Virus record (IMG/VR): IMGVR_UViG_3300011989_000011 | Coordinates: 1 to 64,000 of that record | DNA: 64,000 nucleotides | Strand: one strand, 5' to 3' | DNA from: a virus | Lineage: Duplodnaviria; Caudoviricetes | Part shown: positions 1-64,000 of the stretch, in pieces | Position numbering within the stretch: position 1 is the stretch's first letter | Layout of the letters: each line of letters begins with the position of its first letter | Notes under the pieces: model-generated | Databases searched by the model: none | Seen by the model: only the letters and a program-made list of their open reading frames with translations | What the model was told of the DNA's origin: nothing | Translations under genes and position numbers: made by a program

Positions 1-157
1 CAAGAAATTTAGGATGGAGCTCTCCTTTGAGGAGAAAGAGCTGATTGAGCCAATCAGAAAAGATTACAACTCTTTTCCGCTTGGTTGCTATCGCCTTATT
101 ACCCTAATTCCCAATCATTTACGCACATCCAATTTCGTAACTTGCTGACTATAAACG

Positions 158-188
158 AAAAAAGGAAGCCCTCAGCAGACTTCCTTTT
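158..188 (-). terminator. Intrinsic terminator downstream of the tRNA-Ser 3' fragment
   Basis: AAAAGGAAG(160-168)...CTTCCTTTT(180-188) inverted repeat; the A-run at 158-163 gives a U-tract on the minus strand. Confidence 0.6.
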
Positions 189-198
189 AGACTTAAAA

Positions 199-255
199 GC
201 GGAAAGACGGGGATTCGAACCCCGGATACCCTTTGGAGGTATACACGCTTTCCAG
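199..255 (-). other. Prophage attachment core: 3' half of tRNA-Ser(GGA)
   Basis: Minus strand reads CTGGAAA GCGTGT ATACCTCCAAAGGGTAT CCGGGG TTCGAAT CCCCG TCTTTCCGC (anticodon loop, long variable arm, T-arm, acceptor 3' strand). The 5' half is absent, so the break is at the anticodon loop. Confidence 0.85.
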
Positions 256-315
256 ACCCGTATCTTTTTGTCGGAACGTGTTATCTATCAGTGTTTTATG
301 AAAACACCATTTTTC

Positions 316-337
316 ATTTGCAAGTTATTTGCAAGTT
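316..337 (+). repeat. Tandem ATTTGCAAGTT x2, candidate integrase arm-type binding sites
   Basis: Exact 11-bp direct repeat about 60 bp inside the att core. Confidence 0.5.
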
Positions 338-404
338 TTTGGCTCATTGCTTCATTTTTCTTCATACGCTTCGAGTTTTAGCAAAAGGTTAAACAATACT
401 AACG

Positions 405-495
405 ATTAGCAAATAATTAGTGCTTTGTTTGCATACCTCGGAAAATATTATTACCTTTGCATTTGTATTCTAATAATAACACTACAAAGATAACG
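405..495 (+). promoter_or_regulatory. Rightward promoter (TTTG ... TACCTTTG) with an overlapping leftward -7 box (CAAAGATA); near-duplicate of 1733-1820
   Basis: ttagcaaataattag..tttgtttgcata..tacctttgcatt..ttctaataa..acaaagata shared between the two loci. Confidence 0.65.
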
Positions 496-566
496 CAAGT
501 TTTCCGAGTAGCCAAAAGTTAGGACGCACAAAGAGAAACTATTAAGAAACATTTAATTTTAGAGCA

Positions 567-770
567 ATGAAAGAGTTATTTAATCTTTGGGTGAAGTCTG
601 TAGGCTTCGACAAGAACAACGCAGAGCAGAAGAAGGATTTGATTGTGTTTGCAATCACCGCTTCACTGACATTCGTATTCATTACTACGTGGATGGCTAT
701 CCCCTTTGGTATAGCAGCATTCCTCAGTTACAAGAAATGTATCAAGGACAACTGCCATGTTGACGAGTAA
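567..770 (+). CDS. Small membrane protein
   Basis: Hydrophobic stretch LIVFAITASLTFVFITTWMAIPFGIAAFL; starts at the AGAGCAATG motif. Confidence 0.6.
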   Translation: MKELFNLWVKSVGFDKNNAEQKKDLIVFAITASLTFVFITTWMAIPFGIAAFLSYKKCIKDNCHVDE

Positions 771-954
771 CGAGCCAAAGGTCAACGCTCAGTCACGCTA
801 CACGATCAGCGAGACAATGAGATTGCTTGGCATCAGCCGGAACACGCTGAGAAAGTACACCCTCAATGGAGATATACGTTGCTTGACTCATAAGACGGGT
901 AAGACCTTATACACTGGGCTTGCTATCATCGCCTTTTGGCGTTCGGTTGTTTGA
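757..954 (+). CDS. Small HTH DNA-binding protein, excisionase-like
   Basis: YTISETMRLLGISRNTLRKY MerR/Xis-type HTH; close to att. Confidence 0.65.
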   Translation: MLTSNEPKVNAQSRYTISETMRLLGISRNTLRKYTLNGDIRCLTHKTGKTLYTGLAIIAFWRSVV

Positions 955-1230
955 GTCTGTGATAAGATGCTTAGTTCCTTTGAACATAGGTCCCACTCCC
1001 GTAAGAAGCCATTCAGCAGAAACATCATAGTCCTGCACGAGATAGGCAAGGCACTCGGGTTTGAGCACTCGGATATCGGGTGACTCTTTAAGAGTTATCA
1101 TATTCCAACGATTGAGACCATGTTCACGTGTGAACGTCTGCAACCCTCGGATTGTATGCTGCATCTGCAACATATCAATGGCTTGGAAGAAGCGTTTGGT
1201 GATTGCTACACCCTCCTTGGATATCTTCAT
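907..1230 (-). CDS. XRE-like transcriptional regulator
   Basis: C-terminal VSAEWLLTGVGPMF motif typical of phage repressor N-domains. Confidence 0.65.
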   Translation of the reverse strand: MKISKEGVAITKRFFQAIDMLQMQHTIRGLQTFTREHGLNRWNMITLKESPDIRVLKPECLAYLVQDYDVSAEWLLTGVGPMFKGTKHLITDSNNRTPKGDDSKPSV

Positions 1231-1267
1231 AGGAAAAAGTATTTGCCGTTAATGTAGAACATATTTA

Positions 1268-1711
1268 TTATATGACTTGCTTACTCTCATCTGACTTTTG
1301 CAGAATGTTGATAAGACGTTCAATGCTTTTCGAGTTCCTTTCGTTGGATTCAACCAATGAAGAAAGTTGCTCGATCAGTTTGGCGTTTTGGTCAAGAGCC
1401 TTATTCAAAGCTTCCAAGAGCTTATTTTGCCCCTCCCCTACATCTATCAATGGAGAAGGATTTTCGGGCAAATTAGCCCCTTTCTGCAAGTCTACGGCTA
1501 ATTTCGGTTCCTCCCCATACAACACCCACCTACGTGAATATTGCGGAAAGGCATCAGCTACTTTTTCAAGTGTCGTCTCTTGCGGATTACGATGGTCGTT
1601 GATGATTTTGGTGATCGTGACGTTGTTCTGCAATCCCATGCGCCTTGACAGAGAGTTCTTGTTAAGACCCTCCTCGTTCATAATTGTATATATGCGCTCC
1701 CAAGCCTCCAT
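1268..1711 (-). CDS. CI-like repressor (HTH plus coiled coil, no S24 peptidase domain)
   Basis: LNKNSLSRRMGLQNNVTITKII HTH and RWVLYGE motif; divergent from the cro-like gene. Confidence 0.75.
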   Translation of the reverse strand: MEAWERIYTIMNEEGLNKNSLSRRMGLQNNVTITKIINDHRNPQETTLEKVADAFPQYSRRWVLYGEEPKLAVDLQKGANLPENPSPLIDVGEGQNKLLEALNKALDQNAKLIEQLSSLVESNERNSKSIERLINILQKSDESKQVI

Positions 1712-1732
1712 AAGTTAATAAACACTAACAGT

Positions 1733-1820
1733 TAGCAAATAATTAGTCATTTGTTTGCATAATACTAACAAAATGACTACCTTTGCATTACAATTCTAAT
1801 AAAAACAATACAAAGATAGT
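1733..1820. promoter_or_regulatory. Lysis-lysogeny switch: rightward TACCTTTG promoter and leftward TATCTTTG promoter
   Basis: tgactacctttgca near 1785 on +; caaagata near 1812 is TATCTTTG on -. Confidence 0.65.
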
Positions 1821-1833
1821 AAATTAGAAGTAT

Positions 1834-2073
1834 ATGACAAAAGAAAAGAGCGAAAATGTTCCAAAAATAACCCTTTTGGGTTATTACGAGACACTACCCG
1901 AAGCGAGCTATCCGAAGACGGATTTCGTTAACAAGGTAGCGAAAGAAATCGGAGTATCGACTGCCACGGTTCATAATTGGATACACGGCAAGACAAAGCC
2001 AATGAACCATGAACACATCTTGAAGTTGTGTTCTATCACTGGCTTAAAAGAGAATGAGCTATGGAAGAAGTAG
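1834..2073 (+). CDS. Cro-like HTH regulator
   Basis: FVNKVAKEIGVSTATVHNWIHGKTKP; first gene of the rightward early operon. Confidence 0.75.
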   Translation: MTKEKSENVPKITLLGYYETLPEASYPKTDFVNKVAKEIGVSTATVHNWIHGKTKPMNHEHILKLCSITGLKENELWKK

Positions 2074-2615
2074 AGTTCTATACTTTCGATAATGAGTTAT
2101 GGTACAAATCATTGGATGGCACATCTGACATCGTCGACGAGAAGAAGCCGGAGCTTATCAGAAAGTTGCTTGAAAGTATAAGGAATATGTACCCCAAGGC
2201 ATACGAGGCACTGAAAGAGGTCTACCGAAACTCTGCATCGAACATTCCCTACTATCAGTATCTGATGGTTAGAAGGTTCTGCAAATGCAACTTCGGAAAA
2301 CTCGACACCACGCAAGTAGACATCAAATCTGACGGGAGTTTCAACTTCGAGAAAGTCGATTGCCCACTGAGAGGTGAGTGTAAATTTGAAGGTGTTATCT
2401 GTAGTCCTCGGTTCAACTCCAAACTCAGTCCGGCGGAAGAAAGAGTGATGAGACTTTTCTACCAAGGTAAGAGCAAGGACGAGATCGCCAACCAACTCTA
2501 CATATCGGTAGAGACGGTGAAGAACCACATCAAAGCCTCCTACGTTAAGTTAGGAGTTCATGAGAAATCAGAGTTCGTGAGATATGCGAACCAACATAAT
2601 TTGTTCAACAATTAA
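2061..2615 (+). CDS. LuxR-type HTH regulator with N-terminal Cys-rich domain
   Basis: LSPAEERVMRLFYQGKSKDEIANQLYISVETVKNHIKASYVKLGV; CKC..CPLRGEC..C cysteines. Confidence 0.8.
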   Translation: MEEVEFYTFDNELWYKSLDGTSDIVDEKKPELIRKLLESIRNMYPKAYEALKEVYRNSASNIPYYQYLMVRRFCKCNFGKLDTTQVDIKSDGSFNFEKVDCPLRGECKFEGVICSPRFNSKLSPAEERVMRLFYQGKSKDEIANQLYISVETVKNHIKASYVKLGVHEKSEFVRYANQHNLFNN

Positions 2616-2627
2616 AATTTAAGAGCA

Positions 2628-3569
2628 ATGACATTAATCAAGAAAGCAACAGAGTTGCAGGTAGCCAAGACCGTAAAGATGATGATTTACGGGCAGGCAG
2701 GTATGGGTAAGACGACATTGGCATTGTCAATGCCGAAGCCCCTTCTGCTTGACTTCGACAACGGAGTGAAGCGTGTTAACATCGGTCAGTTGGATGGCGT
2801 GGACGTGGTGCCCGTCACGAATTGGCAAGACATTCAGAGCTTGCTCACTATGGATTTGAGTGCCTACGACACTATCGTGGTTGATACAATAGGTAAGATG
2901 ATGGACTTCATCATCGCCTACAGATGCGGTTCTCGCAACCCACGTATCCAAGATTGGAGCGCTATCAACAACGATTTCAAGCAGTTCATTCAGTCGGTGA
3001 ATATGCTGAAGAAGAATGTAGTCTTCGTAGCTCACAGAGACGTACAGACAGACGGAGATAACCGAGTGTTCGTTCCGGCCCTCAGAACAAAGAACTACAA
3101 CGCTATCGTAACGGAACTTGATCTGCTCGGATATGTTCGGATGTGTAACGAGAACGGTATGCAGAAGCGAACAATCACCTTTGACCCGACAGAGTATTCT
3201 GACGGAAAGAACACATGCAATATGCCGGGCGTGATGATTATCCCTACTATCAACGACCAAAACGGCAACGTGATTGCCAAGAACGATTTCTTGACTGCGC
3301 AAGTCTTAGGTCGCTACGGCAAGATGATTGAGCAGAAAGAACACGCTGCCAAGGAGTATGCAGACATCCTCAACGAGATCAGCACGGGAGTGGAGCAGAT
3401 TACGGATGCTCAGAGTGCTAACTACTTCCTTTCCCATATAGGAGAGTATAAGCAGCATGGTAGCTCAGTTATCATCAAAACAAGGGATATGTTCGCCAAG
3501 AAGGTGAACAGCTTAAAGCTCGTCTACAACAAGTCTACCAAGCAGTATTCTGACCCTAAAGGTGCGTAA
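2628..3569 (+). CDS. AAA_24 / Sak4-like recombination ATPase
   Basis: Walker A YGQAGMGKT, LLLDFDNG, IVVDT Walker B. Confidence 0.8.
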   Translation: MTLIKKATELQVAKTVKMMIYGQAGMGKTTLALSMPKPLLLDFDNGVKRVNIGQLDGVDVVPVTNWQDIQSLLTMDLSAYDTIVVDTIGKMMDFIIAYRCGSRNPRIQDWSAINNDFKQFIQSVNMLKKNVVFVAHRDVQTDGDNRVFVPALRTKNYNAIVTELDLLGYVRMCNENGMQKRTITFDPTEYSDGKNTCNMPGVMIIPTINDQNGNVIAKNDFLTAQVLGRYGKMIEQKEHAAKEYADILNEISTGVEQITDAQSANYFLSHIGEYKQHGSSVIIKTRDMFAKKVNSLKLVYNKSTKQYSDPKGA

Positions 3570-3571
3570 GT

Positions 3572-4330
3572 ATGGCAAAGGTTGCATATAAGTTCTACGC
3601 AACCCTACTCGATAGCTTCTACGACTATCTGAATAGTGATGCTATCTACGAGGAATACTACGGGTACGTTGAGAACCCAAAGGTTTCCATAGATGAGTTT
3701 CACGAGAAGCAATATCAGAGTTTGTTAGACCGCATCAACCGAGTACCTTTCAAGAGTGAAGCAGCCGATAAAGGCACGGCTTTCAACGAGGTGATTGATT
3801 GCATGGTTCTGCATCAAAACTCCGACAAGATGAAGATAGTTCGTTGGAAAGACAAAGGGAGCACGGTAGGAGTAAAAGCCACGTATGATGGCTTTGACTT
3901 CTACTTCCCCCTCCCTCTCATTCAAGAAGTGGCATCGTGGTACAAAGGAGGCTTACCGCAGCAATACATACAAGCAGTCTTGCCTACGACTTTCGGAAAC
4001 GTCATGTTGTATGGTTACATTGATTACGTTATGCCATTCAAGACGTGTGATCTGAAGACTACAAGCAGGTATAGCTTCGGTAAGTTCAAACATCATTTCC
4101 AACATTTGGTGTACCCCTACGCACTTGAAAAGAACGGTGCCGATGTTAGGGAGTTCGAGTACAATGTGGTCCTTTGGGGCAAGTACAATTACGAGACATT
4201 CACTGAAAGCTATCTGTATAGGCCGGAAAGGGATGTGCCGTACCTCACTCAACACGTGGAGGACTTCATACGATTCCTCCAAGATAACAGAGATAAGATA
4301 ACAGACAAAAAAATATTCGCATTAATATGA
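3572..4330 (+). CDS. PD-(D/E)XK exonuclease-like protein
   Basis: LYGYIDY..CDLKTT nuclease motif and QHLVY; follows the Sak4-like gene. Confidence 0.7.
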   Translation: MAKVAYKFYATLLDSFYDYLNSDAIYEEYYGYVENPKVSIDEFHEKQYQSLLDRINRVPFKSEAADKGTAFNEVIDCMVLHQNSDKMKIVRWKDKGSTVGVKATYDGFDFYFPLPLIQEVASWYKGGLPQQYIQAVLPTTFGNVMLYGYIDYVMPFKTCDLKTTSRYSFGKFKHHFQHLVYPYALEKNGADVREFEYNVVLWGKYNYETFTESYLYRPERDVPYLTQHVEDFIRFLQDNRDKITDKKIFALI

Positions 4331-5205
4331 ACGAAGTATTAGACGAGAAAAGCCTTGAACTTGTCGTCTCCAACGAGCAGTTAGGCTCTCTCACCACCAA
4401 CGCAGAGAAGATTCGTGACTTAGTAAAAGCACGTATCGCCCAGTACAACGCTGACAACTATGATGCTTCTAATATCGCCCAAGCCAAGAGCGACAAGGCT
4501 TTGCTTAACAAGGCGAAGAAAGCATTAAACGACAAGCGTAAGGATTTGGAGAAGAAGTTCATGCAGCCATTCCAAGGCTTCAAAGAAGTTATGAACGAGA
4601 CAGTCGGTTTGATTGATACCGCAGTCAAGGGTATTGATTCAGTCGTCAAAGCCGAGGATCAGAAAGAGAAAGACCAAAAGCGTGAGCAGATTGAGCACAT
4701 CGCTGAGGAAGCCGGACTTGAAAAGGTTGGTGTTAAGCTATCACTCATCTTTGATGAGAAATGGCTTAACAAGACCGTTTCACTGAAGAAGGTAAAGGAA
4801 GACATCGAAGCAAAGGTTGCTGAGATTACCAACAATCTGAATACGCTCAAATCGTTCAGTGAGGATTTCGATACCCTTGCTACACGCTATCGTGAGAACC
4901 TTGACTTCAATGCTACTATAGCGTTTGCCAACGAGCTGAAAGCACAAAGAGAAACTAAGAAACCTCAGCCGGAAGCTGAGCAGGAAAAGAGCAATGAACA
5001 ACCCTCCAATCCTAAAGAGGAGCAGAAGCCACACGTGGTAGACGATGCTATGGATGCTTTTGCTGATGCTTTAGGGCAAGGTATAGAGATTGAGAACGAG
5101 CCTTTCAGAGCTACGAGAATGGTCGAGATTACTTCTACGGAAGACGATTTCGCCAAGGTCGTTAGCTTCATGGAAGACAATGGTATCACCTTTGAAATTA
5201 AATAG
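4327..5205 (+). CDS. DUF1351-family protein
   Basis: AKSDKALLNKAKKALNDKRKDLEKKFMQPF and KWLNKTVSLKK motifs. Confidence 0.75.
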   Translation: MNEVLDEKSLELVVSNEQLGSLTTNAEKIRDLVKARIAQYNADNYDASNIAQAKSDKALLNKAKKALNDKRKDLEKKFMQPFQGFKEVMNETVGLIDTAVKGIDSVVKAEDQKEKDQKREQIEHIAEEAGLEKVGVKLSLIFDEKWLNKTVSLKKVKEDIEAKVAEITNNLNTLKSFSEDFDTLATRYRENLDFNATIAFANELKAQRETKKPQPEAEQEKSNEQPSNPKEEQKPHVVDDAMDAFADALGQGIEIENEPFRATRMVEITSTEDDFAKVVSFMEDNGITFEIK

Positions 5206-5207
5206 CT

Positions 5208-5636
5208 ATGCCAAATCAGATTACGGGTACTATTTTAGAGATAGGTTCGCCTGTCAATGTTCCCACCAAAAGTGGAAACCCATTCACCAAACGGGTGTTG
5301 ATATTGGATGCTTCGACATTCGATCAGTTCACGGGAGAGAAAAGAGAAAACTACCCCTCTTTCACCTTCATGCAGAAACGAGTGGAGGAACTGAATAACT
5401 TCCAAGTAGGTCAGCGAGTAACGGTGTCATTCTTCATCAGTGGTAGAAAATGGGTAGACGAGAAGAATGGTGGAGAAGTCAAGTGGTTCAACGATGTTGT
5501 CGGTTACAAGATAGAGCCGTTTCAGCAGTATCAGAACTATAGCGCTCTGGCACCTCAGCCTCAGCAGGCCACGCAAGCCCCACCACCACCCATGCCACCG
5601 CAGCAGCCAAATAATGATGATGATCTGCCATTCTAA
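5208..5636 (+). CDS. DUF3127-family ssDNA-binding protein
   Basis: ITG.I...G...F.KR..IL OB-fold pattern, GRKW..KWFNDV and acidic DDDLPF tail. Confidence 0.8.
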   Translation: MPNQITGTILEIGSPVNVPTKSGNPFTKRVLILDASTFDQFTGEKRENYPSFTFMQKRVEELNNFQVGQRVTVSFFISGRKWVDEKNGGEVKWFNDVVGYKIEPFQQYQNYSALAPQPQQATQAPPPPMPPQQPNNDDDLPF

Positions 5637-5647
5637 AGAAGTAGGCT

Positions 5648-5872
5648 ATGTAAGAAAAGCTGACACAGAAAAAGGTTATCCTCGAGCACCTCCAAAGGTT
5701 CGGTTTCATAGAGCCGTTGACAGCACTCAGAGAATACGGGTGTTACCGACTGGGTGCGAGGATAGCCGACCTCAGAAGTGAGGGCTATCACATCATCACA
5801 GAGAACCAAACGGCATATAGCAAGATAACGGGTAAGCCCGTCAGATATGCCAAATACAAACTGATAGTATGA
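5648..5872 (+). pseudogene. HTH phage protein with a nonsense codon at position 2 (ATG TAA)
   Basis: After ATG-TAA the frame reads EKLTQKKVILEHLQRFGFIEPLTALREYGCYRLGARIADLRSEGYHIITE...YKL and ends in an ATGA overlap with the next gene. Confidence 0.8.
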
Positions 5873-6306
5873 TATTCAATCTCAATTCAGAATTTGAAAA
5901 GCAGAAGTTCAAGGAGTACTGCAATGAGCAATACAAGAAAGGCGGTATTGTTGAAGTGAAACGCAAGCATCGCCAACGCTCTACCTCGCAAAACTCCTAT
6001 CTTCACCTATTGTTGGGTTACTTCGCTTCGGAGTTCGGATATAGCTTAGAGGAGGTCAAATACGACATCTTCAAGAAGAAGGTCAATCCCGATATTTTCA
6101 AAGTCGAGAGAACGAATAAAAGAGGTCAGAAAGTAATAGCACTGCGCAGTACGAGAGACATTGACACGCTTGAAATGACAACAGCCATAGAGAGGTTCAG
6201 AAACTGGTCCTCAGCAACGTGCGGATTATATTTGCCAAGTCCAAATGAGCAAGAGGCTCTGATATATGCGCAGCAGCAAATGGAACAATACGAACAATAT
6301 TTATAA
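5869..6306 (+). CDS. NinB-like recombination protein
   Basis: RSTSQNSYLHLLLG motif and C-terminal STRDIDTLEMTTAIERFR. Confidence 0.65.
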   Translation: MIFNLNSEFEKQKFKEYCNEQYKKGGIVEVKRKHRQRSTSQNSYLHLLLGYFASEFGYSLEEVKYDIFKKKVNPDIFKVERTNKRGQKVIALRSTRDIDTLEMTTAIERFRNWSSATCGLYLPSPNEQEALIYAQQQMEQYEQYL

Positions 6307-6324
6307 CTTCAAAAGTTTAAGACA

Positions 6325-7011
6325 ATGATTTCAAATTTGAAAGATTACGAACCGAAAGAGGTTCAGTATGTCCTCAGTGACAACGTTAAAGACGTATTCC
6401 CGATGGAGTTGGATTTCACCAACATCACCTACAAGGGAAAGAAGATTAAGACTGCCAAGGATGCTATGGGATTCGTCAGCAAGGAGTTCAACGCCACCTA
6501 TCCCAATGGTGAGACAGTTGAGCGCAAACTTGACGACTTCGAGGTGAGCAATATCCGTGAGGAGTATTGCGTAAAATGTGAGAACGACCTCCCTCTCAAA
6601 GAGCAGGAGTTGGAGGAGACGTTGGAGCGTATCAAGGCATTGAAGAAACACGCTGAGGAAGCTCTTGCAGCCGTTCGTATGGAGATCGCCAAGTATGCTG
6701 CCCAAGTCAAGCAAGGCACTACGGAGATTCGTCTGCGTACCAACGAGACGTTCTGCATCGCACTGGCCGGATACTACGTCTACTACACGTATGACCGTAA
6801 CAAGCAGAAGTTCGTCCTTGCCAAAGGCTTTGAGGTGAGTGACCGTTCTGAATTATGGTCCCAAGAGGAAACCAACCGCAAGACCATGCACGATTACTTC
6901 AACCTTGATTTCCCCGAAGCAGAGAAGCCTACGGAGGATAACAAGGATGAAGAAGGAGAAAAGAGCGATGCAGACAATCTGCCATTCGCAGACGAGGAAG
7001 ACGCTGAGTAA
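6325..7011 (+). CDS. Hypothetical phage protein with acidic LPF tail
   Basis: 228-aa ORF in the operon. Confidence 0.7.
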   Translation: MISNLKDYEPKEVQYVLSDNVKDVFPMELDFTNITYKGKKIKTAKDAMGFVSKEFNATYPNGETVERKLDDFEVSNIREEYCVKCENDLPLKEQELEETLERIKALKKHAEEALAAVRMEIAKYAAQVKQGTTEIRLRTNETFCIALAGYYVYYTYDRNKQKFVLAKGFEVSDRSELWSQEETNRKTMHDYFNLDFPEAEKPTEDNKDEEGEKSDADNLPFADEEDAE

Positions 7012-7058
7012 CTAACTGAGGGTGGGAGCCATTTCCCACCCTCCATTAATCAAGAGCA

Positions 7059-8240
7059 ATGAAATACGAATTAAGACCCTATCAGAAAGCAGCAGCAGAA
7101 GCGGCTATCAATGCTTTCAAGGGTAAGAGCAGTAAGAATGGATTACTCATCTTACCTACTGGAGCCGGAAAGAGCCTTGTCATAGCTGAGATAGCTTTCA
7201 GACTTAACGATCCTATTTTGGTGTTCTGTCCGAGTAAGGAGATAGTCGTTCAGAACTACGAGAAGATGTGTTCGTATGGCGTTTGGGATTGTGGTGTCTA
7301 TTCTGCATCGGTAGGCATGAAGAATATCAATAAGATTACCTTTGCCACCATAGGCAGTGTCATGAACCACTTGAAGGATTTCGATGGGTTTCAATACATC
7401 ATGGTTGACGAGGCCCACGGAGTGAACGCCAAAGGAGGTATGTACGAGCAGTTCATCCACGCAAGAAAAGACAGACAAGTGATTGGACTGACTGCAACGC
7501 CATATCGGTTGGGAAAAGGTTTTGAAGGTACGTCAATGCTGAAATTCCTCACTCGCACACGACCAAGGATTTTCGAGAAGGTATTGTACTACTGCCAGAT
7601 CAGCGAGCTATTGAACAAAGGCTACCTTGCTGACTTGCAGTATTTCGACCTCACTACCATAGACTTGAAACGAGTGAGAAGCAATTCCACGGGTGCTGAC
7701 TTCGATGAGAAATCACTGAAAGCGGAATACGAGAGAAGCGGTTTCTACGATAAGTTGACTATCACCACCCTCAGAGTTTTGAAGCCGAAAAGTGGCAAAC
7801 CAAGAAATGGTGTTCTTGTCTTCACAAGGTTCACAAAGGAAGCTGATGAGTTAGTCGAGAAGCTAAAATCAAAAGGTATCAAGGCTGCTATTGTCACGGG
7901 AGAAACGCCTAAAGGGGAGCGAGACCAAGTGTTAAATGACTTCAAAGCCAAGAAGATACAAGTCGTTGCTAATGTGGGAGTCTTGACGACTGGCTTTGAC
8001 TTCCCTGCTTTAGACACAGTGATATTGGCACGTCCTACGAAAAGCCTTGCTTTGTTCTATCAGATGGTTGGTCGTGCCATTCGACCCTTCAAAGGTAAGG
8101 ATGGTTGGGTTATAGATTTAGGAGGTAGCTATAAGATGTTCGGTAAGGTAAGTGATTTGAAGATCGGTTTGGAGAAGCCTAATTCTGAATTATGGGCTGT
8201 TTACTCCAACGGCAGACAACTGACAAATAGAAGTTTCTAA
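7059..8240 (+). CDS. Superfamily II DEAD/DEAH-box helicase
   Basis: LPTGAGKS, VDEAH, GLTATPYR, TTGFD, QMVGRAIR. Confidence 0.92.
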   Translation: MKYELRPYQKAAAEAAINAFKGKSSKNGLLILPTGAGKSLVIAEIAFRLNDPILVFCPSKEIVVQNYEKMCSYGVWDCGVYSASVGMKNINKITFATIGSVMNHLKDFDGFQYIMVDEAHGVNAKGGMYEQFIHARKDRQVIGLTATPYRLGKGFEGTSMLKFLTRTRPRIFEKVLYYCQISELLNKGYLADLQYFDLTTIDLKRVRSNSTGADFDEKSLKAEYERSGFYDKLTITTLRVLKPKSGKPRNGVLVFTRFTKEADELVEKLKSKGIKAAIVTGETPKGERDQVLNDFKAKKIQVVANVGVLTTGFDFPALDTVILARPTKSLALFYQMVGRAIRPFKGKDGWVIDLGGSYKMFGKVSDLKIGLEKPNSELWAVYSNGRQLTNRSF

Positions 8241-8241
8241 T

Positions 8242-8403
8242 ATGGAAAAGTTTAGTGTTATTCTCGCTTACTTCGAAGGAGATAAGCGAAAGGAAAGAGT
8301 AGTAAGAAAAGGGCTTACCCTCATGGGTGCTATTCGTGTACGTAACAAGATACACAAAGCAAGTGGCGCAGCAGTATTCGTAAGGAAGGAGGATGAAGTA
8401 TGA
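8242..8403 (+). CDS. Small hypothetical protein (53 aa, not in the ORF track)
   Basis: MEKFSVILAYFEGDKRK...; ATGA overlap with ninG. Confidence 0.6.
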   Translation: MEKFSVILAYFEGDKRKERVVRKGLTLMGAIRVRNKIHKASGAAVFVRKEDEV

Positions 8404-8912
8404 TGCCCTACTATTGGAAGCGCAAAAAGAAGAAATCGGATACACCAGCAGATACACCAACGAATACACCAAAACGGAGAAAGCGTAAGGTCAAAGGTGA
8501 GGAAACTCTTGAAGATTTGGTGAAGAAACTCGACAAGGTTTTCTCGCTCTACATCCGTTTGCGTGATGTCATGCCAAGTGGTCTGTTCAGATGTATCTCT
8601 TGCGGTCAGATAAAGCCCTATTCCCAAGAGGATTGCGGTCACTACATCAGCCGTACCAACATGATTACAAGGTTCGATGAAGATAACTGCAATGGCGAAT
8701 GCCGCGCTTGTAATAGACTAAGTTCGGACCACCTAATAGGCTACAGAAAGAACCTCATCACCAAGATCGGTTTGGATAGGGTCAGCGCTTTGGAGTGGAA
8801 AAGGAATCAGATAAAGCATTGGACTAAAGACGAGCTACGTGAGAAGATTTCTTACTACACGTTGGAAGTCAAGCGATTATCAGCCGACAAGGGCATATCT
8901 GTTAAAATCTGA
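8400..8912 (+). CDS. ninG: NinG/Rap-like endonuclease
   Basis: KLDKVFSLYIRLRD..CISCG..DCGHYISR..RFDEDNCNGECRACN. Confidence 0.88.
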   Translation: MMPYYWKRKKKKSDTPADTPTNTPKRRKRKVKGEETLEDLVKKLDKVFSLYIRLRDVMPSGLFRCISCGQIKPYSQEDCGHYISRTNMITRFDEDNCNGECRACNRLSSDHLIGYRKNLITKIGLDRVSALEWKRNQIKHWTKDELREKISYYTLEVKRLSADKGISVKI

Positions 8913-8938
8913 AATATAGTTAAATTTTAAGGTAAAGT

Positions 8939-8969
8939 GTTTGTTTCTCAAACATTTTTCTTACCTTTA
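8939..8969 (+). promoter_or_regulatory. Promoter with GTTTG-N5-CAAAC palindrome upstream of the replication gene
   Basis: GTTTG TTTCT CAAAC at 8939-8953 and TACCTTTA at 8962-8969. Confidence 0.6.
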
Positions 8970-9141
8970 CACCATAAAACAAAAGAATGGGATAGGCGGA
9001 AGTCATGAGCCGTTGAATGGGGGTATCCACTTCCCCCTTCCCTTTTTTTACAAAGTCAAGTGGAGGTATAAAAACAAGTGGATATGACACATCAAAACGT
9101 TATACATTGTTCGATTATCCGTAAACAAAGAATCATTGCTT

Positions 9142-10152
9142 ATGGATAAATCTAAAGGCTATATCAAGCTATGGCGGTCTATTCAGCAGAATGACTTATA
9201 CGCCAATACGACATTTAGTGAGGGGCAGGCATGGATCGACTTGTTATTGTCAGCATCTCACAAACGCTCCACGTTCAAAGTAAACAGAATTTGGGTCACT
9301 ATTCAGCCCGGTCAGATAGGGTTAGGAATACGAACTTTGTCGGATAGGTGGAAGTGGGGTATCAATAGGGTGCAGACTTTTCTCCATGTTTTGGAAGACC
9401 AAGGTATGATAAAATTGGGTAAATGGAATGCGAAAACCAAAAAGGTGGATTTTGGTATAGATACGGATACACCAAAAACTAATGTTTGCAACATCATAAG
9501 TATCTGTAATTGGGCGGATTATCAAGATTGTGATACACCATCGGATACACCATCGGATACACCATCGGATACACCATCGGATACACCATCGGATACACCA
9601 TCGGATACATATCAAGAATGTAAAAGAAATAATAATAATATATCTTCTTCACTACGTTCAGAAGATTTGTCCTCTAACGAGGACGATTATTCTGAGGTCG
9701 TGTCGAAAAATCAAAAAGAGAAGATAGATTGCAAAAAGTTTGTGGAGTTTTGGAATAAGACGATGGAAGGTACAAGAGTACCCAAAATACAAATCCTCGC
9801 AGACCAACGAAAGGAAACGCTAAAGGCCCGTATGTCAACCTATGGCAAAAAAGCTATCTTTGCAGTGGTCGAGAAAGTTGCTTCTTCTGATTTCCTATCG
9901 GGAAGAAAGACAGACTTCAAGGCAAGTTTCAACTGGGTGTTCGGTCCCAAGAATTTCCCAAAGGTGTTAGACGGTAATTACGACAACGATAAAAACTCAT
10001 TCAGCAATGGAAACAATACAAGCAATAGTGCAGAAGTGGCACGAGCAAAACGAGACAAAGAAGCAGCAGACCTCGTTGCAAGTCTCCTCGCAGAAGACGA
10101 TGCTGCCAGAAGAAATAAACAGGACGATACAAACCTTTTTGGTGGAGTATAA
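9142..10152 (+). CDS. Replication initiator (lambda O / DnaD-like)
   Basis: GYIKLWRSI..AWIDLLLSA..GQ..LSDRWKW N-domain; C-terminal FLSG..FKASFNWVFGPKNFPKVLDGNY. ATG at 9142 is preferred over TTG at 9136. Confidence 0.8.
   Translation: MDKSKGYIKLWRSIQQNDLYANTTFSEGQAWIDLLLSASHKRSTFKVNRIWVTIQPGQIGLGIRTLSDRWKWGINRVQTFLHVLEDQGMIKLGKWNAKTKKVDFGIDTDTPKTNVCNIISICNWADYQDCDTPSDTPSDTPSDTPSDTPSDTPSDTYQECKRNNNNISSSLRSEDLSSNEDDYSEVVSKNQKEKIDCKKFVEFWNKTMEGTRVPKIQILADQRKETLKARMSTYGKKAIFAVVEKVASSDFLSGRKTDFKASFNWVFGPKNFPKVLDGNYDNDKNSFSNGNNTSNSAEVARAKRDKEAADLVASLLAEDDAARRNKQDDTNLFGGV
9532..9609 (+). repeat. Tandem 12-bp repeat GATACACCATCG x6.5 (encodes DTPS), candidate origin iterons
   Basis: Six exact copies plus GATACA inside the initiator gene. 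Confidence 0.85.
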
Positions 10153-10804
10153 CCCAGACGTGCAAGGGGAGATCTGTACAAACTCAGATTTGTGCTTCTT
10201 CGGAGATTTCCCCACCCTCGCTAAACTGAAACGTATGGGAGATAGAACACCAATAGCATGGCTTATTCCTCAGTTGAAAAATCTCAGCGAGTTCTGTGGT
10301 TGCAAGGATAAGTTATCGGGTCAGCAACTCAAAGAGTGTGCGCAACTGATAACGGCAAACTTCTACTACATGAAGGTTTCGGAACTGATGCTATTCTTCT
10401 TCCGTTTCAAGTCGGGAAAGTATGGGAGATTCTACGGGAGCATAGACCCTCTCATCATCATGCAAGCCTTACGAGATTTCGCCAAGGAAAGGAACTACGC
10501 CTACGATCAGCACGATAACGAGATTGAAGCGCAGGAGCGAGAGGAAAGCCGACAGAGACACGCTGCATACCTTGCCGATTGCAAGCGCAAAGGAATTGAG
10601 CCTTTCGGTGGACGGCTGAAAAACATAGGCATCATCAAAAAGGAAAAGCCAAAGTACACGAAAGAGCAAATCAAGGAATATGCGGTACTACTCGCTGAGA
10701 ATACTCGCAACTATTCTGAATCAACGCTTAAAGCAATGCGAGATTGGTTTGCCAAACAGTTTCACTTCACTCCACAAGGGTGGTTAGATAAAAACGCAGT
10801 ATGA
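10007..10804 (+). CDS. Replication-associated protein (helicase-loader position; DUF6633-like)
   Basis: YYMKVSELMLFFFRFKSGKYGRFYGSIDP motif; follows the initiator. Confidence 0.6.
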   Translation: METIQAIVQKWHEQNETKKQQTSLQVSSQKTMLPEEINRTIQTFLVEYNPDVQGEICTNSDLCFFGDFPTLAKLKRMGDRTPIAWLIPQLKNLSEFCGCKDKLSGQQLKECAQLITANFYYMKVSELMLFFFRFKSGKYGRFYGSIDPLIIMQALRDFAKERNYAYDQHDNEIEAQEREESRQRHAAYLADCKRKGIEPFGGRLKNIGIIKKEKPKYTKEQIKEYAVLLAENTRNYSESTLKAMRDWFAKQFHFTPQGWLDKNAV

Positions 10805-11004
10805 ATCAGAGACGATATAACATGATACTCGAAATCATAGACAAGAACGAGTATCTGAAAACAAGAGAAGAAAAGCAACGCGCTTTTGTCGGTATTGCCG
10901 GAGCCTTTCAGTGGGCTGACAAGGTAGACCGAGAAGCAAGGGAACTGAGACGCAGATATGCTAACGGGAGTGCGCTGACAAAGTTAAATCATTACCGATA
11001 CTGA
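10801..11004 (+). CDS. Hypothetical protein
   Basis: Overlapping start/stop with both neighbours. Confidence 0.6.
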   Translation: MNQRRYNMILEIIDKNEYLKTREEKQRAFVGIAGAFQWADKVDREARELRRRYANGSALTKLNHYRY

Positions 11005-11788
11005 TGGTGTATATCAATCATATTTACAACGAGGATTGCATGAAGACGATGCAAAAGCTACCCGAGGACAGCGTGGATGTCGTACTGACCTCCCCACCCT
11101 ACAACACCGCAAAAACTGCAAAGGGTGATAGAGCGTTACAGAATAGGGAAAACAGGTACGATGTCTTCGTGGATAAGAAAACCCCTTACGAGTATGCTCA
11201 ATGGACGGTTGATGTCTTCAATGGGTTGGATAAGGTTTTGAAGAAAGACGGAGTTGTCTTGTATAACATTTCCTACGGAGCGGATAGCCCTAACTCGATG
11301 TGGATGGCTTTGATGTCGGTCCTCAGAGAAACGAGGTTTATGATTGCTGACTCTATCGTATGGAAAAAGAGATCAGCACTCCCGATCAACACGAGCCCTA
11401 ACAAGCTGACGAGGATATGCGAAAACATCTTCGTATTGGTTCGCAAAAACGAATACTCCACCTACCATACAGAGAAGAAGCTATTAGGCGTAAATGCACA
11501 TGGGCAGAAAAATTACGAGAGTGTTCCTAACTTCATCGAAGCCCCAAACAACGATGGAGCAAACGATTTGAATAAAGCTACATTCTCATCAGTCCTTTGC
11601 GAGCAACTGCTGAATCTCTATTCCCCAGTGGGGGGGTAGTATATGATCCGTTCATGGGTACGGGAACAACGGCAGTAGCAGCCAAACGGATAGGTATGAA
11701 GTTCATAGGCTCGGAACTATCCAAGGAACAATGCGAATACGCTACGAGAAGATTAAGGAATACGTTAACACAGAAAATTTTGTTTTGA
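11004..11788 (+). pseudogene. Beta-class N4/N6 DNA methyltransferase frameshifted at a G7 tract (candidate phase-variable gene, OFF state)
   Basis: SPPYN motif IV in 11004-11639; DPFMGTGTT motif I in another frame; one extra G at 11630-11636 restores YSPVGGVVYDPFMG. Confidence 0.88.
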
Positions 11789-11789
11789 T

Positions 11790-12032
11790 ATGAAAAAGAC
11801 TATTTGTTTGTTCACTCGAAAGTTCGGAGGTGACGTGGTTAAGAGCGCCTACACTGACTTTCAGAAAGCATTGGATGAGTTCAACAACGCTTACCATTCC
11901 AATCAGAAGTGTGGTTTTAGCTGCATAGCGCAGACCACCATAGATGAGGATGGCAACTATACCAAGGTAGCCAAATGTCAGAAAGGCGATGAAATCATTC
12001 GGTTGAGATTGGAATCTGTCCCGCTCGATTAG
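11790..12032 (+). CDS. Hypothetical protein
   Basis: 80-aa ORF directly after the methyltransferase. Confidence 0.6.
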   Translation: MKKTICLFTRKFGGDVVKSAYTDFQKALDEFNNAYHSNQKCGFSCIAQTTIDEDGNYTKVAKCQKGDEIIRLRLESVPLD

Positions 12033-12056
12033 CTCTAAATGTTAGTTACTGTTAGC

Positions 12057-12180
12057 AAAAAGTTAGCCAAAGTTAAATATCTGTGTATCAGCAAATTAAA
12101 TGCTATTTTGTTTGGTACTTTCGAAAAAAATGACTACCTTTGCAATGTAATTAAGAAACAAATAAAACATTAGAGCAATG
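12057..12180 (+). promoter_or_regulatory. Repeated promoter-leader cassette 1
   Basis: aaagttagccaaagttaaa..atcagcaaattaa..tttg..aaaaaatgactacctttgcaaTGTAATTAAGAAAC..agagcaATG. Confidence 0.85.
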
Positions 12181-12402
12181 AAAGACTTCAAGTACAGTTT
12201 GACTACAACGTTCAGTGACGGATACAAGTTCAATTTGAACTACAGAACCAAGAGAGAGGTTGAATCCGCTTTCAGACGCCGTTACACGAGAGACAACAAG
12301 CAGTATGGTGCTATCTTGAAGAACATGGGTTGGTACCAGTTCAGAGAGTACACTGAGTTCGGTCACATTGATTGCGATGTCTTCATTTCTCGTAATTGGT
12401 AA
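12178..12402 (+). CDS. Hypothetical protein
   Basis: First gene after cassette 1. Confidence 0.65.
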   Translation: MKDFKYSLTTTFSDGYKFNLNYRTKREVESAFRRRYTRDNKQYGAILKNMGWYQFREYTEFGHIDCDVFISRNW

Positions 12403-12550
12403 AATAAGCCCTACAACGAGCCAAAAGGGTCAAACCCTTACAACTATCCACCAAAGATGTTTTAAGCGAAATTTGACCCGTTCCTTGGCTCCTACGGGTA
12501 ATCTAAGAGACTAATAGTAAACTTAAGTTTCATATTAAACACTAAGAGCA

Positions 12551-13534
12551 ATGGTTATTCCAAATTTCGGCCAACAGCCAACAGTAGAGTTGCAGCCCCA
12601 AAGAGAGGTAGCAACGGTAACGGAGATTAAGAACGAGAAGCAGTTCTTGGACTTCGAGTCAGAGAAGGTACAATCCATCACTCTCGATCAGTTGGAGCGT
12701 ACCAACAAAGAGAATCGTGGAGACGATAGAAGTTGTCCGCACGGCATCTACCACTACGCCATGATAGAGCGTATCCTTGATATGTGCTCCAAGTCAGGAT
12801 ACAACGCAGAGGTCTATGATCTGTTTGCCACCAACAACCGAGACAAGCAGACCCCCGGTGTCTCGCTCTATCCCGAGTTGGAAGCTCAGTACGGAGAGCG
12901 AGCTATTGAGGCCCACACGCTGAGACGTGTCTATTGCAACATCCGTCTGACTAACTTCGATGATGAGAGCCTTACCACAAACATGGCAATTTCCTACACG
13001 CAGAAGGGAATCCAAGTAGGGTTCGGAAGCATGGTGAAGGTGTGCCACAATCAGAACATGTTAGGTCATGGTATGTTTGTTTCCGATTACTCCACCCATA
13101 ACAAGTATGCCGGAGGAGACCCCTACAAGACAGACCTTAAAGGTATCTTCGAGACGGTAGGACGATGGCTTACGGATGCGGACCATGTTGTTATCAACGA
13201 CAGAGAGACGATTGAGAAGATGAAGCAGTCAGTCTTCACCGCTCAGCAGTTGTTCATGATACTCGGAATACTGCACGCTACGAGAGTTCAGTGCGACACT
13301 CAGATTAAGGAGATACGCCCTAAAGGTATCAGCGTCTACCCCTTGAATCAGATGCAACTGAATAAGTTCACTGAGAGTCTTCTGAAGACTCAGCACGACA
13401 CCGACAAGGTGACAGTGTGGGATTTCTACAACGCTGCCACTGAGCTATACAAGGCTAAGACGTGCGAGCAGAACATGATTCTCGTGCAGAATTTGGCAAT
13501 GGTTGATTTCATCAATCAGTATCAGTTGTACTAA
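12551..13534 (+). CDS. DUF932-like protein
   Basis: ITLDQLERT..GIYHY..GIQVGFG..VKVCHNQ..TVWDFYNAATE pattern; family call from memory. Confidence 0.55.
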   Translation: MVIPNFGQQPTVELQPQREVATVTEIKNEKQFLDFESEKVQSITLDQLERTNKENRGDDRSCPHGIYHYAMIERILDMCSKSGYNAEVYDLFATNNRDKQTPGVSLYPELEAQYGERAIEAHTLRRVYCNIRLTNFDDESLTTNMAISYTQKGIQVGFGSMVKVCHNQNMLGHGMFVSDYSTHNKYAGGDPYKTDLKGIFETVGRWLTDADHVVINDRETIEKMKQSVFTAQQLFMILGILHATRVQCDTQIKEIRPKGISVYPLNQMQLNKFTESLLKTQHDTDKVTVWDFYNAATELYKAKTCEQNMILVQNLAMVDFINQYQLY

Positions 13535-13583
13535 AGTCTAACGGAGGTGTGGTAGAAATTCCACCCTCCATAATTCGAAAGCT

Positions 13584-13886
13584 ATGAAAGTCTATAGTAA
13601 GACAGAAGAAAAGTGGTTGGATGTGCAACCTGTCGTTGATGTCAACACCAACAAGGTGATTGGCTTCAAGAAGGAAGGAGGTAACGAGATTCTTTCTCCC
13701 GATCTGTTCTATGTCAAAGAGCCGATTGATTGGGACCACGTATTAGTCGAGTGCTCGATTGCGATTCTGAAAACTCACTTGCTTCGACAAGGTGTTGATT
13801 TGGGTAATATGCCATACTACTCTGACAAAGTAGTGGAGGCTGCAAAGATATTTGTCAATGAACTTAAAGACAAGATAAGCGAATGA
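13584..13886 (+). CDS. Hypothetical protein
   Basis: 100-aa ORF overlapping the next start. Confidence 0.6.
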   Translation: MKVYSKTEEKWLDVQPVVDVNTNKVIGFKKEGGNEILSPDLFYVKEPIDWDHVLVECSIAILKTHLLRQGVDLGNMPYYSDKVVEAAKIFVNELKDKISE

Positions 13887-14452
13887 AGATTTTTTTGTAC
13901 GATTTAGAGACCACTGGCCTCGATCCGTTAAATTGTGCCACACATCAGTTGTCGGGCAAAATCATCATCAATGGCAAGGTGATGGAGGAGTTTGATTTCC
14001 ACATTCAGCCTTTCAATGGTGCTGAGATTTCACAAGAGGCCCTTGACGTGAGTGGGGTGACACGTGAGCAGCTTGCCTCCTACCCTACCGAGGAAGAAGT
14101 GTTCCCCAAGGTATTGGCAATGTGTAGCAAGTACGTTAACCGCTATGATAGAACCGATAAGTTCTATCAGTTAGGTTTCAACGTTCAGCATTTCGACAAT
14201 CAGTTCTTTCGGGAAATGTGGAGCCGGAACGGGCAGCGTTTCTTCGGAAGTTACTTCTTCAGTAATTGTCTCGATGCCATGTTGCTTGCTACCCCTAAGT
14301 TGTTAACGCAACGTCCTAACATGCCTAACTTCAAGCAGAGTACGGTAGCTGAGTATTTGGGTGTAAAGATAGACGAGTCAAAACTTCACAATGCCAATTA
14401 TGACATTGAGTTGACGCAAGCTATCTATGATAAGGTTTGTGGAATATACTAA
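13883..14452 (+). CDS. DEDDh 3'-5' exonuclease (DnaQ-like)
   Basis: YDLETTG, GFNVQHFD, HNANYDI. Confidence 0.9.
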   Translation: MKIFLYDLETTGLDPLNCATHQLSGKIIINGKVMEEFDFHIQPFNGAEISQEALDVSGVTREQLASYPTEEEVFPKVLAMCSKYVNRYDRTDKFYQLGFNVQHFDNQFFREMWSRNGQRFFGSYFFSNCLDAMLLATPKLLTQRPNMPNFKQSTVAEYLGVKIDESKLHNANYDIELTQAIYDKVCGIY

Positions 14453-14457
14453 GGGTT

Positions 14458-14844
14458 ATGGAGGATAGAGAAAAAGTCGTTTACGCCAAGTGCGCTGATT
14501 ACCTTGACGATATAGCAAGGGTTGCCAAACGGATATACTTCGACAACTTCAAGCAGGCGAGCGAAATGCTTTTAGGTACGATAGAGACGGTAAAGCAATA
14601 CCTTGCAACCGAAAGGATCAGCCAAGAGGATGTTGAAAGCGAGAAGTATTCAGATGCTGAAAACATCTTCAACGAGATAGGTGAGAGCGTCAGAACAATA
14701 TCCTCCTACCCCAACAAAAGCAGAAGTTTAATACGCCAATTCGGAATCAAGCTGAATGGATATGCGAGAGAGAAAGCTACGGTAATGCGTGACGAAAAAC
14801 TCGTTGACACTAAGGATGAAGACGATTGGTTTAGAATGTTCTGA
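14458..14844 (+). CDS. Hypothetical protein
   Basis: ATG at 14458 is in frame with ORF 14437..14844. Confidence 0.6.
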   Translation: MEDREKVVYAKCADYLDDIARVAKRIYFDNFKQASEMLLGTIETVKQYLATERISQEDVESEKYSDAENIFNEIGESVRTISSYPNKSRSLIRQFGIKLNGYAREKATVMRDEKLVDTKDEDDWFRMF

Positions 14845-14863
14845 ATAAGTAAAAATCATAACT

Positions 14864-15205
14864 ATGACAAGAAAATTTAGCGGAAACGTATGGACGCTTG
14901 ATAATGACAACGGCACCCATACAACGATAGTTCACTCTATCAATGATAAGTGTTGGTGCGATATCGCTCTCAACTACAGAGGTCGCACGGACGAAACCCA
15001 TCGCATTTGGTGGGATGATGCAGAATGGTGGGATGATGAGACTATGAAGAAGTTCAGAGCATCTACACAGAAAGAAGTATCAGAGTTGATAAACGAGCTA
15101 ATGAATAGTTCAGAGAAGATCAGCAATCTTACTGTTATAAAGTTGCCTAAGAATTTCTTCATTGCTATTGAATTGATTGATGATGAAAAACAATTAGACT
15201 TCTGA
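14864..15205 (+). CDS. Hypothetical protein
   Basis: 113-aa ORF in a co-oriented array. Confidence 0.6.
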   Translation: MTRKFSGNVWTLDNDNGTHTTIVHSINDKCWCDIALNYRGRTDETHRIWWDDAEWWDDETMKKFRASTQKEVSELINELMNSSEKISNLTVIKLPKNFFIAIELIDDEKQLDF

Positions 15206-15308
15206 GCTATGACAGTATTAGAGTTTTTGAACTATCACTACACAAGTTTGTATGTTCTTGCATTGTGCCTCTGTGTGGCTATTGCGAGTATAGGAAAGGA
15301 ATAGAGCT

Positions 15309-15677
15309 ATGATAGATATATTATTAGCAGTTGCGATAGTTTGCTTCGTTCTGTGCATCAACATCATGGCAGACAGAAAGGCAGACAAAATGATGAAAGA
15401 AGAAAGAGATAATTGGTCGCTTCTTTTCAGTAAGTTAGACAATCTCAGCCGGAGTTTGGATAAGGTTGCCTATGCACAAGGAGGTGAGTACCTTGTAGTA
15501 AGACAATGGTATGACACTGGTCACTGCACTTCAACGTTGGTTAGTGCTCATTCAAGAGAGGACGCTATTAACAAGGTTAATCATCCTCACGATCAGCCTA
15601 AAGCCGTATGGGAGTATAACGACAAGAATAGTTCCCTTGTCAATGTTGTTAAGATTTCAAATGAGTACGGATTATGA
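15309..15677 (+). CDS. Hypothetical protein with N-terminal membrane anchor
   Basis: MIDILLAVAIVCFVLCI. Confidence 0.6.
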   Translation: MIDILLAVAIVCFVLCINIMADRKADKMMKEERDNWSLLFSKLDNLSRSLDKVAYAQGGEYLVVRQWYDTGHCTSTLVSAHSREDAINKVNHPHDQPKAVWEYNDKNSSLVNVVKISNEYGL

Positions 15678-15877
15678 ACTATAGAAAACTGAGAAAAGCG
15701 TATTGCAGACGTTTCGGTCACTACGCATCCTATTCCCTATACGACAAGGGAGGTAGGAAGATGATTAAGGCATCCAAGCGAGCCACTGCGGTAATGTTGA
15801 AGATGTCTCTCCATAATAACAAAAGCAGTATGCGACTAATCGCAGAAGAAATCGAGATGCATGAAAACGAAGCATAA
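15674..15877 (+). CDS. Hypothetical protein
   Basis: ATGA overlap with the upstream gene. Confidence 0.55.
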   Translation: MNYRKLRKAYCRRFGHYASYSLYDKGGRKMIKASKRATAVMLKMSLHNNKSSMRLIAEEIEMHENEA

Positions 15878-16283
15878 TCCCCTGCACCTCGTTCTGAAAG
15901 GAAAGTGGTATGACATGATCGCCAACGGCTCCAAGAAAGAGGAGTACAGAGAGATAAAACCCTACTGGGTACGAAGACTGACTGCAATGAGAGCTTTGCG
16001 TTCTGCATATGATTATCAGTTAAAGGTCAAAGTGATAGATACTAAGAATGTAGAAATTATTCAGACCGAACAGTTCTACCACGAAGAAGCCCACGTGTTG
16101 GATAATTACTACGATACGGTAGTTTTCCAACGTGGATACACTGCCAAGAAGATGGCTTTCAAGATTGAGAACATCATCATAGGCAAAGGCGACCCCAAGT
16201 TAGGTGCTCCTAATGGAGATTGTTTCATCATCAAGTTAGGAGAAGAAGTAAAAATGAGAACAGTTAAAATTTTAACATTATGA
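15861..16283 (+). CDS. ASCH-domain protein
   Basis: LHLVLKGKWYDMIANGSKKEEYREIKPYW. Confidence 0.85.
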   Translation: MKTKHNPLHLVLKGKWYDMIANGSKKEEYREIKPYWVRRLTAMRALRSAYDYQLKVKVIDTKNVEIIQTEQFYHEEAHVLDNYYDTVVFQRGYTAKKMAFKIENIIIGKGDPKLGAPNGDCFIIKLGEEVKMRTVKILTL

Positions 16284-16471
16284 CAAAGAAAGAGTTAGAA
16301 GGTATCCTCTCTCAGATTGATGAGGATGCAAACATCGAGTTCGTGAACGAGGATAGCTACATCAGCCCCACATTGGAGTTTCAGAACGCCAAGGTAGAGA
16401 CAACCATTGCTTCCGATGGTAGTAAGGCTACAAGTATCAAGCTGAACTTCAAAGGCGTTAAGAATGACTGA
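16280..16471 (+). CDS. Hypothetical protein
   Basis: ATGA overlap with the upstream gene. Confidence 0.6.
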   Translation: MTKKELEGILSQIDEDANIEFVNEDSYISPTLEFQNAKVETTIASDGSKATSIKLNFKGVKND

Positions 16472-16591
16472 GGTCGGCTTCTACAACGGATTCGAGAAGT
16501 GGGTAAAAAAAGGAGGGCTTAACTCATGTGCCACGCAGTCAAGCCCTCCACGCTTACAGAGCGTGGCTTAACATGAATTACGCAGAGTGAC

Positions 16592-16765
16592 ATGAAACCA
16601 AGAGAATTTTTCTGCCTCGTTAGGAATATGCGAGATAAGCAGAAGGAATACTTTCGGACACGGGACCACAATGTGTTGGTTCAATCCAAGGCACTTGAAA
16701 AGAAAGTTGATGATGAAATCATCAGAGCCGAGGAGATAATGAGGCAGAGAGGAGAAACAATATGA
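16592..16765 (+). CDS. Small hypothetical phage protein (57 aa, not in the ORF track)
   Basis: MKPREFFCLVRNMRDKQKEYFRTR..SKALEKKVDDEI. Confidence 0.65.
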   Translation: MKPREFFCLVRNMRDKQKEYFRTRDHNVLVQSKALEKKVDDEIIRAEEIMRQRGETI

Positions 16766-16850
16766 TGCATTTCGTAGTTGGATTCTTCGTAGGTTTAATC
16801 TTTGGAGTATTGGTATTATCCCTTTGCTCCATGAGCAAAAAGTGTGACAA

Positions 16851-17123
16851 ATGACAAAAGCAGAAATTATTGAGACCGTAATGAAAGGTACGGGCCTTCA
16901 GAAACACGAGGTGGTTGTAGCTTTCGATGCTATTGTTGACACCATGAAGACTGCAATGAGCAGAGGCGAGAACATCTATCTGAGAGGATTCGGGACGTTC
17001 AACATCACTATGGCAGCAGCCAAGAAAGCACGTATCATCAACGAGAATAAGTTTGTAGTCGTTCCGGCTCATAAGGTTGTGAAGTTCAAACCCTCGCCGG
17101 AGTTAAACGAATTGGTGAAATGA
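16851..17123 (+). CDS. HU/IHF-family DNA-binding protein
   Basis: MTKAEII..GENIYLRGFGTF..AAKKARII..VPAHKVVKFKPS. Confidence 0.92.
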   Translation: MTKAEIIETVMKGTGLQKHEVVVAFDAIVDTMKTAMSRGENIYLRGFGTFNITMAAAKKARIINENKFVVVPAHKVVKFKPSPELNELVK

Positions 17124-17596
17124 CAGACGAGCAGAGACGTTTCATTGAAGAAAACTATCCATATATGTCGGGTCGGGAAGTAGGCGAAAAGGTTGGCATG
17201 GATCGTAATTGGATTAACACCTATGCGAGAAAGCACGGCCTTAAGCATACTCCCGATACCATAAAGCGCATTAAGGAGGGAAGATTACACAATCTCACTC
17301 ATAGCAGGACGAAAGAGACCTACAAGAAGATTAGTGGTGCTTTCAAGAAGACATATAAGATGGAAGTGTTTAGAGTGTTGTCCGGCTACAAGCAGAAGAC
17401 CAAACTAAAGGTATGCGTTCTGCCTAAGAAGACAAGGCGGAGGATAACGATGCTTTGCCACTCCTACAACTACTTCAAGTCAGACGATTTGAATAGCTCG
17501 ACCGTTTATTACGATAGCGAGACGAAACGGAACGCCAAAGCAGAAGAATATGCTAAAGAGAAGTATGGTATAAAATTCGAGGAAGCAAATGGATAG
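17120..17596 (+). CDS. Hypothetical protein, possible HTH
   Basis: FIEENYPYMSGREVGEKVGM..ARKHGL. Confidence 0.6.
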   Translation: MTDEQRRFIEENYPYMSGREVGEKVGMDRNWINTYARKHGLKHTPDTIKRIKEGRLHNLTHSRTKETYKKISGAFKKTYKMEVFRVLSGYKQKTKLKVCVLPKKTRRRITMLCHSYNYFKSDDLNSSTVYYDSETKRNAKAEEYAKEKYGIKFEEANG

Positions 17597-18152
17597 TAAA
17601 GGAAAGTTGACCGTTAAAGACATCCCCAACGACATGATGGAAGCAATGCGTCGGCAGTTTGATGCCGCGCCACAAGTAAGGCAGTTGCGCACCCAACAAC
17701 AACTGCTAATGAGGAAAGGTAGTTATCAAGGAGCTCTTGAATTAGGCAAGAGGATTGATGAGCTTTACAATGCTTTCGTAGCTGAGTATATACGGCAGGC
17801 CAACGATGATGCCGAGAATGTAGATATTAGGGACATTGGGCTTACAGATGCTCAGCTTGCTACAGTCGATACAATCACGCTTGCGCTATTCATGTGCAGC
17901 GACATCATAGATTCCTGCATCCTTGACATCAACGATGTACTGGCTACCAAAGACAGCACATTGAGGTATGAGGCTTTTGATGAGATTAAAGACTTGTCGA
18001 GGATGGTGAAAGGCAAGCTGTCCATCCTTCGGGGAATGACTTCTTTTATGGAAGGAAACGTTTGGTCGGATATTGTTGACAACATGTACAAGATGATGTT
18101 CAACAAGGCAAAAGCCATCATCAGCAAGAAAGGTGAGAAACTTATAGATTAA
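17589..18152 (+). CDS. Hypothetical protein
   Basis: 187-aa ORF overlapping the upstream stop. Confidence 0.65.
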   Translation: MDSKGKLTVKDIPNDMMEAMRRQFDAAPQVRQLRTQQQLLMRKGSYQGALELGKRIDELYNAFVAEYIRQANDDAENVDIRDIGLTDAQLATVDTITLALFMCSDIIDSCILDINDVLATKDSTLRYEAFDEIKDLSRMVKGKLSILRGMTSFMEGNVWSDIVDNMYKMMFNKAKAIISKKGEKLID

Positions 18153-18165
18153 ATAAACAATAGTC

Positions 18166-18510
18166 ATGGAGAAGAAAATGAAAGAAGTTAGTTTGAACGA
18201 TTATCAGAAGATGGCAATGGAGACTGCCATCTATCCGCTGCCAATCATCTATCCGGCACTTGGATTGGCAGGAGAGGCTGGCGAAGTAGCTGACAAAGTG
18301 AAGAAAGTTATTCGTGATAAGAACAGCGACTTCACGAATGTAGGTACAAAGCATGCCATCGCAGAAGAGATTGGTGATGTGTTGTGGTATTGCGCCACCC
18401 TGTCCCATGACCTCGGCTACTCTCTTGAAGAGATAGGTCAGATGAACCATGAGAAGCTGTTATCACGTCAGAAGCGTAACAAACTTCATGGCAGTGGTGA
18501 CAACCGTTAA
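18166..18510 (+). CDS. MazG-like nucleotide pyrophosphohydrolase
   Basis: LGLAGEAGEVADKVKK..EEIGDVLWY..N..KL..RQKR. Confidence 0.9.
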   Translation: MEKKMKEVSLNDYQKMAMETAIYPLPIIYPALGLAGEAGEVADKVKKVIRDKNSDFTNVGTKHAIAEEIGDVLWYCATLSHDLGYSLEEIGQMNHEKLLSRQKRNKLHGSGDNR

Positions 18511-18570
18511 GTCAGCATTCTTTACCACGTCTATAATAGGGCTACATGGCATCCTTGCAGCCCTATTTAG

Positions 18571-18846
18571 ATTACCAAAAGTTCCATTGACATCATCCCC
18601 TACCATAAGACCGTCTCGGGTAAGATGCGTTTCAACTGCGATGTGTTGGTAGGAAAGATTGACCCCGGCTACAAAGGTAGCGTGAAAGTGATATTGAAGA
18701 ATGATGATGTTCAGTTCACTATTCCCGAAGGTACGAAGATTGCACAAATGACGTTCTACAGAACACTGCAACCGAAATTCATCCCAGTTGACGAGTTAAC
18801 GGGTTATGATCGTGGCGGTGGATTAGGACATAGCGGAGCTAAGTGA
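18571..18846 (+). pseudogene. dut: 5'-truncated trimeric dUTPase
   Basis: Motifs III-V present (GKIDPGYKG, KIAQM, RGGGLGHSG); motifs I-II absent; in-frame TAG at 18568-18570. Confidence 0.75.
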
Positions 18847-18847
18847 T

Positions 18848-19120
18848 ATGGTTATGAATAATGAAGATAGATTTCTCAATAGTTTTGAGAATGAAATGCG
18901 CAAGATAATGCAGCAGCGGTTAACGACTCTCAATTCAGATCAGCTTGAAAAGTTGAAAAATATTTGGAGAGGATATGAGTATGAGGTTAGTGCAAAGAAT
19001 CTCAAAATCGAAAATGTCACTTTCAATGGAAAAACTGACGAATTGGAAAGCATTAAGATAAGAGACGGTAAAAAGGTTACACTATTTACCAAGGATGGTT
19101 CAAAATCATGGACGGAGTAA
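18848..19120 (+). CDS. Hypothetical protein
   Basis: 90-aa ORF. Confidence 0.55.
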   Translation: MVMNNEDRFLNSFENEMRKIMQQRLTTLNSDQLEKLKNIWRGYEYEVSAKNLKIENVTFNGKTDELESIKIRDGKKVTLFTKDGSKSWTE

Positions 19121-19509
19121 TTAGCGAGTTCGACCCAGTTATTTGGCCGAGGAAACTATTTGTTGTGGTTGGAGGGGATATAGATTTCCTCCAATCCAAC
19201 TTTTGTAAGAAGGATGGTACGGCTTATGCTATGGAGCAAGAAGACAAAGATACGAGCAATGCCGTTACCTTCCTTGAAGTGATGCGTTGTGATACGGGTG
19301 ATTTCGGAGAATTGATATGGCTCCACACCATTGAGAAAGCCACGTTACCCATCATAGCACATGAGTGTATGCACGCTTGTAATGCTATCCTTGCTGCATC
19401 GGATGTCAAGTTGGATTCTGACAACGATGAGACACAAGCCTACACCTATCAGTGGGTTTTCGAGCAGACCATTGTAGCTTTTGAGAAGTCAAAAGTTAGC
19501 CAAAGTTAA
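19108..19509 (+). CDS. Hypothetical protein with HExxH (possible zincin fold)
   Basis: IIAHECMHA..DETQAY. Confidence 0.6.
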   Translation: MDGVISEFDPVIWPRKLFVVVGGDIDFLQSNFCKKDGTAYAMEQEDKDTSNAVTFLEVMRCDTGDFGELIWLHTIEKATLPIIAHECMHACNAILAASDVKLDSDNDETQAYTYQWVFEQTIVAFEKSKVSQS

Positions 19510-19613
19510 ACTTTTGATTATCAGCAAATTAAATGCGATTTTGTTTGTTTATCTCAGAAAAAATGACTACCTTTACACTGTAATTAAGAAACATATAAAC
19601 ATTAAGAGCAATG
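19493..19613 (+). promoter_or_regulatory. Repeated promoter-leader cassette 2
   Basis: Same blocks as cassette 1; TGTAATTAAGAAAC at 19579-19592. Confidence 0.85.
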
Positions 19614-19847
19614 ACAGACGAAATCAAAAGACAAGTGATGATTGAAAGCCTTAGCGCTCTCAGTATCGAGGACTTCAAGAAGTATCTCGACTTCCACAAT
19701 GAAATGTACGGATTTAAGACCTTCAAGGAGGTGCTTGACTACGACATGGTTTGCTACCAAGGTATCGGTGATGAACTCGATCCCTCTCAGTTCCGCAAGA
19801 TGATGGACCATGACAACAAGGTATTAATCGAAGAATATTGTGATTAA
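19611..19847 (+). CDS. Small acidic hypothetical protein
   Basis: First gene after cassette 2. Confidence 0.65.
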   Translation: MTDEIKRQVMIESLSALSIEDFKKYLDFHNEMYGFKTFKEVLDYDMVCYQGIGDELDPSQFRKMMDHDNKVLIEEYCD

Positions 19848-19850
19848 GCT

Positions 19851-20087
19851 ATGGGAAAGCAAGAGAAGGTAAGAGCGATTATCAGCGTATTCATGGGAAT
19901 GGATTATTCCACCCTTGACAAGTTCGAAGACTACTACGCTTCGGAGTATTTCTGCACAACACTGCAGGATATCGTGAACATCGAATACGAAAAGTTGGAA
20001 GGTGAGAGCTTGGATGATATGCCCTCTCAATACCACGATAGAGTTTTGGCATATCACGATCAGATTCTTGAAGATTGGTTAGGCTAA
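19851..20087 (+). CDS. Small acidic hypothetical protein
   Basis: 78-aa ORF in the array. Confidence 0.65.
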   Translation: MGKQEKVRAIISVFMGMDYSTLDKFEDYYASEYFCTTLQDIVNIEYEKLEGESLDDMPSQYHDRVLAYHDQILEDWLG

Positions 20088-20377
20088 TGGAAGATTTGAA
20101 CATCATCGAGAAGCAAGCCTACGATAAGGTGTACAACACCGCAATGGCTGATATTGAGAAGGGTTTCTTTCTTAATATCAATGCTTGCAAGGCTAACGTG
20201 AGGAAGATTAATCAGAGCATGAGAGCTTTGGAAAACGGAGCAGTGTTCGCTTCAAGTCTGGAGGAGGTTAACAAGGTTAATACCCTCCTTGCTGAGAAGC
20301 GTGGCAGACTGAACGCTTACAAGGCACTCATTAAGTGGCACGATGAAAAAGTTAAGGCTTATGAGACTGACCGATAA
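20087..20377 (+). CDS. Hypothetical protein
   Basis: TAATG overlap with the previous gene. Confidence 0.6.
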   Translation: MEDLNIIEKQAYDKVYNTAMADIEKGFFLNINACKANVRKINQSMRALENGAVFASSLEEVNKVNTLLAEKRGRLNAYKALIKWHDEKVKAYETDR

Positions 20378-20648
20378 AGACTACGAGACCCTTGCCTACC
20401 AAGTAGAGGAAGGTGAGGATTTCGCTACCCTCGAAAAGGATGGTGAGGAATTGGAGATACGATACGAATGTGAGGAAGATTCCTATCAAGAGAATGATTA
20501 TCTGAATGGCACCGGAGCATGGGTGACAACGGCAGTAAATCTACGGGTTCTGAATGTCAGTTGCACCAATGAGGATGGCGATGAAGTTGATAACGATTTC
20601 GATGAATGGAAGCTCTATCAAGAGGTAAGAGCGCAGAAGGTAGATTAA
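20343..20648 (+). CDS. Acidic hypothetical protein
   Basis: 101-aa ORF. Confidence 0.6.
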   Translation: MKKLRLMRLTDKDYETLAYQVEEGEDFATLEKDGEELEIRYECEEDSYQENDYLNGTGAWVTTAVNLRVLNVSCTNEDGDEVDNDFDEWKLYQEVRAQKVD

Positions 20649-20660
20649 AAGTTAAGAGCA

Positions 20661-21320
20661 ATGGATATAGTACAAGAAGAAAGAGCAGATGTAAGAGCCG
20701 AAAGCAAAGGCTTCGAGAGTCTTACGACTGTAGAGTTGATTAGTCTCATCTTAGGTGGCAGTAGCTCCACTCTGATGGATCAGTCACGGCAGATTTTGAA
20801 GTTAGTGGATTGTAAGCTACCTAAACTCAGAAACGTCAGTGAGAAAGAACTAACTGCAATCAATGGTGTGGGTAGTTGCAAGGCAAAGGCACTCCTTGCA
20901 GCATTAGAGTTAGGCAAGCGTGTTTCATGTTCCAAGCATGAGACGGATAGCATTGATTCATCGTCAGCAGTGTATAACTATCTCCACCCTCGTATGCAAT
21001 TCTTAGACACGGAGGAGTTTTGGATATTGCTGATGAACAATAGCTTCAAGTTGCTGAAAGCCGAGCGCATAGGACAGGGCGGTCTGACTGATACCCCTGC
21101 TGATATTAGAATCATGATGCGTGAAGCGGTTCTGAATAACGCTACGGTAATGGCAGTAGCCCACAATCATCCTTCGGGAACGCTCAGACCGAGCATGCAA
21201 GATGATAGGCTCACCAACCATATCAAGAAAGCGTGTGAGATAATGCGTGTACATTTCTTGGACCACGTGATAGTAACAGACGGAGGATATTATTCATATA
21301 GAGACGAAGACAGACTATGA
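20661..21320 (+). CDS. radC: RadC-family JAB-domain protein
   Basis: HhH (AINGVGSCKA) plus EEFWILL..AHNHPSG..PS..D..LT..LDHVIV. Confidence 0.92.
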   Translation: MDIVQEERADVRAESKGFESLTTVELISLILGGSSSTLMDQSRQILKLVDCKLPKLRNVSEKELTAINGVGSCKAKALLAALELGKRVSCSKHETDSIDSSSAVYNYLHPRMQFLDTEEFWILLMNNSFKLLKAERIGQGGLTDTPADIRIMMREAVLNNATVMAVAHNHPSGTLRPSMQDDRLTNHIKKACEIMRVHFLDHVIVTDGGYYSYRDEDRL

Positions 21321-21484
21321 AGTATTGCGTAACAATCACAGAGCATCTTACTCGCAATGTCACGGTAGATGCTAACTCGGAGAAAGAGGCAAAGGAAGAA
21401 GTGGTAAAACGTTGGGCCGGATCAGAGGTTGTTCTTACGGCTGATGATTTCACGGACGTTGAGTTTGCTATCAGCCATGAATAA
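21317..21484 (+). CDS. DpnD/PcfM-like small protein (55 aa, not in the ORF track)
   Basis: MKYCVTITEHLTRNVTVDANSEKEAKEEV..VVLTADDFTDVEF. Confidence 0.7.
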   Translation: MKYCVTITEHLTRNVTVDANSEKEAKEEVVKRWAGSEVVLTADDFTDVEFAISHE

Positions 21485-21710
21485 GACAGAGCAGGTTATC
21501 CGTTATGTCCGGCAGAAACGATGGAAGGAAGCCTTGGCAATAGCTAAGGCTTTCCGAATGGGTTTCAAGGCAAGCGAGAAACGTTCCATTGAGATAGCAA
21601 GCGATTGCATGAATGGTTCGTCTGACTTTTATCGGCAGATAGGCATCAACCCTCACTTAGAGATTGAGAAAGCAAAAGCGATATTGACGGAAATGTATGG
21701 CAAAAGTTAA
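21477..21710 (+). CDS. Hypothetical protein
   Basis: MNKTEQVIRYVRQKRWKEALAIAK; ATG at 21477. Confidence 0.6.
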   Translation: MNKTEQVIRYVRQKRWKEALAIAKAFRMGFKASEKRSIEIASDCMNGSSDFYRQIGINPHLEIEKAKAILTEMYGKS

Positions 21711-21815
21711 TTAATTGGAAATCAAGAAATTAACGAGGTAAATATTTGGTCAATCCGTAAAAAATGACTACCTTTACAATGTAATTAAGAAACATATTAA
21801 ACTTTAAGAGCAATG
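21703..21815 (+). promoter_or_regulatory. Repeated promoter-leader cassette 3
   Basis: TGTAATTAAGAAAC at 21780-21793; ttaagagcaATG. Confidence 0.85.
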
Positions 21816-22253
21816 GAAAAGCGGACTGAAATTAAGACATTACAGAGCCTCAAAGGTGACACCTATTTCGCAGATACCTTTTCGGCATCCACAATCGACA
21901 AGATGTGCGAGAATATCAAGAACGATTTCCCGATTCTTCTGAACACCGAGTATGAGTCTAAGCAGAACAAGAAGGTCGAAATGCTTGAAAAGCAGGTCCA
22001 CGACCTCAAGCAGAAACTCGAAGATCAGAAAGCAGACTACGAAGGTCAGCTTGACCGAATGAACAGCACCGCCATTCAGCACATGAACGAGTTCGGCGAG
22101 AAGATAGTCTCTTTCATGGGCGATGTTAATGAACCCTTCTACGATGTAGTCGAGGAGGAGTTCGGAATCGCTTTCATAATCAAGGCGAAGCACAAGAACA
22201 ACATCCTTCTCACAGAGGATGAGATCGACTACTTAGTCAAGAACTTGAAATAA
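21813..22253 (+). CDS. Hypothetical coiled-coil protein
   Basis: First gene after cassette 3. Confidence 0.65.
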   Translation: MEKRTEIKTLQSLKGDTYFADTFSASTIDKMCENIKNDFPILLNTEYESKQNKKVEMLEKQVHDLKQKLEDQKADYEGQLDRMNSTAIQHMNEFGEKIVSFMGDVNEPFYDVVEEEFGIAFIIKAKHKNNILLTEDEIDYLVKNLK

Positions 22254-22297
22254 AGGTAACGGGCGAGCCAACCACTCGCCCACAAAGAATAAGTTTT

Positions 22298-22549
22298 ATG
22301 TGGAATACGAAAATGAGTGATGGAGTTCTGTACACACACGATGTTACAGACGAGGTTGTAAAGAAGATTCACGAGCAGATGGATGTCAATAAGGTTGCTA
22401 TCGTCTACAACACCCACGAGACGTTTTACGGGTGGGATTTCGAGAACGACCTTCACAGAGCACTCAAAGACGATGGCTACGACATCAAGTGCGTGGAGTT
22501 GGATTGCAAAGAGGGCTTCCCCAAGAAGTTCGTGATAACAAAGAAGTAA
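22298..22549 (+). CDS. Hypothetical protein
   Basis: Flanked by covarying hairpins. Confidence 0.6.
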   Translation: MWNTKMSDGVLYTHDVTDEVVKKIHEQMDVNKVAIVYNTHETFYGWDFENDLHRALKDDGYDIKCVELDCKEGFPKKFVITKK

Positions 22550-22591
22550 AAGGTAACGGAGGGCTAACCACCCTCCCTAAAGATAAGAGCA

Positions 22592-23437
22592 ATGGAAAAG
22601 ATAGATTTAGCATCAGTCGAGAAGAAGTCATTCGAATTGGCTACTGAGAAGATCAGCAAGACGGAGGATATGACTATAGACAAAGCCAAGAGGCACATCG
22701 AGATTATGGAGTTATCAATGGGCGATAACGATGCCTACGATGCGGTTGCCAAGGGTAACATCAGAGCCTACCAGTTATTCATCACCGAGCAAGAGCCAAA
22801 GATAGAGCAGCAGAAAGAGGAGGCCCGTAAGAAGCAGCCGGTCTACTACATCGCCAATGGTGGTGGCTGCGATTGCTTTGACTACTACGGGTGGGATACA
22901 GAGGTCAAAGAGCTTCGTACCGCTTTCGTTGATTGGGATAGCGGTAGAGGTGCAGAAATGATGCCGGATTGGGATAATAACGACATCTGCAATATGCCTA
23001 AGAGTTGCGAGAAAGACTTCAAGGAGTTCTGCGCCAAATATTTCTCAGAGAAGTACGGAGCCGTTGCAGGCTTCTTCGATGATTATAAAGGTAAGATGAA
23101 AGTTCCTTGCAGAGTAACCACTGGCCGTAAGTTCAAAGGAGAAGGCATCCTCACTCACTTCACTGAGAAGAAGTATAGAGATTATAGCGGTTATCTCCAT
23201 ATCTCCACTACTGCCCACATCGTAGACGACTACGGAGTAGAGCAGACTGCGGTAGCCACAAGGGTGGAGATTTCCCATGACGTTCAGCAGCGAGTTATCC
23301 GTAAGGGCATCATGAATATGTCACTTGCTGATCTGAAGGATTTGTTTTACGGAATCCTTTGGCACTTCGGGAGATACCAATCTGATACCTATCCCAAGAT
23401 TATCAAGGCGGCATTCAAGGACTTAAATGAGGAATAA
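22592..23437 (+). CDS. Hypothetical protein
   Basis: 281-aa ORF starting at AAGAGCAATG. Confidence 0.7.
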   Translation: MEKIDLASVEKKSFELATEKISKTEDMTIDKAKRHIEIMELSMGDNDAYDAVAKGNIRAYQLFITEQEPKIEQQKEEARKKQPVYYIANGGGCDCFDYYGWDTEVKELRTAFVDWDSGRGAEMMPDWDNNDICNMPKSCEKDFKEFCAKYFSEKYGAVAGFFDDYKGKMKVPCRVTTGRKFKGEGILTHFTEKKYRDYSGYLHISTTAHIVDDYGVEQTAVATRVEISHDVQQRVIRKGIMNMSLADLKDLFYGILWHFGRYQSDTYPKIIKAAFKDLNEE

Positions 23438-23439
23438 GC

Positions 23440-23943
23440 ATGGAAAAAGTATTCATCTACGGGAACAAGAATAACCCCGAAGGAGTAAAGAAAGCGTTGG
23501 AAAGGCATGGAGTTGATTGCTCCACCCCTTTCCAAGAGAGTTTCAGAAAAGCGTTGGCTGACCCTCACACTATTCTCTTTAATGGTACTGACGCTTACGG
23601 CAAGCCCGGCCACGTAGGTTGGTATAAGGATGATAACCTTGCTTGCGTACCTATGGTATACCATGAAGAAGGTTGGATTCAGATTTTCCCAAGCAAGAAA
23701 GAGAAGTTCGTTGACCTCAATAGAATGTGGCGGCCAATGGGTTCGGAGCCTATCGACTTCACTGATGATAAGAAGATGGTGACGTTCATCCTTTGGGATG
23801 GCAATGAAGACTATCCGAAAGTGAGTGTGATGTATTGCAATAAGAGTGCGTTTCACCTGCTCTTTGTTCAAGGTCAATATCAGTATTGGGCTTATATGAA
23901 GGACTTCATTCCTCATAAGGCTGATTTAAGCAGTGGAATATGA
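23440..23943 (+). CDS. Hypothetical protein
   Basis: 167-aa ORF. Confidence 0.65.
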   Translation: MEKVFIYGNKNNPEGVKKALERHGVDCSTPFQESFRKALADPHTILFNGTDAYGKPGHVGWYKDDNLACVPMVYHEEGWIQIFPSKKEKFVDLNRMWRPMGSEPIDFTDDKKMVTFILWDGNEDYPKVSVMYCNKSAFHLLFVQGQYQYWAYMKDFIPHKADLSSGI

Positions 23944-24155
23944 GCGGATTTAGAACCTACCCTACTATCCTTACATTCGATAGTGGTGAATCATTAGAAG
24001 CCGAAATATCGGTACCTACAAAGGCTTACACGATGGATCAGTTGGAGAGGACTATCATCAATAAGATAAATACTAATACCCCCCCCACGTGTTCAAAGAT
24101 AACGAGAGTTAAAATTTTCAGAAACTACATCGAAGGTAGTTTGTTAAACAAGTAA
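23940..24155 (+). CDS. Hypothetical protein
   Basis: ATGA overlap with the upstream gene. Confidence 0.55.
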   Translation: MSGFRTYPTILTFDSGESLEAEISVPTKAYTMDQLERTIINKINTNTPPTCSKITRVKIFRNYIEGSLLNK

Positions 24156-24160
24156 TAGCC

Positions 24161-24397
24161 ATGAAGAAAGAAATGATTGAGTACGCAAAGCAATGGATAG
24201 AGCAAGGCAAGCCATGTTGCTACAGATATGGTTGGGGTTGGAAAGGTGCAAGCGCACGCCAACTCAGCAAGGAAGAAGCATTGAAGAAGTTACCTTCATA
24301 TAGCTTCGGAAAAGGTTTCTATAGCTTATCATTCATCAAGGTTAACGGAGTAGAGACCTTGGAGTTTAACGAGTTGTCGGAAAACGATATGTGGTAA
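24161..24397 (+). CDS. Hypothetical protein
   Basis: 78-aa ORF ending the array. Confidence 0.6.
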   Translation: MKKEMIEYAKQWIEQGKPCCYRYGWGWKGASARQLSKEEALKKLPSYSFGKGFYSLSFIKVNGVETLEFNELSENDMW

Positions 24398-24400
24398 CAG

Positions 24401-24472
24401 ATTAAGAAATGGAATCGTAGAAGAATTACCGCCGTGAGGCGTTCATTGCTCAGAGGAGCAGTTTCTTAATTA
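24401..24472 (+). ncRNA. Candidate structured RNA antisense to the cassette leaders
   Basis: ATTAAGAAA/TTTCTTAAT base stem, CGCC-GTGA-GGCG and TGCTC-AGAG-GAGCA hairpins; contains TTCATTGCTC..GTTTCTTAATTA. Confidence 0.4.
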
Positions 24473-24575
24473 GTTTGTGGGAAAAACATTCTGAGACGAA
24501 AAATATTTGTTAAAAGTGTTTGAGTTTCAAATGTTTTTCCCTATTTTTGTGGGCAGAAATTAGTGCGCACAATAT

Positions 24576-26027
24576 ATGAAAAAGTTAAGTGAGATATTAG
24601 ACCGTACCCGTCCTGTCGGAGAGATTATCTCTGATTTGGAGCAGAAGTCTACTAAGCCGTTTTCATGGAAGAAGTTCAAGAAGGATTATTATGCTGAGAA
24701 CCACCGCATAGCAGGTGACGAGTGGGGCAAGATAGACCACATCCATGAAGACGGTACGATAGACTTTGCAGCACGTCTTCCCTTACCTATTGAGCAGTTG
24801 CTTATCAATCACCTCAATGACTTCATGCACGCTAATCCCGTCAAGAGGGAATACTATGGCGTGGATGGCAATGAGACAAGGCAGCAGATAGTAACTGCAA
24901 TCGAGAGAATATACGAGGGTGCTGACATTGATATTGTCAACATGGAGCGTGGTTTGGCTTACTTCGCTTCGGGTGAAGTGCTTACCATTTGGTATGCAGT
25001 GAAGAAAGAGAATGACGATTATGGATTCCATTCTCAGTACAAGCTAAAGTGCAAGGTCTATTCTCCTATGGAGGATGATTGCGAGTTATACCCATTGATG
25101 GACGAGAACGGTGATCTGATAGCTTTGTCTTTCAAGTATAAGAAGCGTGTCAAGGATGCGGATGTCTACTACTTTGAGTGCTATACTGCCGACAAGCATT
25201 ACAAGTGGCACCAAGGCGATGTATCTCAGTGGACCGATGATATTTTCTACACCGATGGAGAGGGTAACACTACCTATGGCGATGATATCATCTTAGGTAA
25301 GATCCCCGGCATCTACGCTTACAAGAAAGACCCGTCTGTCGCTTATGGTACGAGCGAGCTCAGAAACGATATTGAGTATAAGACAGCCGGAGAAGCTGAT
25401 ACGGTAGCCTACAACTTTGCTCCTATCCTCGAAGTCAAGGGTGGCATCAAAGGCGATGAGAAGAAAGGCGAGACACGAAGGGTCATGAAGGTATCTGAGA
25501 ACGGAGGTATCAACTACGTGTCTTGGAATGGCTCTACCGATGCAGTCAAGAACCACTACGCTATCACGAAGGAGTTGATATTCATGATTAACCAAATGCC
25601 GGATATCTCCTTTGATAACATGAAGTCGTTGGGCAACATAGGTTACGATGCGAGGGTTATGATGTTCACCGATACCATCCTCAGAGTTAAGCGTGAGAGC
25701 AAGCCGTTGCTTCAAGCCTACAGACGAGAGGGAAACGTTATCAAGGCTTTCCTCAAACTGATGAACGTTGATTGGGCCTCGGAGATTGACAAGATTTGGA
25801 TTAAGCACTCAATAGACATCTACATCCCGAAGGATGAGAGCGCAGAGATTGACAAGCGTATGAAAGCCAACGGAGGTAAGCCTATCGAAAGTCAGCTTGA
25901 ATCCATCCAACGTTATGGTCGAAGCAAAGACCCACAAGCCACCCTCGATGCTATCAGAAAAGAACAAGAGGATTCGCTTGGAAACACGATTAACTCATTA
26001 CTCAGCAAGAGTCAAGAAAAAGAATAG
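24576..26027 (+). CDS. Portal protein (SPP1 gp6-like)
   Basis: 483 aa; ARLPLPIEQLL, PDISFDNMK.LG.., V.RESK..L..Y.RE.N pattern; precedes MuF. Confidence 0.85.
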   Translation: MKKLSEILDRTRPVGEIISDLEQKSTKPFSWKKFKKDYYAENHRIAGDEWGKIDHIHEDGTIDFAARLPLPIEQLLINHLNDFMHANPVKREYYGVDGNETRQQIVTAIERIYEGADIDIVNMERGLAYFASGEVLTIWYAVKKENDDYGFHSQYKLKCKVYSPMEDDCELYPLMDENGDLIALSFKYKKRVKDADVYYFECYTADKHYKWHQGDVSQWTDDIFYTDGEGNTTYGDDIILGKIPGIYAYKKDPSVAYGTSELRNDIEYKTAGEADTVAYNFAPILEVKGGIKGDEKKGETRRVMKVSENGGINYVSWNGSTDAVKNHYAITKELIFMINQMPDISFDNMKSLGNIGYDARVMMFTDTILRVKRESKPLLQAYRREGNVIKAFLKLMNVDWASEIDKIWIKHSIDIYIPKDESAEIDKRMKANGGKPIESQLESIQRYGRSKDPQATLDAIRKEQEDSLGNTINSLLSKSQEKE

Positions 26028-26030
26028 CTT

Positions 26031-26411
26031 ATGAAAGAGAAAGTAGCACACTGGCTTATCCGTTTAGCCGAATGGATCTGCCCCACTATCAACCCCGTTG
26101 CCGATGCGTGGGGCGTGCCTAAGAAATTAGGCTTATGCTACCATGTGGATAAGAAAGACATCAGAAAGTATCATAAGAAGCATCCCGAGTTCCATTCCTT
26201 TTCAGCAGCAAAGAGAGCGTTGATGAAGGAGTGTATGAGCAATATCGGTGCCACCATAGCAGGTACATTGGCTAACGAGCACCTCATCCATTACGAAACA
26301 AAGGTAGGCATGAACGATGCCACCATAAGCGGTTATATCGGTATCTATGTCAGCAAAAAGAAGGCTTCCAAAATCGACCAAAGGGCAGAAGCAGATAGGC
26401 AATCATATTGA
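26031..26411 (+). CDS. Hypothetical protein
   Basis: 126-aa ORF after the portal gene. Confidence 0.6.
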   Translation: MKEKVAHWLIRLAEWICPTINPVADAWGVPKKLGLCYHVDKKDIRKYHKKHPEFHSFSAAKRALMKECMSNIGATIAGTLANEHLIHYETKVGMNDATISGYIGIYVSKKKASKIDQRAEADRQSY

Positions 26412-26538
26412 TTGTAAGTATTCCTACGATCCGCACCACCCATCCCTACGTGGAGAGCCTACGCTTGTTAGGTGTAAGTTCAGAGAGTGGTGCGAGGTAG
26501 CGCACTCCCCCGGCTGCGAGAAATTCGAGTGGAAATGA
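26347..26538 (+). CDS. Small Cys-rich hypothetical protein
   Basis: CIDCKY-like HIDCKY..RCKF..GCEKF. Confidence 0.5.
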   Translation: MSAKRRLPKSTKGQKQIGNHIDCKYSYDPHHPSLRGEPTLVRCKFREWCEVAHSPGCEKFEWK

Positions 26539-26768
26539 AGCATTATCACGATAAGAGACCGAGACCCCATGCCTTGGCACCGAGAGAACATTATAGCAAG
26601 AAGAATGGTTCGTGGAAACCTAAGATGGCTTTCGAGAATGAGGCGAGCTGTCACAACTACATCGAACAACACTCATACTTCAAGAAGAATGGCTATGTAG
26701 GTTATCTGTGTTCGGTCTGCAATAAGTGGCACATAGGAAAGAAGATTGATCTGAATGGCAAGCCCTAA
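26535..26768 (+). CDS. Small Zn-finger protein
   Basis: YLCSVCNKWHIG; ATG at 26535. Confidence 0.65.
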   Translation: MKHYHDKRPRPHALAPREHYSKKNGSWKPKMAFENEASCHNYIEQHSYFKKNGYVGYLCSVCNKWHIGKKIDLNGKP

Positions 26769-29700
26769 GATTCCAAATCAGAAAAGTAAGTACGATGCGT
26801 TGAACATACGCTTGGCAAAGTATGTCGCTTTGATTCAGTCTGTCTACGATACGCTGAATAACGAAGCGGCACAGATTGCCATGCGCACGGGTTATGATGG
26901 CGAGAAGGAGTTCAAGTTCTCTGACTATCCCCAAACCAAGGAATCCGTTTTGCAATTACAGAAAGACTACGCTCAGTCTCTTTCTTCAATCATCTATAGC
27001 GGTACGTCTGAGGAATGGAAGAATAGCAATCTCATCCAAGACTTGATAGCGAGGAACGCTATAAACTTCTACACCTCCACCCACAACGGGAAGAAGAATA
27101 AGGTCTACTACCAAGTAAATAGCGATGCGCTCAAAGCCTTTCAGCAAAGGGTAGACAAAGGCATGAACCTCTCTCAGAAAGTGTGGGATCAGTCGGGTAA
27201 CTACAAGCAAGAGCTTGAATACGCTATCTCTACTGCCATTGAGAAAGGCACGAGTGCAGTCACTCTCTCCAAGCAGATTAGTAAATATCTGAATGACTTT
27301 CCCAAACTCCAAAAGGATTATTCTGAGAAGTATGGAAAAGCAGTTGATTGCCACGATTGCGAGTATAGGAGTATGCGCCTTGCACGGAGTGAGATAAACA
27401 TGGCTTACAGACGTGCGGAGGAGTTACGTTGGCAACAGATGGATTTCGTTATCGGCAAGGAGATAAAGCTAAGCAAACGTCATGAGCCTCATTCTGACAT
27501 CTGTGATGATTTGGCGGGTAAATATCCAAAGGATTTCGATTGGACAGGATGGCACCCGAATGATATGTGCTACGTCATTCCTATCCTCAAATCAGAGAAA
27601 GAGTTTTGGGCTGATGAGGATGCGCCGGACTTCGATCAGACCAAACCGATTAGCGAGTTCCCTAAAGGCTTCAATGAGTACGTTGGTAGGAATTTGGAAA
27701 AGTTCGCTTCCGCCAACGCAAGGGGTACGTTGAGCTATTGGCTCAAAGATAACGATGATGTCCGTGGATGCGTCTTACTTATGGGAAAGGCTAAGAAGGT
27801 CGGTGATGCAGTCGAGAATATTGCTCAGACTATTGCCAACGAACGTGGCGCCAAGATGTCGGCTATCAGCTATAAGGACTTCAATACCCTCTACAGAAAG
27901 GTTACGAGTGTTGAGAATGGAGTGAAGATAGGCGTTGATGGTATCACAGATAGCGTAAGTGCTACTATCTTTAGCGAGAAGGATTTGGATGCTATCATCA
28001 AAGACCTTGCTAAAGATTCCCATTGGCTCAGAACCAAGGTCCAAGTCGGAGAGAACTTCTACGGATATAGTGGCAACATCATCAATCTGAAAATGGATAA
28101 CGGAGTGGTCGCTGAGATACAAGTGAACACTCCTAAGATGATTTATGCCAAAGAGACCGAACCCAACGCACGTAAGATTTTGGGTGATGAGCTATATGAT
28201 AAGATTGCCAAAGAGACAGGGCTTGAAGGTGGATTAGGCGGTAAGCTATACGAGCAGATCAGAACCCTCGACAAGATTAAGGATGTTGATAAGCTAAAGG
28301 AGCTGAGTCAGCAATCGTTGGATTATTATGCTCGTTTCCAACCAAAGGTAAAGAAAGTAAAGTCTTCCGTGCAAAAGGAGTCCATTCAGTACGCTTGGAA
28401 CCTTAGAAAGTTGGATAAGACTGATAGGGAGCTTTTTGAACAGATTATGAACTACGGAAAGCCTGCAGGCGTTGATCCGTGGTCTTTCTACGATGAGCTA
28501 AAAAGAAGTGACTTTGACAAGGTAAAAGAAGAATTTCTTGACAAGATGTATCTCGATGCTTATGGCAAGATTGAGGATTATAGAAAGGAATATAAGAAGA
28601 TATTCTCTGAAATCGGAGATAGGGTCTACAACTCTCCATTCTACCATACAGACGAGTTTGAGCATCTTGTTTCGAGGTATCGTAGTTTGCCGAGTTATAT
28701 TGACACTACAGACTATACGAATGTAGCTAACGAGCTATTGGACGATATTAAGAAGTTCGAGAAGGAACATTCAAAAACTCCATTAGTGCCAAAGGAAACG
28801 TGGAGATACTACAATACCCCCACCATCAATATGCAGAAACTTGCAACGGGAGACACCAACCTTGCAGTTCTGTATCGTAATAGAATGCAAGTTATTAAAG
28901 GCTCAAACGTAATGAAAATAGATAAGTTTGACCTTCAAAAGCATTGTGATGAACTCGGCAAGATATATGATACGGGCAAAGATAAAGATTTTGAAGCAGT
29001 TAGCTTTTGGAAATGGTATAATAGTGATGGCGGAGCTTATTGGGATATGGTGGACCACTATCACGAATTAGCCAATGCTAAAGATTTGAATAAAATTCCG
29101 AGACGTTGGAGAAGCGAGTATAATGCTTGCCTTATGCGTTTGGATGCTAAAAGCATTGCAATGGATGGTCTGTATCAGTACTATGAAGAAGTAGAGCATG
29201 CTTACAACATCTATAAGCTATCTACAATGCAAGAGTGTATTGATTTCGGATTGGATAAATTGTCTTCTAAGACACCTTGGAATTTGTGCAAGATATATGT
29301 CGACAACAGAATACCACTGAAGGAATTACCGCTGAAGGGTTTCTTTGATAAGGAGAAGAATTTCTATCCTTTGTATGATAGGTTAGTGAAAGATGATTTC
29401 GATGTGTTCACTGATGCCTATTGCCATTACGGATATCATCATGTCTGTATTAATAAGAAGTATTTTGGAATCAACGGAAGGGCATACCAAAGTAGCTATG
29501 AGAGAAAGAATGTTATCTATCATGAATACGGGCACGCGATGGACTTCAGTCGAAGGACGCAAGCTATAGAGGAAACATTTGATAAGTTTGCCAAAGAATT
29601 AAACGATTCCAAGGAAGAGAAGATCAGACAAAAATTTTGGAAGGAGTTTGATGATGCCACGCAGAAGGCTGAAACGAAAAGAGACGAGAAAGATGTTGAA

Positions 29701-29925
29701 GAACAAACAATCGCACTGTCTGATGTTATACAAGCTATGCTTGATACCCACGAGAGGTGGTATGGTGGGCATAAAAATGGCTATTTCGATAGTAAAGAAG
29801 CTCAATACGATGAGTTTGTTGCCCATATAAGTGAGAACTATTGGTATAGTAATCCTATATTCAAGAAAGTGTGGCCGGAGTTATATTCTGCCATGTATAA
29901 ATGCGCATTACAATTCTTCAAATAA
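26755..29925 (+). CDS. MuF/SPP1 gp7-like minor head protein fused to a RelA/SpoT-like nucleotidyltransferase domain and an HExxH metallopeptidase domain
   Basis: RLARSEINMAYR and WTGWHPNDMC (MuF); ITDSVSATI..GYSGNIINL..AEIQVNTPKM (RSH synthetase-like); IYHEYGHAMD..EFVAH (zincin). Confidence 0.82.
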   Translation: MASPKIPNQKSKYDALNIRLAKYVALIQSVYDTLNNEAAQIAMRTGYDGEKEFKFSDYPQTKESVLQLQKDYAQSLSSIIYSGTSEEWKNSNLIQDLIARNAINFYTSTHNGKKNKVYYQVNSDALKAFQQRVDKGMNLSQKVWDQSGNYKQELEYAISTAIEKGTSAVTLSKQISKYLNDFPKLQKDYSEKYGKAVDCHDCEYRSMRLARSEINMAYRRAEELRWQQMDFVIGKEIKLSKRHEPHSDICDDLAGKYPKDFDWTGWHPNDMCYVIPILKSEKEFWADEDAPDFDQTKPISEFPKGFNEYVGRNLEKFASANARGTLSYWLKDNDDVRGCVLLMGKAKKVGDAVENIAQTIANERGAKMSAISYKDFNTLYRKVTSVENGVKIGVDGITDSVSATIFSEKDLDAIIKDLAKDSHWLRTKVQVGENFYGYSGNIINLKMDNGVVAEIQVNTPKMIYAKETEPNARKILGDELYDKIAKETGLEGGLGGKLYEQIRTLDKIKDVDKLKELSQQSLDYYARFQPKVKKVKSSVQKESIQYAWNLRKLDKTDRELFEQIMNYGKPAGVDPWSFYDELKRSDFDKVKEEFLDKMYLDAYGKIEDYRKEYKKIFSEIGDRVYNSPFYHTDEFEHLVSRYRSLPSYIDTTDYTNVANELLDDIKKFEKEHSKTPLVPKETWRYYNTPTINMQKLATGDTNLAVLYRNRMQVIKGSNVMKIDKFDLQKHCDELGKIYDTGKDKDFEAVSFWKWYNSDGGAYWDMVDHYHELANAKDLNKIPRRWRSEYNACLMRLDAKSIAMDGLYQYYEEVEHAYNIYKLSTMQECIDFGLDKLSSKTPWNLCKIYVDNRIPLKELPLKGFFDKEKNFYPLYDRLVKDDFDVFTDAYCHYGYHHVCINKKYFGINGRAYQSSYERKNVIYHEYGHAMDFSRRTQAIEETFDKFAKELNDSKEEKIRQKFWKEFDDATQKAETKRDEKDVEEQTIALSDVIQAMLDTHERWYGGHKNGYFDSKEAQYDEFVAHISENYWYSNPIFKKVWPELYSAMYKCALQFFK

Positions 29926-29935
29926 GTTTGCAGTT

Positions 29936-30223
29936 ATGAAGTTAGAAAGCTATCTAAAGATGTGCGGTGTAAGCACCGTAGACAAGTTATCAGACGAGCA
30001 GGTAATCAGTTACTTCACTAAGAACCTTGCTCCAAAACACTCAGCACAGAGTGTTGATCGTGCAGTTAATGGTGCATGGGATATTCCTCCCATGCGCAAG
30101 GAAGCTATGCCGTTACTCAGACAGGCGATGATTACGGGTCAGCGTTTCGTTTGCCATATCGTTGAATGTGGGGAGAATGGTGAAGGTACTACTCATTTCG
30201 AGTTAGGTCTGTCAGACTACTAA
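29936..30223 (+). CDS. Small protein directly after the MuF fusion (candidate immunity protein)
   Basis: ATG 11 nt after the MuF stop. Confidence 0.55.
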   Translation: MKLESYLKMCGVSTVDKLSDEQVISYFTKNLAPKHSAQSVDRAVNGAWDIPPMRKEAMPLLRQAMITGQRFVCHIVECGENGEGTTHFELGLSDY

Positions 30224-30344
30224 AAGTTAGTCAAAGTTAAATAATTGGTTATCAGCAAATTAACGCTCGTAAAATTTGCATATCTCAGAAAAAATGACTA
30301 CCTTTACATTGTAATTAAGAAACATATAAAATACGAGAACAATG
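30223..30344 (+). promoter_or_regulatory. Repeated promoter-leader cassette 4
   Basis: TGTAATTAAGAAAC at 30310-30323. Confidence 0.85.
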
Positions 30345-30524
30345 AAAGCAGTCGTTACAACAGAAGAGTTAGCAAAGGTATTAGTTGCCTCCTATAAGTT
30401 AAACGCTGAAAAGCAGCATCAAGAAAGATGTAGTGCTTACAGAGTCCTCTTTGATGAGGACTTCTACAACGAAGCAGCAGATAAAGCCATAGATATTCTA
30501 ATCAAGGAAAAGGGAAATAAGTAA
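30342..30524 (+). CDS. Hypothetical protein
   Basis: First gene after cassette 4. Confidence 0.6.
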   Translation: MKAVVTTEELAKVLVASYKLNAEKQHQERCSAYRVLFDEDFYNEAADKAIDILIKEKGNK

Positions 30525-30568
30525 CTTTGTAATGTAATTAAGAAACAAACAAAGATTTAAGAGCAATG
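30522..30568 (+). promoter_or_regulatory. Truncated cassette 5 (-7 box and leader only)
   Basis: TAACTTTG taa TGTAATTAAGAAAC (30533-30546) ..ttaagagcaATG. Confidence 0.7.
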
Positions 30569-30784
30569 AAAAAGATAAGTTATGATGATCTGCTGCAGGA
30601 AGCACGTATGCACTTCGGCATGGTACCTCAGTCAGTCAAAGACAAGATGCTGAATGAGGTCGAGAACGTCAACAAAGGTATGTGGGGTAACGACATTGAG
30701 TCGATTGTCACCAATCTGTACCTTGAAGCAGACGATACAGACGAGGAGGAAGTTTGCGAGACACAGAGTTTAATCAGACAGTAA
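30566..30784 (+). CDS. Hypothetical protein
   Basis: Starts at AAGAGCAATG. Confidence 0.6.
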   Translation: MKKISYDDLLQEARMHFGMVPQSVKDKMLNEVENVNKGMWGNDIESIVTNLYLEADDTDEEEVCETQSLIRQ

Positions 30785-30791
30785 GAAAGAT

Positions 30792-31025
30792 ATGGAACGT
30801 ATGGAAATTCACGTCTACACTCGCAACGAGTTGGTAGACATTGCCAAGGGCAATCAGAAAGAGATTGACAAGTTAGAGAACGCTAAGCGCACTCCTTTCG
30901 GAGACTTCTGCTATCAAGAAGCCAAGAAGCGTTTGGCTCACTATCAGAGCCTCCTCGCAAAGTTCCCCGAAGATAAGGTGTTCTATCTTCACAAGGGTGA
31001 GATGGTAAAGATAACGGTACGATAA
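30792..31025 (+). CDS. Hypothetical protein
   Basis: 77-aa ORF. Confidence 0.55.
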   Translation: MERMEIHVYTRNELVDIAKGNQKEIDKLENAKRTPFGDFCYQEAKKRLAHYQSLLAKFPEDKVFYLHKGEMVKITVR

Positions 31026-31097
31026 GAACCGATGTAGGAAATGCTCGATTCTCATTTCTAAGTTGGAAATGAGTTTCGGGATTAAAGAAGAAAAGTC

Positions 31098-31448
31098 ATG
31101 AGATTCAATAGAAAAGAGATAGCAACGATATTGGAGATAGCTGCAACGGGTTCGCCTTGGATGCACATCAATGTATCCTACCTTGAAGAAGACAAGGTAT
31201 CAGACCAAAGCCAAACGAGATATGAGAAGTTTGCGGAGGTCCTTACCAAAGGCGGTTGGTTGTTCTGCGATGATGATGAATCGAGCAAGCGATACATCTT
31301 CTACCTTACCGACTTGCAGAGAGGTTGGAAGAAGTTCAAAGAGGACTATCCAGAAGAAGCTGAGAGAATAGAAAACGAGGATGCTGATGCCAACGACTGC
31401 GACATCTACATGCAATACGTTTTGTTTGGAGAATACGTCTATGGATAA
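31098..31448 (+). CDS. Hypothetical protein
   Basis: 116 aa ending DADANDCDIYMQYVLFGEYVYG. Confidence 0.65.
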   Translation: MRFNRKEIATILEIAATGSPWMHINVSYLEEDKVSDQSQTRYEKFAEVLTKGGWLFCDDDESSKRYIFYLTDLQRGWKKFKEDYPEEAERIENEDADANDCDIYMQYVLFGEYVYG

Positions 31449-31668
31449 GTTTGAGATTTTCGACAAGGTGTCTAAGGGTAAAGAAGTCTACCTTTTAGAT
31501 CAGCAGGGAGAAGTAGCCATGAAGTGCTACGCTGACGGTGATAGGGTTGGTGCCATGCTTAAACCCAAGGGCAAGAGAGCCTACAAGGTTGATGTTCGGG
31601 CAACAGACATCTTCGACACCATGAATGAATCATCTGAAACAACGAAGGAGGTCTACGATGAGTATTGA
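31441..31668 (+). CDS. Hypothetical protein
   Basis: ATG at 31441 overlaps the previous stop. Confidence 0.6.
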   Translation: MDKFEIFDKVSKGKEVYLLDQQGEVAMKCYADGDRVGAMLKPKGKRAYKVDVRATDIFDTMNESSETTKEVYDEY

Positions 31669-32134
31669 TAGCGCAACTGCAAAGAAGATAATCGAAGCAT
31701 ACTACAGAGGTAAGAAGGACTTGAATGGGCTTCCTCAGATACGGCATCCATACGTTGTTGCGAGGATGGTTCAGTTTGAATCTGATGATGAGATTGCTTG
31801 TGCCTTGCTCCATGACTTGGTACGAGATAGTCGGCATGTTGGAGATTTCCTTTGGGATTTTGGAGTGTTGGAGATTATCGGTGCAAGCAAGGAGCAGATC
31901 GCCACGTTGGAATTGCTCACTCATGACAAGACTGAGCCGTATATGGACTATATAAGCAGAATATCAGCCTCCAATAACGAATGGGCATACGATATTAAAT
32001 GCGCAGATTTACTTGCGAATATCGCTCGAAATAGAGGGAAATATCCAAGGATTTACGAGAGACACACACAAGCCTACCACTACCTTATGCAGCATCCGCC
32101 TAAAGTAAAGTTAGCCAAAGCGAGCAAAAGTTAA
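31658..32134 (+). CDS. HD-domain protein, Mesh1/small alarmone hydrolase-like
   Basis: HPYVVA..ACALLHDLVRD..LLTHDK..Y..YI.RI..DIKCADLLAN. Confidence 0.8.
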   Translation: MSIDSATAKKIIEAYYRGKKDLNGLPQIRHPYVVARMVQFESDDEIACALLHDLVRDSRHVGDFLWDFGVLEIIGASKEQIATLELLTHDKTEPYMDYISRISASNNEWAYDIKCADLLANIARNRGKYPRIYERHTQAYHYLMQHPPKVKLAKASKS

Positions 32135-32240
32135 ATTTCTGATTATCAGCAAAATAATGCGGAAAATGTTTGGTCAATCCGTAAAAAATGACTACCTTTA
32201 CAATGTAATTAAGAAACACATATAAACATTAAGAGCAATG
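32107..32240 (+). promoter_or_regulatory. Repeated promoter-leader cassette 6
   Basis: TGTAATTAAGAAAC at 32204-32217. Confidence 0.85.
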
Positions 32241-32975
32241 AAAAAGAACGATGTTAAAGCTCAGATTAAGAGCAACTTTCAGACAATGAGTTTCGAATCA
32301 GCAGTTAAGGCTAACGAAGCCCTCCTTCCCGAGTACATCAACGAGTACGGCAAGAAAAGCTACGTCTCAATGCGCAGCTACTACGCCAAGCATCAGACAA
32401 CCGAAGGTGTCGCAGCAGAGCCTACGGCAGATGTCGCTACACTCGAAGCACCTGTCACAGAGACAGCCATAGAGGTTGAGCCTAAGGTGGCAGACGAGTT
32501 CGAGGATAACCTTGAAGCCGTTGAACCCGATCAGCCGGAGGAGTTGAAGCTAACAACGGATGTCTGCTTGGAGAAGCCTTTCTCATTCATCGGGTTCGAA
32601 TTGAATGAGGAGAATGTTCGCAATCTGATAGATAGCGACAATAGCGTCCTCAAAGAGAAGTGCTTGGTTCGGGAAGTCTTCGAGGTGACTGGTGACTTTC
32701 AGTTCTCTCACATCTGCGAAATGAAGGTAGCCAACAACGGCAAGGGTTGGAATACATGGGATGATACCAAGGACGGACAGAAGTCTGAGGATTGGGTTAC
32801 TTCTCACAAGAACGGCAACATGAGAAAGAGTAACTTCTGCTTCCCTGTCGGAGAGAAGCATCAGCTCATCCACTACGAGTATATCAAGTACGCTTTGCAG
32901 CACTACTACCTTGATCGCCTTGCATCTGAGGATGGTGCCGGAATGATTCAGAAGATTATCATCAACGAGGATTAA
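32238..32975 (+). CDS. Hypothetical protein
   Basis: First gene after cassette 6. Confidence 0.7.
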   Translation: MKKNDVKAQIKSNFQTMSFESAVKANEALLPEYINEYGKKSYVSMRSYYAKHQTTEGVAAEPTADVATLEAPVTETAIEVEPKVADEFEDNLEAVEPDQPEELKLTTDVCLEKPFSFIGFELNEENVRNLIDSDNSVLKEKCLVREVFEVTGDFQFSHICEMKVANNGKGWNTWDDTKDGQKSEDWVTSHKNGNMRKSNFCFPVGEKHQLIHYEYIKYALQHYYLDRLASEDGAGMIQKIIINED

Positions 32976-33022
32976 GAAACAGACGGGAGGGTTCTGTACC
33001 CTCCCCTTTAATACTAAGAGCA

Positions 33023-33370
33023 ATGAAGTTAGTTACATCAGCAATCAAGAAAGAGCTTGCGAAATATCCACTGGGTTCACAAGATGGCAAGAATGGCGAT
33101 GCTAAGGCTATAGCACGCTTCTTCTTTCCTATGGGCTCATGGACGTGGTACGTTACTGAAGCCAACCTACAGACGGGTGAGGCGTTCGGAGTAACGATAA
33201 ATGGTTCGGGCGAGGGTGAGTATGGTTACTTCAATCTGAACGAACTGCAATCTCTCAGAGTCAGAGGTTTGGGTGTTGAGCGAGACATCTGCTTCACTCC
33301 TACCAAGCTGAAAGACATCAAAGACGAGTATCTACAGAAGAAACTTAAAAGTATGGGTTATGTTGCTTAA
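33023..33370 (+). CDS. DUF2958-family protein
   Basis: RFFFPMGSWTWYVTE..FGV..EGEYGYFNLNEL. Confidence 0.8.
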   Translation: MKLVTSAIKKELAKYPLGSQDGKNGDAKAIARFFFPMGSWTWYVTEANLQTGEAFGVTINGSGEGEYGYFNLNELQSLRVRGLGVERDICFTPTKLKDIKDEYLQKKLKSMGYVA

Positions 33371-33698
33371 CAATAGAGATATGGTGAAGTTGCTCCAAGC
33401 AAACGAGTACATCATTAAGCAGAATGAAGGTGATGAGTATAAGAACTATGTAGTTGCAGACAAAGGCTCTATCAGTCTTCGATTCCAATGGAGCACGGAG
33501 CCGGGCCAGCAGTTCTCATCTATCAGCGTTAGTGCTGCAAGAAGAGGATTGAAGAATATGCTTACACTCCAATGTATTGGAACATTGAAGAATCTGACGG
33601 CATCCAATCAGTGGATATGCGACTACAAAGGTATCGTTAAACTTCTAAAAGCGGTAGACATCATGACTTCCGCTTATGACAAGTTAAGAACGCTATGA
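33360..33698 (+). CDS. Hypothetical protein
   Basis: 112-aa ORF. Confidence 0.55.
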   Translation: MLLNNRDMVKLLQANEYIIKQNEGDEYKNYVVADKGSISLRFQWSTEPGQQFSSISVSAARRGLKNMLTLQCIGTLKNLTASNQWICDYKGIVKLLKAVDIMTSAYDKLRTL

Positions 33699-34153
33699 AT
33701 AATGAAGAATACATAATGTTATGCGAGAAGTTGCAGCGAGGCTCTAAGAACCACGCTTATTGGCAGAAAGTCGTCAGAAATCAGAAAGACGTTCCTATCA
33801 GAAGCGTGTGGCAAGCCTTGCCACTTCCCATGATGTCAAAGTTATTAGGTAACATCAGACCAAAGAAGAAAGAGTGCTACAAGAACGCCCTTTTGGTCGC
33901 TCAATATCTCCACTGCGATTACGTTGAAGGGTATGTGAATATAGGTGGTCTACCTATAGAGCACGCATTCAATAAGATGAACGGTAGCTATTTTGATGTC
34001 ACGTTAGAATTGGCTTTAGGAGATAAGGTTGATAAATACGAGTACACATCAATAATGGAGCTTGATAGGGAGCGTGTCTTGGATATTGCAAGCGAGTTAG
34101 AGCTATACGGCCCGTATGCAAGTTATGTATATTCTAAACACATAAAGCTATGA
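33695..34153 (+). CDS. Transglutaminase/papain-like fold protein
   Basis: ECYKNA..YVEGY..IEHAFN..YFDVT (Cys-His-Asp). Confidence 0.6.
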   Translation: MNNEEYIMLCEKLQRGSKNHAYWQKVVRNQKDVPIRSVWQALPLPMMSKLLGNIRPKKKECYKNALLVAQYLHCDYVEGYVNIGGLPIEHAFNKMNGSYFDVTLELALGDKVDKYEYTSIMELDRERVLDIASELELYGPYASYVYSKHIKL

Positions 34154-34575
34154 ATGGATCAGAAGCATTTGAAGCTACGATTGGCGAGTATCTGAAAGTC
34201 AGAGCCAACACAGACGAGAAGTTTGCAGAGGAAATGAAAAAGGAAGGCAAGTCCGTTCATGAGTGCTGCAACTATATCCTCAACATGGTTAAGAAGTCCG
34301 GCTGCTGCGGATTCGATGATGATGAGATTTTCAGCTTGGCAGTTCACTACTACGATGAGGACATCACTGATAAAGCCTTGCTGAAAGAAATCAGAGGTTC
34401 GGTAGTCGTCAATCACAAGGTGGAGCTAAAGGAAGAAGATAAGGAGTCTATCGAGGAGCAAGCCAAGAAAGACTATTATCAAGAGTGCATGAGAAAACAA
34501 CGTGAAGCTAACCATCCTAAACCTAAGAAGAAGGTAGAGGTGCAGACGCCGGACTTATTTGGAGGATTGTCATGA
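34150..34575 (+). CDS. PcfK-like protein (family includes AcrIIA9-like anti-CRISPRs)
   Basis: TIGEYLKVRANTDEKFA..KSVHECCNYIL..KKSGCCGFDDDEIFSLAVHYYDE. Confidence 0.85.
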   Translation: MNGSEAFEATIGEYLKVRANTDEKFAEEMKKEGKSVHECCNYILNMVKKSGCCGFDDDEIFSLAVHYYDEDITDKALLKEIRGSVVVNHKVELKEEDKESIEEQAKKDYYQECMRKQREANHPKPKKKVEVQTPDLFGGLS

Positions 34576-35876
34576 AAGCAAGAACAAAGGTAGAAAAGGA
34601 GGTGATGGAGCTAAGCTCCACCCTCCCTAATCTGAGAAAGGATTCAACGAGATATTCCAAGAAGTCGTTCTATAGGATGAAGTTTACCACTGGCCGTAAG
34701 TCATGGTGTTCTGAATGTGGGCATGAGTTCGAGGATAAAGGTCAGAGTTCATGCCCTCACTGCCATTGCCATTTCGATCAGACGGAGCAGACAAGAAAGA
34801 AGACTGACCTCCACAATAGAGCCTACTTTGTTATCCTTGACACAAGGAATGAATGGCAGGTAATGCGCTATTTCAGAGTAGACAAGGAAAGTACAGCCGG
34901 AAAGCGAGCCAAGTTCTATAACTGGGAGGTTATGCAGCTATGGTTCACCAAAGGTCATTATGAAGTGATAGCGAGAAAGAGAAGTTTGGGGTTCTACATT
35001 GATACATTCTCCTATTGGTCTGATATGGAAATCAGAATCCCACGTATCAGCAGCAACGGCCCGCTTACGATTGAGGATATCCCATACGCATACGTTGAGA
35101 AGAAAAGCGTGCTGCCACAACTGCAAAGGTTTGAGGAAGACATCGAGCAAGAGAAATGCAAAGGATTCTATCGGAATGAGTTCTACAAGGTCTTGCTCGC
35201 ACACCCAATGGCTGAGACATTGTTGAAGCAAGGTCACGAAGGTCTTCTGAGACAGATGTTAGATTACGGTATGATGAGGAAGGAATACTTTGATGCGGTG
35301 AAGATCGCCCTAAGAAACCACTACGATATATTCAGCCAAGACACCACCATGTGGCTTGATATGGTCGAAGCCCTAATCTATCTAAGGAAGGATGTTCACA
35401 ACGCATTTTATGTATGTCCTAAGGATCTACAGAAGTCTCATGACAGATGGATTAAACTCGCTGAAAGAAAACGCAAGGAAGCCTATGATAAGGCTGCTGA
35501 GAAACGTAAGCTGAACATCCTCAAACGAGACAAGAAGATAGCTGAGAACTACGAGAAGTCGCACATGAAGTTTCTTGGCTTCAAGTTGGATGATGGTACC
35601 GTTGTTATCAAGGTTCTGCCTACGGTTGAAGCCTTCAAGGAAGAAGCCGATGAAATGCACCACTGCGTTTTTGCTAATGGCTATTACAAGAAGCCGAATA
35701 GCCTTATCATGTCGGCAAGGGTCGAGGGTAAACGCCAAGAGACTGTAGAGGTCAATCTGAGAGACTTCACATTGGTACAGTCGAGAGGTCACTGCAACCA
35801 ACCCTCACCTTACCATGACGAGATAGTTAAGTTGGTTGAATCACACATGAAAGAAATCAAGAAGGTGGCATTATAG
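34572..35876 (+). CDS. PcfJ-like protein
   Basis: ETLLK.G..MWLDMV..LRKD..CP.DL..HD..EE...MHHCVF..YY.K..SLIMSA..QSRG..N. Confidence 0.88.
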   Translation: MKARTKVEKEVMELSSTLPNLRKDSTRYSKKSFYRMKFTTGRKSWCSECGHEFEDKGQSSCPHCHCHFDQTEQTRKKTDLHNRAYFVILDTRNEWQVMRYFRVDKESTAGKRAKFYNWEVMQLWFTKGHYEVIARKRSLGFYIDTFSYWSDMEIRIPRISSNGPLTIEDIPYAYVEKKSVLPQLQRFEEDIEQEKCKGFYRNEFYKVLLAHPMAETLLKQGHEGLLRQMLDYGMMRKEYFDAVKIALRNHYDIFSQDTTMWLDMVEALIYLRKDVHNAFYVCPKDLQKSHDRWIKLAERKRKEAYDKAAEKRKLNILKRDKKIAENYEKSHMKFLGFKLDDGTVVIKVLPTVEAFKEEADEMHHCVFANGYYKKPNSLIMSARVEGKRQETVEVNLRDFTLVQSRGHCNQPSPYHDEIVKLVESHMKEIKKVAL

Positions 35877-35968
35877 TTAAATATTGTGAAGAATAGGCAC
35901 TTTTAGGAATAAAAGTGCTTGTTTTTCAAATATTATTGCTACCTTTACATTGTTAAAAGGGCAATATA

Positions 35969-36370
35969 ATGAAAGTTTACACAAGTTATTTCGCAAACGG
36001 CAAGAAGTTGCATGAAGCCGGAATCATGATGATCGGCATTGCACTTTTCCCACCGAAATGGTTTTATGGGGTGTCGTTGCAGCAAGTAGCTCCTACCAAT
36101 TCAATCCTTCACGAGGATACGGAAGAAAGGTACGTTGAGCGGTTTAAGAATGAGGTCTTGGCAAAGGTTGACCCCAAAGAGTTCATTGAAAACGTGATGA
36201 CATTCAGCAAGGGCAAAGATGTTGCTCTATGCTGCTTTGAAAAGCCGGGTGATTTCTGCCATAGGCATTTGGTTGCCGATTGGCTGAATGAAAAGTTAGG
36301 CTTGGGGGTCGAGGAATTTGGTGTTAAGGTTTCGAAGAATCCTCATTACACCGAAGGAAGCCTATTTTAA
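35969..36370 (+). CDS. DUF488-like protein
   Basis: MKVYTSYFAN..VAP..VALCCFEKPGDFCHRHLVADWL. Confidence 0.8.
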   Translation: MKVYTSYFANGKKLHEAGIMMIGIALFPPKWFYGVSLQQVAPTNSILHEDTEERYVERFKNEVLAKVDPKEFIENVMTFSKGKDVALCCFEKPGDFCHRHLVADWLNEKLGLGVEEFGVKVSKNPHYTEGSLF

Positions 36371-36437
36371 GCTTATTACGATTCCACATAAATGGCAAAG
36401 CGGAAAGACGCTTGACAGAAGGACAGACTTCTTCAAT

Positions 36438-36509
36438 GCGTGTGTGGTCTATCGGTTAGGACGCTGCACTTCTAGTACGGAAAGATAGGTTCGACTCCTT
36501 TCACACGCT
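36438..36509 (+). tRNA. Degenerate tRNA, anticodon UCU (Arg), with a Glu-like D-arm
   Basis: GCGTGTG/CACACGC acceptor; GTCT ATCGGTT AGGAC; CTGCA CTTCTAG TACGG; ATAGG TTCGACT CCTTT; one mismatch in each of two stems. Confidence 0.6.
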
Positions 36510-36516
36510 CTAATTT

Positions 36517-36589
36517 GCGTGGATAGCTCAGTTAGTAGAGCGGTGTTCCTCCAGAACGCAGGTCGTTGGTGCGGGTCCAACTCCACGCT
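36517..36589 (+). tRNA. tRNA-Gly(UCC)
   Basis: GCGTGGA/TCCACGC acceptor; GCTC/GAGC D-stem; GTGTT CCTCCAG AACGC; GTTGG/CCAAC T-stem; U73 discriminator; atypical C33 and T-loop. Confidence 0.7.
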
Positions 36590-36682
36590 CATGAGCTCAA
36601 TATGATACGATTAAAAGATTAGAACGGGTTATCTGAAAGACGTTTGAGAGGCGTGTAATGTAAGAGACCTGTTCTTTATTAT

Positions 36683-36801
36683 CTCCGAGTTAGTTCAAAG
36701 CGCTATGCTCGCAATCGGTAACACGAGGGTCGGTAGCAGAGGTGTGGTAGAATAACCCCAACACGTGAGGGGCGATGGTGGTTCGAATCCCCATTCGGAG
36801 G
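36683..36801 (+). ncRNA. tRNA-like element with a ~45-nt insertion in the D-loop
   Basis: CTCCGAG/TTCGGAG acceptor; GTTC..AGAAT D-stem split by an inserted hairpin; CCCC/GGGG arm; GG TTCGAAT CCCC T-arm. Confidence 0.4.
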
Positions 36802-36811
36802 CTATTAAGGA

Positions 36812-37537
36812 ATGTTGCCAATGATAGATGTTTTTAGTCCCGATTGCTTGTTTCCGACAGACAACAATTTGGAGATACCCGAATTGAGGTCGGATATGCA
36901 AGCTGAGTTCTGCGAGATACCTTTTGTGTGTTTCGGAGAAACGGCAAGGACATATCAGATGAAAGGCACGGGAACACTCCATTTCTACACTGATGATTAT
37001 AGGTTCAATAGTCTGTACGACCATCCCGATAAGATATTGCGGATGGACCCGTCAAACATCGTTGAGCCTAATTACAGCGTTTTCACTGACACACCTATCG
37101 CATTTGGCTTGCAAGCTATCTACAGAAAACGTTGGATAGCGAGGATGATGCAAGAACATGGTATAAGAGTCTTCGTTGATCTGAATGTCGCTCCTAAGTA
37201 TTACCAAGTCAATCTGTACGGAGTGCCACAAGGTTGGCGCAGTTTCTGCACGAGAGGTTCTGAAGACAGAATGAGCCAACTTGACAACGAGTTCAACCTT
37301 GCAAAAATGCGTAGGGGCGGTGATGATATCTTATTCGTTTGCTATGGTGGTGGCGAGAAATGTCGGGAATGGTGCCAAGTTCATCATGCCGTATATGTCA
37401 ATCCTCTCATCAACTACAAGAATAGTATTAAGCAGAAGAAAGAACTCTATAGGCAAGGTGTTTTCTTCTTTCAAGATGATATACCCGTAAAGACTGTAGA
37501 AAAGAAACAAGTTTACGACTATGCAGACCGACTTTGA
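36812..37537 (+). CDS. DUF4417-family protein
   Basis: LHFYTDDYRF..EPNYSVF..IYRKRWIA..G. Confidence 0.8.
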   Translation: MLPMIDVFSPDCLFPTDNNLEIPELRSDMQAEFCEIPFVCFGETARTYQMKGTGTLHFYTDDYRFNSLYDHPDKILRMDPSNIVEPNYSVFTDTPIAFGLQAIYRKRWIARMMQEHGIRVFVDLNVAPKYYQVNLYGVPQGWRSFCTRGSEDRMSQLDNEFNLAKMRRGGDDILFVCYGGGEKCREWCQVHHAVYVNPLINYKNSIKQKKELYRQGVFFFQDDIPVKTVEKKQVYDYADRL

Positions 37538-39590
37538 ACGTACTTTTGGAATTGAGATAGAAATGTGCAATGTAGACAGAGGGAAGATTTCTCTGCCTAA
37601 TGGCTATTCGTGGTCTAAAGACGAAAGTATATTCAATACGGATGGCAAATCAAGCAAACATTTTGGTGGAGAGATAAATACTCCTCCACTCCACTTATGT
37701 CAGAGAGATAGGAAAGACTTGCGTGACATCTATTCAGACTTGAAAGACAACGGAGGAAAAATAAAATGGAGCATTGATACCCATGTTCACATCTATGCAG
37801 GTGACCTTACGTTGGATCAGTTGAAGAATATCTTCTATCTTCTTTATTGGGATTACAAATTTGTCAAGAGGTATTGCCATATTGCCGATTGGGATGAAAT
37901 GGTCTTTAACGCTCAGCCACTTCCAACGGAAAACAAATATGATTTGGTAAAGAGAGCTGCTTCGTTATTTGATTTGGAGCATGCTTTTACCAATCAATCC
38001 AAGAAGAGTTATCTCAGATTAGCAATCAATATAGCTTCTTATTTTGTAAGGAAGACTATAGAGTTCAGATGCTTCCATGCTACAGATAATTTTGAACTTG
38101 TTGAGAATTGTGTAATAGCTTCATATAGAATGTTCAACTTTGCAGTTACTCATACCGAAGACGAAATTAAATCCATATCTTCTTATGATGAATTTTGCGC
38201 AAAGTTAAAGCTACATAGAGAAACGCCTCCAACTCTCACTCCGTTGATTTATCAAGGCAACCCATATAGTAGCATAGAGACGTTTATGACGAACTCTCTT
38301 CCCTACAACTCTAAGCAAGCATCATTGCTATACGAAGCTATCCAAAAGAATAAGCATACGGATATATGCGTTGTCAATGGTTTCATGTATTATTACGAGC
38401 TATTCCTATTGGATAAGATAAATGTGTCTATCTATTGCCAAGACGCTTATTGTTATCTGCTCTATCTGATAGCCAACGGAAAAGTTTGCCTTACATACAA
38501 GGATCGCCTTGAATGGTTGGAGGATTACAATGATAAATCGGTTAAGAGCCAGCTTGCCCTTGCTCTGTATGCTTCAAGCCTACAGAAGTTTCTTATGAGC
38601 AAGAGTTCTCGAAACGATGCAATCATAGAATCGCTTAAAATCAAGGCAAAAGAGTCTATTGAGAAGATAAAGATATCGAATGATAGACTTCTTCGATTGC
38701 TCACCACATGCGAGTTTAAGGTTGGGACCTTGCAAGATGCTATCAAAGACAAGCAGGTCATATTTTTCAACTACGGAGAAGATAAGAAGCAGAAGCGCAC
38801 ATTCAAACTCATCCAAGAGTGCAGTGATTTGGATTTGAACTTTGACCTAAAGCGTAATGATTATTACGACTTAGTAGAGAGCCTTCCGCAATCATCTTAC
38901 TTCTACTATTTCAGCAATAGTCCGTTTCTGAGCAATATGCACAAGCTCGCTATGATAAAATCATCGAATGGCGATAGGCGTTCTGCAGGCCGTTTCCTCT
39001 ATTGCAATAAGCCCACACCCGTCAATGATGTCTGCACATCATACAAGGAGTCGTTTGTCGATGTCAACGAGATAGTTCCGCCGGATGATTTGGTTATTGA
39101 CGACCCTAAAAAATTGAAGATTGCCAAATGCAATTCAAGCTATCTCTATTGCTTGCAGAAGAAGTATATCAAGAAAGTTGATATGGTAAGCAGGTGCACC
39201 TATGCTTTCGTTGTCATGTATGACAAGTACACACTCGGAGGTTTTGGATTCACCCTACCTCAGCATAAAGGCTATGATCTGTTTCAGTTGACAGATTTCT
39301 GCACCAACAATGAGATACCACGTCTGAGTAAACTGATATTGGTTTGCATCCAATCGGTAAGGGTTCAGATGGAGTTAAGCAGACGTATGCACAAACTATG
39401 TGAGAAGGTTATTTCATGTGCCTATACCCATAAGCCTGTAAGCATGAAGTACAGAGGTATCTACAAGAAAGTGAAGGAACACTGCACATCATCTTACCTT
39501 GCCTACGAAGGTGTTCTTGGGCAGTATGCAGATAACAAGGCTATCATTGCTAAATATCAAAATCTTTGTAAGAATGGGAACAGAAGATAG
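37521..39590 (+). CDS. Fusion: COOH-NH2 amidoligase domain, degenerate methyltransferase-like region and GNAT/Mom-like C-terminus
   Basis: TFGIEIE, GEINTP, THVHI, KTIEFR (amidoligase ExE/E/HxH/EFR); C-terminal GGFGF..LTDF..PRLSKL..SMKYRG; the last two domain calls are from memory. Confidence 0.7.
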   Translation: MQTDFERTFGIEIEMCNVDRGKISLPNGYSWSKDESIFNTDGKSSKHFGGEINTPPLHLCQRDRKDLRDIYSDLKDNGGKIKWSIDTHVHIYAGDLTLDQLKNIFYLLYWDYKFVKRYCHIADWDEMVFNAQPLPTENKYDLVKRAASLFDLEHAFTNQSKKSYLRLAINIASYFVRKTIEFRCFHATDNFELVENCVIASYRMFNFAVTHTEDEIKSISSYDEFCAKLKLHRETPPTLTPLIYQGNPYSSIETFMTNSLPYNSKQASLLYEAIQKNKHTDICVVNGFMYYYELFLLDKINVSIYCQDAYCYLLYLIANGKVCLTYKDRLEWLEDYNDKSVKSQLALALYASSLQKFLMSKSSRNDAIIESLKIKAKESIEKIKISNDRLLRLLTTCEFKVGTLQDAIKDKQVIFFNYGEDKKQKRTFKLIQECSDLDLNFDLKRNDYYDLVESLPQSSYFYYFSNSPFLSNMHKLAMIKSSNGDRRSAGRFLYCNKPTPVNDVCTSYKESFVDVNEIVPPDDLVIDDPKKLKIAKCNSSYLYCLQKKYIKKVDMVSRCTYAFVVMYDKYTLGGFGFTLPQHKGYDLFQLTDFCTNNEIPRLSKLILVCIQSVRVQMELSRRMHKLCEKVISCAYTHKPVSMKYRGIYKKVKEHCTSSYLAYEGVLGQYADNKAIIAKYQNLCKNGNRR

Positions 39591-40302
39591 ATGGAAATAT
39601 GCCAAGGTCGATATTAATCTTATCGACAATGCAGAGTTGAACGCCAACGAAATGACTGATGAAGATTACGCTCAGTTGCGTGACAACATCAGTAAGTCCG
39701 GCCTTAGCAGTGTGCCTGCTTGCTATAAGAAAGCTAATGGTCGCTATGTGATGATTAGCGGTCACCATAGGTTGGCAGCGTGCAAGGAACTCCACTACAA
39801 GACTATTGGCATTTTGTGGTGTTGGGAGAGTGAAATGACCCAAGACGAGATTATCGCTACGCAGCTATCCCATAACTCGCTTCACGGCCATGACAATCAG
39901 AGCATCTTGAAGAAGTTGTTTGAGCAAATCCATTCAGTAGACTACAAGCAGTTTGCCCACGTAAACATGGATGAGATAAAACCTGTCAGCACGGATGGTA
40001 TTAGTGTCTTCGCCATGAAAGAGAATTTCGTCTTCACGGTTATCCTCTACCCCGATTCATTCGAGAGTTTGGATGAGTTGTTTGGAGACATCAGAGAGCA
40101 AGCAAAGAAAAGCGATGCCCTTATCCTTGCAAGTGAGGAGGACAATGAAAAGAACCTCCTTAAACTGCAAACGGAGATAGGCAAGGAGTATGATATCAAA
40201 TCTCCAAGCATCACATTCGCCAAGTTGTTGGAGTTGGCAAAGGAACGTTTAATCGAATTAAGAGACAAGAAAGATGATTTGGATAATAATGACAAAAAGT
40301 GA
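39574..40302 (+). CDS. ParB/Srx N-terminal-domain protein
   Basis: LNANEM..LRDNISKSG..P..MISGHHRLAACKEL; ATG at 39574. Confidence 0.85.
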   Translation: MGTEDRWKYAKVDINLIDNAELNANEMTDEDYAQLRDNISKSGLSSVPACYKKANGRYVMISGHHRLAACKELHYKTIGILWCWESEMTQDEIIATQLSHNSLHGHDNQSILKKLFEQIHSVDYKQFAHVNMDEIKPVSTDGISVFAMKENFVFTVILYPDSFESLDELFGDIREQAKKSDALILASEEDNEKNLLKLQTEIGKEYDIKSPSITFAKLLELAKERLIELRDKKDDLDNNDKK

Positions 40303-41152
40303 TAAGGAGACTTACATCCTCCCTCACAAAGCAATACAGATAACAGAAGCTCTTGGGAAGAATAATCTGAAAGTCGTTTCAGTAAATAATGGTAACGAGG
40401 TTTATATGCTCGGTATCAAGAAAGATGATATTGTTATCTCAGAGACACGTAACGAAGGGGTCAATTTTGCTATTACTGAGATTTGCCGAGCTAACACTGT
40501 AGAAAGTAAAGAGACTATTCGCTTAACTAAGGATAAAGAGGCTGTTAAGCCTCTGCTTGCTGATGCTAACATACCTTATCCAAAATCTTATAGATACGAT
40601 GAAGCAGAGGAAGGACATTGTTATTTCGTCAAGCCGAAGTTTGGTGAAGATAGCAATATGATAGATGAAAGTTCGATCTGCCATAATGCTCGAGAAGTCC
40701 GCATAAAGTATCGTAAGTTAGTATCAGCAGGATGTAAGCCTATAATAGAAGACTACATTTACGGAGACGATTATACTGTAGCAGTAGCCAAATGCAATGA
40801 TTTGTTATGCTTTCCTATCAAGGTAAATCTTCTGCATAGCTCCATAATGACACATAAGGCCAAGTGGGATGAAGATGAGTTCTGCGAAGTTCCAGATTGT
40901 GGCGAGTTCGAAGAATTGAAACGATTAACTGCAAAGGCTTTCGATGCCGTTGGATGTAAACATTACATGAGGATAGATTTTCGCAAGGGTAATGATGGTA
41001 AGTTCTATCTGATAGACCTCAATCTGTTCCCCGGTCTTGGTCCAACAGACCATTTTGCAAAGTGTTTAGCTCTCAATGGCGATTTGAGCTACAAGCAGAT
41101 ATTGAATACTATTATATACACTACGGGAGGAAATCTATATGGGTTGCGTTAA
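40274..41152 (+). CDS. ATP-grasp ligase (D-Ala-D-Ala ligase-like)
   Basis: FVKPKFGEDS, IIEDYIYG, RIDFR, DLNLFPGL. Confidence 0.88.
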   Translation: MIWIIMTKSDKETYILPHKAIQITEALGKNNLKVVSVNNGNEVYMLGIKKDDIVISETRNEGVNFAITEICRANTVESKETIRLTKDKEAVKPLLADANIPYPKSYRYDEAEEGHCYFVKPKFGEDSNMIDESSICHNAREVRIKYRKLVSAGCKPIIEDYIYGDDYTVAVAKCNDLLCFPIKVNLLHSSIMTHKAKWDEDEFCEVPDCGEFEELKRLTAKAFDAVGCKHYMRIDFRKGNDGKFYLIDLNLFPGLGPTDHFAKCLALNGDLSYKQILNTIIYTTGGNLYGLR

Positions 41153-41498
41153 CAGAACAAAGAAAATCACCAACGAGGAGATTGCCACAATGTACGAGAA
41201 GAAAGGTGGCAATGTCTCAGCTACGTGTACTGCCTTGGGAATGGATCGCAAAACATTCTATAACCGCAAGGAGAAGAATAAAGCACTCAGAGACAAGATT
41301 AACGAGACGGATGAGAGCCTTATCGACTTTGCGGAGTCAAAGCTGATGGAACACATCAATGATGGCGATGTAACATCACTGATATTCTTCCTAAAGACCA
41401 AAGGTAAGAAACGTGGATATGTTGAAAGGGTCGAGAACGAGATTAGTGGAAACGCTTTCGAGAACCTTATGAAAGAGGTTACGGGTGAGGATAGTTAA
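41139..41498 (+). CDS. Terminase small subunit-like HTH protein
   Basis: GNVSATCTALGMDRKTFYN..DFAESKL..IFFLKTKGKKRGYVER; directly upstream of TerL. Confidence 0.8.
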   Translation: MGCVNRTKKITNEEIATMYEKKGGNVSATCTALGMDRKTFYNRKEKNKALRDKINETDESLIDFAESKLMEHINDGDVTSLIFFLKTKGKKRGYVERVENEISGNAFENLMKEVTGEDS

Positions 41499-41521
41499 TC
41501 CTCAACTTCTACAATTATAAA

Positions 41522-43036
41522 ATGTCGAGCGTAGCAGTAAAGAACAAAATGCGTGAATGGCGTAATGATTGGAATCTGTTTATCAAGGAGGTCCTAAAGG
41601 CTGACCTTGACAAGGAGCAGAAAGCTATTGTTGATGCCGTTCAGCATAATAAGATGGTAGCAGTAGCTTCGGGAACCGCACGGGGAAAAGACTTCGTAGC
41701 GGCTTGCTGTGCTATGTGCTTTCTCTATCTCACTCCTACATTCGACAAGGAAGGTAATTTGGTAGGCAATACCAAGGTTGCCATGACAGCCCCAACAGAT
41801 CGACAGGTGGGTAACATCATGGTGCCGGAGATTCGAAGACTTTTCAAGCACGCAAAGGTACTGCCCGGCCGTTTCGTTGCTCATGACATAAGAACTGATT
41901 ACGAAGAATGGTTCTTGACGGGTTTCAAGGCAGGTGATGATAACACTGAGGCATGGTCGGGTTTCCATGCAGTGAACACCATGTTCGTAGTAACGGAGGC
42001 ATCGGGTATCAGTGAGACGGTGTACAATGCTATCGAAGGTAACTTGCAAGGTAACTCACGAATATTGTTAGTATTCAACCCTAACATCAATATGGGTTAC
42101 GCTGCAAGGGCAATGACACAAGCACGTTTCAAGCATTTCAGACTTAACTCCCTCGATGCGGAGAATGTCGTGGAGAAGCGTATCGTGCACCCCGGCCAAG
42201 TAGACTATGACTGGGTGAAAGATAAGGTTGAGAACTGGTGTGAGCCTATCCAACAATCAGACTTCGATGAAGGGTTGGGAGATTTTACTTGGGAGGGTAA
42301 GACCTATCGCCCTAATGATCTGTTTCGTGTCAAGGTGTTGGGATTGTTCCCGAAGGTCAGCGAAGACGTACTCATCCCCTACGAATGGATCGAGCGTGCC
42401 AACCTACGATGGAAGCAAAAGGTCGAAAGCGGTTACAAGCCAAGGACACAAGCACTCGTTGGTATGGATGTGGCAGGTATGGGTAGAGATTCATCAGTTC
42501 TCTGTCCACGCTATCGTAACTTTGTTTCCAAGTTCGATGTTCATCAGTCGGGAGGTAAGGCAGACCACATGCACGTAGCCGGAATGGGTGCCAACTATCT
42601 CCGTGCTCACAAGAAGACGTTGTTGTTCATTGATACCATAGGCGAGGGTGCAGGTGTCTACTCACGATTGGAAGAGTTAGGATTCGATGAAAGAATATAC
42701 TCAGCCAAGAATAGTGAGAGTGCTAAGGGTCTTCACGATGTCACGGGAGAATACACCTTTGCTAACATGAGGGCTTATCTGATGTGGTGTGTTAGGGATT
42801 GGCTCAACCCTAAGAACGGCTTCAACGCTTGCCTCCCACCATGCGATCAGTTTGCAGAGGAAGCCACATCTACCAAGTGGAAGTTCCTCAGTAGTGGTAG
42901 TATCATCATAGAGCCAAAGGAAGATATTAAGGCAAAGATAGGTCGCTCGCCGGACTATATGGATGCGTTGGCTTACACGTTCTATCCTAACTACAATAAT
43001 TTGGATGCGAAAGCCATTTTGAATAAAGTGTTATAG
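41522..43036 (+). CDS. terL: Terminase large subunit
   Basis: SGTARGKD Walker A, VVTEASG Walker B-like, GMDVAGMGRD and RSPDYMDA nuclease motifs. Confidence 0.92.
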   Translation: MSSVAVKNKMREWRNDWNLFIKEVLKADLDKEQKAIVDAVQHNKMVAVASGTARGKDFVAACCAMCFLYLTPTFDKEGNLVGNTKVAMTAPTDRQVGNIMVPEIRRLFKHAKVLPGRFVAHDIRTDYEEWFLTGFKAGDDNTEAWSGFHAVNTMFVVTEASGISETVYNAIEGNLQGNSRILLVFNPNINMGYAARAMTQARFKHFRLNSLDAENVVEKRIVHPGQVDYDWVKDKVENWCEPIQQSDFDEGLGDFTWEGKTYRPNDLFRVKVLGLFPKVSEDVLIPYEWIERANLRWKQKVESGYKPRTQALVGMDVAGMGRDSSVLCPRYRNFVSKFDVHQSGGKADHMHVAGMGANYLRAHKKTLLFIDTIGEGAGVYSRLEELGFDERIYSAKNSESAKGLHDVTGEYTFANMRAYLMWCVRDWLNPKNGFNACLPPCDQFAEEATSTKWKFLSSGSIIIEPKEDIKAKIGRSPDYMDALAYTFYPNYNNLDAKAILNKVL

Positions 43037-43100
43037 TTAATTAGGTTAAGAAAGTTAGTAAAACGTTTGTAATTTGAAAGATTTTGATTATCTTTGCAAC

Positions 43101-43238
43101 GTTTCTTAATTACAAGGCCGATGGCACTCATTGCTCGCCAAGGCTGAGTAATTCTCTTTGTGCGTTCGCCCGTGACGGGTAGACGCACATTTTGTTTATG
43201 GGTAAAATAAAAGCCCAACCGATTGGTTGAGCCTTTTC
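43101..43238 (+). ncRNA. Candidate trans-acting antisense small RNA
   Basis: Own -7 box TATCTTTG at 43089-43096, no ORF, two hairpins and a terminator; 5' end and loop 1 are complementary to early-gene leaders. Confidence 0.6.
43209..43237. terminator. Bidirectional intrinsic terminator
   Basis: AAAAGCCCAACC GATT GGTTGAGCCTTTT between convergent units. Confidence 0.8.
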
Positions 43239-43715
43239 TTATTGTAGTGCTTCTGATTTCCTTTGTTCGTAGAGAACCTTTGCAGAATACTTGCCTACGT
43301 TCTCGAAGCTATCGTAATACTCCCCATTCTTCTTGAATAGTATGTTGAAGAAATGCTCCTTATTGTTTGGGAAGGTAAACTCCACTACGGTAGCATTGCA
43401 GTTGGCATCATCGGTGCCGAACCCCTCCACCAACACATCAAAGGCATTGACGGAGTTGATCGCATCAGTTATCTTTCTCAGTGAAGTGCTTGCCCACGCT
43501 ATGACATTCTGACTATTGGTGTCAAGCATCGGGTTATACGCTTTGATGTTCTTTGTCTTCACGATGGTGATGGTCGGGACCTTGCTTCCTCTGTCTATCT
43601 GCTGCTGAAAATACACATGGTTAAGATACTCCACAACCTTTGCGTTATCATTGCCACACGAGGCGAATAACAACACCACAAGCGAATAAAAAGCGAAAGC
43701 CAATAACTTCTTCAT
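43239..43715 (-). CDS. Lipoprotein moron with its own promoter
   Basis: Signal peptide with lipobox LFASC; TATATTTG -7 box on the minus strand just upstream. Confidence 0.8.
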   Translation of the reverse strand: MKKLLAFAFYSLVVLLFASCGNDNAKVVEYLNHVYFQQQIDRGSKVPTITIVKTKNIKAYNPMLDTNSQNVIAWASTSLRKITDAINSVNAFDVLVEGFGTDDANCNATVVEFTFPNNKEHFFNILFKKNGEYYDSFENVGKYSAKVLYEQRKSEALQ

Positions 43716-43800
43716 AGGAATAATTTTAGCGCAAATATAAGCAATTCTACGGCTCCTAAAGATTTCTATTCGTTAAACAATATTAAAAGTGAAATTAGGT

Positions 43801-43832
43801 GTTTGTTACTCAAACATTTTTAAGTAAATTTG
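43801..43832 (+). promoter_or_regulatory. Late (head) promoter with GTTTG-N5-CAAAC palindrome
   Basis: GTTTG TTACT CAAAC at 43801-43815; TAAATTTG at 43825-43832. Confidence 0.65.
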
Positions 43833-43987
43833 CGCAAGAAAGCGTGTGAAGATGCACGCAACAGAACTAATCGTAAACTTCATTGCTCTTAACATGAGAA
43901 GTGGTTCTACTCGATGATGGTCTGCTTGCGTCATGTACGCTCGCAGACCATTTTATTTATTGTTTTATTAATCTAAAGCTAAGAGTA

Positions 43988-52900: not shown

Positions 52901-55260
52901 ATTTCCGCAAGCAGAATTACGAGCATAACAAGACTGTCTTCGAAAACTCCACGAAAGCCAAAAAAGGCAAGAAACCCGAGTACACTGGTACTATCGCGGG
53001 AACATCCCTCACCAAAGACCAGCAGGCACAGGTTGACGCACAGCGCAAGAAGGCAGAGAATGACTGGAACCGGTATCTCTTAGAGCAACAGCAGAAAGAG
53101 GCAGAATCTCTTAATGACTATCTCAAAGAGTATGGCTCCACACAAGAGAAACGTCTTGCTATTGCAAAAGAGTATGATGAGAAGATAGCAAAGGCACAGA
53201 CAGAGGGAGAAAGGTTATCCCTTAATGCACAGAAAGCACGTGCCCTATCGGATTTCGACATAAACAATGCTAAGTCTGAAATTAACTGGGAGGATGTTTT
53301 CGGCAATCTCGACTCGTTCACCAAAGACCAGCTCGGCAGGATAAAGCAGCAACTGAAAGAGATGCTCTCTTCGGGAGACCTTGACATTGACGGCTACAAG
53401 GATGTAGTAGACCAAATAGACAAGGTTAATGATGCCATCCTTTCGGCAGAGGACAAGCAGCGCAGTTTCCTGGGCGTTTCTGTCAGCTACAACACGGAGC
53501 GCAGAAAGCTTGAAATGGATGTCGCTGATGCGCTGGAAAGGCAGAATCAAGCCATGCAGGAAATGGGCGTTGTAAGTGCTGCCCTTACAATGCAGAGATT
53601 CTCCACGCAGCAACTTTTAAGCGGCTATGGAGTTAATGTCCAGCAGGGCGATGTCAGAGCCTCCAACGCAAACTCCATCCTAAAGCAGGTCGGTGACAAG
53701 TATGGGGAAAAATCAGAGCCGTACAAGAAAGTCAAAGATGCCCTTGACAAACTGGCGAAGAGTGAGACTGCCTACAATAATGTCGTAAAGAAAAAAGAAA
53801 AGGCTGACAACGATGCGACGCAGAAGCAGACAAAGTTAAACAAGTATCTTGCTGACTTTGCCGAGCGTCTCAAAGACATCATGCCTTTGCTTGAGCAGAT
53901 AAACTCAAACATACAGGACATTCCTGGGTTGCTCTCCACTCTTGGAGTGAGTGAGGACAGCTCTCTTGGTAAGGCAGCATCGGCATTTGCCGACGGTTCT
54001 CAATCGGCCATGGATGCGGCGAAGGACTACATGAGCGGTAACTATGTAGGAGCTGCCATGAATGGATTAAAGGCCGTCGGCTCTTACGTCCAGTCTGCAA
54101 CAAATCTGTTTGCAGGTGCTGGCAATGAGGCGAAGATGGAGGCAGAGATTGCAAGGCTGTCTGAATCAAACAGCGACCTTGCAGAAGCCATTGACAGCTT
54201 ATCAGACACTATCTCTGATTCTGACAACACGAACAAGCAGTCCGTTGACGCTTATAAGAAAGCCATTGACGCTGAAAAGGAAAGAGAGTCCAACCAGCGC
54301 ACAATGATTAATGACCGTGCGAGCGAGTGGTCTAATTCGGGGCATGGATTCCTTGGAATGGGAGGAAGAAGCTCGTTCAATGTTTACGCGAACAGAAACA
54401 TAGGAAACTGGCTTTCAGACTTCAACGCCGCTTTAACCAAGAATGGCTACAAGGGAAACCTAAGAAGCGTTGCGGACGTATGGAACCTTTCGCCGGAGGA
54501 GATGAAAGTCCTGCGTGATTTCTCACCCGAAGCATGGACTAAGTTTTTCAATAGTGGCGGTCAGAGCAACCCGAAGGAGCTTGCAGAGCAGTATATCGAG
54601 ATGGCAGGTAAGATGCAAGACCTTACCGAGTCTCTCAACGAAAAGCTCACAGGTTACTCTTGGGACAGCTTCAAGGATGGTTACGAGTCCGTCTTGGAAG
54701 ATATGTCAAGCGACACCGACTCCTTGGGTAAGCATATCGAGGAGGTACTTACAAAGGCCGTGGTTTCCTCTATGATGAATGATGAGTTCAAAGACAGGAT
54801 AAAGGAAATTTACGATTACCTTGCAAACGCAGCATCTGATGGGGACTTAACCGCTGACGAGCTTGCGAAAATTCGGTCAATGAACACGTCGCTCTCAAAA
54901 GACATGATGGACAGACGCAAGCAGCTTGTGGATGCTGGCTTAATCAATGATTCAAGCACATACTCGCAGAATGCGTCAAGCGGCTCATGGAAGTCTATGG
55001 GCGAGGACACAGCCCAAGAGCTGAACGGACGCTTCACAGCCTTGCAGGAGGCCGGGGAGCGTATCTCTGACGGTATTCAGACAATGGTTGTTACCGTTAA
55101 CTCCCTCTATGGGAAAGTTGATGACAACAATGTTACGTTGACAGAAATCAGAAATCTTATGATTACCAACAATGCCTTCTTGGAAGACATCCTATCGGCG
55201 AACAAGAGCTATTATGAGAAGTTCGACAGACACTTAGACAGAATAGAAAGGACACGATAA
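49936..55260 (+). CDS. Tape measure protein
   Basis: 1774 aa, helical and Ala-rich; TPFDLKGVAEGAKQLLAYG..QFQSRGIP N-domain. Confidence 0.93.
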   Translation: MSENLHIAITGDNQGFINALNGARAGVRATAREVEQSGGSIEQMFSRIKIAATGALAGFSAKAFIQQVATIRGEFQQLEASFTTLLGSAEKAQSMMGDITKLAATTPFDLKGVAEGAKQLLAYGVAAQDVTSTMRKLGDISAGLSLNLNDLVWLYGTTLTQGRMFTQDLRQFQSRGIPMAEELAKIFGVTKDQVAGLVSAGKVGSKEVIEAIDNMTKAGSQFGGLMDMQSHTITGQISNIEDTIDMAFNDLGKQSEGVINDVLSLTSTLVEHWQEVGAAILYAAETIGLYKAASVAISRFQSNATNLGIDAEIAQYSAILPQKEAAANADLQQAVAEGKLTEAKAAKVAAMREEVQAYVTELQQKAEAAAATAKEAVDEYNAATSKAAAASLDLDSAEEKVEAMQHAYEAAVQSGEASAMQTAEENLNSAAVEKNIAAKNLQTARTEVSTAAKKVDSTAQAAQTAQTELNTAQTGLNTAATAADTTAKGLWAQVTALATRAQQAFNASMFASPLFWIAAVIAGVTFAIYELATADTAQEAAQKNVNNAMDDFNKKLEERKQKAEELIHTIQSENATDFEKAEAYEQLSKLMPSITEKYTQAELAALDFGKAQKDIGENIDTAKIDEARKNVEEFTKAIQDTKDAMADDAKYNGGRGGLALARQLEEQQESLKKYEDQVLAYENIVEQARQQAEEANKPIEVKLEEAQGNYQVKQDIYDFYKEAMNLAEQLQAGNEEINYATGATKLDEFIAKTQAELADLRRQEAANPLDLNLRLKEQEKTKVLNGILDMKAQMNKQGTCIIPLWFQVDWNSLTKGVNDAKNKVAQLAQQKIDNNFGTQFNNKKKARDDAYKKLQKINKNKSAYTVQEYQSAKKAYDDAEKDFTQNYGGTSIKVQTSTANKVHNAARSSATKLQNQAQQAAREAAQRRARLREENQRWDEEMAKERVSSINAQEEARISAIADGAEKEREERRLQYRKDLEQVSQQERDFRKQNYEHNKTVFENSTKAKKGKKPEYTGTIAGTSLTKDQQAQVDAQRKKAENDWNRYLLEQQQKEAESLNDYLKEYGSTQEKRLAIAKEYDEKIAKAQTEGERLSLNAQKARALSDFDINNAKSEINWEDVFGNLDSFTKDQLGRIKQQLKEMLSSGDLDIDGYKDVVDQIDKVNDAILSAEDKQRSFLGVSVSYNTERRKLEMDVADALERQNQAMQEMGVVSAALTMQRFSTQQLLSGYGVNVQQGDVRASNANSILKQVGDKYGEKSEPYKKVKDALDKLAKSETAYNNVVKKKEKADNDATQKQTKLNKYLADFAERLKDIMPLLEQINSNIQDIPGLLSTLGVSEDSSLGKAASAFADGSQSAMDAAKDYMSGNYVGAAMNGLKAVGSYVQSATNLFAGAGNEAKMEAEIARLSESNSDLAEAIDSLSDTISDSDNTNKQSVDAYKKAIDAEKERESNQRTMINDRASEWSNSGHGFLGMGGRSSFNVYANRNIGNWLSDFNAALTKNGYKGNLRSVADVWNLSPEEMKVLRDFSPEAWTKFFNSGGQSNPKELAEQYIEMAGKMQDLTESLNEKLTGYSWDSFKDGYESVLEDMSSDTDSLGKHIEEVLTKAVVSSMMNDEFKDRIKEIYDYLANAASDGDLTADELAKIRSMNTSLSKDMMDRRKQLVDAGLINDSSTYSQNASSGSWKSMGEDTAQELNGRFTALQEAGERISDGIQTMVVTVNSLYGKVDDNNVTLTEIRNLMITNNAFLEDILSANKSYYEKFDRHLDRIERTR

Positions 55261-55667
55261 TGGGAAAAGACTTAACTATAAACGGTAACAGCGCATGGGA
55301 CGCTTACGGCGTTTACCTTGACGACAGCTCGTTGGGTCAGCTGCTCTGCCCTCCCCCACTGAAAGACCGTGTGACGAGCATGAGCCGCACGGAGAACGGC
55401 ACACGTGTGGTGACGAACGCTCCGGTATTTGTAGCGGAGCGCGACATCACCCTCCAGCTTGGCATCTATGGCAAGACGGAGAGTGAGTTCCTTAGCCACG
55501 TATCGGCCTTCACCTCCCTGCTGACTACATCGCAGGAGATCGTGATTGGTGCCGGCGGCGTGACCTGCCATTGTATCTACAAGAGTTGCAACCAGTTCAG
55601 CTCTTATCAGCGCGGCATCGGCAAGTTCGTGCTGCGCCTGACGGAATATAACCCGGCAAAACGATAA
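55260..55667 (+). CDS. Distal tail protein-like
   Basis: Directly after TMP; AWDAYGV..S..ENG.RV..ERD.TL..EYNP. Confidence 0.65.
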   Translation: MGKDLTINGNSAWDAYGVYLDDSSLGQLLCPPPLKDRVTSMSRTENGTRVVTNAPVFVAERDITLQLGIYGKTESEFLSHVSAFTSLLTTSQEIVIGAGGVTCHCIYKSCNQFSSYQRGIGKFVLRLTEYNPAKR

Positions 55668-55670
55668 TTC

Positions 55671-58600
55671 ATGGCAACAACAGCGAATATCATAAGCATC
55701 AACGGCGGCAGCCATACGGTAGTCTTGGAGAGTTCTTCGGTGCGGCACTTGGAGCTAATGTCGAAGGACTATGTACGTCTTGTGTTCTCTACGGATAAGA
55801 AGATCAACATAAATGTCGGAGACAGCGTTGGTCTCGACGAATATGGCACCTTCTATATCACGGAGCCTCAGAAGGGTACGTACAATAAGAATACTGGCGG
55901 TTACGACTACGACCTCCAGTTCAACGCCTCTTATTTCCTTTGGAAGAACAAGATATATAAGTTTGACCCCGGCAAGGAGGGGAAGAACGAGACCACGTGG
56001 TCACTGACGGGCACGCTGGAAGAGCACATGGCCGTGTTTTTAGAGAACCTCAAGGAGTACGGGTACAACTGTGAAGTAGAAGACAGTATCTACAAAGACG
56101 AGAGCAGCCATCGGGTCGTCTATATCCAGTTTGACAAGACCAACCTCTTCGATGCCCTGACGCAGATAGCCGAGAAGTTCAGCTACGAATGGGCTGTCGA
56201 TGGCGGTCTGATATACTTCGGAAACATCATTGAAGATGACCTGACCCCTGCCGTGAGCCTCACCATGGGCGACAACGTGGAGGACATGAGTGCCCAGGAT
56301 TCCAACAATGATGCCATCAACCGCTACTACGTGTTCGGATCAACCCGTAATATACCCCAAGGGTATCGTCAGAAAGACACGGGCATCGTGATGAACGGCG
56401 TTGTGCAGAAGCGGCTGATGCTCCCCAAGGGTGTTCCCTACATTGACACCCGCATAGGCATGAAGCCCAACGAGGTCGTGGAGGGCGTACTGGTGCTTGA
56501 CGACATCTACCCGAGGACAAAGAGCAAGGTGGCGACGGTGACGGCCGTGGAGAAAAACATGGAGACGACGGAAGCTGCTGCACAGCAAGCAAGCGACGCT
56601 GCTGCACAGCAGCAGCCTACAGAACCCAGCGGTACGAGCACAACGACGGGAAGCACCGACACTAACGCTGCCGTAAACGGCAGCGCACAGAACGGCAGCG
56701 CACATAACGGAACGGGAGCGGCAACGGGGACGACGGAAACGACAAGCGGAACCACAACGGACGGGAAGAAGACGGAGAAAGTGAACGTCTACCGGTTTAC
56801 GACCAAGGATTTCACGTTCAGCAAGGACTATATCCTGTCGGGTCAGACGTTGCAGGTGCAGTTTCAGTCGGGCAAGCTGAACGGCATGACATTCGATGTG
56901 GCATTTAACCCCGAGGGCGAGAGCGAGCAGGTGGCCAAGAAGGACGAAAACGGCAAGGAGGTAGCGGGCGAGACGGAGGCCAACCCCGCGGCGCAGGTGT
57001 TCGAGCTTGTGAGGAACGACACGTACGGCATCATGCTGCCTAACGACACTATCCATCCGGAGGTGGACGACACCTTTGTCCTTCTCGGCTGGGATGCCAA
57101 CAAGATGTCGACGTGGAAGGAACTTATCACAAAGGCAGAGAAAGAGCTTGAGGATCGCGCCAGGACCTATCTCAGCAGCAAGGAGGAGGACCCGTTGACG
57201 TACACCTGCACGATGATGTCGGACTGGATGTACGGCCTCAACGGAGAGGGCAAGCAGGACGCCAGTTTCACAAAGGTGGGCACGTTCTACCTCGGTCTGA
57301 GGGTGAACCTCAGCAACGAGGCTTTCTTTGGCAGCGGTGGCCGCCAAAGCAGGGTCGTAGGGTATGAGTACAAGCTGGACATTCCCTATGACGGTGCGAA
57401 GATATACTGTGGCGAGTCGGCTTTCTACAGTAAGAACAAGGCCACTCAGAGTGCCATCAACGAGGTGAAGGAGAGTGTGCTGAACCATCAGGGTGGTGGA
57501 GAAAATGGTGGTGGAAATGGTGGTGGAAACATCCGGCTCATCCGCTCCTCCGACCGTGTCACCCCTGCTTCGGACACAACGGCTTACTCATCTCTTCGCA
57601 GCGACATGGACTTCGCCCACAAGCGTAAGGACGACAACATCTCCGCTCTGTGGACGTTCGAGAACGGCTACGGAGCCCGTCGTGGCCTTCAGACTTACGA
57701 ATACAGAAACAAAGCCAACGAAGACAACCTCTTTGGCAGCGGCTTCGAGCTCACGGAGCGCACCACGAGCAACGGCGGGAAGCGGAGCCGTTTGGAGGTT
57801 GACGAGCTTCTTGTTAGGGTAAAGGCCTTCTTTGCTGAGCTTGAGATACGTAAGATCAGCTATGTTGGCGGCAACTACCTCTTCAGCGCAGCCGGGAGTA
57901 AGATATACTATGTGGAGTGGCTTGACGCTAAAGGAGCCGTGCTTGACAAGAGCAGCCACCAGGCGAGCGAGGCATACACCTTCAGATGCTATCTGTACTC
58001 GGACAACGGGACCACGGCCACGATGAACTACTTTGCCGCCGACGACCAGGTCATCTGCAAGACGTTCAACATCGACGAGGGCGTACATAAGAACGTCTCC
58101 AACAAATATTGGTGGAGACGTGCCACGGGCACGGGCAAAGGGTCGATAGCGGCTCTTTCTGACAAGACGGAGTATCAGTATGTGGACATCTCGATGAACG
58201 ACTGCGACGAGAAATCGGACTACCCGGAGGAAAACGACACCATTGTGCAGCTCGGCAACTGGTCGAACTCGGCAAGGCAAGGAGCCATCTACCTCATGGT
58301 GGAGGGCGAGAGTGCCCCTGCCATCATGGAGTACAGCGATCTCGGAGCCAACGGTAAGCACTTCATGCTGACCAAGCCGACGCTCCAGCTATCGCCAAAG
58401 GGGAACATCATCTATGGAGAGTTTCACTCGGTGAACGACACCACTACCAACCCCGACGGCAAGAGCATCGACGAGATGATTGAGGCCTTGATGAAGCAGA
58501 TAGCCGAGATACAAGCTCAGGCAGACAAGAAGTTCGACATCTACTTCGAGGGCAGTGCCCCGCACCCATTGAAAGGCGAGGATTTCTCCACTGCCAACTA

Positions 58601-61463
58601 TCCTGCCAAGGAATGGACTACCGACGCGCTGAAGGAGCTGCACGTGCAAGACCTTTACTATGACACCGACATCGCCCCTGCCTCGGATGGCGGCCGTGCG
58701 TGGCGTTGGGTCAGCGAGAGCACCACGGGGACGGACGGTTCCACTACCAAGACTTATTACTGGGAGATGGTGACAGACCAAGACACCATATCAGCCTTGG
58801 AGAAGGCAAGAGACTTGCAGAACCAAGTGGACGACATCGTGAGCGACGGAGTCATCAGCAAGGGGAGCGAGAAGAGCGACTTACTGATAGAGTGGCACAA
58901 GGCGGCATCCAACTACGAGAAATATAGGGAGCAGGCAGACGACTACTCGCTGCTTAATGACGACGTATGGAAGAAATACCACGACGCGTTCTTTACCGTT
59001 GCGACGATGCTCAATAACGGCACGACTTACATAGAGAAGAACCGCACGGACGGTGTCACTCCTGCCTGGCTCGACGTGACCGTTGACACCGTGCTGGCAG
59101 ACACGCCAACGAAAAACGCTGCCACCTACAGGGATACGTGGAACGACTACTATACGACCTTCGCCGCAGTGCTGAAGCTCATATCGGGCAAGGCCAAGGA
59201 ACTTGCTGACAACGCACAGAAGAGCGCGGACGAGGCGAACGGAGCCATAGACGACATTGTGTCTGACGGAAGGCTGGACCCGAGCGAGAAGATAACCATC
59301 AAGCGTGACTTCCTTGCCTTCTACCATGAACTGACGGACGACAATGGCCTTAAGGATAAGGGGCAGGACGAGAACGACAAGTTCTACACCGACGGCATAG
59401 AGACGGCCTATGACAAGGTCATTGGTTGCTTCAATGAGGTAGGCACCCTGCTCAACGGCTCCGTCTCATGGGCATTGGGAGCTGTCTTGGACGAGGACAC
59501 CCTGCCCGTGTGGTTGCGGAACCCACCCACCGTTTTGACCTCTACGGACAAAAACGAGTACATCACCGTGACGAGCACCATCAACGCAGACGACTTCCGC
59601 AGCAAGTGGTCAGCGATGTATGCGGCAAAGTCGGCCTACATCGCCCTGCTGTCGGAATACGCCAAGGGCCTTGCTGACAACGCACAGAAGAGCGCGGACG
59701 AGAAGGTGCAGACGTTTGTCACGGAGAAGGTGCCGGACCCACCGTATAAGACGGGCGATTTTTGGATTCAGACGGGAAACGGAAACAATATGATGATATG
59801 CACCACCGGCAGGGAGAGCGGGAATGGTGAACTTTCAGACTGGACCGACCTTGCCGATCTCGCCAATAAGAACAATGCGCGCATCCAGCTGGCCATGCTC
59901 GGTGACAAGATATACGAACTGTCGGGAGGGTACATCCGGAATAATGGCAAAATATCCATCGTGTTCTCAGCCAACCAGCCTGCGTCGGCCACGGACGGAG
60001 ACCTGTGGTTTGATGGTGAGAAGCTGAAAAGATATGTGTCCTCATGGGAAGAGATCAAGACGGACAGCTATGTGAGGGCGTTCAAGACGGTGTTTGACAT
60101 CGTTGGCCAACGGACGCTTACCTGCTATAATGCCGTTCAGACACAGAACATGAAGCTCTACGACCTTGTGCTGCGGAATACCGAGTGGCACGACCCGTTC
60201 AAGGATGAGACTGTGTACGGAAACGTAGAGGTGCTGATGTACAACGGCAAGAGTTGGGAGACGCTGAAAGAATGCACGCGAGCCATCATCGACAACCTCG
60301 GTGATGAGCTGAGGCTTGTAGTATTCGGCTCTGACGGCACTGGCGCGCAGGACTCCTCCGGCCTTATCACGACGAAGATGTTTAATAAGCTGTTCACGGA
60401 GCATGTGTCGGATGATGGTTTGGTTACCAGGGCTTCAGTAGAGACCGTGATAGAGTTTGATGACGATGGGAATGCGACCGGCATTGTGAGCATTGATGCT
60501 GATAAAATCAACTTCATCGGTAAGACTATTATCAATGGTAACTTTGTTGTTGACACAGATGGTAATCTCACGCTGAATCATCTTACGGCAGATAATGCGG
60601 ATATAACTGGCAAGGTAACAGCTAACACTGGTACTATTGGAGGTTTCACTATCGGATATGATGGCTTGTATTCAGGTTCATGGGACACCTCCAAAGCAAC
60701 GACCATTTCTGACGCGTGGTTTGATACGGATAACAAGGAGAGTATCTGTTACCTCAGTCCATCAGCGTTGTGGTTGGAGCAGCAAGTTGGATATTTCAAA
60801 GATGGAGACGTAGCTTATTTGCAAGTGGGTTTAGGGCGTGGTTCTGACCCTACATCGAAAGGCAGCGAGGCTGGGTATTGTGCGTCTGCTATGTATATCA
60901 AGAGGCAGATGAACTCCAACCCAACTGAGGCAAGTTATTACTATCCTGCGGCTCAGATTATCTCCGACAACGTGATCAACCGCAACGTTGCCCTAAGGCT
61001 CGTCGGCGGCTTGCAGGTGCATGGCGGAATCATGGAGAAGGGCTATTCGCTCAGCTATACCAAATCCGACGACACAAATATTCTTGACCTGTCGTTTGGA
61101 ACAACTTTCTTGCTTCATACCTCGGTGGCTCCAAAAAAATCGGGTAATACAGAAATTTATGCATCTTTCTACTTCCCGACGTTGACAGCATTAAGAAATC
61201 AACTGGGTATAACAAGTACGAGTGAGTCTTTCGCTGTCAGGGTTATCATTATATCTCGAAAAGACACCGAAGTTTATATGATATGTACGCAGAAAAACAA
61301 CAGCAGCGTGTCTGCATCAGAGGCTGGCACCTTGGTAGATAACAATGGTAATGAATGGAATGAATCTCATACCATCATGAGAGCTGGCGACTGTTCTATT
61401 TACTGCTTGTGCTATACGCCAACTACAGGGTATTATGCACAAAAGGTTACTGACTTTTACTAA
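55671..61463 (+). CDS. Large tail-tip / baseplate hub and central fibre protein
   Basis: 1930 aa; YVFGSTRNIP..LDDIYPR..GYEYKLD hub region, RSRLEVDELLVR region, internal repeats. Confidence 0.82.
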   Translation: MATTANIISINGGSHTVVLESSSVRHLELMSKDYVRLVFSTDKKININVGDSVGLDEYGTFYITEPQKGTYNKNTGGYDYDLQFNASYFLWKNKIYKFDPGKEGKNETTWSLTGTLEEHMAVFLENLKEYGYNCEVEDSIYKDESSHRVVYIQFDKTNLFDALTQIAEKFSYEWAVDGGLIYFGNIIEDDLTPAVSLTMGDNVEDMSAQDSNNDAINRYYVFGSTRNIPQGYRQKDTGIVMNGVVQKRLMLPKGVPYIDTRIGMKPNEVVEGVLVLDDIYPRTKSKVATVTAVEKNMETTEAAAQQASDAAAQQQPTEPSGTSTTTGSTDTNAAVNGSAQNGSAHNGTGAATGTTETTSGTTTDGKKTEKVNVYRFTTKDFTFSKDYILSGQTLQVQFQSGKLNGMTFDVAFNPEGESEQVAKKDENGKEVAGETEANPAAQVFELVRNDTYGIMLPNDTIHPEVDDTFVLLGWDANKMSTWKELITKAEKELEDRARTYLSSKEEDPLTYTCTMMSDWMYGLNGEGKQDASFTKVGTFYLGLRVNLSNEAFFGSGGRQSRVVGYEYKLDIPYDGAKIYCGESAFYSKNKATQSAINEVKESVLNHQGGGENGGGNGGGNIRLIRSSDRVTPASDTTAYSSLRSDMDFAHKRKDDNISALWTFENGYGARRGLQTYEYRNKANEDNLFGSGFELTERTTSNGGKRSRLEVDELLVRVKAFFAELEIRKISYVGGNYLFSAAGSKIYYVEWLDAKGAVLDKSSHQASEAYTFRCYLYSDNGTTATMNYFAADDQVICKTFNIDEGVHKNVSNKYWWRRATGTGKGSIAALSDKTEYQYVDISMNDCDEKSDYPEENDTIVQLGNWSNSARQGAIYLMVEGESAPAIMEYSDLGANGKHFMLTKPTLQLSPKGNIIYGEFHSVNDTTTNPDGKSIDEMIEALMKQIAEIQAQADKKFDIYFEGSAPHPLKGEDFSTANYPAKEWTTDALKELHVQDLYYDTDIAPASDGGRAWRWVSESTTGTDGSTTKTYYWEMVTDQDTISALEKARDLQNQVDDIVSDGVISKGSEKSDLLIEWHKAASNYEKYREQADDYSLLNDDVWKKYHDAFFTVATMLNNGTTYIEKNRTDGVTPAWLDVTVDTVLADTPTKNAATYRDTWNDYYTTFAAVLKLISGKAKELADNAQKSADEANGAIDDIVSDGRLDPSEKITIKRDFLAFYHELTDDNGLKDKGQDENDKFYTDGIETAYDKVIGCFNEVGTLLNGSVSWALGAVLDEDTLPVWLRNPPTVLTSTDKNEYITVTSTINADDFRSKWSAMYAAKSAYIALLSEYAKGLADNAQKSADEKVQTFVTEKVPDPPYKTGDFWIQTGNGNNMMICTTGRESGNGELSDWTDLADLANKNNARIQLAMLGDKIYELSGGYIRNNGKISIVFSANQPASATDGDLWFDGEKLKRYVSSWEEIKTDSYVRAFKTVFDIVGQRTLTCYNAVQTQNMKLYDLVLRNTEWHDPFKDETVYGNVEVLMYNGKSWETLKECTRAIIDNLGDELRLVVFGSDGTGAQDSSGLITTKMFNKLFTEHVSDDGLVTRASVETVIEFDDDGNATGIVSIDADKINFIGKTIINGNFVVDTDGNLTLNHLTADNADITGKVTANTGTIGGFTIGYDGLYSGSWDTSKATTISDAWFDTDNKESICYLSPSALWLEQQVGYFKDGDVAYLQVGLGRGSDPTSKGSEAGYCASAMYIKRQMNSNPTEASYYYPAAQIISDNVINRNVALRLVGGLQVHGGIMEKGYSLSYTKSDDTNILDLSFGTTFLLHTSVAPKKSGNTEIYASFYFPTLTALRNQLGITSTSESFAVRVIIISRKDTEVYMICTQKNNSSVSASEAGTLVDNNGNEWNESHTIMRAGDCSIYCLCYTPTTGYYAQKVTDFY
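59202..59702 (+). repeat. 33-bp direct repeat CTTGCTGACAACGCACAGAAGAGCGCGGACGAG at 59202-59234 and 59670-59702
   Basis: Exact duplication encoding LADNAQKSADE. Confidence 0.85.
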
Positions 61464-61474
61464 TTCGTACAACC

Positions 61475-61804
61475 ATGAAGATTATAGAGAACAACATTCT
61501 GCCCCCTCGTGGCTACAAGGCTATAACCATCCTCAACATGATATTCGTGAGGCATGGCGTGAAGCTGTCTGATACAGACATCCGGCATGAGAGCATCCAC
61601 TTCGAGCAGGAGAAGGAGCTGGCCTTTGTCGGCTTCTATCTGCTGTACGCTTTGGAGTTCCTAATCCGGCTTCTCATTATACGCAACTGGCATAAGGCAT
61701 ACCGCTCCATCTCCTTTGAGCGTGAGGCCTACGCCAATCAGGGCGCATGGTTCTATCTCGATGTGCGGAAGCATTACTCATGGGTTCACTTCTTAAAATT
61801 CTAA
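61475..61804 (+). CDS. Small HExxH-containing phage protein
   Basis: IRHESIHFEQ..FYLLYALE..ISFEREAY. Confidence 0.7.
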   Translation: MKIIENNILPPRGYKAITILNMIFVRHGVKLSDTDIRHESIHFEQEKELAFVGFYLLYALEFLIRLLIIRNWHKAYRSISFEREAYANQGAWFYLDVRKHYSWVHFLKF

Positions 61805-61807
61805 GAT

Positions 61808-62092
61808 ATGGCTAAGATTAATTTTTCAAAGTTCAAGGTTCCGGTTTCGTTTAACGGAAGCGAGAAGGTATTCAGCATTGGTAAGGTGCTGGGCAACGCA
61901 ATGAAGTACACCGGACCAATAGTTGGCGACATCGGTTTTGACAAGCTGGCCGAGACCATCTATTTTTCAGACGGTCCGGTGGAGATCCCTGCCGAGTACA
62001 TCCGCCCGATGATGCAGGTAATCAACGACGGTCCTTTCATGGCCACAATCAAGAGGGAGCTGATAAAGCAGCTCGATGGCAATGGCGAGTAA
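61808..62092 (+). CDS. Hypothetical tail-region protein
   Basis: 94-aa ORF. Confidence 0.65.
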   Translation: MAKINFSKFKVPVSFNGSEKVFSIGKVLGNAMKYTGPIVGDIGFDKLAETIYFSDGPVEIPAEYIRPMMQVINDGPFMATIKRELIKQLDGNGE

Positions 62093-62360
62093 GGAGAAGA
62101 TAGGGTTCATCGTAGACCGCAAGGATGTGACTGACGGGCACGTTCGTCTCACCATAAGGATGCTCAACAGCAGCAAAGCAATGGTGAAGACGAACGAGAT
62201 GCCTATCATCCTCAACTCCATCAAGGCAAGCGGCATGATAGACCCAAAGATACAACGAGGTTTCACTTATGCGTTCCCGTTCGAGCTGTCGCAGGGTCAC
62301 GGATTCCCGTACATGCTTGACATGAACCTCGAAGACCACGGGATGCTAAAACTGGTATGA
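62079..62360 (+). CDS. Hypothetical tail-region protein
   Basis: Overlaps the previous gene. Confidence 0.55.
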   Translation, partial: AMASKEKIGFIVDRKDVTDGHVRLTIRMLNSSKAMVKTNEMPIILNSIKASGMIDPKIQRGFTYAFPFELSQGHGFPYMLDMNLEDHGMLKLV

Positions 62361-62361
62361 C

Positions 62362-62661
62362 ATGGCACTGGATATAGTAACGAAGAGGGATGGCGACCTG
62401 CTTACGGCCACGGAGTTCAACGCTGTGGTGCAGGCCATCAAGGACAACGAGAGGTCGGTAGACACGCTCGGCACGAACTACACCAACATGGGTAAGACCG
62501 TGGAGGGTGTGCAGAAGGCGCAGAACCTGCAAGGGCAGGACATCAAGACGCTCAATGCCAACATGGTGAAGATGGTCTCGCTGACACAAGAGGCCTACGA
62601 CGCGCTTGTAGCAGCAGGGACGGTGGACGCGGATACTTACTATAACATACTCGAAGAATGA
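62362..62661 (+). CDS. Small tail-fibre-associated protein
   Basis: GDLLTATEFNAVV..LTQEAYDAL..DADTYY. Confidence 0.65.
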   Translation: MALDIVTKRDGDLLTATEFNAVVQAIKDNERSVDTLGTNYTNMGKTVEGVQKAQNLQGQDIKTLNANMVKMVSLTQEAYDALVAAGTVDADTYYNILEE

Positions 62662-62828
62662 TTATCAAAAACTCCATAACCATGCAGGCCCGGTATTACG
62701 GGACGAAGACCATATCAGCAGTCTATTATGGTGCAAAGCTGGTATGGGAGGCTATCACGAGCTGCTTTGGAAGTGGTATGTGGCTGAACTTGCGTGCGTG
62801 GAAGAATACTGACGGTTGGAAAAATTAA
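62658..62828 (+). CDS. Small tail-associated protein (56 aa, not in the ORF track)
   Basis: ISAVYYGAKLVWEAITSCFGSGMW..W.N..GW. Confidence 0.65.
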   Translation: MIIKNSITMQARYYGTKTISAVYYGAKLVWEAITSCFGSGMWLNLRAWKNTDGWKN

Positions 62829-62840
62829 AACGACAATACT

Positions 62841-64000
62841 ATGGCTAAGAAAATAAGTGAGAACGCGATCCCAGACATCAACGCGGACTGGGGCAAGGAT
62901 GCAAGCAACGGACTGCCTTATTCGGGACAGGCGGTACAGACGTTCATCAAGGACACGATGAAGTCTCTTGACAGTAGCATCAAGAAGAAAGTCGGTTGGT
63001 GGTGCTGGTCAACGAACATCGACGCAAGCAATTTTTATCATCTCTGGGGCTTCGCGTCCGAGGACGACTGTACGAAATACAAGTCAGACCCGGAGGCCAA
63101 CGCGTCGTTGTTGTTGGTCAACGAGGCACTGCCTATCTCCACCGTACAGGGCGACAGCTATTCTGCCTTTCTGTTCGCCGACGTGAGCAAGACGGCGGAC
63201 TTGGTGGTAAGCGGGAATGAGCTGACTGCAAAGGTGAGATTTTGTGCTGTCAAGAATAGCAATGGCGAGCGGTTGAATGATGGTTCGATGGGCACGCTTA
63301 TCATCGAGCGCAGCGTTGACGGATCAACGTGGAATGCTGTAGAGACACGAAAGGGAGTCTTGGTTAGCGACGATTATTCTGGAAGTTCGTTTCAAATATT
63401 CAACATTGCTTCGGCCCTGTCTTCCGGCAAGCAACATATCCGCTTACGTGCGTCTTTCCCTTATGACGACGGCAGCGGTAAGATGATGACCGCATACTCA
63501 AGCTATGTGCAGGTTGGCGCAAGTATAAACTTCACGGCAATCGGCATTGCGCTTGGTGAGCTGCATCCTTATACGCCTATACGTGTAGACAGCCTTGGGG
63601 CAGAAGGGGCACGCAAATTTCCCTTGTCTTATATCTGCACCGGCAGCGTGCCAAAGACGCTCCATTATGTTATCTACGATGAAGATGGCACGCAGATTTT
63701 CCCCACGACAGGCTTTGGTGAGATTGCCGGTATAAACGCGAATGGTACCGTCGTGAATCAGTCTGTGGGTAACGAGTCGGACGCTCCGTCGCTGTTCACG
63801 CACGGCGTAAAGACAGTCGTGGCATGGCTGACCGTTGACGATGGTGCTGGCGGAACAATATACAGCAACTGTCTTGTCAACAGGTTCATGGTTATTAACG
63901 AATCTGATGCTATCAAGAAGGGAACGGACACAAAGTCTTATTTCCTGCTGCAACAAGAGGTGCCTGCGGAAAAGATGGCAACGCTCGACATGGATGCCCG
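62841..64000 (+). CDS. Large tail fibre-like protein, 5' part (runs off the window)
   Basis: Frame starting MAKKISENAIPDINADWG..NGLPYSGQAVQTFIK; absent from the ORF track, consistent with no stop inside the window (not read to the end by hand). Confidence 0.7.
   Translation, partial: MAKKISENAIPDINADWGKDASNGLPYSGQAVQTFIKDTMKSLDSSIKKKVGWWCWSTNIDASNFYHLWGFASEDDCTKYKSDPEANASLLLVNEALPISTVQGDSYSAFLFADVSKTADLVVSGNELTAKVRFCAVKNSNGERLNDGSMGTLIIERSVDGSTWNAVETRKGVLVSDDYSGSSFQIFNIASALSSGKQHIRLRASFPYDDGSGKMMTAYSSYVQVGASINFTAIGIALGELHPYTPIRVDSLGAEGARKFPLSYICTGSVPKTLHYVIYDEDGTQIFPTTGFGEIAGINANGTVVNQSVGNESDAPSLFTHGVKTVVAWLTVDDGAGGTIYSNCLVNRFMVINESDAIKKGTDTKSYFLLQQEVPAEKMATLDMDA

Follow-up and report, generated by a model that had tools for sequence, protein, structure and literature searches.

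In Staphylococcus aureus, the GNAT-fold transferases FemXAB are fed by special non-proteinogenic tRNA-Gly species with altered D and T loops, which keep GlyRS identity and serve a non-ribosomal pathway with peptidoglycan lipid II as the target. A GNAT that acts on DNA is Mom of phage Mu (Pfam PF25680, PDB 8bv8), which was found by experiment to glycylate N6 of dA in dsDNA with Gly-tRNAGly as the donor (Silva et al., Nat Commun 2026, PMC13219725). Amino-acid-derived DNA adducts are also built after replication by phage genes of the thymidine hypermodification clusters, where amidoligase and amidotransferase genes occur as uncharacterised neighbours (Lee et al., NAR 2021, PMC8989533).

The locus considered here lies in a window of 64,000 nucleotides from a gut Bacteroidales-type phage, whose genome is 98%-complete. 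Its features, with the support for each, are:

35897..35947, + strand, terminator-like hairpin 3' of the PcfJ-like gene (hairpin scan, sequence reading)
35969..36370, + strand, DUF488-N3a gene, 133 aa, first in the unit (PF22751 2.7e-11; phrog_2450 7e-38)
36438..36510, + strand, tRNA gene, anticodon UCU (ARAGORN; Rfam tRNA 46.4 bits)
36517..36590, + strand, tRNA-Gly(UCC) (ARAGORN; Rfam 47.4 bits)
36812..37537, + strand, DUF4417 gene, 241 aa (PF14386, E 8.7e-33)
37521-39590, + strand, fusion gene, 689 aa (phrog_2443 6.5e-197)
37521..38237, + strand, fusion, N-terminal amidoligase domain, residues 1-239 (PF12224, Amidoligase_2, 5.6e-11)
38295..39014, + strand, fusion, middle Dam-like Rossmann domain, residues 259-498 (PF22556, DAM-like-phage2, 3.2e-89)
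39096..39590, + strand, fusion, C-terminal GNAT-phage-like domain, residues 526-689 (PF22559 7.9e-40)
39574..40302, + strand, ParB/Srx-like gene, 242 aa from ATG 39574 (phrog_7405 1.4e-72)
40274..41152, + strand, Ddl-like ATP-grasp ligase gene, 292 aa (PF07478, Dala_Dala_lig_C, 7.8e-14)
41139..41498, + strand, terS, small terminase subunit (phrog_309 1.6e-09)
41522..43036, + strand, terL, large terminase subunit (phrog_2 3.5e-31)

The DUF4417, fusion, ParB-like and ATP-grasp genes run with end-to-start overlaps directly into terS, which is followed by terL; the consecutive overlaps are 17, 17, 29 and 14 nt. An earlier note on this DNA had described this four-gene series, and it is confirmed, with all genes profile-supported and on the + strand. 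The boundaries it gave to the unit were off, in that the DUF488-N3a gene and the two tRNA genes directly upstream (35969-36590) were missed and DUF4417 was counted as part of the core. After the terminator-like hairpin, TACCTTTA (35940-35947) closely resembles the -7 promoter element of Bacteroidota, TAnnTTTG, and the operon probably starts at this putative promoter. As a movable accessory, DUF4417 stands outside the constant core: 53 of the 80 close loci have it, usually between terS and terL, and it is missing in the other 27. In phrog_940, positions 162-368 match the DUF4417 protein and positions 7-121 the ParB-like protein, which means that ParB-DUF4417 fusions exist; they are also found in bioRxiv 10.1101/2025.10.10.680097.

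The fusion, ParB-like and ATP-grasp genes were found together in all 80 related viral loci, with terS in 79 of them, and the arrangement is therefore not due to chance. In a set of 249 related loci that span several phyla, what stays constant is a [DAM-like + GNAT-phage-like] enzyme with a ParB-like protein of one dedicated family encoded after it. As a prophage, the extended form with the amidoligase was found in Bacteroidota only, except for one MAG labelled Clostridia. The sister clade carries an opine-dehydrogenase-like gene (PF02317 1.7e-28), P0147 has an extra N-terminal acetyltransferase domain, and an accessory-gene table places a gamma-glutamyl cyclotransferase two ORFs from phrog_2443 amidoligase genes in Clostridium prophages (PMC11318856). 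By their sequence assignments, the substrates of all these accessories are amino acids or amines, which counts in favour of the glycylation reading given below.

An AlphaFold2 model of the fusion protein (pLDDT 88.6) was compared with solved folds. The best matches of the amidoligase domain in the model are 1tt4/1r8g (YbdK; Z 11.3, rmsd 3.5, 206-208 residues aligned), and the domain is predicted to be a glutamine-synthetase-like carboxylate-amine ligase, with E12, E14, E51, H90, R166, E181 and R183 invariant or nearly so in 26 homologues. The modelled middle domain matches E. coli Dam (4rtn; Z 10.4, rmsd 3.2, 173 aligned). Neither a conserved glycine-rich SAM loop nor a DPPY motif was found in the homologue alignment, and the domain is therefore unlikely to be a methylase.

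For the C-terminal domain, the best GNAT match is Mu Mom (8bv8; Z 10.9, rmsd 3.0, 134 aligned, 10% identity). Ordinary acetyltransferases score Z 9.5-10.0, the second-best GNAT being at 10.0, and with a lead of less than 1 Z the fold match alone is no proof of a tRNA donor. Membership of the Mom family was rejected, because sequence similarity to Mom is undetectable: the PF22559 and PF25680 profiles do not match each other in either direction, hhalign of the domain against Mom gives a probability of 0.2%, and nothing was found among PDB sequences with a profile of the domain. No mapping of the essential residues and HTH-like insertion of Mom onto the domain was obtained. FemX is absent among the top structural matches of the fusion, which is no evidence against a relationship. 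Residues G573, D592, S641, K643, Y644, R645, G646 and Y662 are invariant in the homologue alignment. The two ligase folds, the methylase-like domain and the Mom-like GNAT of the earlier note were thus called correctly, as judged from Pfam profiles and the model comparison, which found three folds in the fusion, the C-terminal one being a GNAT with Mom as its best match.

The ATP-grasp protein has D-Ala-D-Ala ligases as its nearest solved relatives (E 5.1e-09), and K120, R233-x-D235 and D248-x-N250-x-x-P-G are conserved in 55 sequences. It is the most divergent of the gene set, with identities of 29-48% across the 80 close loci except for 99% in one of them, L071. The catalytic residues of both amidoligase and ATP-grasp are conserved, which counts in favour of an extended glycylation as discussed below.

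The two tRNA genes suggest where an acyl group could come from. The tRNA-Gly(UCC) has a non-canonical elbow, with the D-loop AGUUAGUA, lacking G18, and the T-loop UGCGGGU (G55, G58), and tRNAs of this class are present again in most related loci. The UCU tRNA has a canonical elbow and keeps G1-C72, C2-G71, G3-C70 and U73. At L071, which is 99% identical, the anticodon of the tRNA in this position is UCC, and by sequence the UCU tRNA is a tRNA-Gly paralogue with a C36-to-U change. In the 249 loci with the GNAT-phage-like family, 183 of 213 neighbouring tRNAs are tRNA-Gly, on the same strand and just 5' of the enzyme gene, and this linkage is seen in viral contigs and prophages of Bacteroidota, Bacillota and Chloroflexota. 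From this linkage and the analogy with Mom, the phage tRNA-Gly is the probable source of the acyl donor for the GNAT domain. Against such a donor, 54 of 80 diverse viral loci and 66 of 80 loci from genomes have no tRNA-Gly nearby.

On this basis, we predict, with slightly better than even confidence, a tRNA-dependent glycylation of phage DNA that is extended by the fused amidoligase and the ATP-grasp. Host glycyl-tRNA synthetase would charge the phage-encoded tRNA-Gly, and the GNAT-phage-like domain, the proposed glycyl transferase, would move glycine from Gly-tRNA to the exocyclic amine of a flipped base in dsDNA, most likely N6 of adenine by analogy with Mu Mom. The fused, catalytically degenerate Dam-like domain would provide DNA binding and a pocket to hold the flipped base, while the dedicated ParB/Srx-like partner would load or target the enzyme on DNA. 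The amidoligase and the separate Ddl-like ATP-grasp would then use ATP to lengthen the adduct by one or two units, joined by amide bonds, for instance by acylating the glycyl alpha-amine before a rearrangement of the type seen after Mom. The resulting larger amino-acid or peptide-like adduct would shield packaged DNA from host nucleases. DUF488-N3a, with its phosphatase-like fold, and DUF4417 stand outside these six steps.

It is important to note that we infer the target base and the identity of the adduct, and that for the two ligases both the order of action and the substrates are guesses. Three features point to DNA as the target, namely the resemblance of the middle domain to Dam, the pairing with a ParB-like protein and the proximity of the terminase genes. 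We predict the operon to be late and packaging-linked, decorating the phage's own DNA chemically. No thymidylate-synthase-like or TGT/DpdA gene was found in the 98%-complete genome, which fits a direct post-replicative modification of a canonical base. The earlier note had proposed the stepwise building of an aminoacyl or peptidyl adduct on a base; this core idea survives as the best-supported reading, while the probable acyl donor, tRNA-Gly, had escaped it.

An alternative is that the module processes or caps the DNA ends made by the terminase, for example against exonucleases, rather than modifying internal bases, with the phosphatase-fold DUF488 enzyme, the ParB-like protein and the GNAT/ligase enzymes as agents. 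In its support, the genes just 3' of the core are terminases, and these belong to at least four families: TerL (phrog_38, 979, 675 or 2) lies ~0.6-1.7 kb 3' of the ParB-like gene in all 10 distant loci that were sampled. DUF488-N3a precedes the fusion at 77 of the 80 close loci and also occurs in the loci of distant homologues and, by BLASTP, in 40 or more of the 88 diverse GNAT-phage-like loci, with C89, C97, H98, R99 and W105 invariant. Its fold resembles dual-specificity phosphatases and RapZ-C, and Burroughs and Aravind reportedly predicted in 2023 that DUF488-clade enzymes process DNA ends in virus-host conflict systems. However, these fold matches are weak (Z 4-6.4, below 8), the enzyme that the Dam-like domain matches flips bases and works on internal adenines, and Mom, the closest characterised GNAT, also modifies internal adenines. 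We consider end processing to be unlikely.

The target could also be a protein or peptide, such as a packaging, head or host protein, to which a Fem- or L/F-transferase-like GNAT adds glycine from tRNA and on which the two ligases lengthen a peptide tag. Amidoligase and ATP-grasp gene pairs are said to have been first predicted, by Iyer et al. in 2009, to make peptide modifications. The substrates of most known aminoacyl-tRNA-dependent GNATs are likewise peptides, lipids or proteins (PMC13219725). Against this, both architectures of the family join the GNAT to a Dam-like DNA-enzyme fold, no candidate substrate gene travelling with the module was found, and 83 of the 88 diverse loci have a ParB-like homologue after the GNAT gene. 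The ParB/Srx-like gene is a constant partner of the GNAT-phage-like enzyme. Its ORF opens at TTG 39499, with ATG 39574 (242 aa) as the likely start; ParB-like PHROGs match the protein at about 1e-10, Pfam ParB_N gives 16.3 bits, under the cut-off of 26.3, and G63, H65, R66, S99, H100 and N101 are invariant in the homologue alignment. A protein target is in our view quite unlikely.

A further option is that the GNAT uses acyl-CoA and that the tRNAs are ordinary translation tRNAs which merely occupy the same intergenic spot. This would agree with the nearly Mom-like scores of acetyl-CoA GNATs, with the canonical elbow in one tRNA of each pair, with the Asn, Met, Lys, Ser or Arg tRNAs at the equivalent place in a few close relatives, and with the lack of a tRNA at most distant loci. 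The sequences of 64 unique tRNA-Gly genes speak differently. The GlyRS identity elements are kept (GCG start in 62 of 64, U73 in 63, C35-C36 in all except the source phage's first tRNA), while the wobble base drifts (A 21, C 15, U 25, G 2) and GG18-19 or a canonical T-loop is missing in 40. G55 is associated with the loss of GG18-19 (Fisher p 1e-7, which is no true probability as the sequences are related). ACC and CCC anticodons dominate. The glycine codons of the phage are mostly GGT and GGC (together 66%), and the anticodon suited to these, GCC, hardly ever occurs. Many phage tRNA-Gly thus look poorly suited to the ribosome, with the charging determinants kept. The predominance of glycine across several phyla also argues against ordinary tRNAs, and the GNAT loop that connects strand 4 to helix 3 has the sequence RLSKL, lacking the pyrophosphate-binding motif Q/R-x-x-G-x-G/A. 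An acyl-CoA donor appears quite improbable.

That the GNAT acts on charged tRNA-Gly itself, like TacT/AtaT-type toxins, shutting off or reprogramming translation with the phage tRNAs as decoys or replacements, is very improbable: the tRNA-Gly linkage also fits and TacT is a GNAT toxin that acetylates Gly-tRNAGly (cited in PMC13219725), but the Dam-like domain, the ParB-like partner, the two ligases and the fixed terminase-side position would be left unexplained.

Returning to DNA glycylation with ligase extension, the tRNAs resemble those of S. aureus FemXAB in that GlyRS identity is kept and the D and T loops are altered, whereas the FemXAB tRNAs are cellular and the target is lipid II. With the thymidine hypermodification clusters, the operon shares predicted post-replicative amino-acid-derived adducts and amidoligase genes. 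Those clusters, in contrast, start from 5-hydroxymethyl-dU and use a DNA kinase and aGPT-Pplase enzymes (PMC8989533); no hydroxymethylase-like gene was found in the source phage genome, and there is no sign of a pyrimidine C5 route. The pairing of a GS-fold ligase with an ATP-grasp recalls, as an analogy only, glutathione-type logic, in which a GshA-like ligase and then GshB or Ddl form two amide bonds, while the operon's substrates would be DNA-tethered.

The DAM-like-phage1 + GNAT-phage-like enzymes (about 430-600 aa, phrog_7858) share PF22559 and the ParB-like family with the operon, and their loci likewise have DUF488 and tRNA-Gly upstream and the terminase downstream. Their methylase-like domain is from a different Pfam family, and this simpler form lacks the amidoligase domain and usually the ATP-grasp; by sequence, the source phage carries the extended form.

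Like Mu Mom, the best structural match of its C-terminal domain, the enzyme has a GNAT fold, is phage-encoded and presumably late-expressed, is linked specifically to tRNA-Gly (for Mom by experiment, here by gene linkage) and has restriction protection as its presumed purpose. Mom, however, consists of one small protein that draws on host tRNA, with an HTH-like insertion for DNA, whereas the GNAT of the operon shares its polypeptide with a Dam-like domain and an amidoligase and comes with a dedicated ParB-like partner, an ATP-grasp, its own tRNA-Gly genes, DUF488 and a tie to the terminase. The product is predicted to be larger than N6-carbamoylmethyl-dA. If true, tRNA-dependent glycylation with ligase extension would be a new variation on a known kind of DNA modification.

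The four genes that the earlier note described as running with overlapping ends into terS are all real and lie on the + strand, with successive overlaps of 17, 17, 29 and 14 nt. The unit seems, however, to begin before 36812, the first position given there; a DUF488-N3a gene and two tRNA genes lie upstream of this position and had been overlooked. The features are the following:

35969–36370, + strand, DUF488-N3a gene (PF22751, 44.2 bits vs cut-off 27)
36438–36510 and 36517–36590, + strand, two tRNA genes (ARAGORN, Rfam)
36812–37537, + strand, DUF4417 gene (PF14386, 113.8 bits vs cut-off 28.9)
37521–39590, + strand, fusion gene, 689 aa (Amidoligase_2, DAM-like-phage2 and GNAT-phage-like in Pfam; phrog_2443)
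ORF opening at 39499, likely start ATG at 39574 giving 242 aa, + strand, ParB-like gene
40274–41152, + strand, Ddl-like ATP-grasp gene (PF07478)
41139–41498, + strand, terS
41522–43036, + strand, terL

The PcfJ-like gene just upstream (33023–35876) is followed by a terminator-like hairpin and then by a Bacteroidota-type promoter-like element, and from the sequence the transcription unit seems to start with the DUF488-N3a gene, the tRNA genes coming next. The operon (35969–41152) is compact, about 5.2 kb. The window covers the initial 64 kb of an IMG/VR record that is 76,251 bp long and rated 98% complete. In a set of 50,697 phage records, blastn with the region gave no match and tblastn with the fusion protein gave fragments only. 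In relatives the upstream genes are DpnD/PcfM-like and DUF2958 (3938–5173 of the related locus L014); these two families and the PcfJ-like one are typical of conjugative elements.

The gene order was compared in a close set of 80 related viral contigs, with fusion identities of 60–99%. The fusion, ParB-like and ATP-grasp genes are each present in all 80, terS in 79 and DUF488 in 77, and one or two tRNA-Gly genes directly follow DUF488 in 74. DUF4417 was found in just 53 of the 80 loci, usually between terS and terL, and both this count and the different position mark it as accessory; the gene is thus present in the module as first described, but it is not a core member. The only functional hint for it is its fusion to ParB domains elsewhere (bioRxiv 10.1101/2025.10.10.680097). 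The second tRNA is separated from DUF4417 by 220 bp (36591–36811), and this spacer contains a canonical T-loop string, GGTTCGAATCC, at 36778–36790. A third tRNA at this location was considered and dropped, as ARAGORN and Rfam (E up to 1) give two tRNAs only and the spacer folds like shuffled sequence (z 0.06). The string may be a tRNA remnant from the rearrangement that put DUF4417 there.

Homologues at 23–38% identity keep the order DUF488-N3a, fusion, ParB-like, terminase, and one of them has the same tRNA-Gly pair. A simpler architecture also exists, in which the same GNAT domain is joined to the sister domain DAM-like-phage1. The diverse set consists of 80 viral loci of this kind, or 88 when the distant homologues are included; the scan of viral contigs with the homologous protein P0190 as sole query gave no match, and an alignment query was used instead. 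A ParB-like homologue follows the GNAT enzyme in 83 of the 88 loci, DUF488 gives a BLASTP match in at least 40 of them, and a tRNA-Gly lies just upstream of the enzyme gene in 26 of the 80 viral loci. The large terminase is located ~0.6–1.7 kb downstream in all ten loci sampled, and since these terminases belong to at least four PHROG families, the packaging link goes beyond common descent within a single phage lineage. Among bacterial genomes, the complete three-domain fusion is found in Bacteroidota prophages, including those of Prevotella (67–68% identity), Alistipes, Muribaculaceae and Capnocytophaga, with one further match in a MAG labelled Clostridia. The GNAT domain by itself is spread across many phyla, and the tRNAs assigned near it in bacterial genomes are all tRNA-Gly, Bacillota and Chloroflexota included.

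The fusion protein was modelled with AlphaFold2 from 26 homologues (mean pLDDT 88.6), and the folds were assigned by structural comparison. Its three-domain Pfam architecture is common to all of the best 120 of 770 fusion homologues, with 43.2 bits for the amidoligase (PF12224, cut-off 22) and 136.8 bits for the GNAT-phage-like domain (PF22559, cut-off 27), and the protein matches phrog_2443 at 6.5e-197. In the model, residues 5–239 form a YbdK-type carboxylate-amine ligase fold (Z 11.3), in which an invariant acidic and basic set (E12, E14, E51, H90, R166, E181 and R183) is predicted to bind metal and ATP. Together with the Ddl-like ATP-grasp (PF07478, 52.1 bits vs cut-off 24), this bears out the two ligase folds noted earlier. 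The GNAT/MTase fold that had been suspected in the C-terminal region is likewise recovered, as the per-domain comparison gives a Dam-like and a GNAT fold. Residues 259–498 match E. coli Dam (4rtn_A, Z 10.4, rmsd 3.2, 173 aligned), while neither the SAM-binding FxGxG loop nor the catalytic (D/N/S)PP(Y/F) motif is conserved in this domain among the 26 homologues, and [DNS]PP[YFWH] occurs in 0 of 64 DAM-like-phage1 sequences. With the SAM loop and the DPPY motif not conserved, the Dam-like domain is read from the model as a putative DNA-binding, base-holding module and not as a methylase. Residues 526–668 match the Mom crystal structure 8bv8_A (Z 10.9, rmsd 3.0, 134 aligned), which is the top GNAT match of the list, ordinary acetyltransferases reaching Z ≤10.0; with a margin of less than one Z unit over other GNATs, the match is suggestive but proves nothing. 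The GNAT signature SDF ... RLSKL ... PVSMKYRG is invariant, as are D592, S641, K643, Y644 and R645. Searches with phmmer of the fusion, DUF488 and DUF4417 proteins against PDB sequences gave nothing useful. Some homologues carry additional parts: P0147 (873 aa) has an extra Acetyltransf_3 domain preceding the amidoligase, and some DAM-like-phage1 + GNAT proteins (P0198 and L091:2302–4110) have an HNH or a large insertion within the methylase-like domain.

Over all 249 loci, 183 of the 213 neighbouring tRNAs are tRNA-Gly. The window's second tRNA is a tRNA-Gly(UCC) whose elbow is non-canonical; under the proposed function it would be charged but little used for translation. The first has the anticodon UCU, and is thus Arg by anticodon, but the 99%-identical relative L071 has UCC, which makes it a tRNA-Gly paralogue with one anticodon base changed. 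Because C36 is an identity base for GlyRS, this first tRNA may be poorly charged, decaying or repurposed. A GCG start, U73 and C35–C36 are classical identity elements for the bacterial glycyl-tRNA synthetase. Among the 64 unique tRNA-Gly sequences, 62 start with GCG, 63 have U73, and all except the first tRNA of the window keep C35–C36. Positions 4–7 of the acceptor stem vary with full compensation, indicating functional RNAs. At the wobble position, on the other hand, 21 carry A, 15 C, 25 U and 2 G; ACC is an abnormal anticodon for bacteria, and GCC is almost never carried, though it would fit the commonest glycine codons of the phage (GGT and GGC, 66%). Codon supplementation was judged an unlikely purpose of the tRNAs. 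GG18–19 or the canonical T-loop is missing in 40 of the 64, and a G at position 55 accompanies the loss of GG18–19. This is the pattern to be expected of tRNAs for which charging with glycine counts but decoding is of no importance. No tRNA lies near many of the family members, and these would need a host tRNA, like Mom.

In a minority of the close relatives (L003, L004, L008, L019 and L043–L045, at ~5300–5900), the site of the tRNA-Gly pair holds Asn, Met, Lys, Ile, Ser or Arg tRNAs, by themselves or together with tRNA-Gly, so that in some lineages the spot is also a general tRNA island. At the tRNA-Gly position of L177, L178, L179, L103, L130, L043 and L045, ARAGORN lists tRNA-like genes whose anticodons have two letters (ac, tc, cc); these genes have anticodon loops of odd size and in some cases no readable anticodon.

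The position of Mom as best GNAT match, the strong linkage to tRNA-Gly, the fusion to a Dam-like domain and the late, terminase-linked location point to Mom-type chemistry in a different GNAT protein family. The function that we consider most likely on the basis of the whole analysis is thus a tRNA-dependent aminoacylation of DNA with private tRNAs and ligase extensions. The host GlyRS would charge the phage tRNA-Gly, and the GNAT domain would transfer the glycine to the exocyclic amine of a flipped base, probably N6 of adenine, while the Dam-like domain, together with the ParB/Srx-like partner, would handle the DNA. Further units would be added via amide bonds by the two ligases, the fused amidoligase and the Ddl-like ATP-grasp, whose catalytic residues are kept; being fused to the transferase, the amidoligase would capture the unstable glycyl amine ahead of a Mom-type rearrangement. 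A pyrimidine-C5 or deazaguanine route is unlikely, since the phage genome has no hydroxymethylase-like or TGT/DpdA genes.

Other functions were also considered. Next to the terminase linkage stands the option that the module takes part in DNA-end processing, which we hold to be improbable. A protein as the target of the ligases and the transferase, in place of DNA, has a somewhat lower probability still. No glycine-rich CoA-pyrophosphate loop is found in the GNAT domain, and acyl-CoA as donor is just as doubtful as a protein target. Action on the tRNA itself is very improbable.

Returning to the aminoacylation of DNA, one can tentatively go a step further. It is possible, though less likely than not, that the private tRNA-Gly, freed from decoding, are glycine donors to DNA only, and that a short, peptide-like chain of non-ribosomal origin is afterwards assembled on the base by the amidoligase and the ATP-grasp; N6-glycyl-dA with a gamma-glutamyl- or opine-type extension would be an example.

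The ATP-grasp protein matches Ddl structures at E 5.1e-09 with its C-terminal half alone, no N-terminal Ddl domain being reported by Pfam or solved structures, and its Mg/ATP-binding residues K120, R233, D235, D248 and N250 are conserved. It is the fastest-evolving gene of the set, with 29–48% identity in the close loci (near-identical L071 excepted), and such divergence would suit a changing choice of substrate; the ParB-like identity in these loci is 70–79%. The ParB-like protein scores 16.3 bits for ParB_N, under the cut-off of 26.3, and matches ParB-like PHROGs at 1.4e-10; its G63, H65 and R66 are invariant (cf. the GxxR nucleotide-binding motif). DUF488-N3a, the constant companion of the module, has a phosphatase-like fold by a weak match, and its C89, C97, H98 and R99, invariant in 18 sequences, constitute the C...CHR motif of the 'active' subclade. 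For DUF488 and DUF4417, the ESM Atlas gave no names beyond these DUF labels.

In the largest related clade, the position of DUF4417 in the window is taken by an opine/octopine-dehydrogenase-like gene (L014:5920–6987, PF02317 1.7e-28), with the tRNA-Gly pair on one side and the fusion gene on the other. Members of this family join an amine and a keto acid reductively, and the gene suggests a different finishing step in the sister clade. In an accessory-gene table for Clostridium prophages, a gamma-glutamyl cyclotransferase is annotated two ORFs from phrog_2443 amidoligase genes (PMC11318856). What the accessory genes (opine-dehydrogenase-like, acetyltransferase and gamma-glutamyl cyclotransferase) have in common is that they act on amino acids or amines, in line with an adduct that derives from amino acids and varies.

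Pfam and PHROGs already contain the component families. Burroughs and Aravind (2023) probably predicted parts of the module by computation, and two papers by Iyer et al. from 2009, in Mol Biosyst and Cell Cycle, may contain earlier descriptions of parts of the system. Our literature search found no paper characterising the GNAT-phage-like family or tying it to tRNA-Gly. If the proposed function is true, the chemistry would be widespread, with a second, sequence-unrelated GNAT family performing it in many phyla, and phages would have evolved dedicated tRNAs for DNA glycylation, which would explain some of the odd tRNA genes in their genomes. Two ligase types could extend the glycyl group into longer adducts, and the peptide-like chain, if real, would be a class of DNA hypermodification so far unseen chemically. 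New DNA chemistry and new DNA-labelling tools would follow, and a possible resistance of some abundant gut Bacteroidales phages to restriction and to sequencing chemistries would have an explanation.

To our knowledge, Mom has until now been the sole example of an enzyme that moves an amino acid from a charged tRNA onto DNA. Silva et al. (Nat Commun 2026, PMC13219725) demonstrated that Mom of phage Mu, itself a GNAT, takes glycine from Gly-tRNAGly and attaches it to the N6 position of adenine in double-stranded DNA, after which the N6-glycyl intermediate rearranges on the base to N6-carbamoylmethyl-dA. The GNAT of the window is, by sequence, outside the Mom family: it matches PF22559 only in Pfam, and phrog_2443 and phrog_7858 in PHROGs, whereas Mu Mom matches PF25680 at 2.4e-75 and phrog_1384. 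An hhalign comparison of the GNAT-domain profile with Mu Mom gave a probability of 0.2%, and the profile had no match among PDB sequences. The pattern of the phage tRNA-Gly resembles that of the non-proteinogenic tRNA-Gly supplying FemXAB in staphylococci. As to the enzyme, the structural alignment with the window GNAT covers 134 of the Mom chain's 222 residues; Mom has the essential residues R111, S124, D149 and R151 and an HTH-like insertion at 175–209, and the window family has its own invariant residues, D592, S641, K643, Y644 and R645.

Follow-up and report, generated by a model that had tools for sequence, protein, structure and literature searches.

A non-coding unit located directly past the large terminase gene (terL) of a Bacteroidota phage can be read, with moderate confidence, as the gene of a trans-acting antisense small RNA of about 95 nt, which would be transcribed from its own promoter and pair with the phage's tagged mRNAs. 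Since its two exposed stretches are antisense to the common 5' end of these mRNAs and to their start-codon tag, the RNA probably damps the translation of phage DNA-metabolism genes by base pairing. New in this analysis are the observations that the unit belongs to a conserved family adjacent to terL, that the fold of this family is biased toward the plus strand, and that the complementary stretches (seeds) change jointly with their targets.

Anatomy of the terL-adjacent unit and its predicted targets

The window, which denotes the whole 64-kb stretch of DNA analyzed here, is the first part of a 76,251-bp IMG/VR virus record with a completeness of 98%. The record terminates in a tyrosine integrase gene, indicating that the phage is temperate. 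Promoters in the window are of the Bacteroidota type (TTTG / TAnnTTTG), the motif defined for sigma-ABfr (PMC7366714), and the hosts of related phages are Bacteroidales, Prevotella, Parabacteroides, Paludibacteraceae, and other Bacteroidota. The putative RNA gene (hereafter unit 1) lies between terL and a convergent ORF of 158 aa (43239-43715, minus strand), beyond which the head module follows with a phrog_5824 gene at 43988 and the major head protein at 45241. The features of the locus are as follows.

41522-43036: terL, large terminase subunit (phrog_2; E value, 3.5e-31)
43066-43096, plus strand: promoter of unit 1, read from the sequence, with -33 TTTG (43066-69), a 19-nt spacer, and the -7 box TATCTTTG (43089-96)
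43101-43114, plus strand: seed 1, GUUUCUUAAUUACA, the exact reverse complement of the 14 nt that open six leaders
43108-43153, plus strand: hairpin 1 in three tiers (43108-13/43148-53, 43116-19/43142-45, and 43122-25/43137-40), predicted by RNAfold
43126-43136, plus strand: apical loop of hairpin 1, ACUCAUUGCUC, predicted by RNAfold
43129-43136, plus strand: seed 2, CAUUGCUC, antisense to the GAGCAAUG start tag
43159-43198, plus strand: hairpin 2 (stem 43159-89, GUGA in the loop region) followed by UUUUGUUU, a probable intrinsic terminator
43209-43237, either strand: hairpin 3, which folds on both strands, is terminator-like on the plus strand, and is absent from L002/G011

A sigma-70 promoter scan is unsuitable for Bacteroidota promoters. 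Direct reading revealed the consensus promoter of this phylum, TTTG-N19-TATCTTTG, which agrees with the -7 box that an earlier note on this DNA had assigned to the unit at 43089-96, and its position predicts an RNA start near 43100-43102. No terminator was found between the terL stop (43036) and unit 1. A 100-nt RNA of the unit folds with a z-score of -4.1; positions 43101-07 are predicted to be single-stranded, and 43108-13 form the base of hairpin 1.

The 3' end had previously been placed at 43209-37, giving an RNA of about 138 nt, and both assignments are revised here. The near-identical relative L002 matches the window at 98.7% identity as far as 43189, and the two sequences are unrelated from there on; in L002, hairpin 2 is followed by AACUUUUU, and hairpin 3 is missing. 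Because the identity stops at 43189, hairpin 2 with UUUUGUUU is the likely terminator, and the predicted RNA most likely ends there with a length of about 95 nt. Hairpin 2 with its U tract corresponds to the intrinsic terminator of an intergenic sRNA of Bacteroides, and its stem co-varies across the family. Hairpin 3 abuts the convergent ORF; it is probably the terminator of that inserted gene and may also serve as a back-stop for read-through past hairpin 2.

The unit had also been described as free of ORFs, which holds in one respect and fails in another: a 32-aa ORF on the plus strand and a 75-aa ORF on the minus strand overlap it, but no frame is open in all relatives. Across the relatives compared, no conserved reading frame was found on either strand, the frames being broken on both, as expected of a non-coding, trans-encoded sRNA. 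A structured non-coding unit running from its own predicted promoter to a terminator is conserved among the relatives.

Seed 1 is directed at a 14-mer, TGTAATTAAGAAAC, that occurs exactly six times on the plus strand, at the leaders listed here.

12146-12180, plus strand: target leader 1 (14-mer, 13 nt, then GAGCAATG)
19579-19613, plus strand: target leader 2
21780-21815, plus strand: target leader 3
30310-30344, plus strand: target leader 4, whose start tag is the variant GAACAATG
30533-30568, plus strand: target leader 5
32204-32240, plus strand: target leader 6

Each of these copies (12146, 19579, 21780, 30310, 30533, and 32204) lies 3-4 nt past a TAccTTT[G/A] -7 box and 12-15 nt ahead of an ATG. 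The reverse complement of the 14-mer is present once, at 43101-14, 4 nt past TATCTTTG, which confirms that the first 14 nt of the predicted RNA are exactly antisense to all six cassette start sites. When up to two mismatches were allowed, the 14-mer had 8 matches against 0.69 expected, and none of 100 shuffles attained 8. Cofolding of seed 1 with each leader gave a net energy of -12 to -13 kcal/mol, making this the strong interaction of unit 1 in the window. The predicted targets are 11-31 kb distant and belong to at least six transcription units. A scan of IMG/VR for the exact 14-mer returned only single, scattered chance matches and was uninformative.

The six cassette promoters (e.g., 12050-12145) share about 100 bp upstream of the leader with repeated AAAGTTA(g/a) motifs. 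Their -7 box is mostly the non-consensus TACCTTTA, with the weaker TTTA, whereas that of unit 1 is consensus, which suggests that the cassette promoters, unlike the unit 1 promoter, depend on an activator.

The second seed resides in the loop of hairpin 1, which carries CATTGCTC, the antisense of the start tag GAGCAATG. The tag has 17 copies in the window compared with 3.3 expected; of the 14 on the plus strand, 12 are ORF starts, and two further starts use GAACAATG or GAGTAATG. The earlier claim that the loop is complementary to a start motif on 12 genes was accordingly borne out, with ACUCAUUGCUC in the apical loop and 12 tagged ORF starts on the plus strand. In the window, the pairing of seed 2 of unit 1 extends over just 8-9 nt. 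The tagged genes have independent starts in the 0-33 kb arm and include a Sak4-like annealing protein, a helicase, RadC, DUF2958, and several unknowns. No packaging, head, or tail gene carries the tag, except that the phrog_5824 gene at 43988, the first gene of the head module, has the GAGTAATG variant. The order of the two seeds is crossed with respect to the leader, and both could bind a single molecule only in a pseudoknot-like manner.

The integrase gene of the record (74805-76043, minus strand; L255:14805-16043), with Arm-DNA-bind_5 and Phage_int_SAM_5 domains, also starts with GAGCAATG. A lysogeny gene thus bears the same tag as the tagged DNA-metabolism genes.

A conserved family of predicted RNAs and their co-varying seeds

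The relatives consisted of 80 IMG/VR phages whose TerL is 68-73% identical to that of the window. A promoter-to-terminator unit was present directly past the terL stop in 71 of them, and all 71 units have a TAnnTTTG box. Downstream of the box, the unit continues with a short hairpin and an unpaired (U)UUUCAUUGCUCUU, and then come a GUGA-loop terminator hairpin and its U run. Among 22 aligned family variants, the core UUCAUUGCUC is identical in 21 and has U for the second C in the remaining one, and the flanking stems vary around it. When the family structure, which was written by hand, was evaluated, 87.7% of cells were paired compared with 37-51% in controls with partners slid; 13 of 20 pairs had changes on both sides, and the covariation score was 0.40 against 0.07-0.14 in the controls. 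MAFFT with RNAalifold did not recover the family's hairpin 1 and, owing to unequal loop lengths, was unsuccessful for the four type III sequences; single-sequence folds were used instead.

Of 26 variants, 25 were more stable as plus-strand than as minus-strand RNA, with a mean difference of -9.7 kcal/mol, since many of the pairs are G-U. This bias argues for selection on a plus-strand transcript rather than on a DNA palindrome. The only variant whose minus strand folds better is L069 (4514-4589), in which the inner terminator hairpin is replaced by its exact reverse complement, so that the stem is kept and the G-U pairs are lost. Nearly all hairpins preceding the U run are capped by a GUGA (GNRA-type) tetraloop (UUGUGAAA, CCGUGAGG, and CCGUGACGG; 43170-43177 in the window), and the same loop is present in a small hairpin at 24434-24437, within an element described below. 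The recurrence of this loop could reflect stability or a shared protein contact.

A covariance model of the type I/II form (R1: 5' hairpin, single-stranded seed, and terminator) detected one copy in each of nine whole genomes at 51-88 bits, and no match was obtained in five genomes without the terL-adjacent unit. In the window, where the seed is presented in a loop, R1 had no match at E values up to 5. The kinship of the window unit with the family therefore rests on its position directly past terL, a promoter 4-5 nt before the first element, the CAUUGCUC core, and the GUGA-loop terminator, and the unit is the rarer type III form, with its seed in a hairpin loop. Other type III sequences (L264, which equals L299; L298; and L326) have the same three-tier hairpin built from different stem sequences with compensatory changes. 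Type II units (L051, G008, and G009) bridge the forms, as they combine a type I body with the 5' GUUUCUUA extension seen in the window. When the window-type unit was searched for with a strict regular expression, only 5 of the 80 relatives were recovered, and direct reading downstream of terL was required. Pattern scans of metagenomes and genomes yielded the new type III variant L326, the window-type copy L327, and L328 on the Prevotella RUG753 contig of L264; the remaining three matches were due to chance. Genomes G001-G005 keep the GAGCAATG start tags and lack the terL-adjacent unit.

Rfam (cmscan) returned only tRNA and noise, both for the whole window at the gathering threshold and for 42900-43400 at E values up to 10. 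BlastN analysis of the locus gave no match among GenBank phages, and a literature search found no published description of such RNAs in Bacteroidota phages.

The earlier note had named the co-conservation of seeds and leaders in relatives as a check, and co-variation in trans was found for both seeds, with cognate matches exceeding non-cognate ones. For seed 1, the longest perfect complement to the own leaders was 15 nt in G000, 14 nt in L262, and 12 nt in both G008 and G009, whereas seed 1 of G000 reached at most 11 nt against the leaders of unrelated clades. The RNA of L299 opens with GTTTCTTATTTACA and its leader is TGTAAATAAGAAAC, a difference of one position from the window pair on both sides; the base changed in this seed also swaps its partner in hairpin 1, from A9-U52 to U9-A. 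For seed 2, perfect complements to gene starts measured 23 nt in G013, 22 nt in G012, 20 nt in G006, G007, and G015, 17 nt in G010, and 15 nt in G008, compared with a background of about 10 nt. The flanks of seed 2 follow the start-site consensus of the clade: ...CUCUUAUGU faces ACAUAAGAGCAAUG, ...CUCUUGCC faces GGCAAGAGC, and ...CUCUAUG faces AUAGAGCAAUG. Such long, clade-specific complements spanning the AUG are hard to explain except by RNA-RNA pairing or by repeated copying of gene starts, and repeated recombinational copying of gene starts into the RNA region would also give rise to co-variation.

The anti-start seed is a universal feature of the family, and the 5' seed occurs in some clades only; seed 1 is absent from G006, G010, G012, and G013. 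In the G007/G015 clade, an exact 13-nt complement of the leader is situated in the promoter spacer, overlapping the -7 box. Because this complement precedes the predicted RNA start, a role of the 14-mer as a DNA operator or within the terL 3'UTR is possible.

The gene starts with the longest complements (20-23 nt) are those of ORFs of 47-59 aa (G007:369, G012:693, G013:39745, and G015:15444). The encoded proteins are partly orthologous between clades, and no match to the small best-target proteins of other clades was found in Pfam or PHROGs. These small proteins may be the primary targets.

Additional weak matches of the two RNA models described here were observed in G009 (L232:10961-11043) and G012 (L227:10043-10157). 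The second unit of G009, located 1.5 kb past the first, consists of a CCCUG/CAGGG hairpin, ACAUUGCUCUUUAA, and a terminator, and some genomes may carry further paralogues.

Companion elements and alternative readings

The earlier note had proposed that one sRNA serves the whole regulon. This has to be amended, as two further elements of the window contain the anti-start core.

43825-43958, plus strand: unit 2, with the -7 box TAAATTTG, hairpin A, a long hairpin B presenting UUCAUUGCUCUUAAC, and a terminator
24430-24474, plus strand: third anti-leader element, with a CGCC-GUGA-GGCG hairpin, UUCAUUGCUC, 9 nt, and then GUUUCUUAAUUAGU

Unit 2 has its core CATTGCTC at 43881-88, shares the CAUUGCUC core with unit 1, and is always found directly upstream of the phrog_5824 head-module gene. 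A second covariance model (R2) detected it at 79-132 bits in 13 of 16 genomes, including the five without unit 1 (G001-G005); it is a well-conserved structured RNA. With a complementarity of 13-16 nt to eight gene starts in the window, its anti-start seed is longer than that of unit 1. No minus-strand ORF is maintained in unit 2, as shown by a 2-nt indel between G010 and G013. All 16 genomes examined have at least one RNA with the anti-start core.

Masking of its own downstream gene start was considered as a general function of unit 2 and rejected, since a tag-like start is found there only in G000 and G011. A resemblance of UGCUCUUAACA in unit 2 to the boxA of E. coli was also set aside, because it leaves the conserved CAU and the long complements unexplained.

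The third element contains both motifs in colinear antisense order and is thus antisense to an entire leader. It is promoterless and forms part of the 3' region of an operon; a strong hairpin of 12 bp or more and a U run (to 24545) come next, and the portal gene (24576) starts about 100 nt past the element.

Among the alternatives to an antisense RNA gene, a hybrid reading accepts the RNA and its anti-start seed and takes the 14-mer TGTAATTAAGAAAC as a DNA operator, by which a phage protein would co-regulate the cassette and RNA promoters. We consider it unlikely, although several observations fit it: the motif occupies +1 to +14 of all seven promoters (seven full copies, counted from predicted start sites), the leader complement of G007/G015 is outside the predicted RNA, and co-variation of the sites would equally be expected of a protein and its operators. 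On the other hand, the 14-mer is asymmetric, with TAATTA as its only palindromic part, and its 3' half belongs to the co-varying RNA stem. The 13-nt complement of L262 begins about 10 nt inside the predicted RNA rather than at its first base, TAAGAAAC also stands ahead of internal genes that have no promoter, and there is no promoter in the vicinity of the third copy, at 24461-74. A candidate binding protein was not found.

It is also conceivable, with a rather low probability, that the active species is the 3'UTR of the terL mRNA or an RNA processed from it, which would tie late transcription to the silencing of the tagged genes. The stretch from the terL stop to unit 1 is free of terminators, L258 has no visible consensus promoter, the leader complement of the G007 clade could be transcribed only from upstream, and the element at 24430-74 is itself a promoterless 3'UTR element. 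Nevertheless, all 71 viral units have a TAnnTTTG box whose distance from the first structural element is constant, which would be difficult to account for if the box were unused. The primary-transcript and 3'UTR routes are mutually compatible.

The composition of units 1 and 2, both of which comprise a promoter, hairpins, and a terminator, together with the invariable location of unit 2 directly upstream of a head-module gene, brings to mind a leader or attenuator module for antitermination (a promoter with an early terminator, like lambda pR'-tR' and 6S RNA), in which CAUUGCUC would be an element binding a protein or the polymerase. We regard this as very improbable: the cassettes past unit 1 have their own promoters in relatives, a convergent gene occupies this place in the window, and neither the perfect AUG-spanning complements of 17-23 nt nor the clade-specific co-variation would be explained. 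Finally, it is scarcely credible that the unit is a non-functional remnant of a cassette leader that was inverted or rearranged, or that it encodes a small protein on the minus strand, where GAGCAATG (43136) opens a frame of 46 codons, given that the motif order is unlike that of an inverted leader, that the frame stops after 4 codons in L051 and is broken in type III relatives, and that the unit is kept over about 30% TerL divergence with compensatory stem changes and a plus-strand bias.

Proposed mechanism and comparison with known systems

On the preferred reading as a trans-acting antisense RNA, host RNA polymerase would transcribe unit 1 from the consensus sigma-ABfr promoter past terL and stop at hairpin 2, and read-through transcripts of terL would bear the same sequence as their 3'UTR. 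The pairing partners would be promoter-proximal cassette transcripts together with those of further genes in the DNA-metabolism arm. The free 5' toehold GUUUCUU may initiate a 14-bp duplex with the first 14 nt of the leader, opening the base of hairpin 1, and the apical loop CAUUGCUC may form a kissing contact with the GAGCAAUG start-codon tag. In a host without Shine-Dalgarno sites, a duplex over the AUG would be expected to block initiation, and longer duplexes are perhaps cleaved by a double-strand RNase. The presumed outcome is a joint damping of this gene class, either by filtering out leaky lytic transcripts below a threshold in the lysogen or by imposing a threshold in lytic growth; alternatively, a joint shut-down could occur once late-region RNA accumulates. 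The task may be split with the RNA of unit 2 (43825-43958), which bears the longer anti-start seed.

The closest counterpart in function is c4, an antisense RNA of phages P1 and P7, which are heteroimmune; it pairs through two distinct complementary segments. PMC8198154, citing Citron and Schuster (1990), describes c4 RNA (immI) and the CI RNA of P4 as phage small RNAs that silence the lytic-side genes of their own phage by pairing near translation starts, and it reports that seeds and targets co-vary between related phages. Unit 1 resembles them in having two complementary stretches directed at gene starts of the phage's own genes and in its seed-target co-variation. In contrast, c4 RNA is cut from the operon that it controls and has one target region, whereas unit 1 has its own predicted promoter, lies beside terL, and faces a dozen or more dispersed tagged targets, 11-31 kb off. 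Processing from a repressed operon, which characterizes C4 RNAs, is thus not a feature of unit 1, and the C4 family of Rfam had no sequence or structure match to the window, where only tRNA was found; unit 1 is not a member of this family. To our knowledge, the host phylum lacks Shine-Dalgarno sites and Hfq, unlike the hosts of c4.

Among bacterial RNAs, GibS of B. thetaiotaomicron has a sigma-ABfr promoter, an intrinsic terminator, and an unstructured 5' seed with a second region (R1 and R2), and it represses target mRNAs by pairing across their start codons (PMC7366714). Unit 1 shares with GibS the phylum, the type of its predicted promoter, the terminator, the 5' seed with a second region, and the start-codon pairing, which is predicted here. 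GibS is chromosomal, responds to metabolism, and has few host targets, whereas unit 1 is phage-borne and aimed at a stereotyped tag of the phage itself. No sequence similarity was found between the two.

RegA of T4 is a protein repressor that recognizes loosely defined AU-rich sites at the starts of many early mRNAs and brings about their joint translational shut-down. Both systems direct one phage product to many start regions, but the reader in the case of unit 1 would be an RNA acting by Watson-Crick pairing. The OOP RNA of lambda and the sar RNA of P22 are short promoter-to-terminator RNAs that act in lysis-lysogeny control as cis-antisense transcripts opposite a single target; unit 1 is instead encoded away from its many targets.

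Most of the regulatory RNAs known to be encoded by phages come from a small number of enterobacterial phages, with one target each. More than 70 gut and rumen Bacteroidota phages keep a predicted RNA whose seed is antisense to a stereotyped start-codon tag on a dozen or more of their own genes. If confirmed, this would represent regulon-wide riboregulation of a phage developmental program in a phylum whose translation initiation and sRNA biology are poorly understood, and it would provide a reason for the standardized leaders of these phages. It would also offer a marker of immunity groups that can be read from sequence and a compact programmable switch for Bacteroides genetics.

More tentatively, the standard leader and tag may constitute an RNA address code of Bacteroidota phages, served by a small set of reader RNAs and co-evolving clade by clade, which could set lytic timing and superinfection immunity groups. 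The candidate readers in the window are the RNA beside terL, the RNA upstream of the head genes, and the anti-leader element in a 3'UTR. If such a code exists, superinfection immunity would be RNA-based, as in the heteroimmunity of P1 and P7 but regulon-wide, and the tag-reader pair would set lytic timing as well.

The gap between the two RNA genes (43190-43825) is a site of swapped inserts. It is filled in the window by the convergent 158-aa lipoprotein-like ORF with its own hairpin; in L002 (4669 onward) and G011, the relative that is 98.7% identical to the window up to 43189, it is filled by about 2.3 kb of different sequence that opens with another cassette-type promoter.
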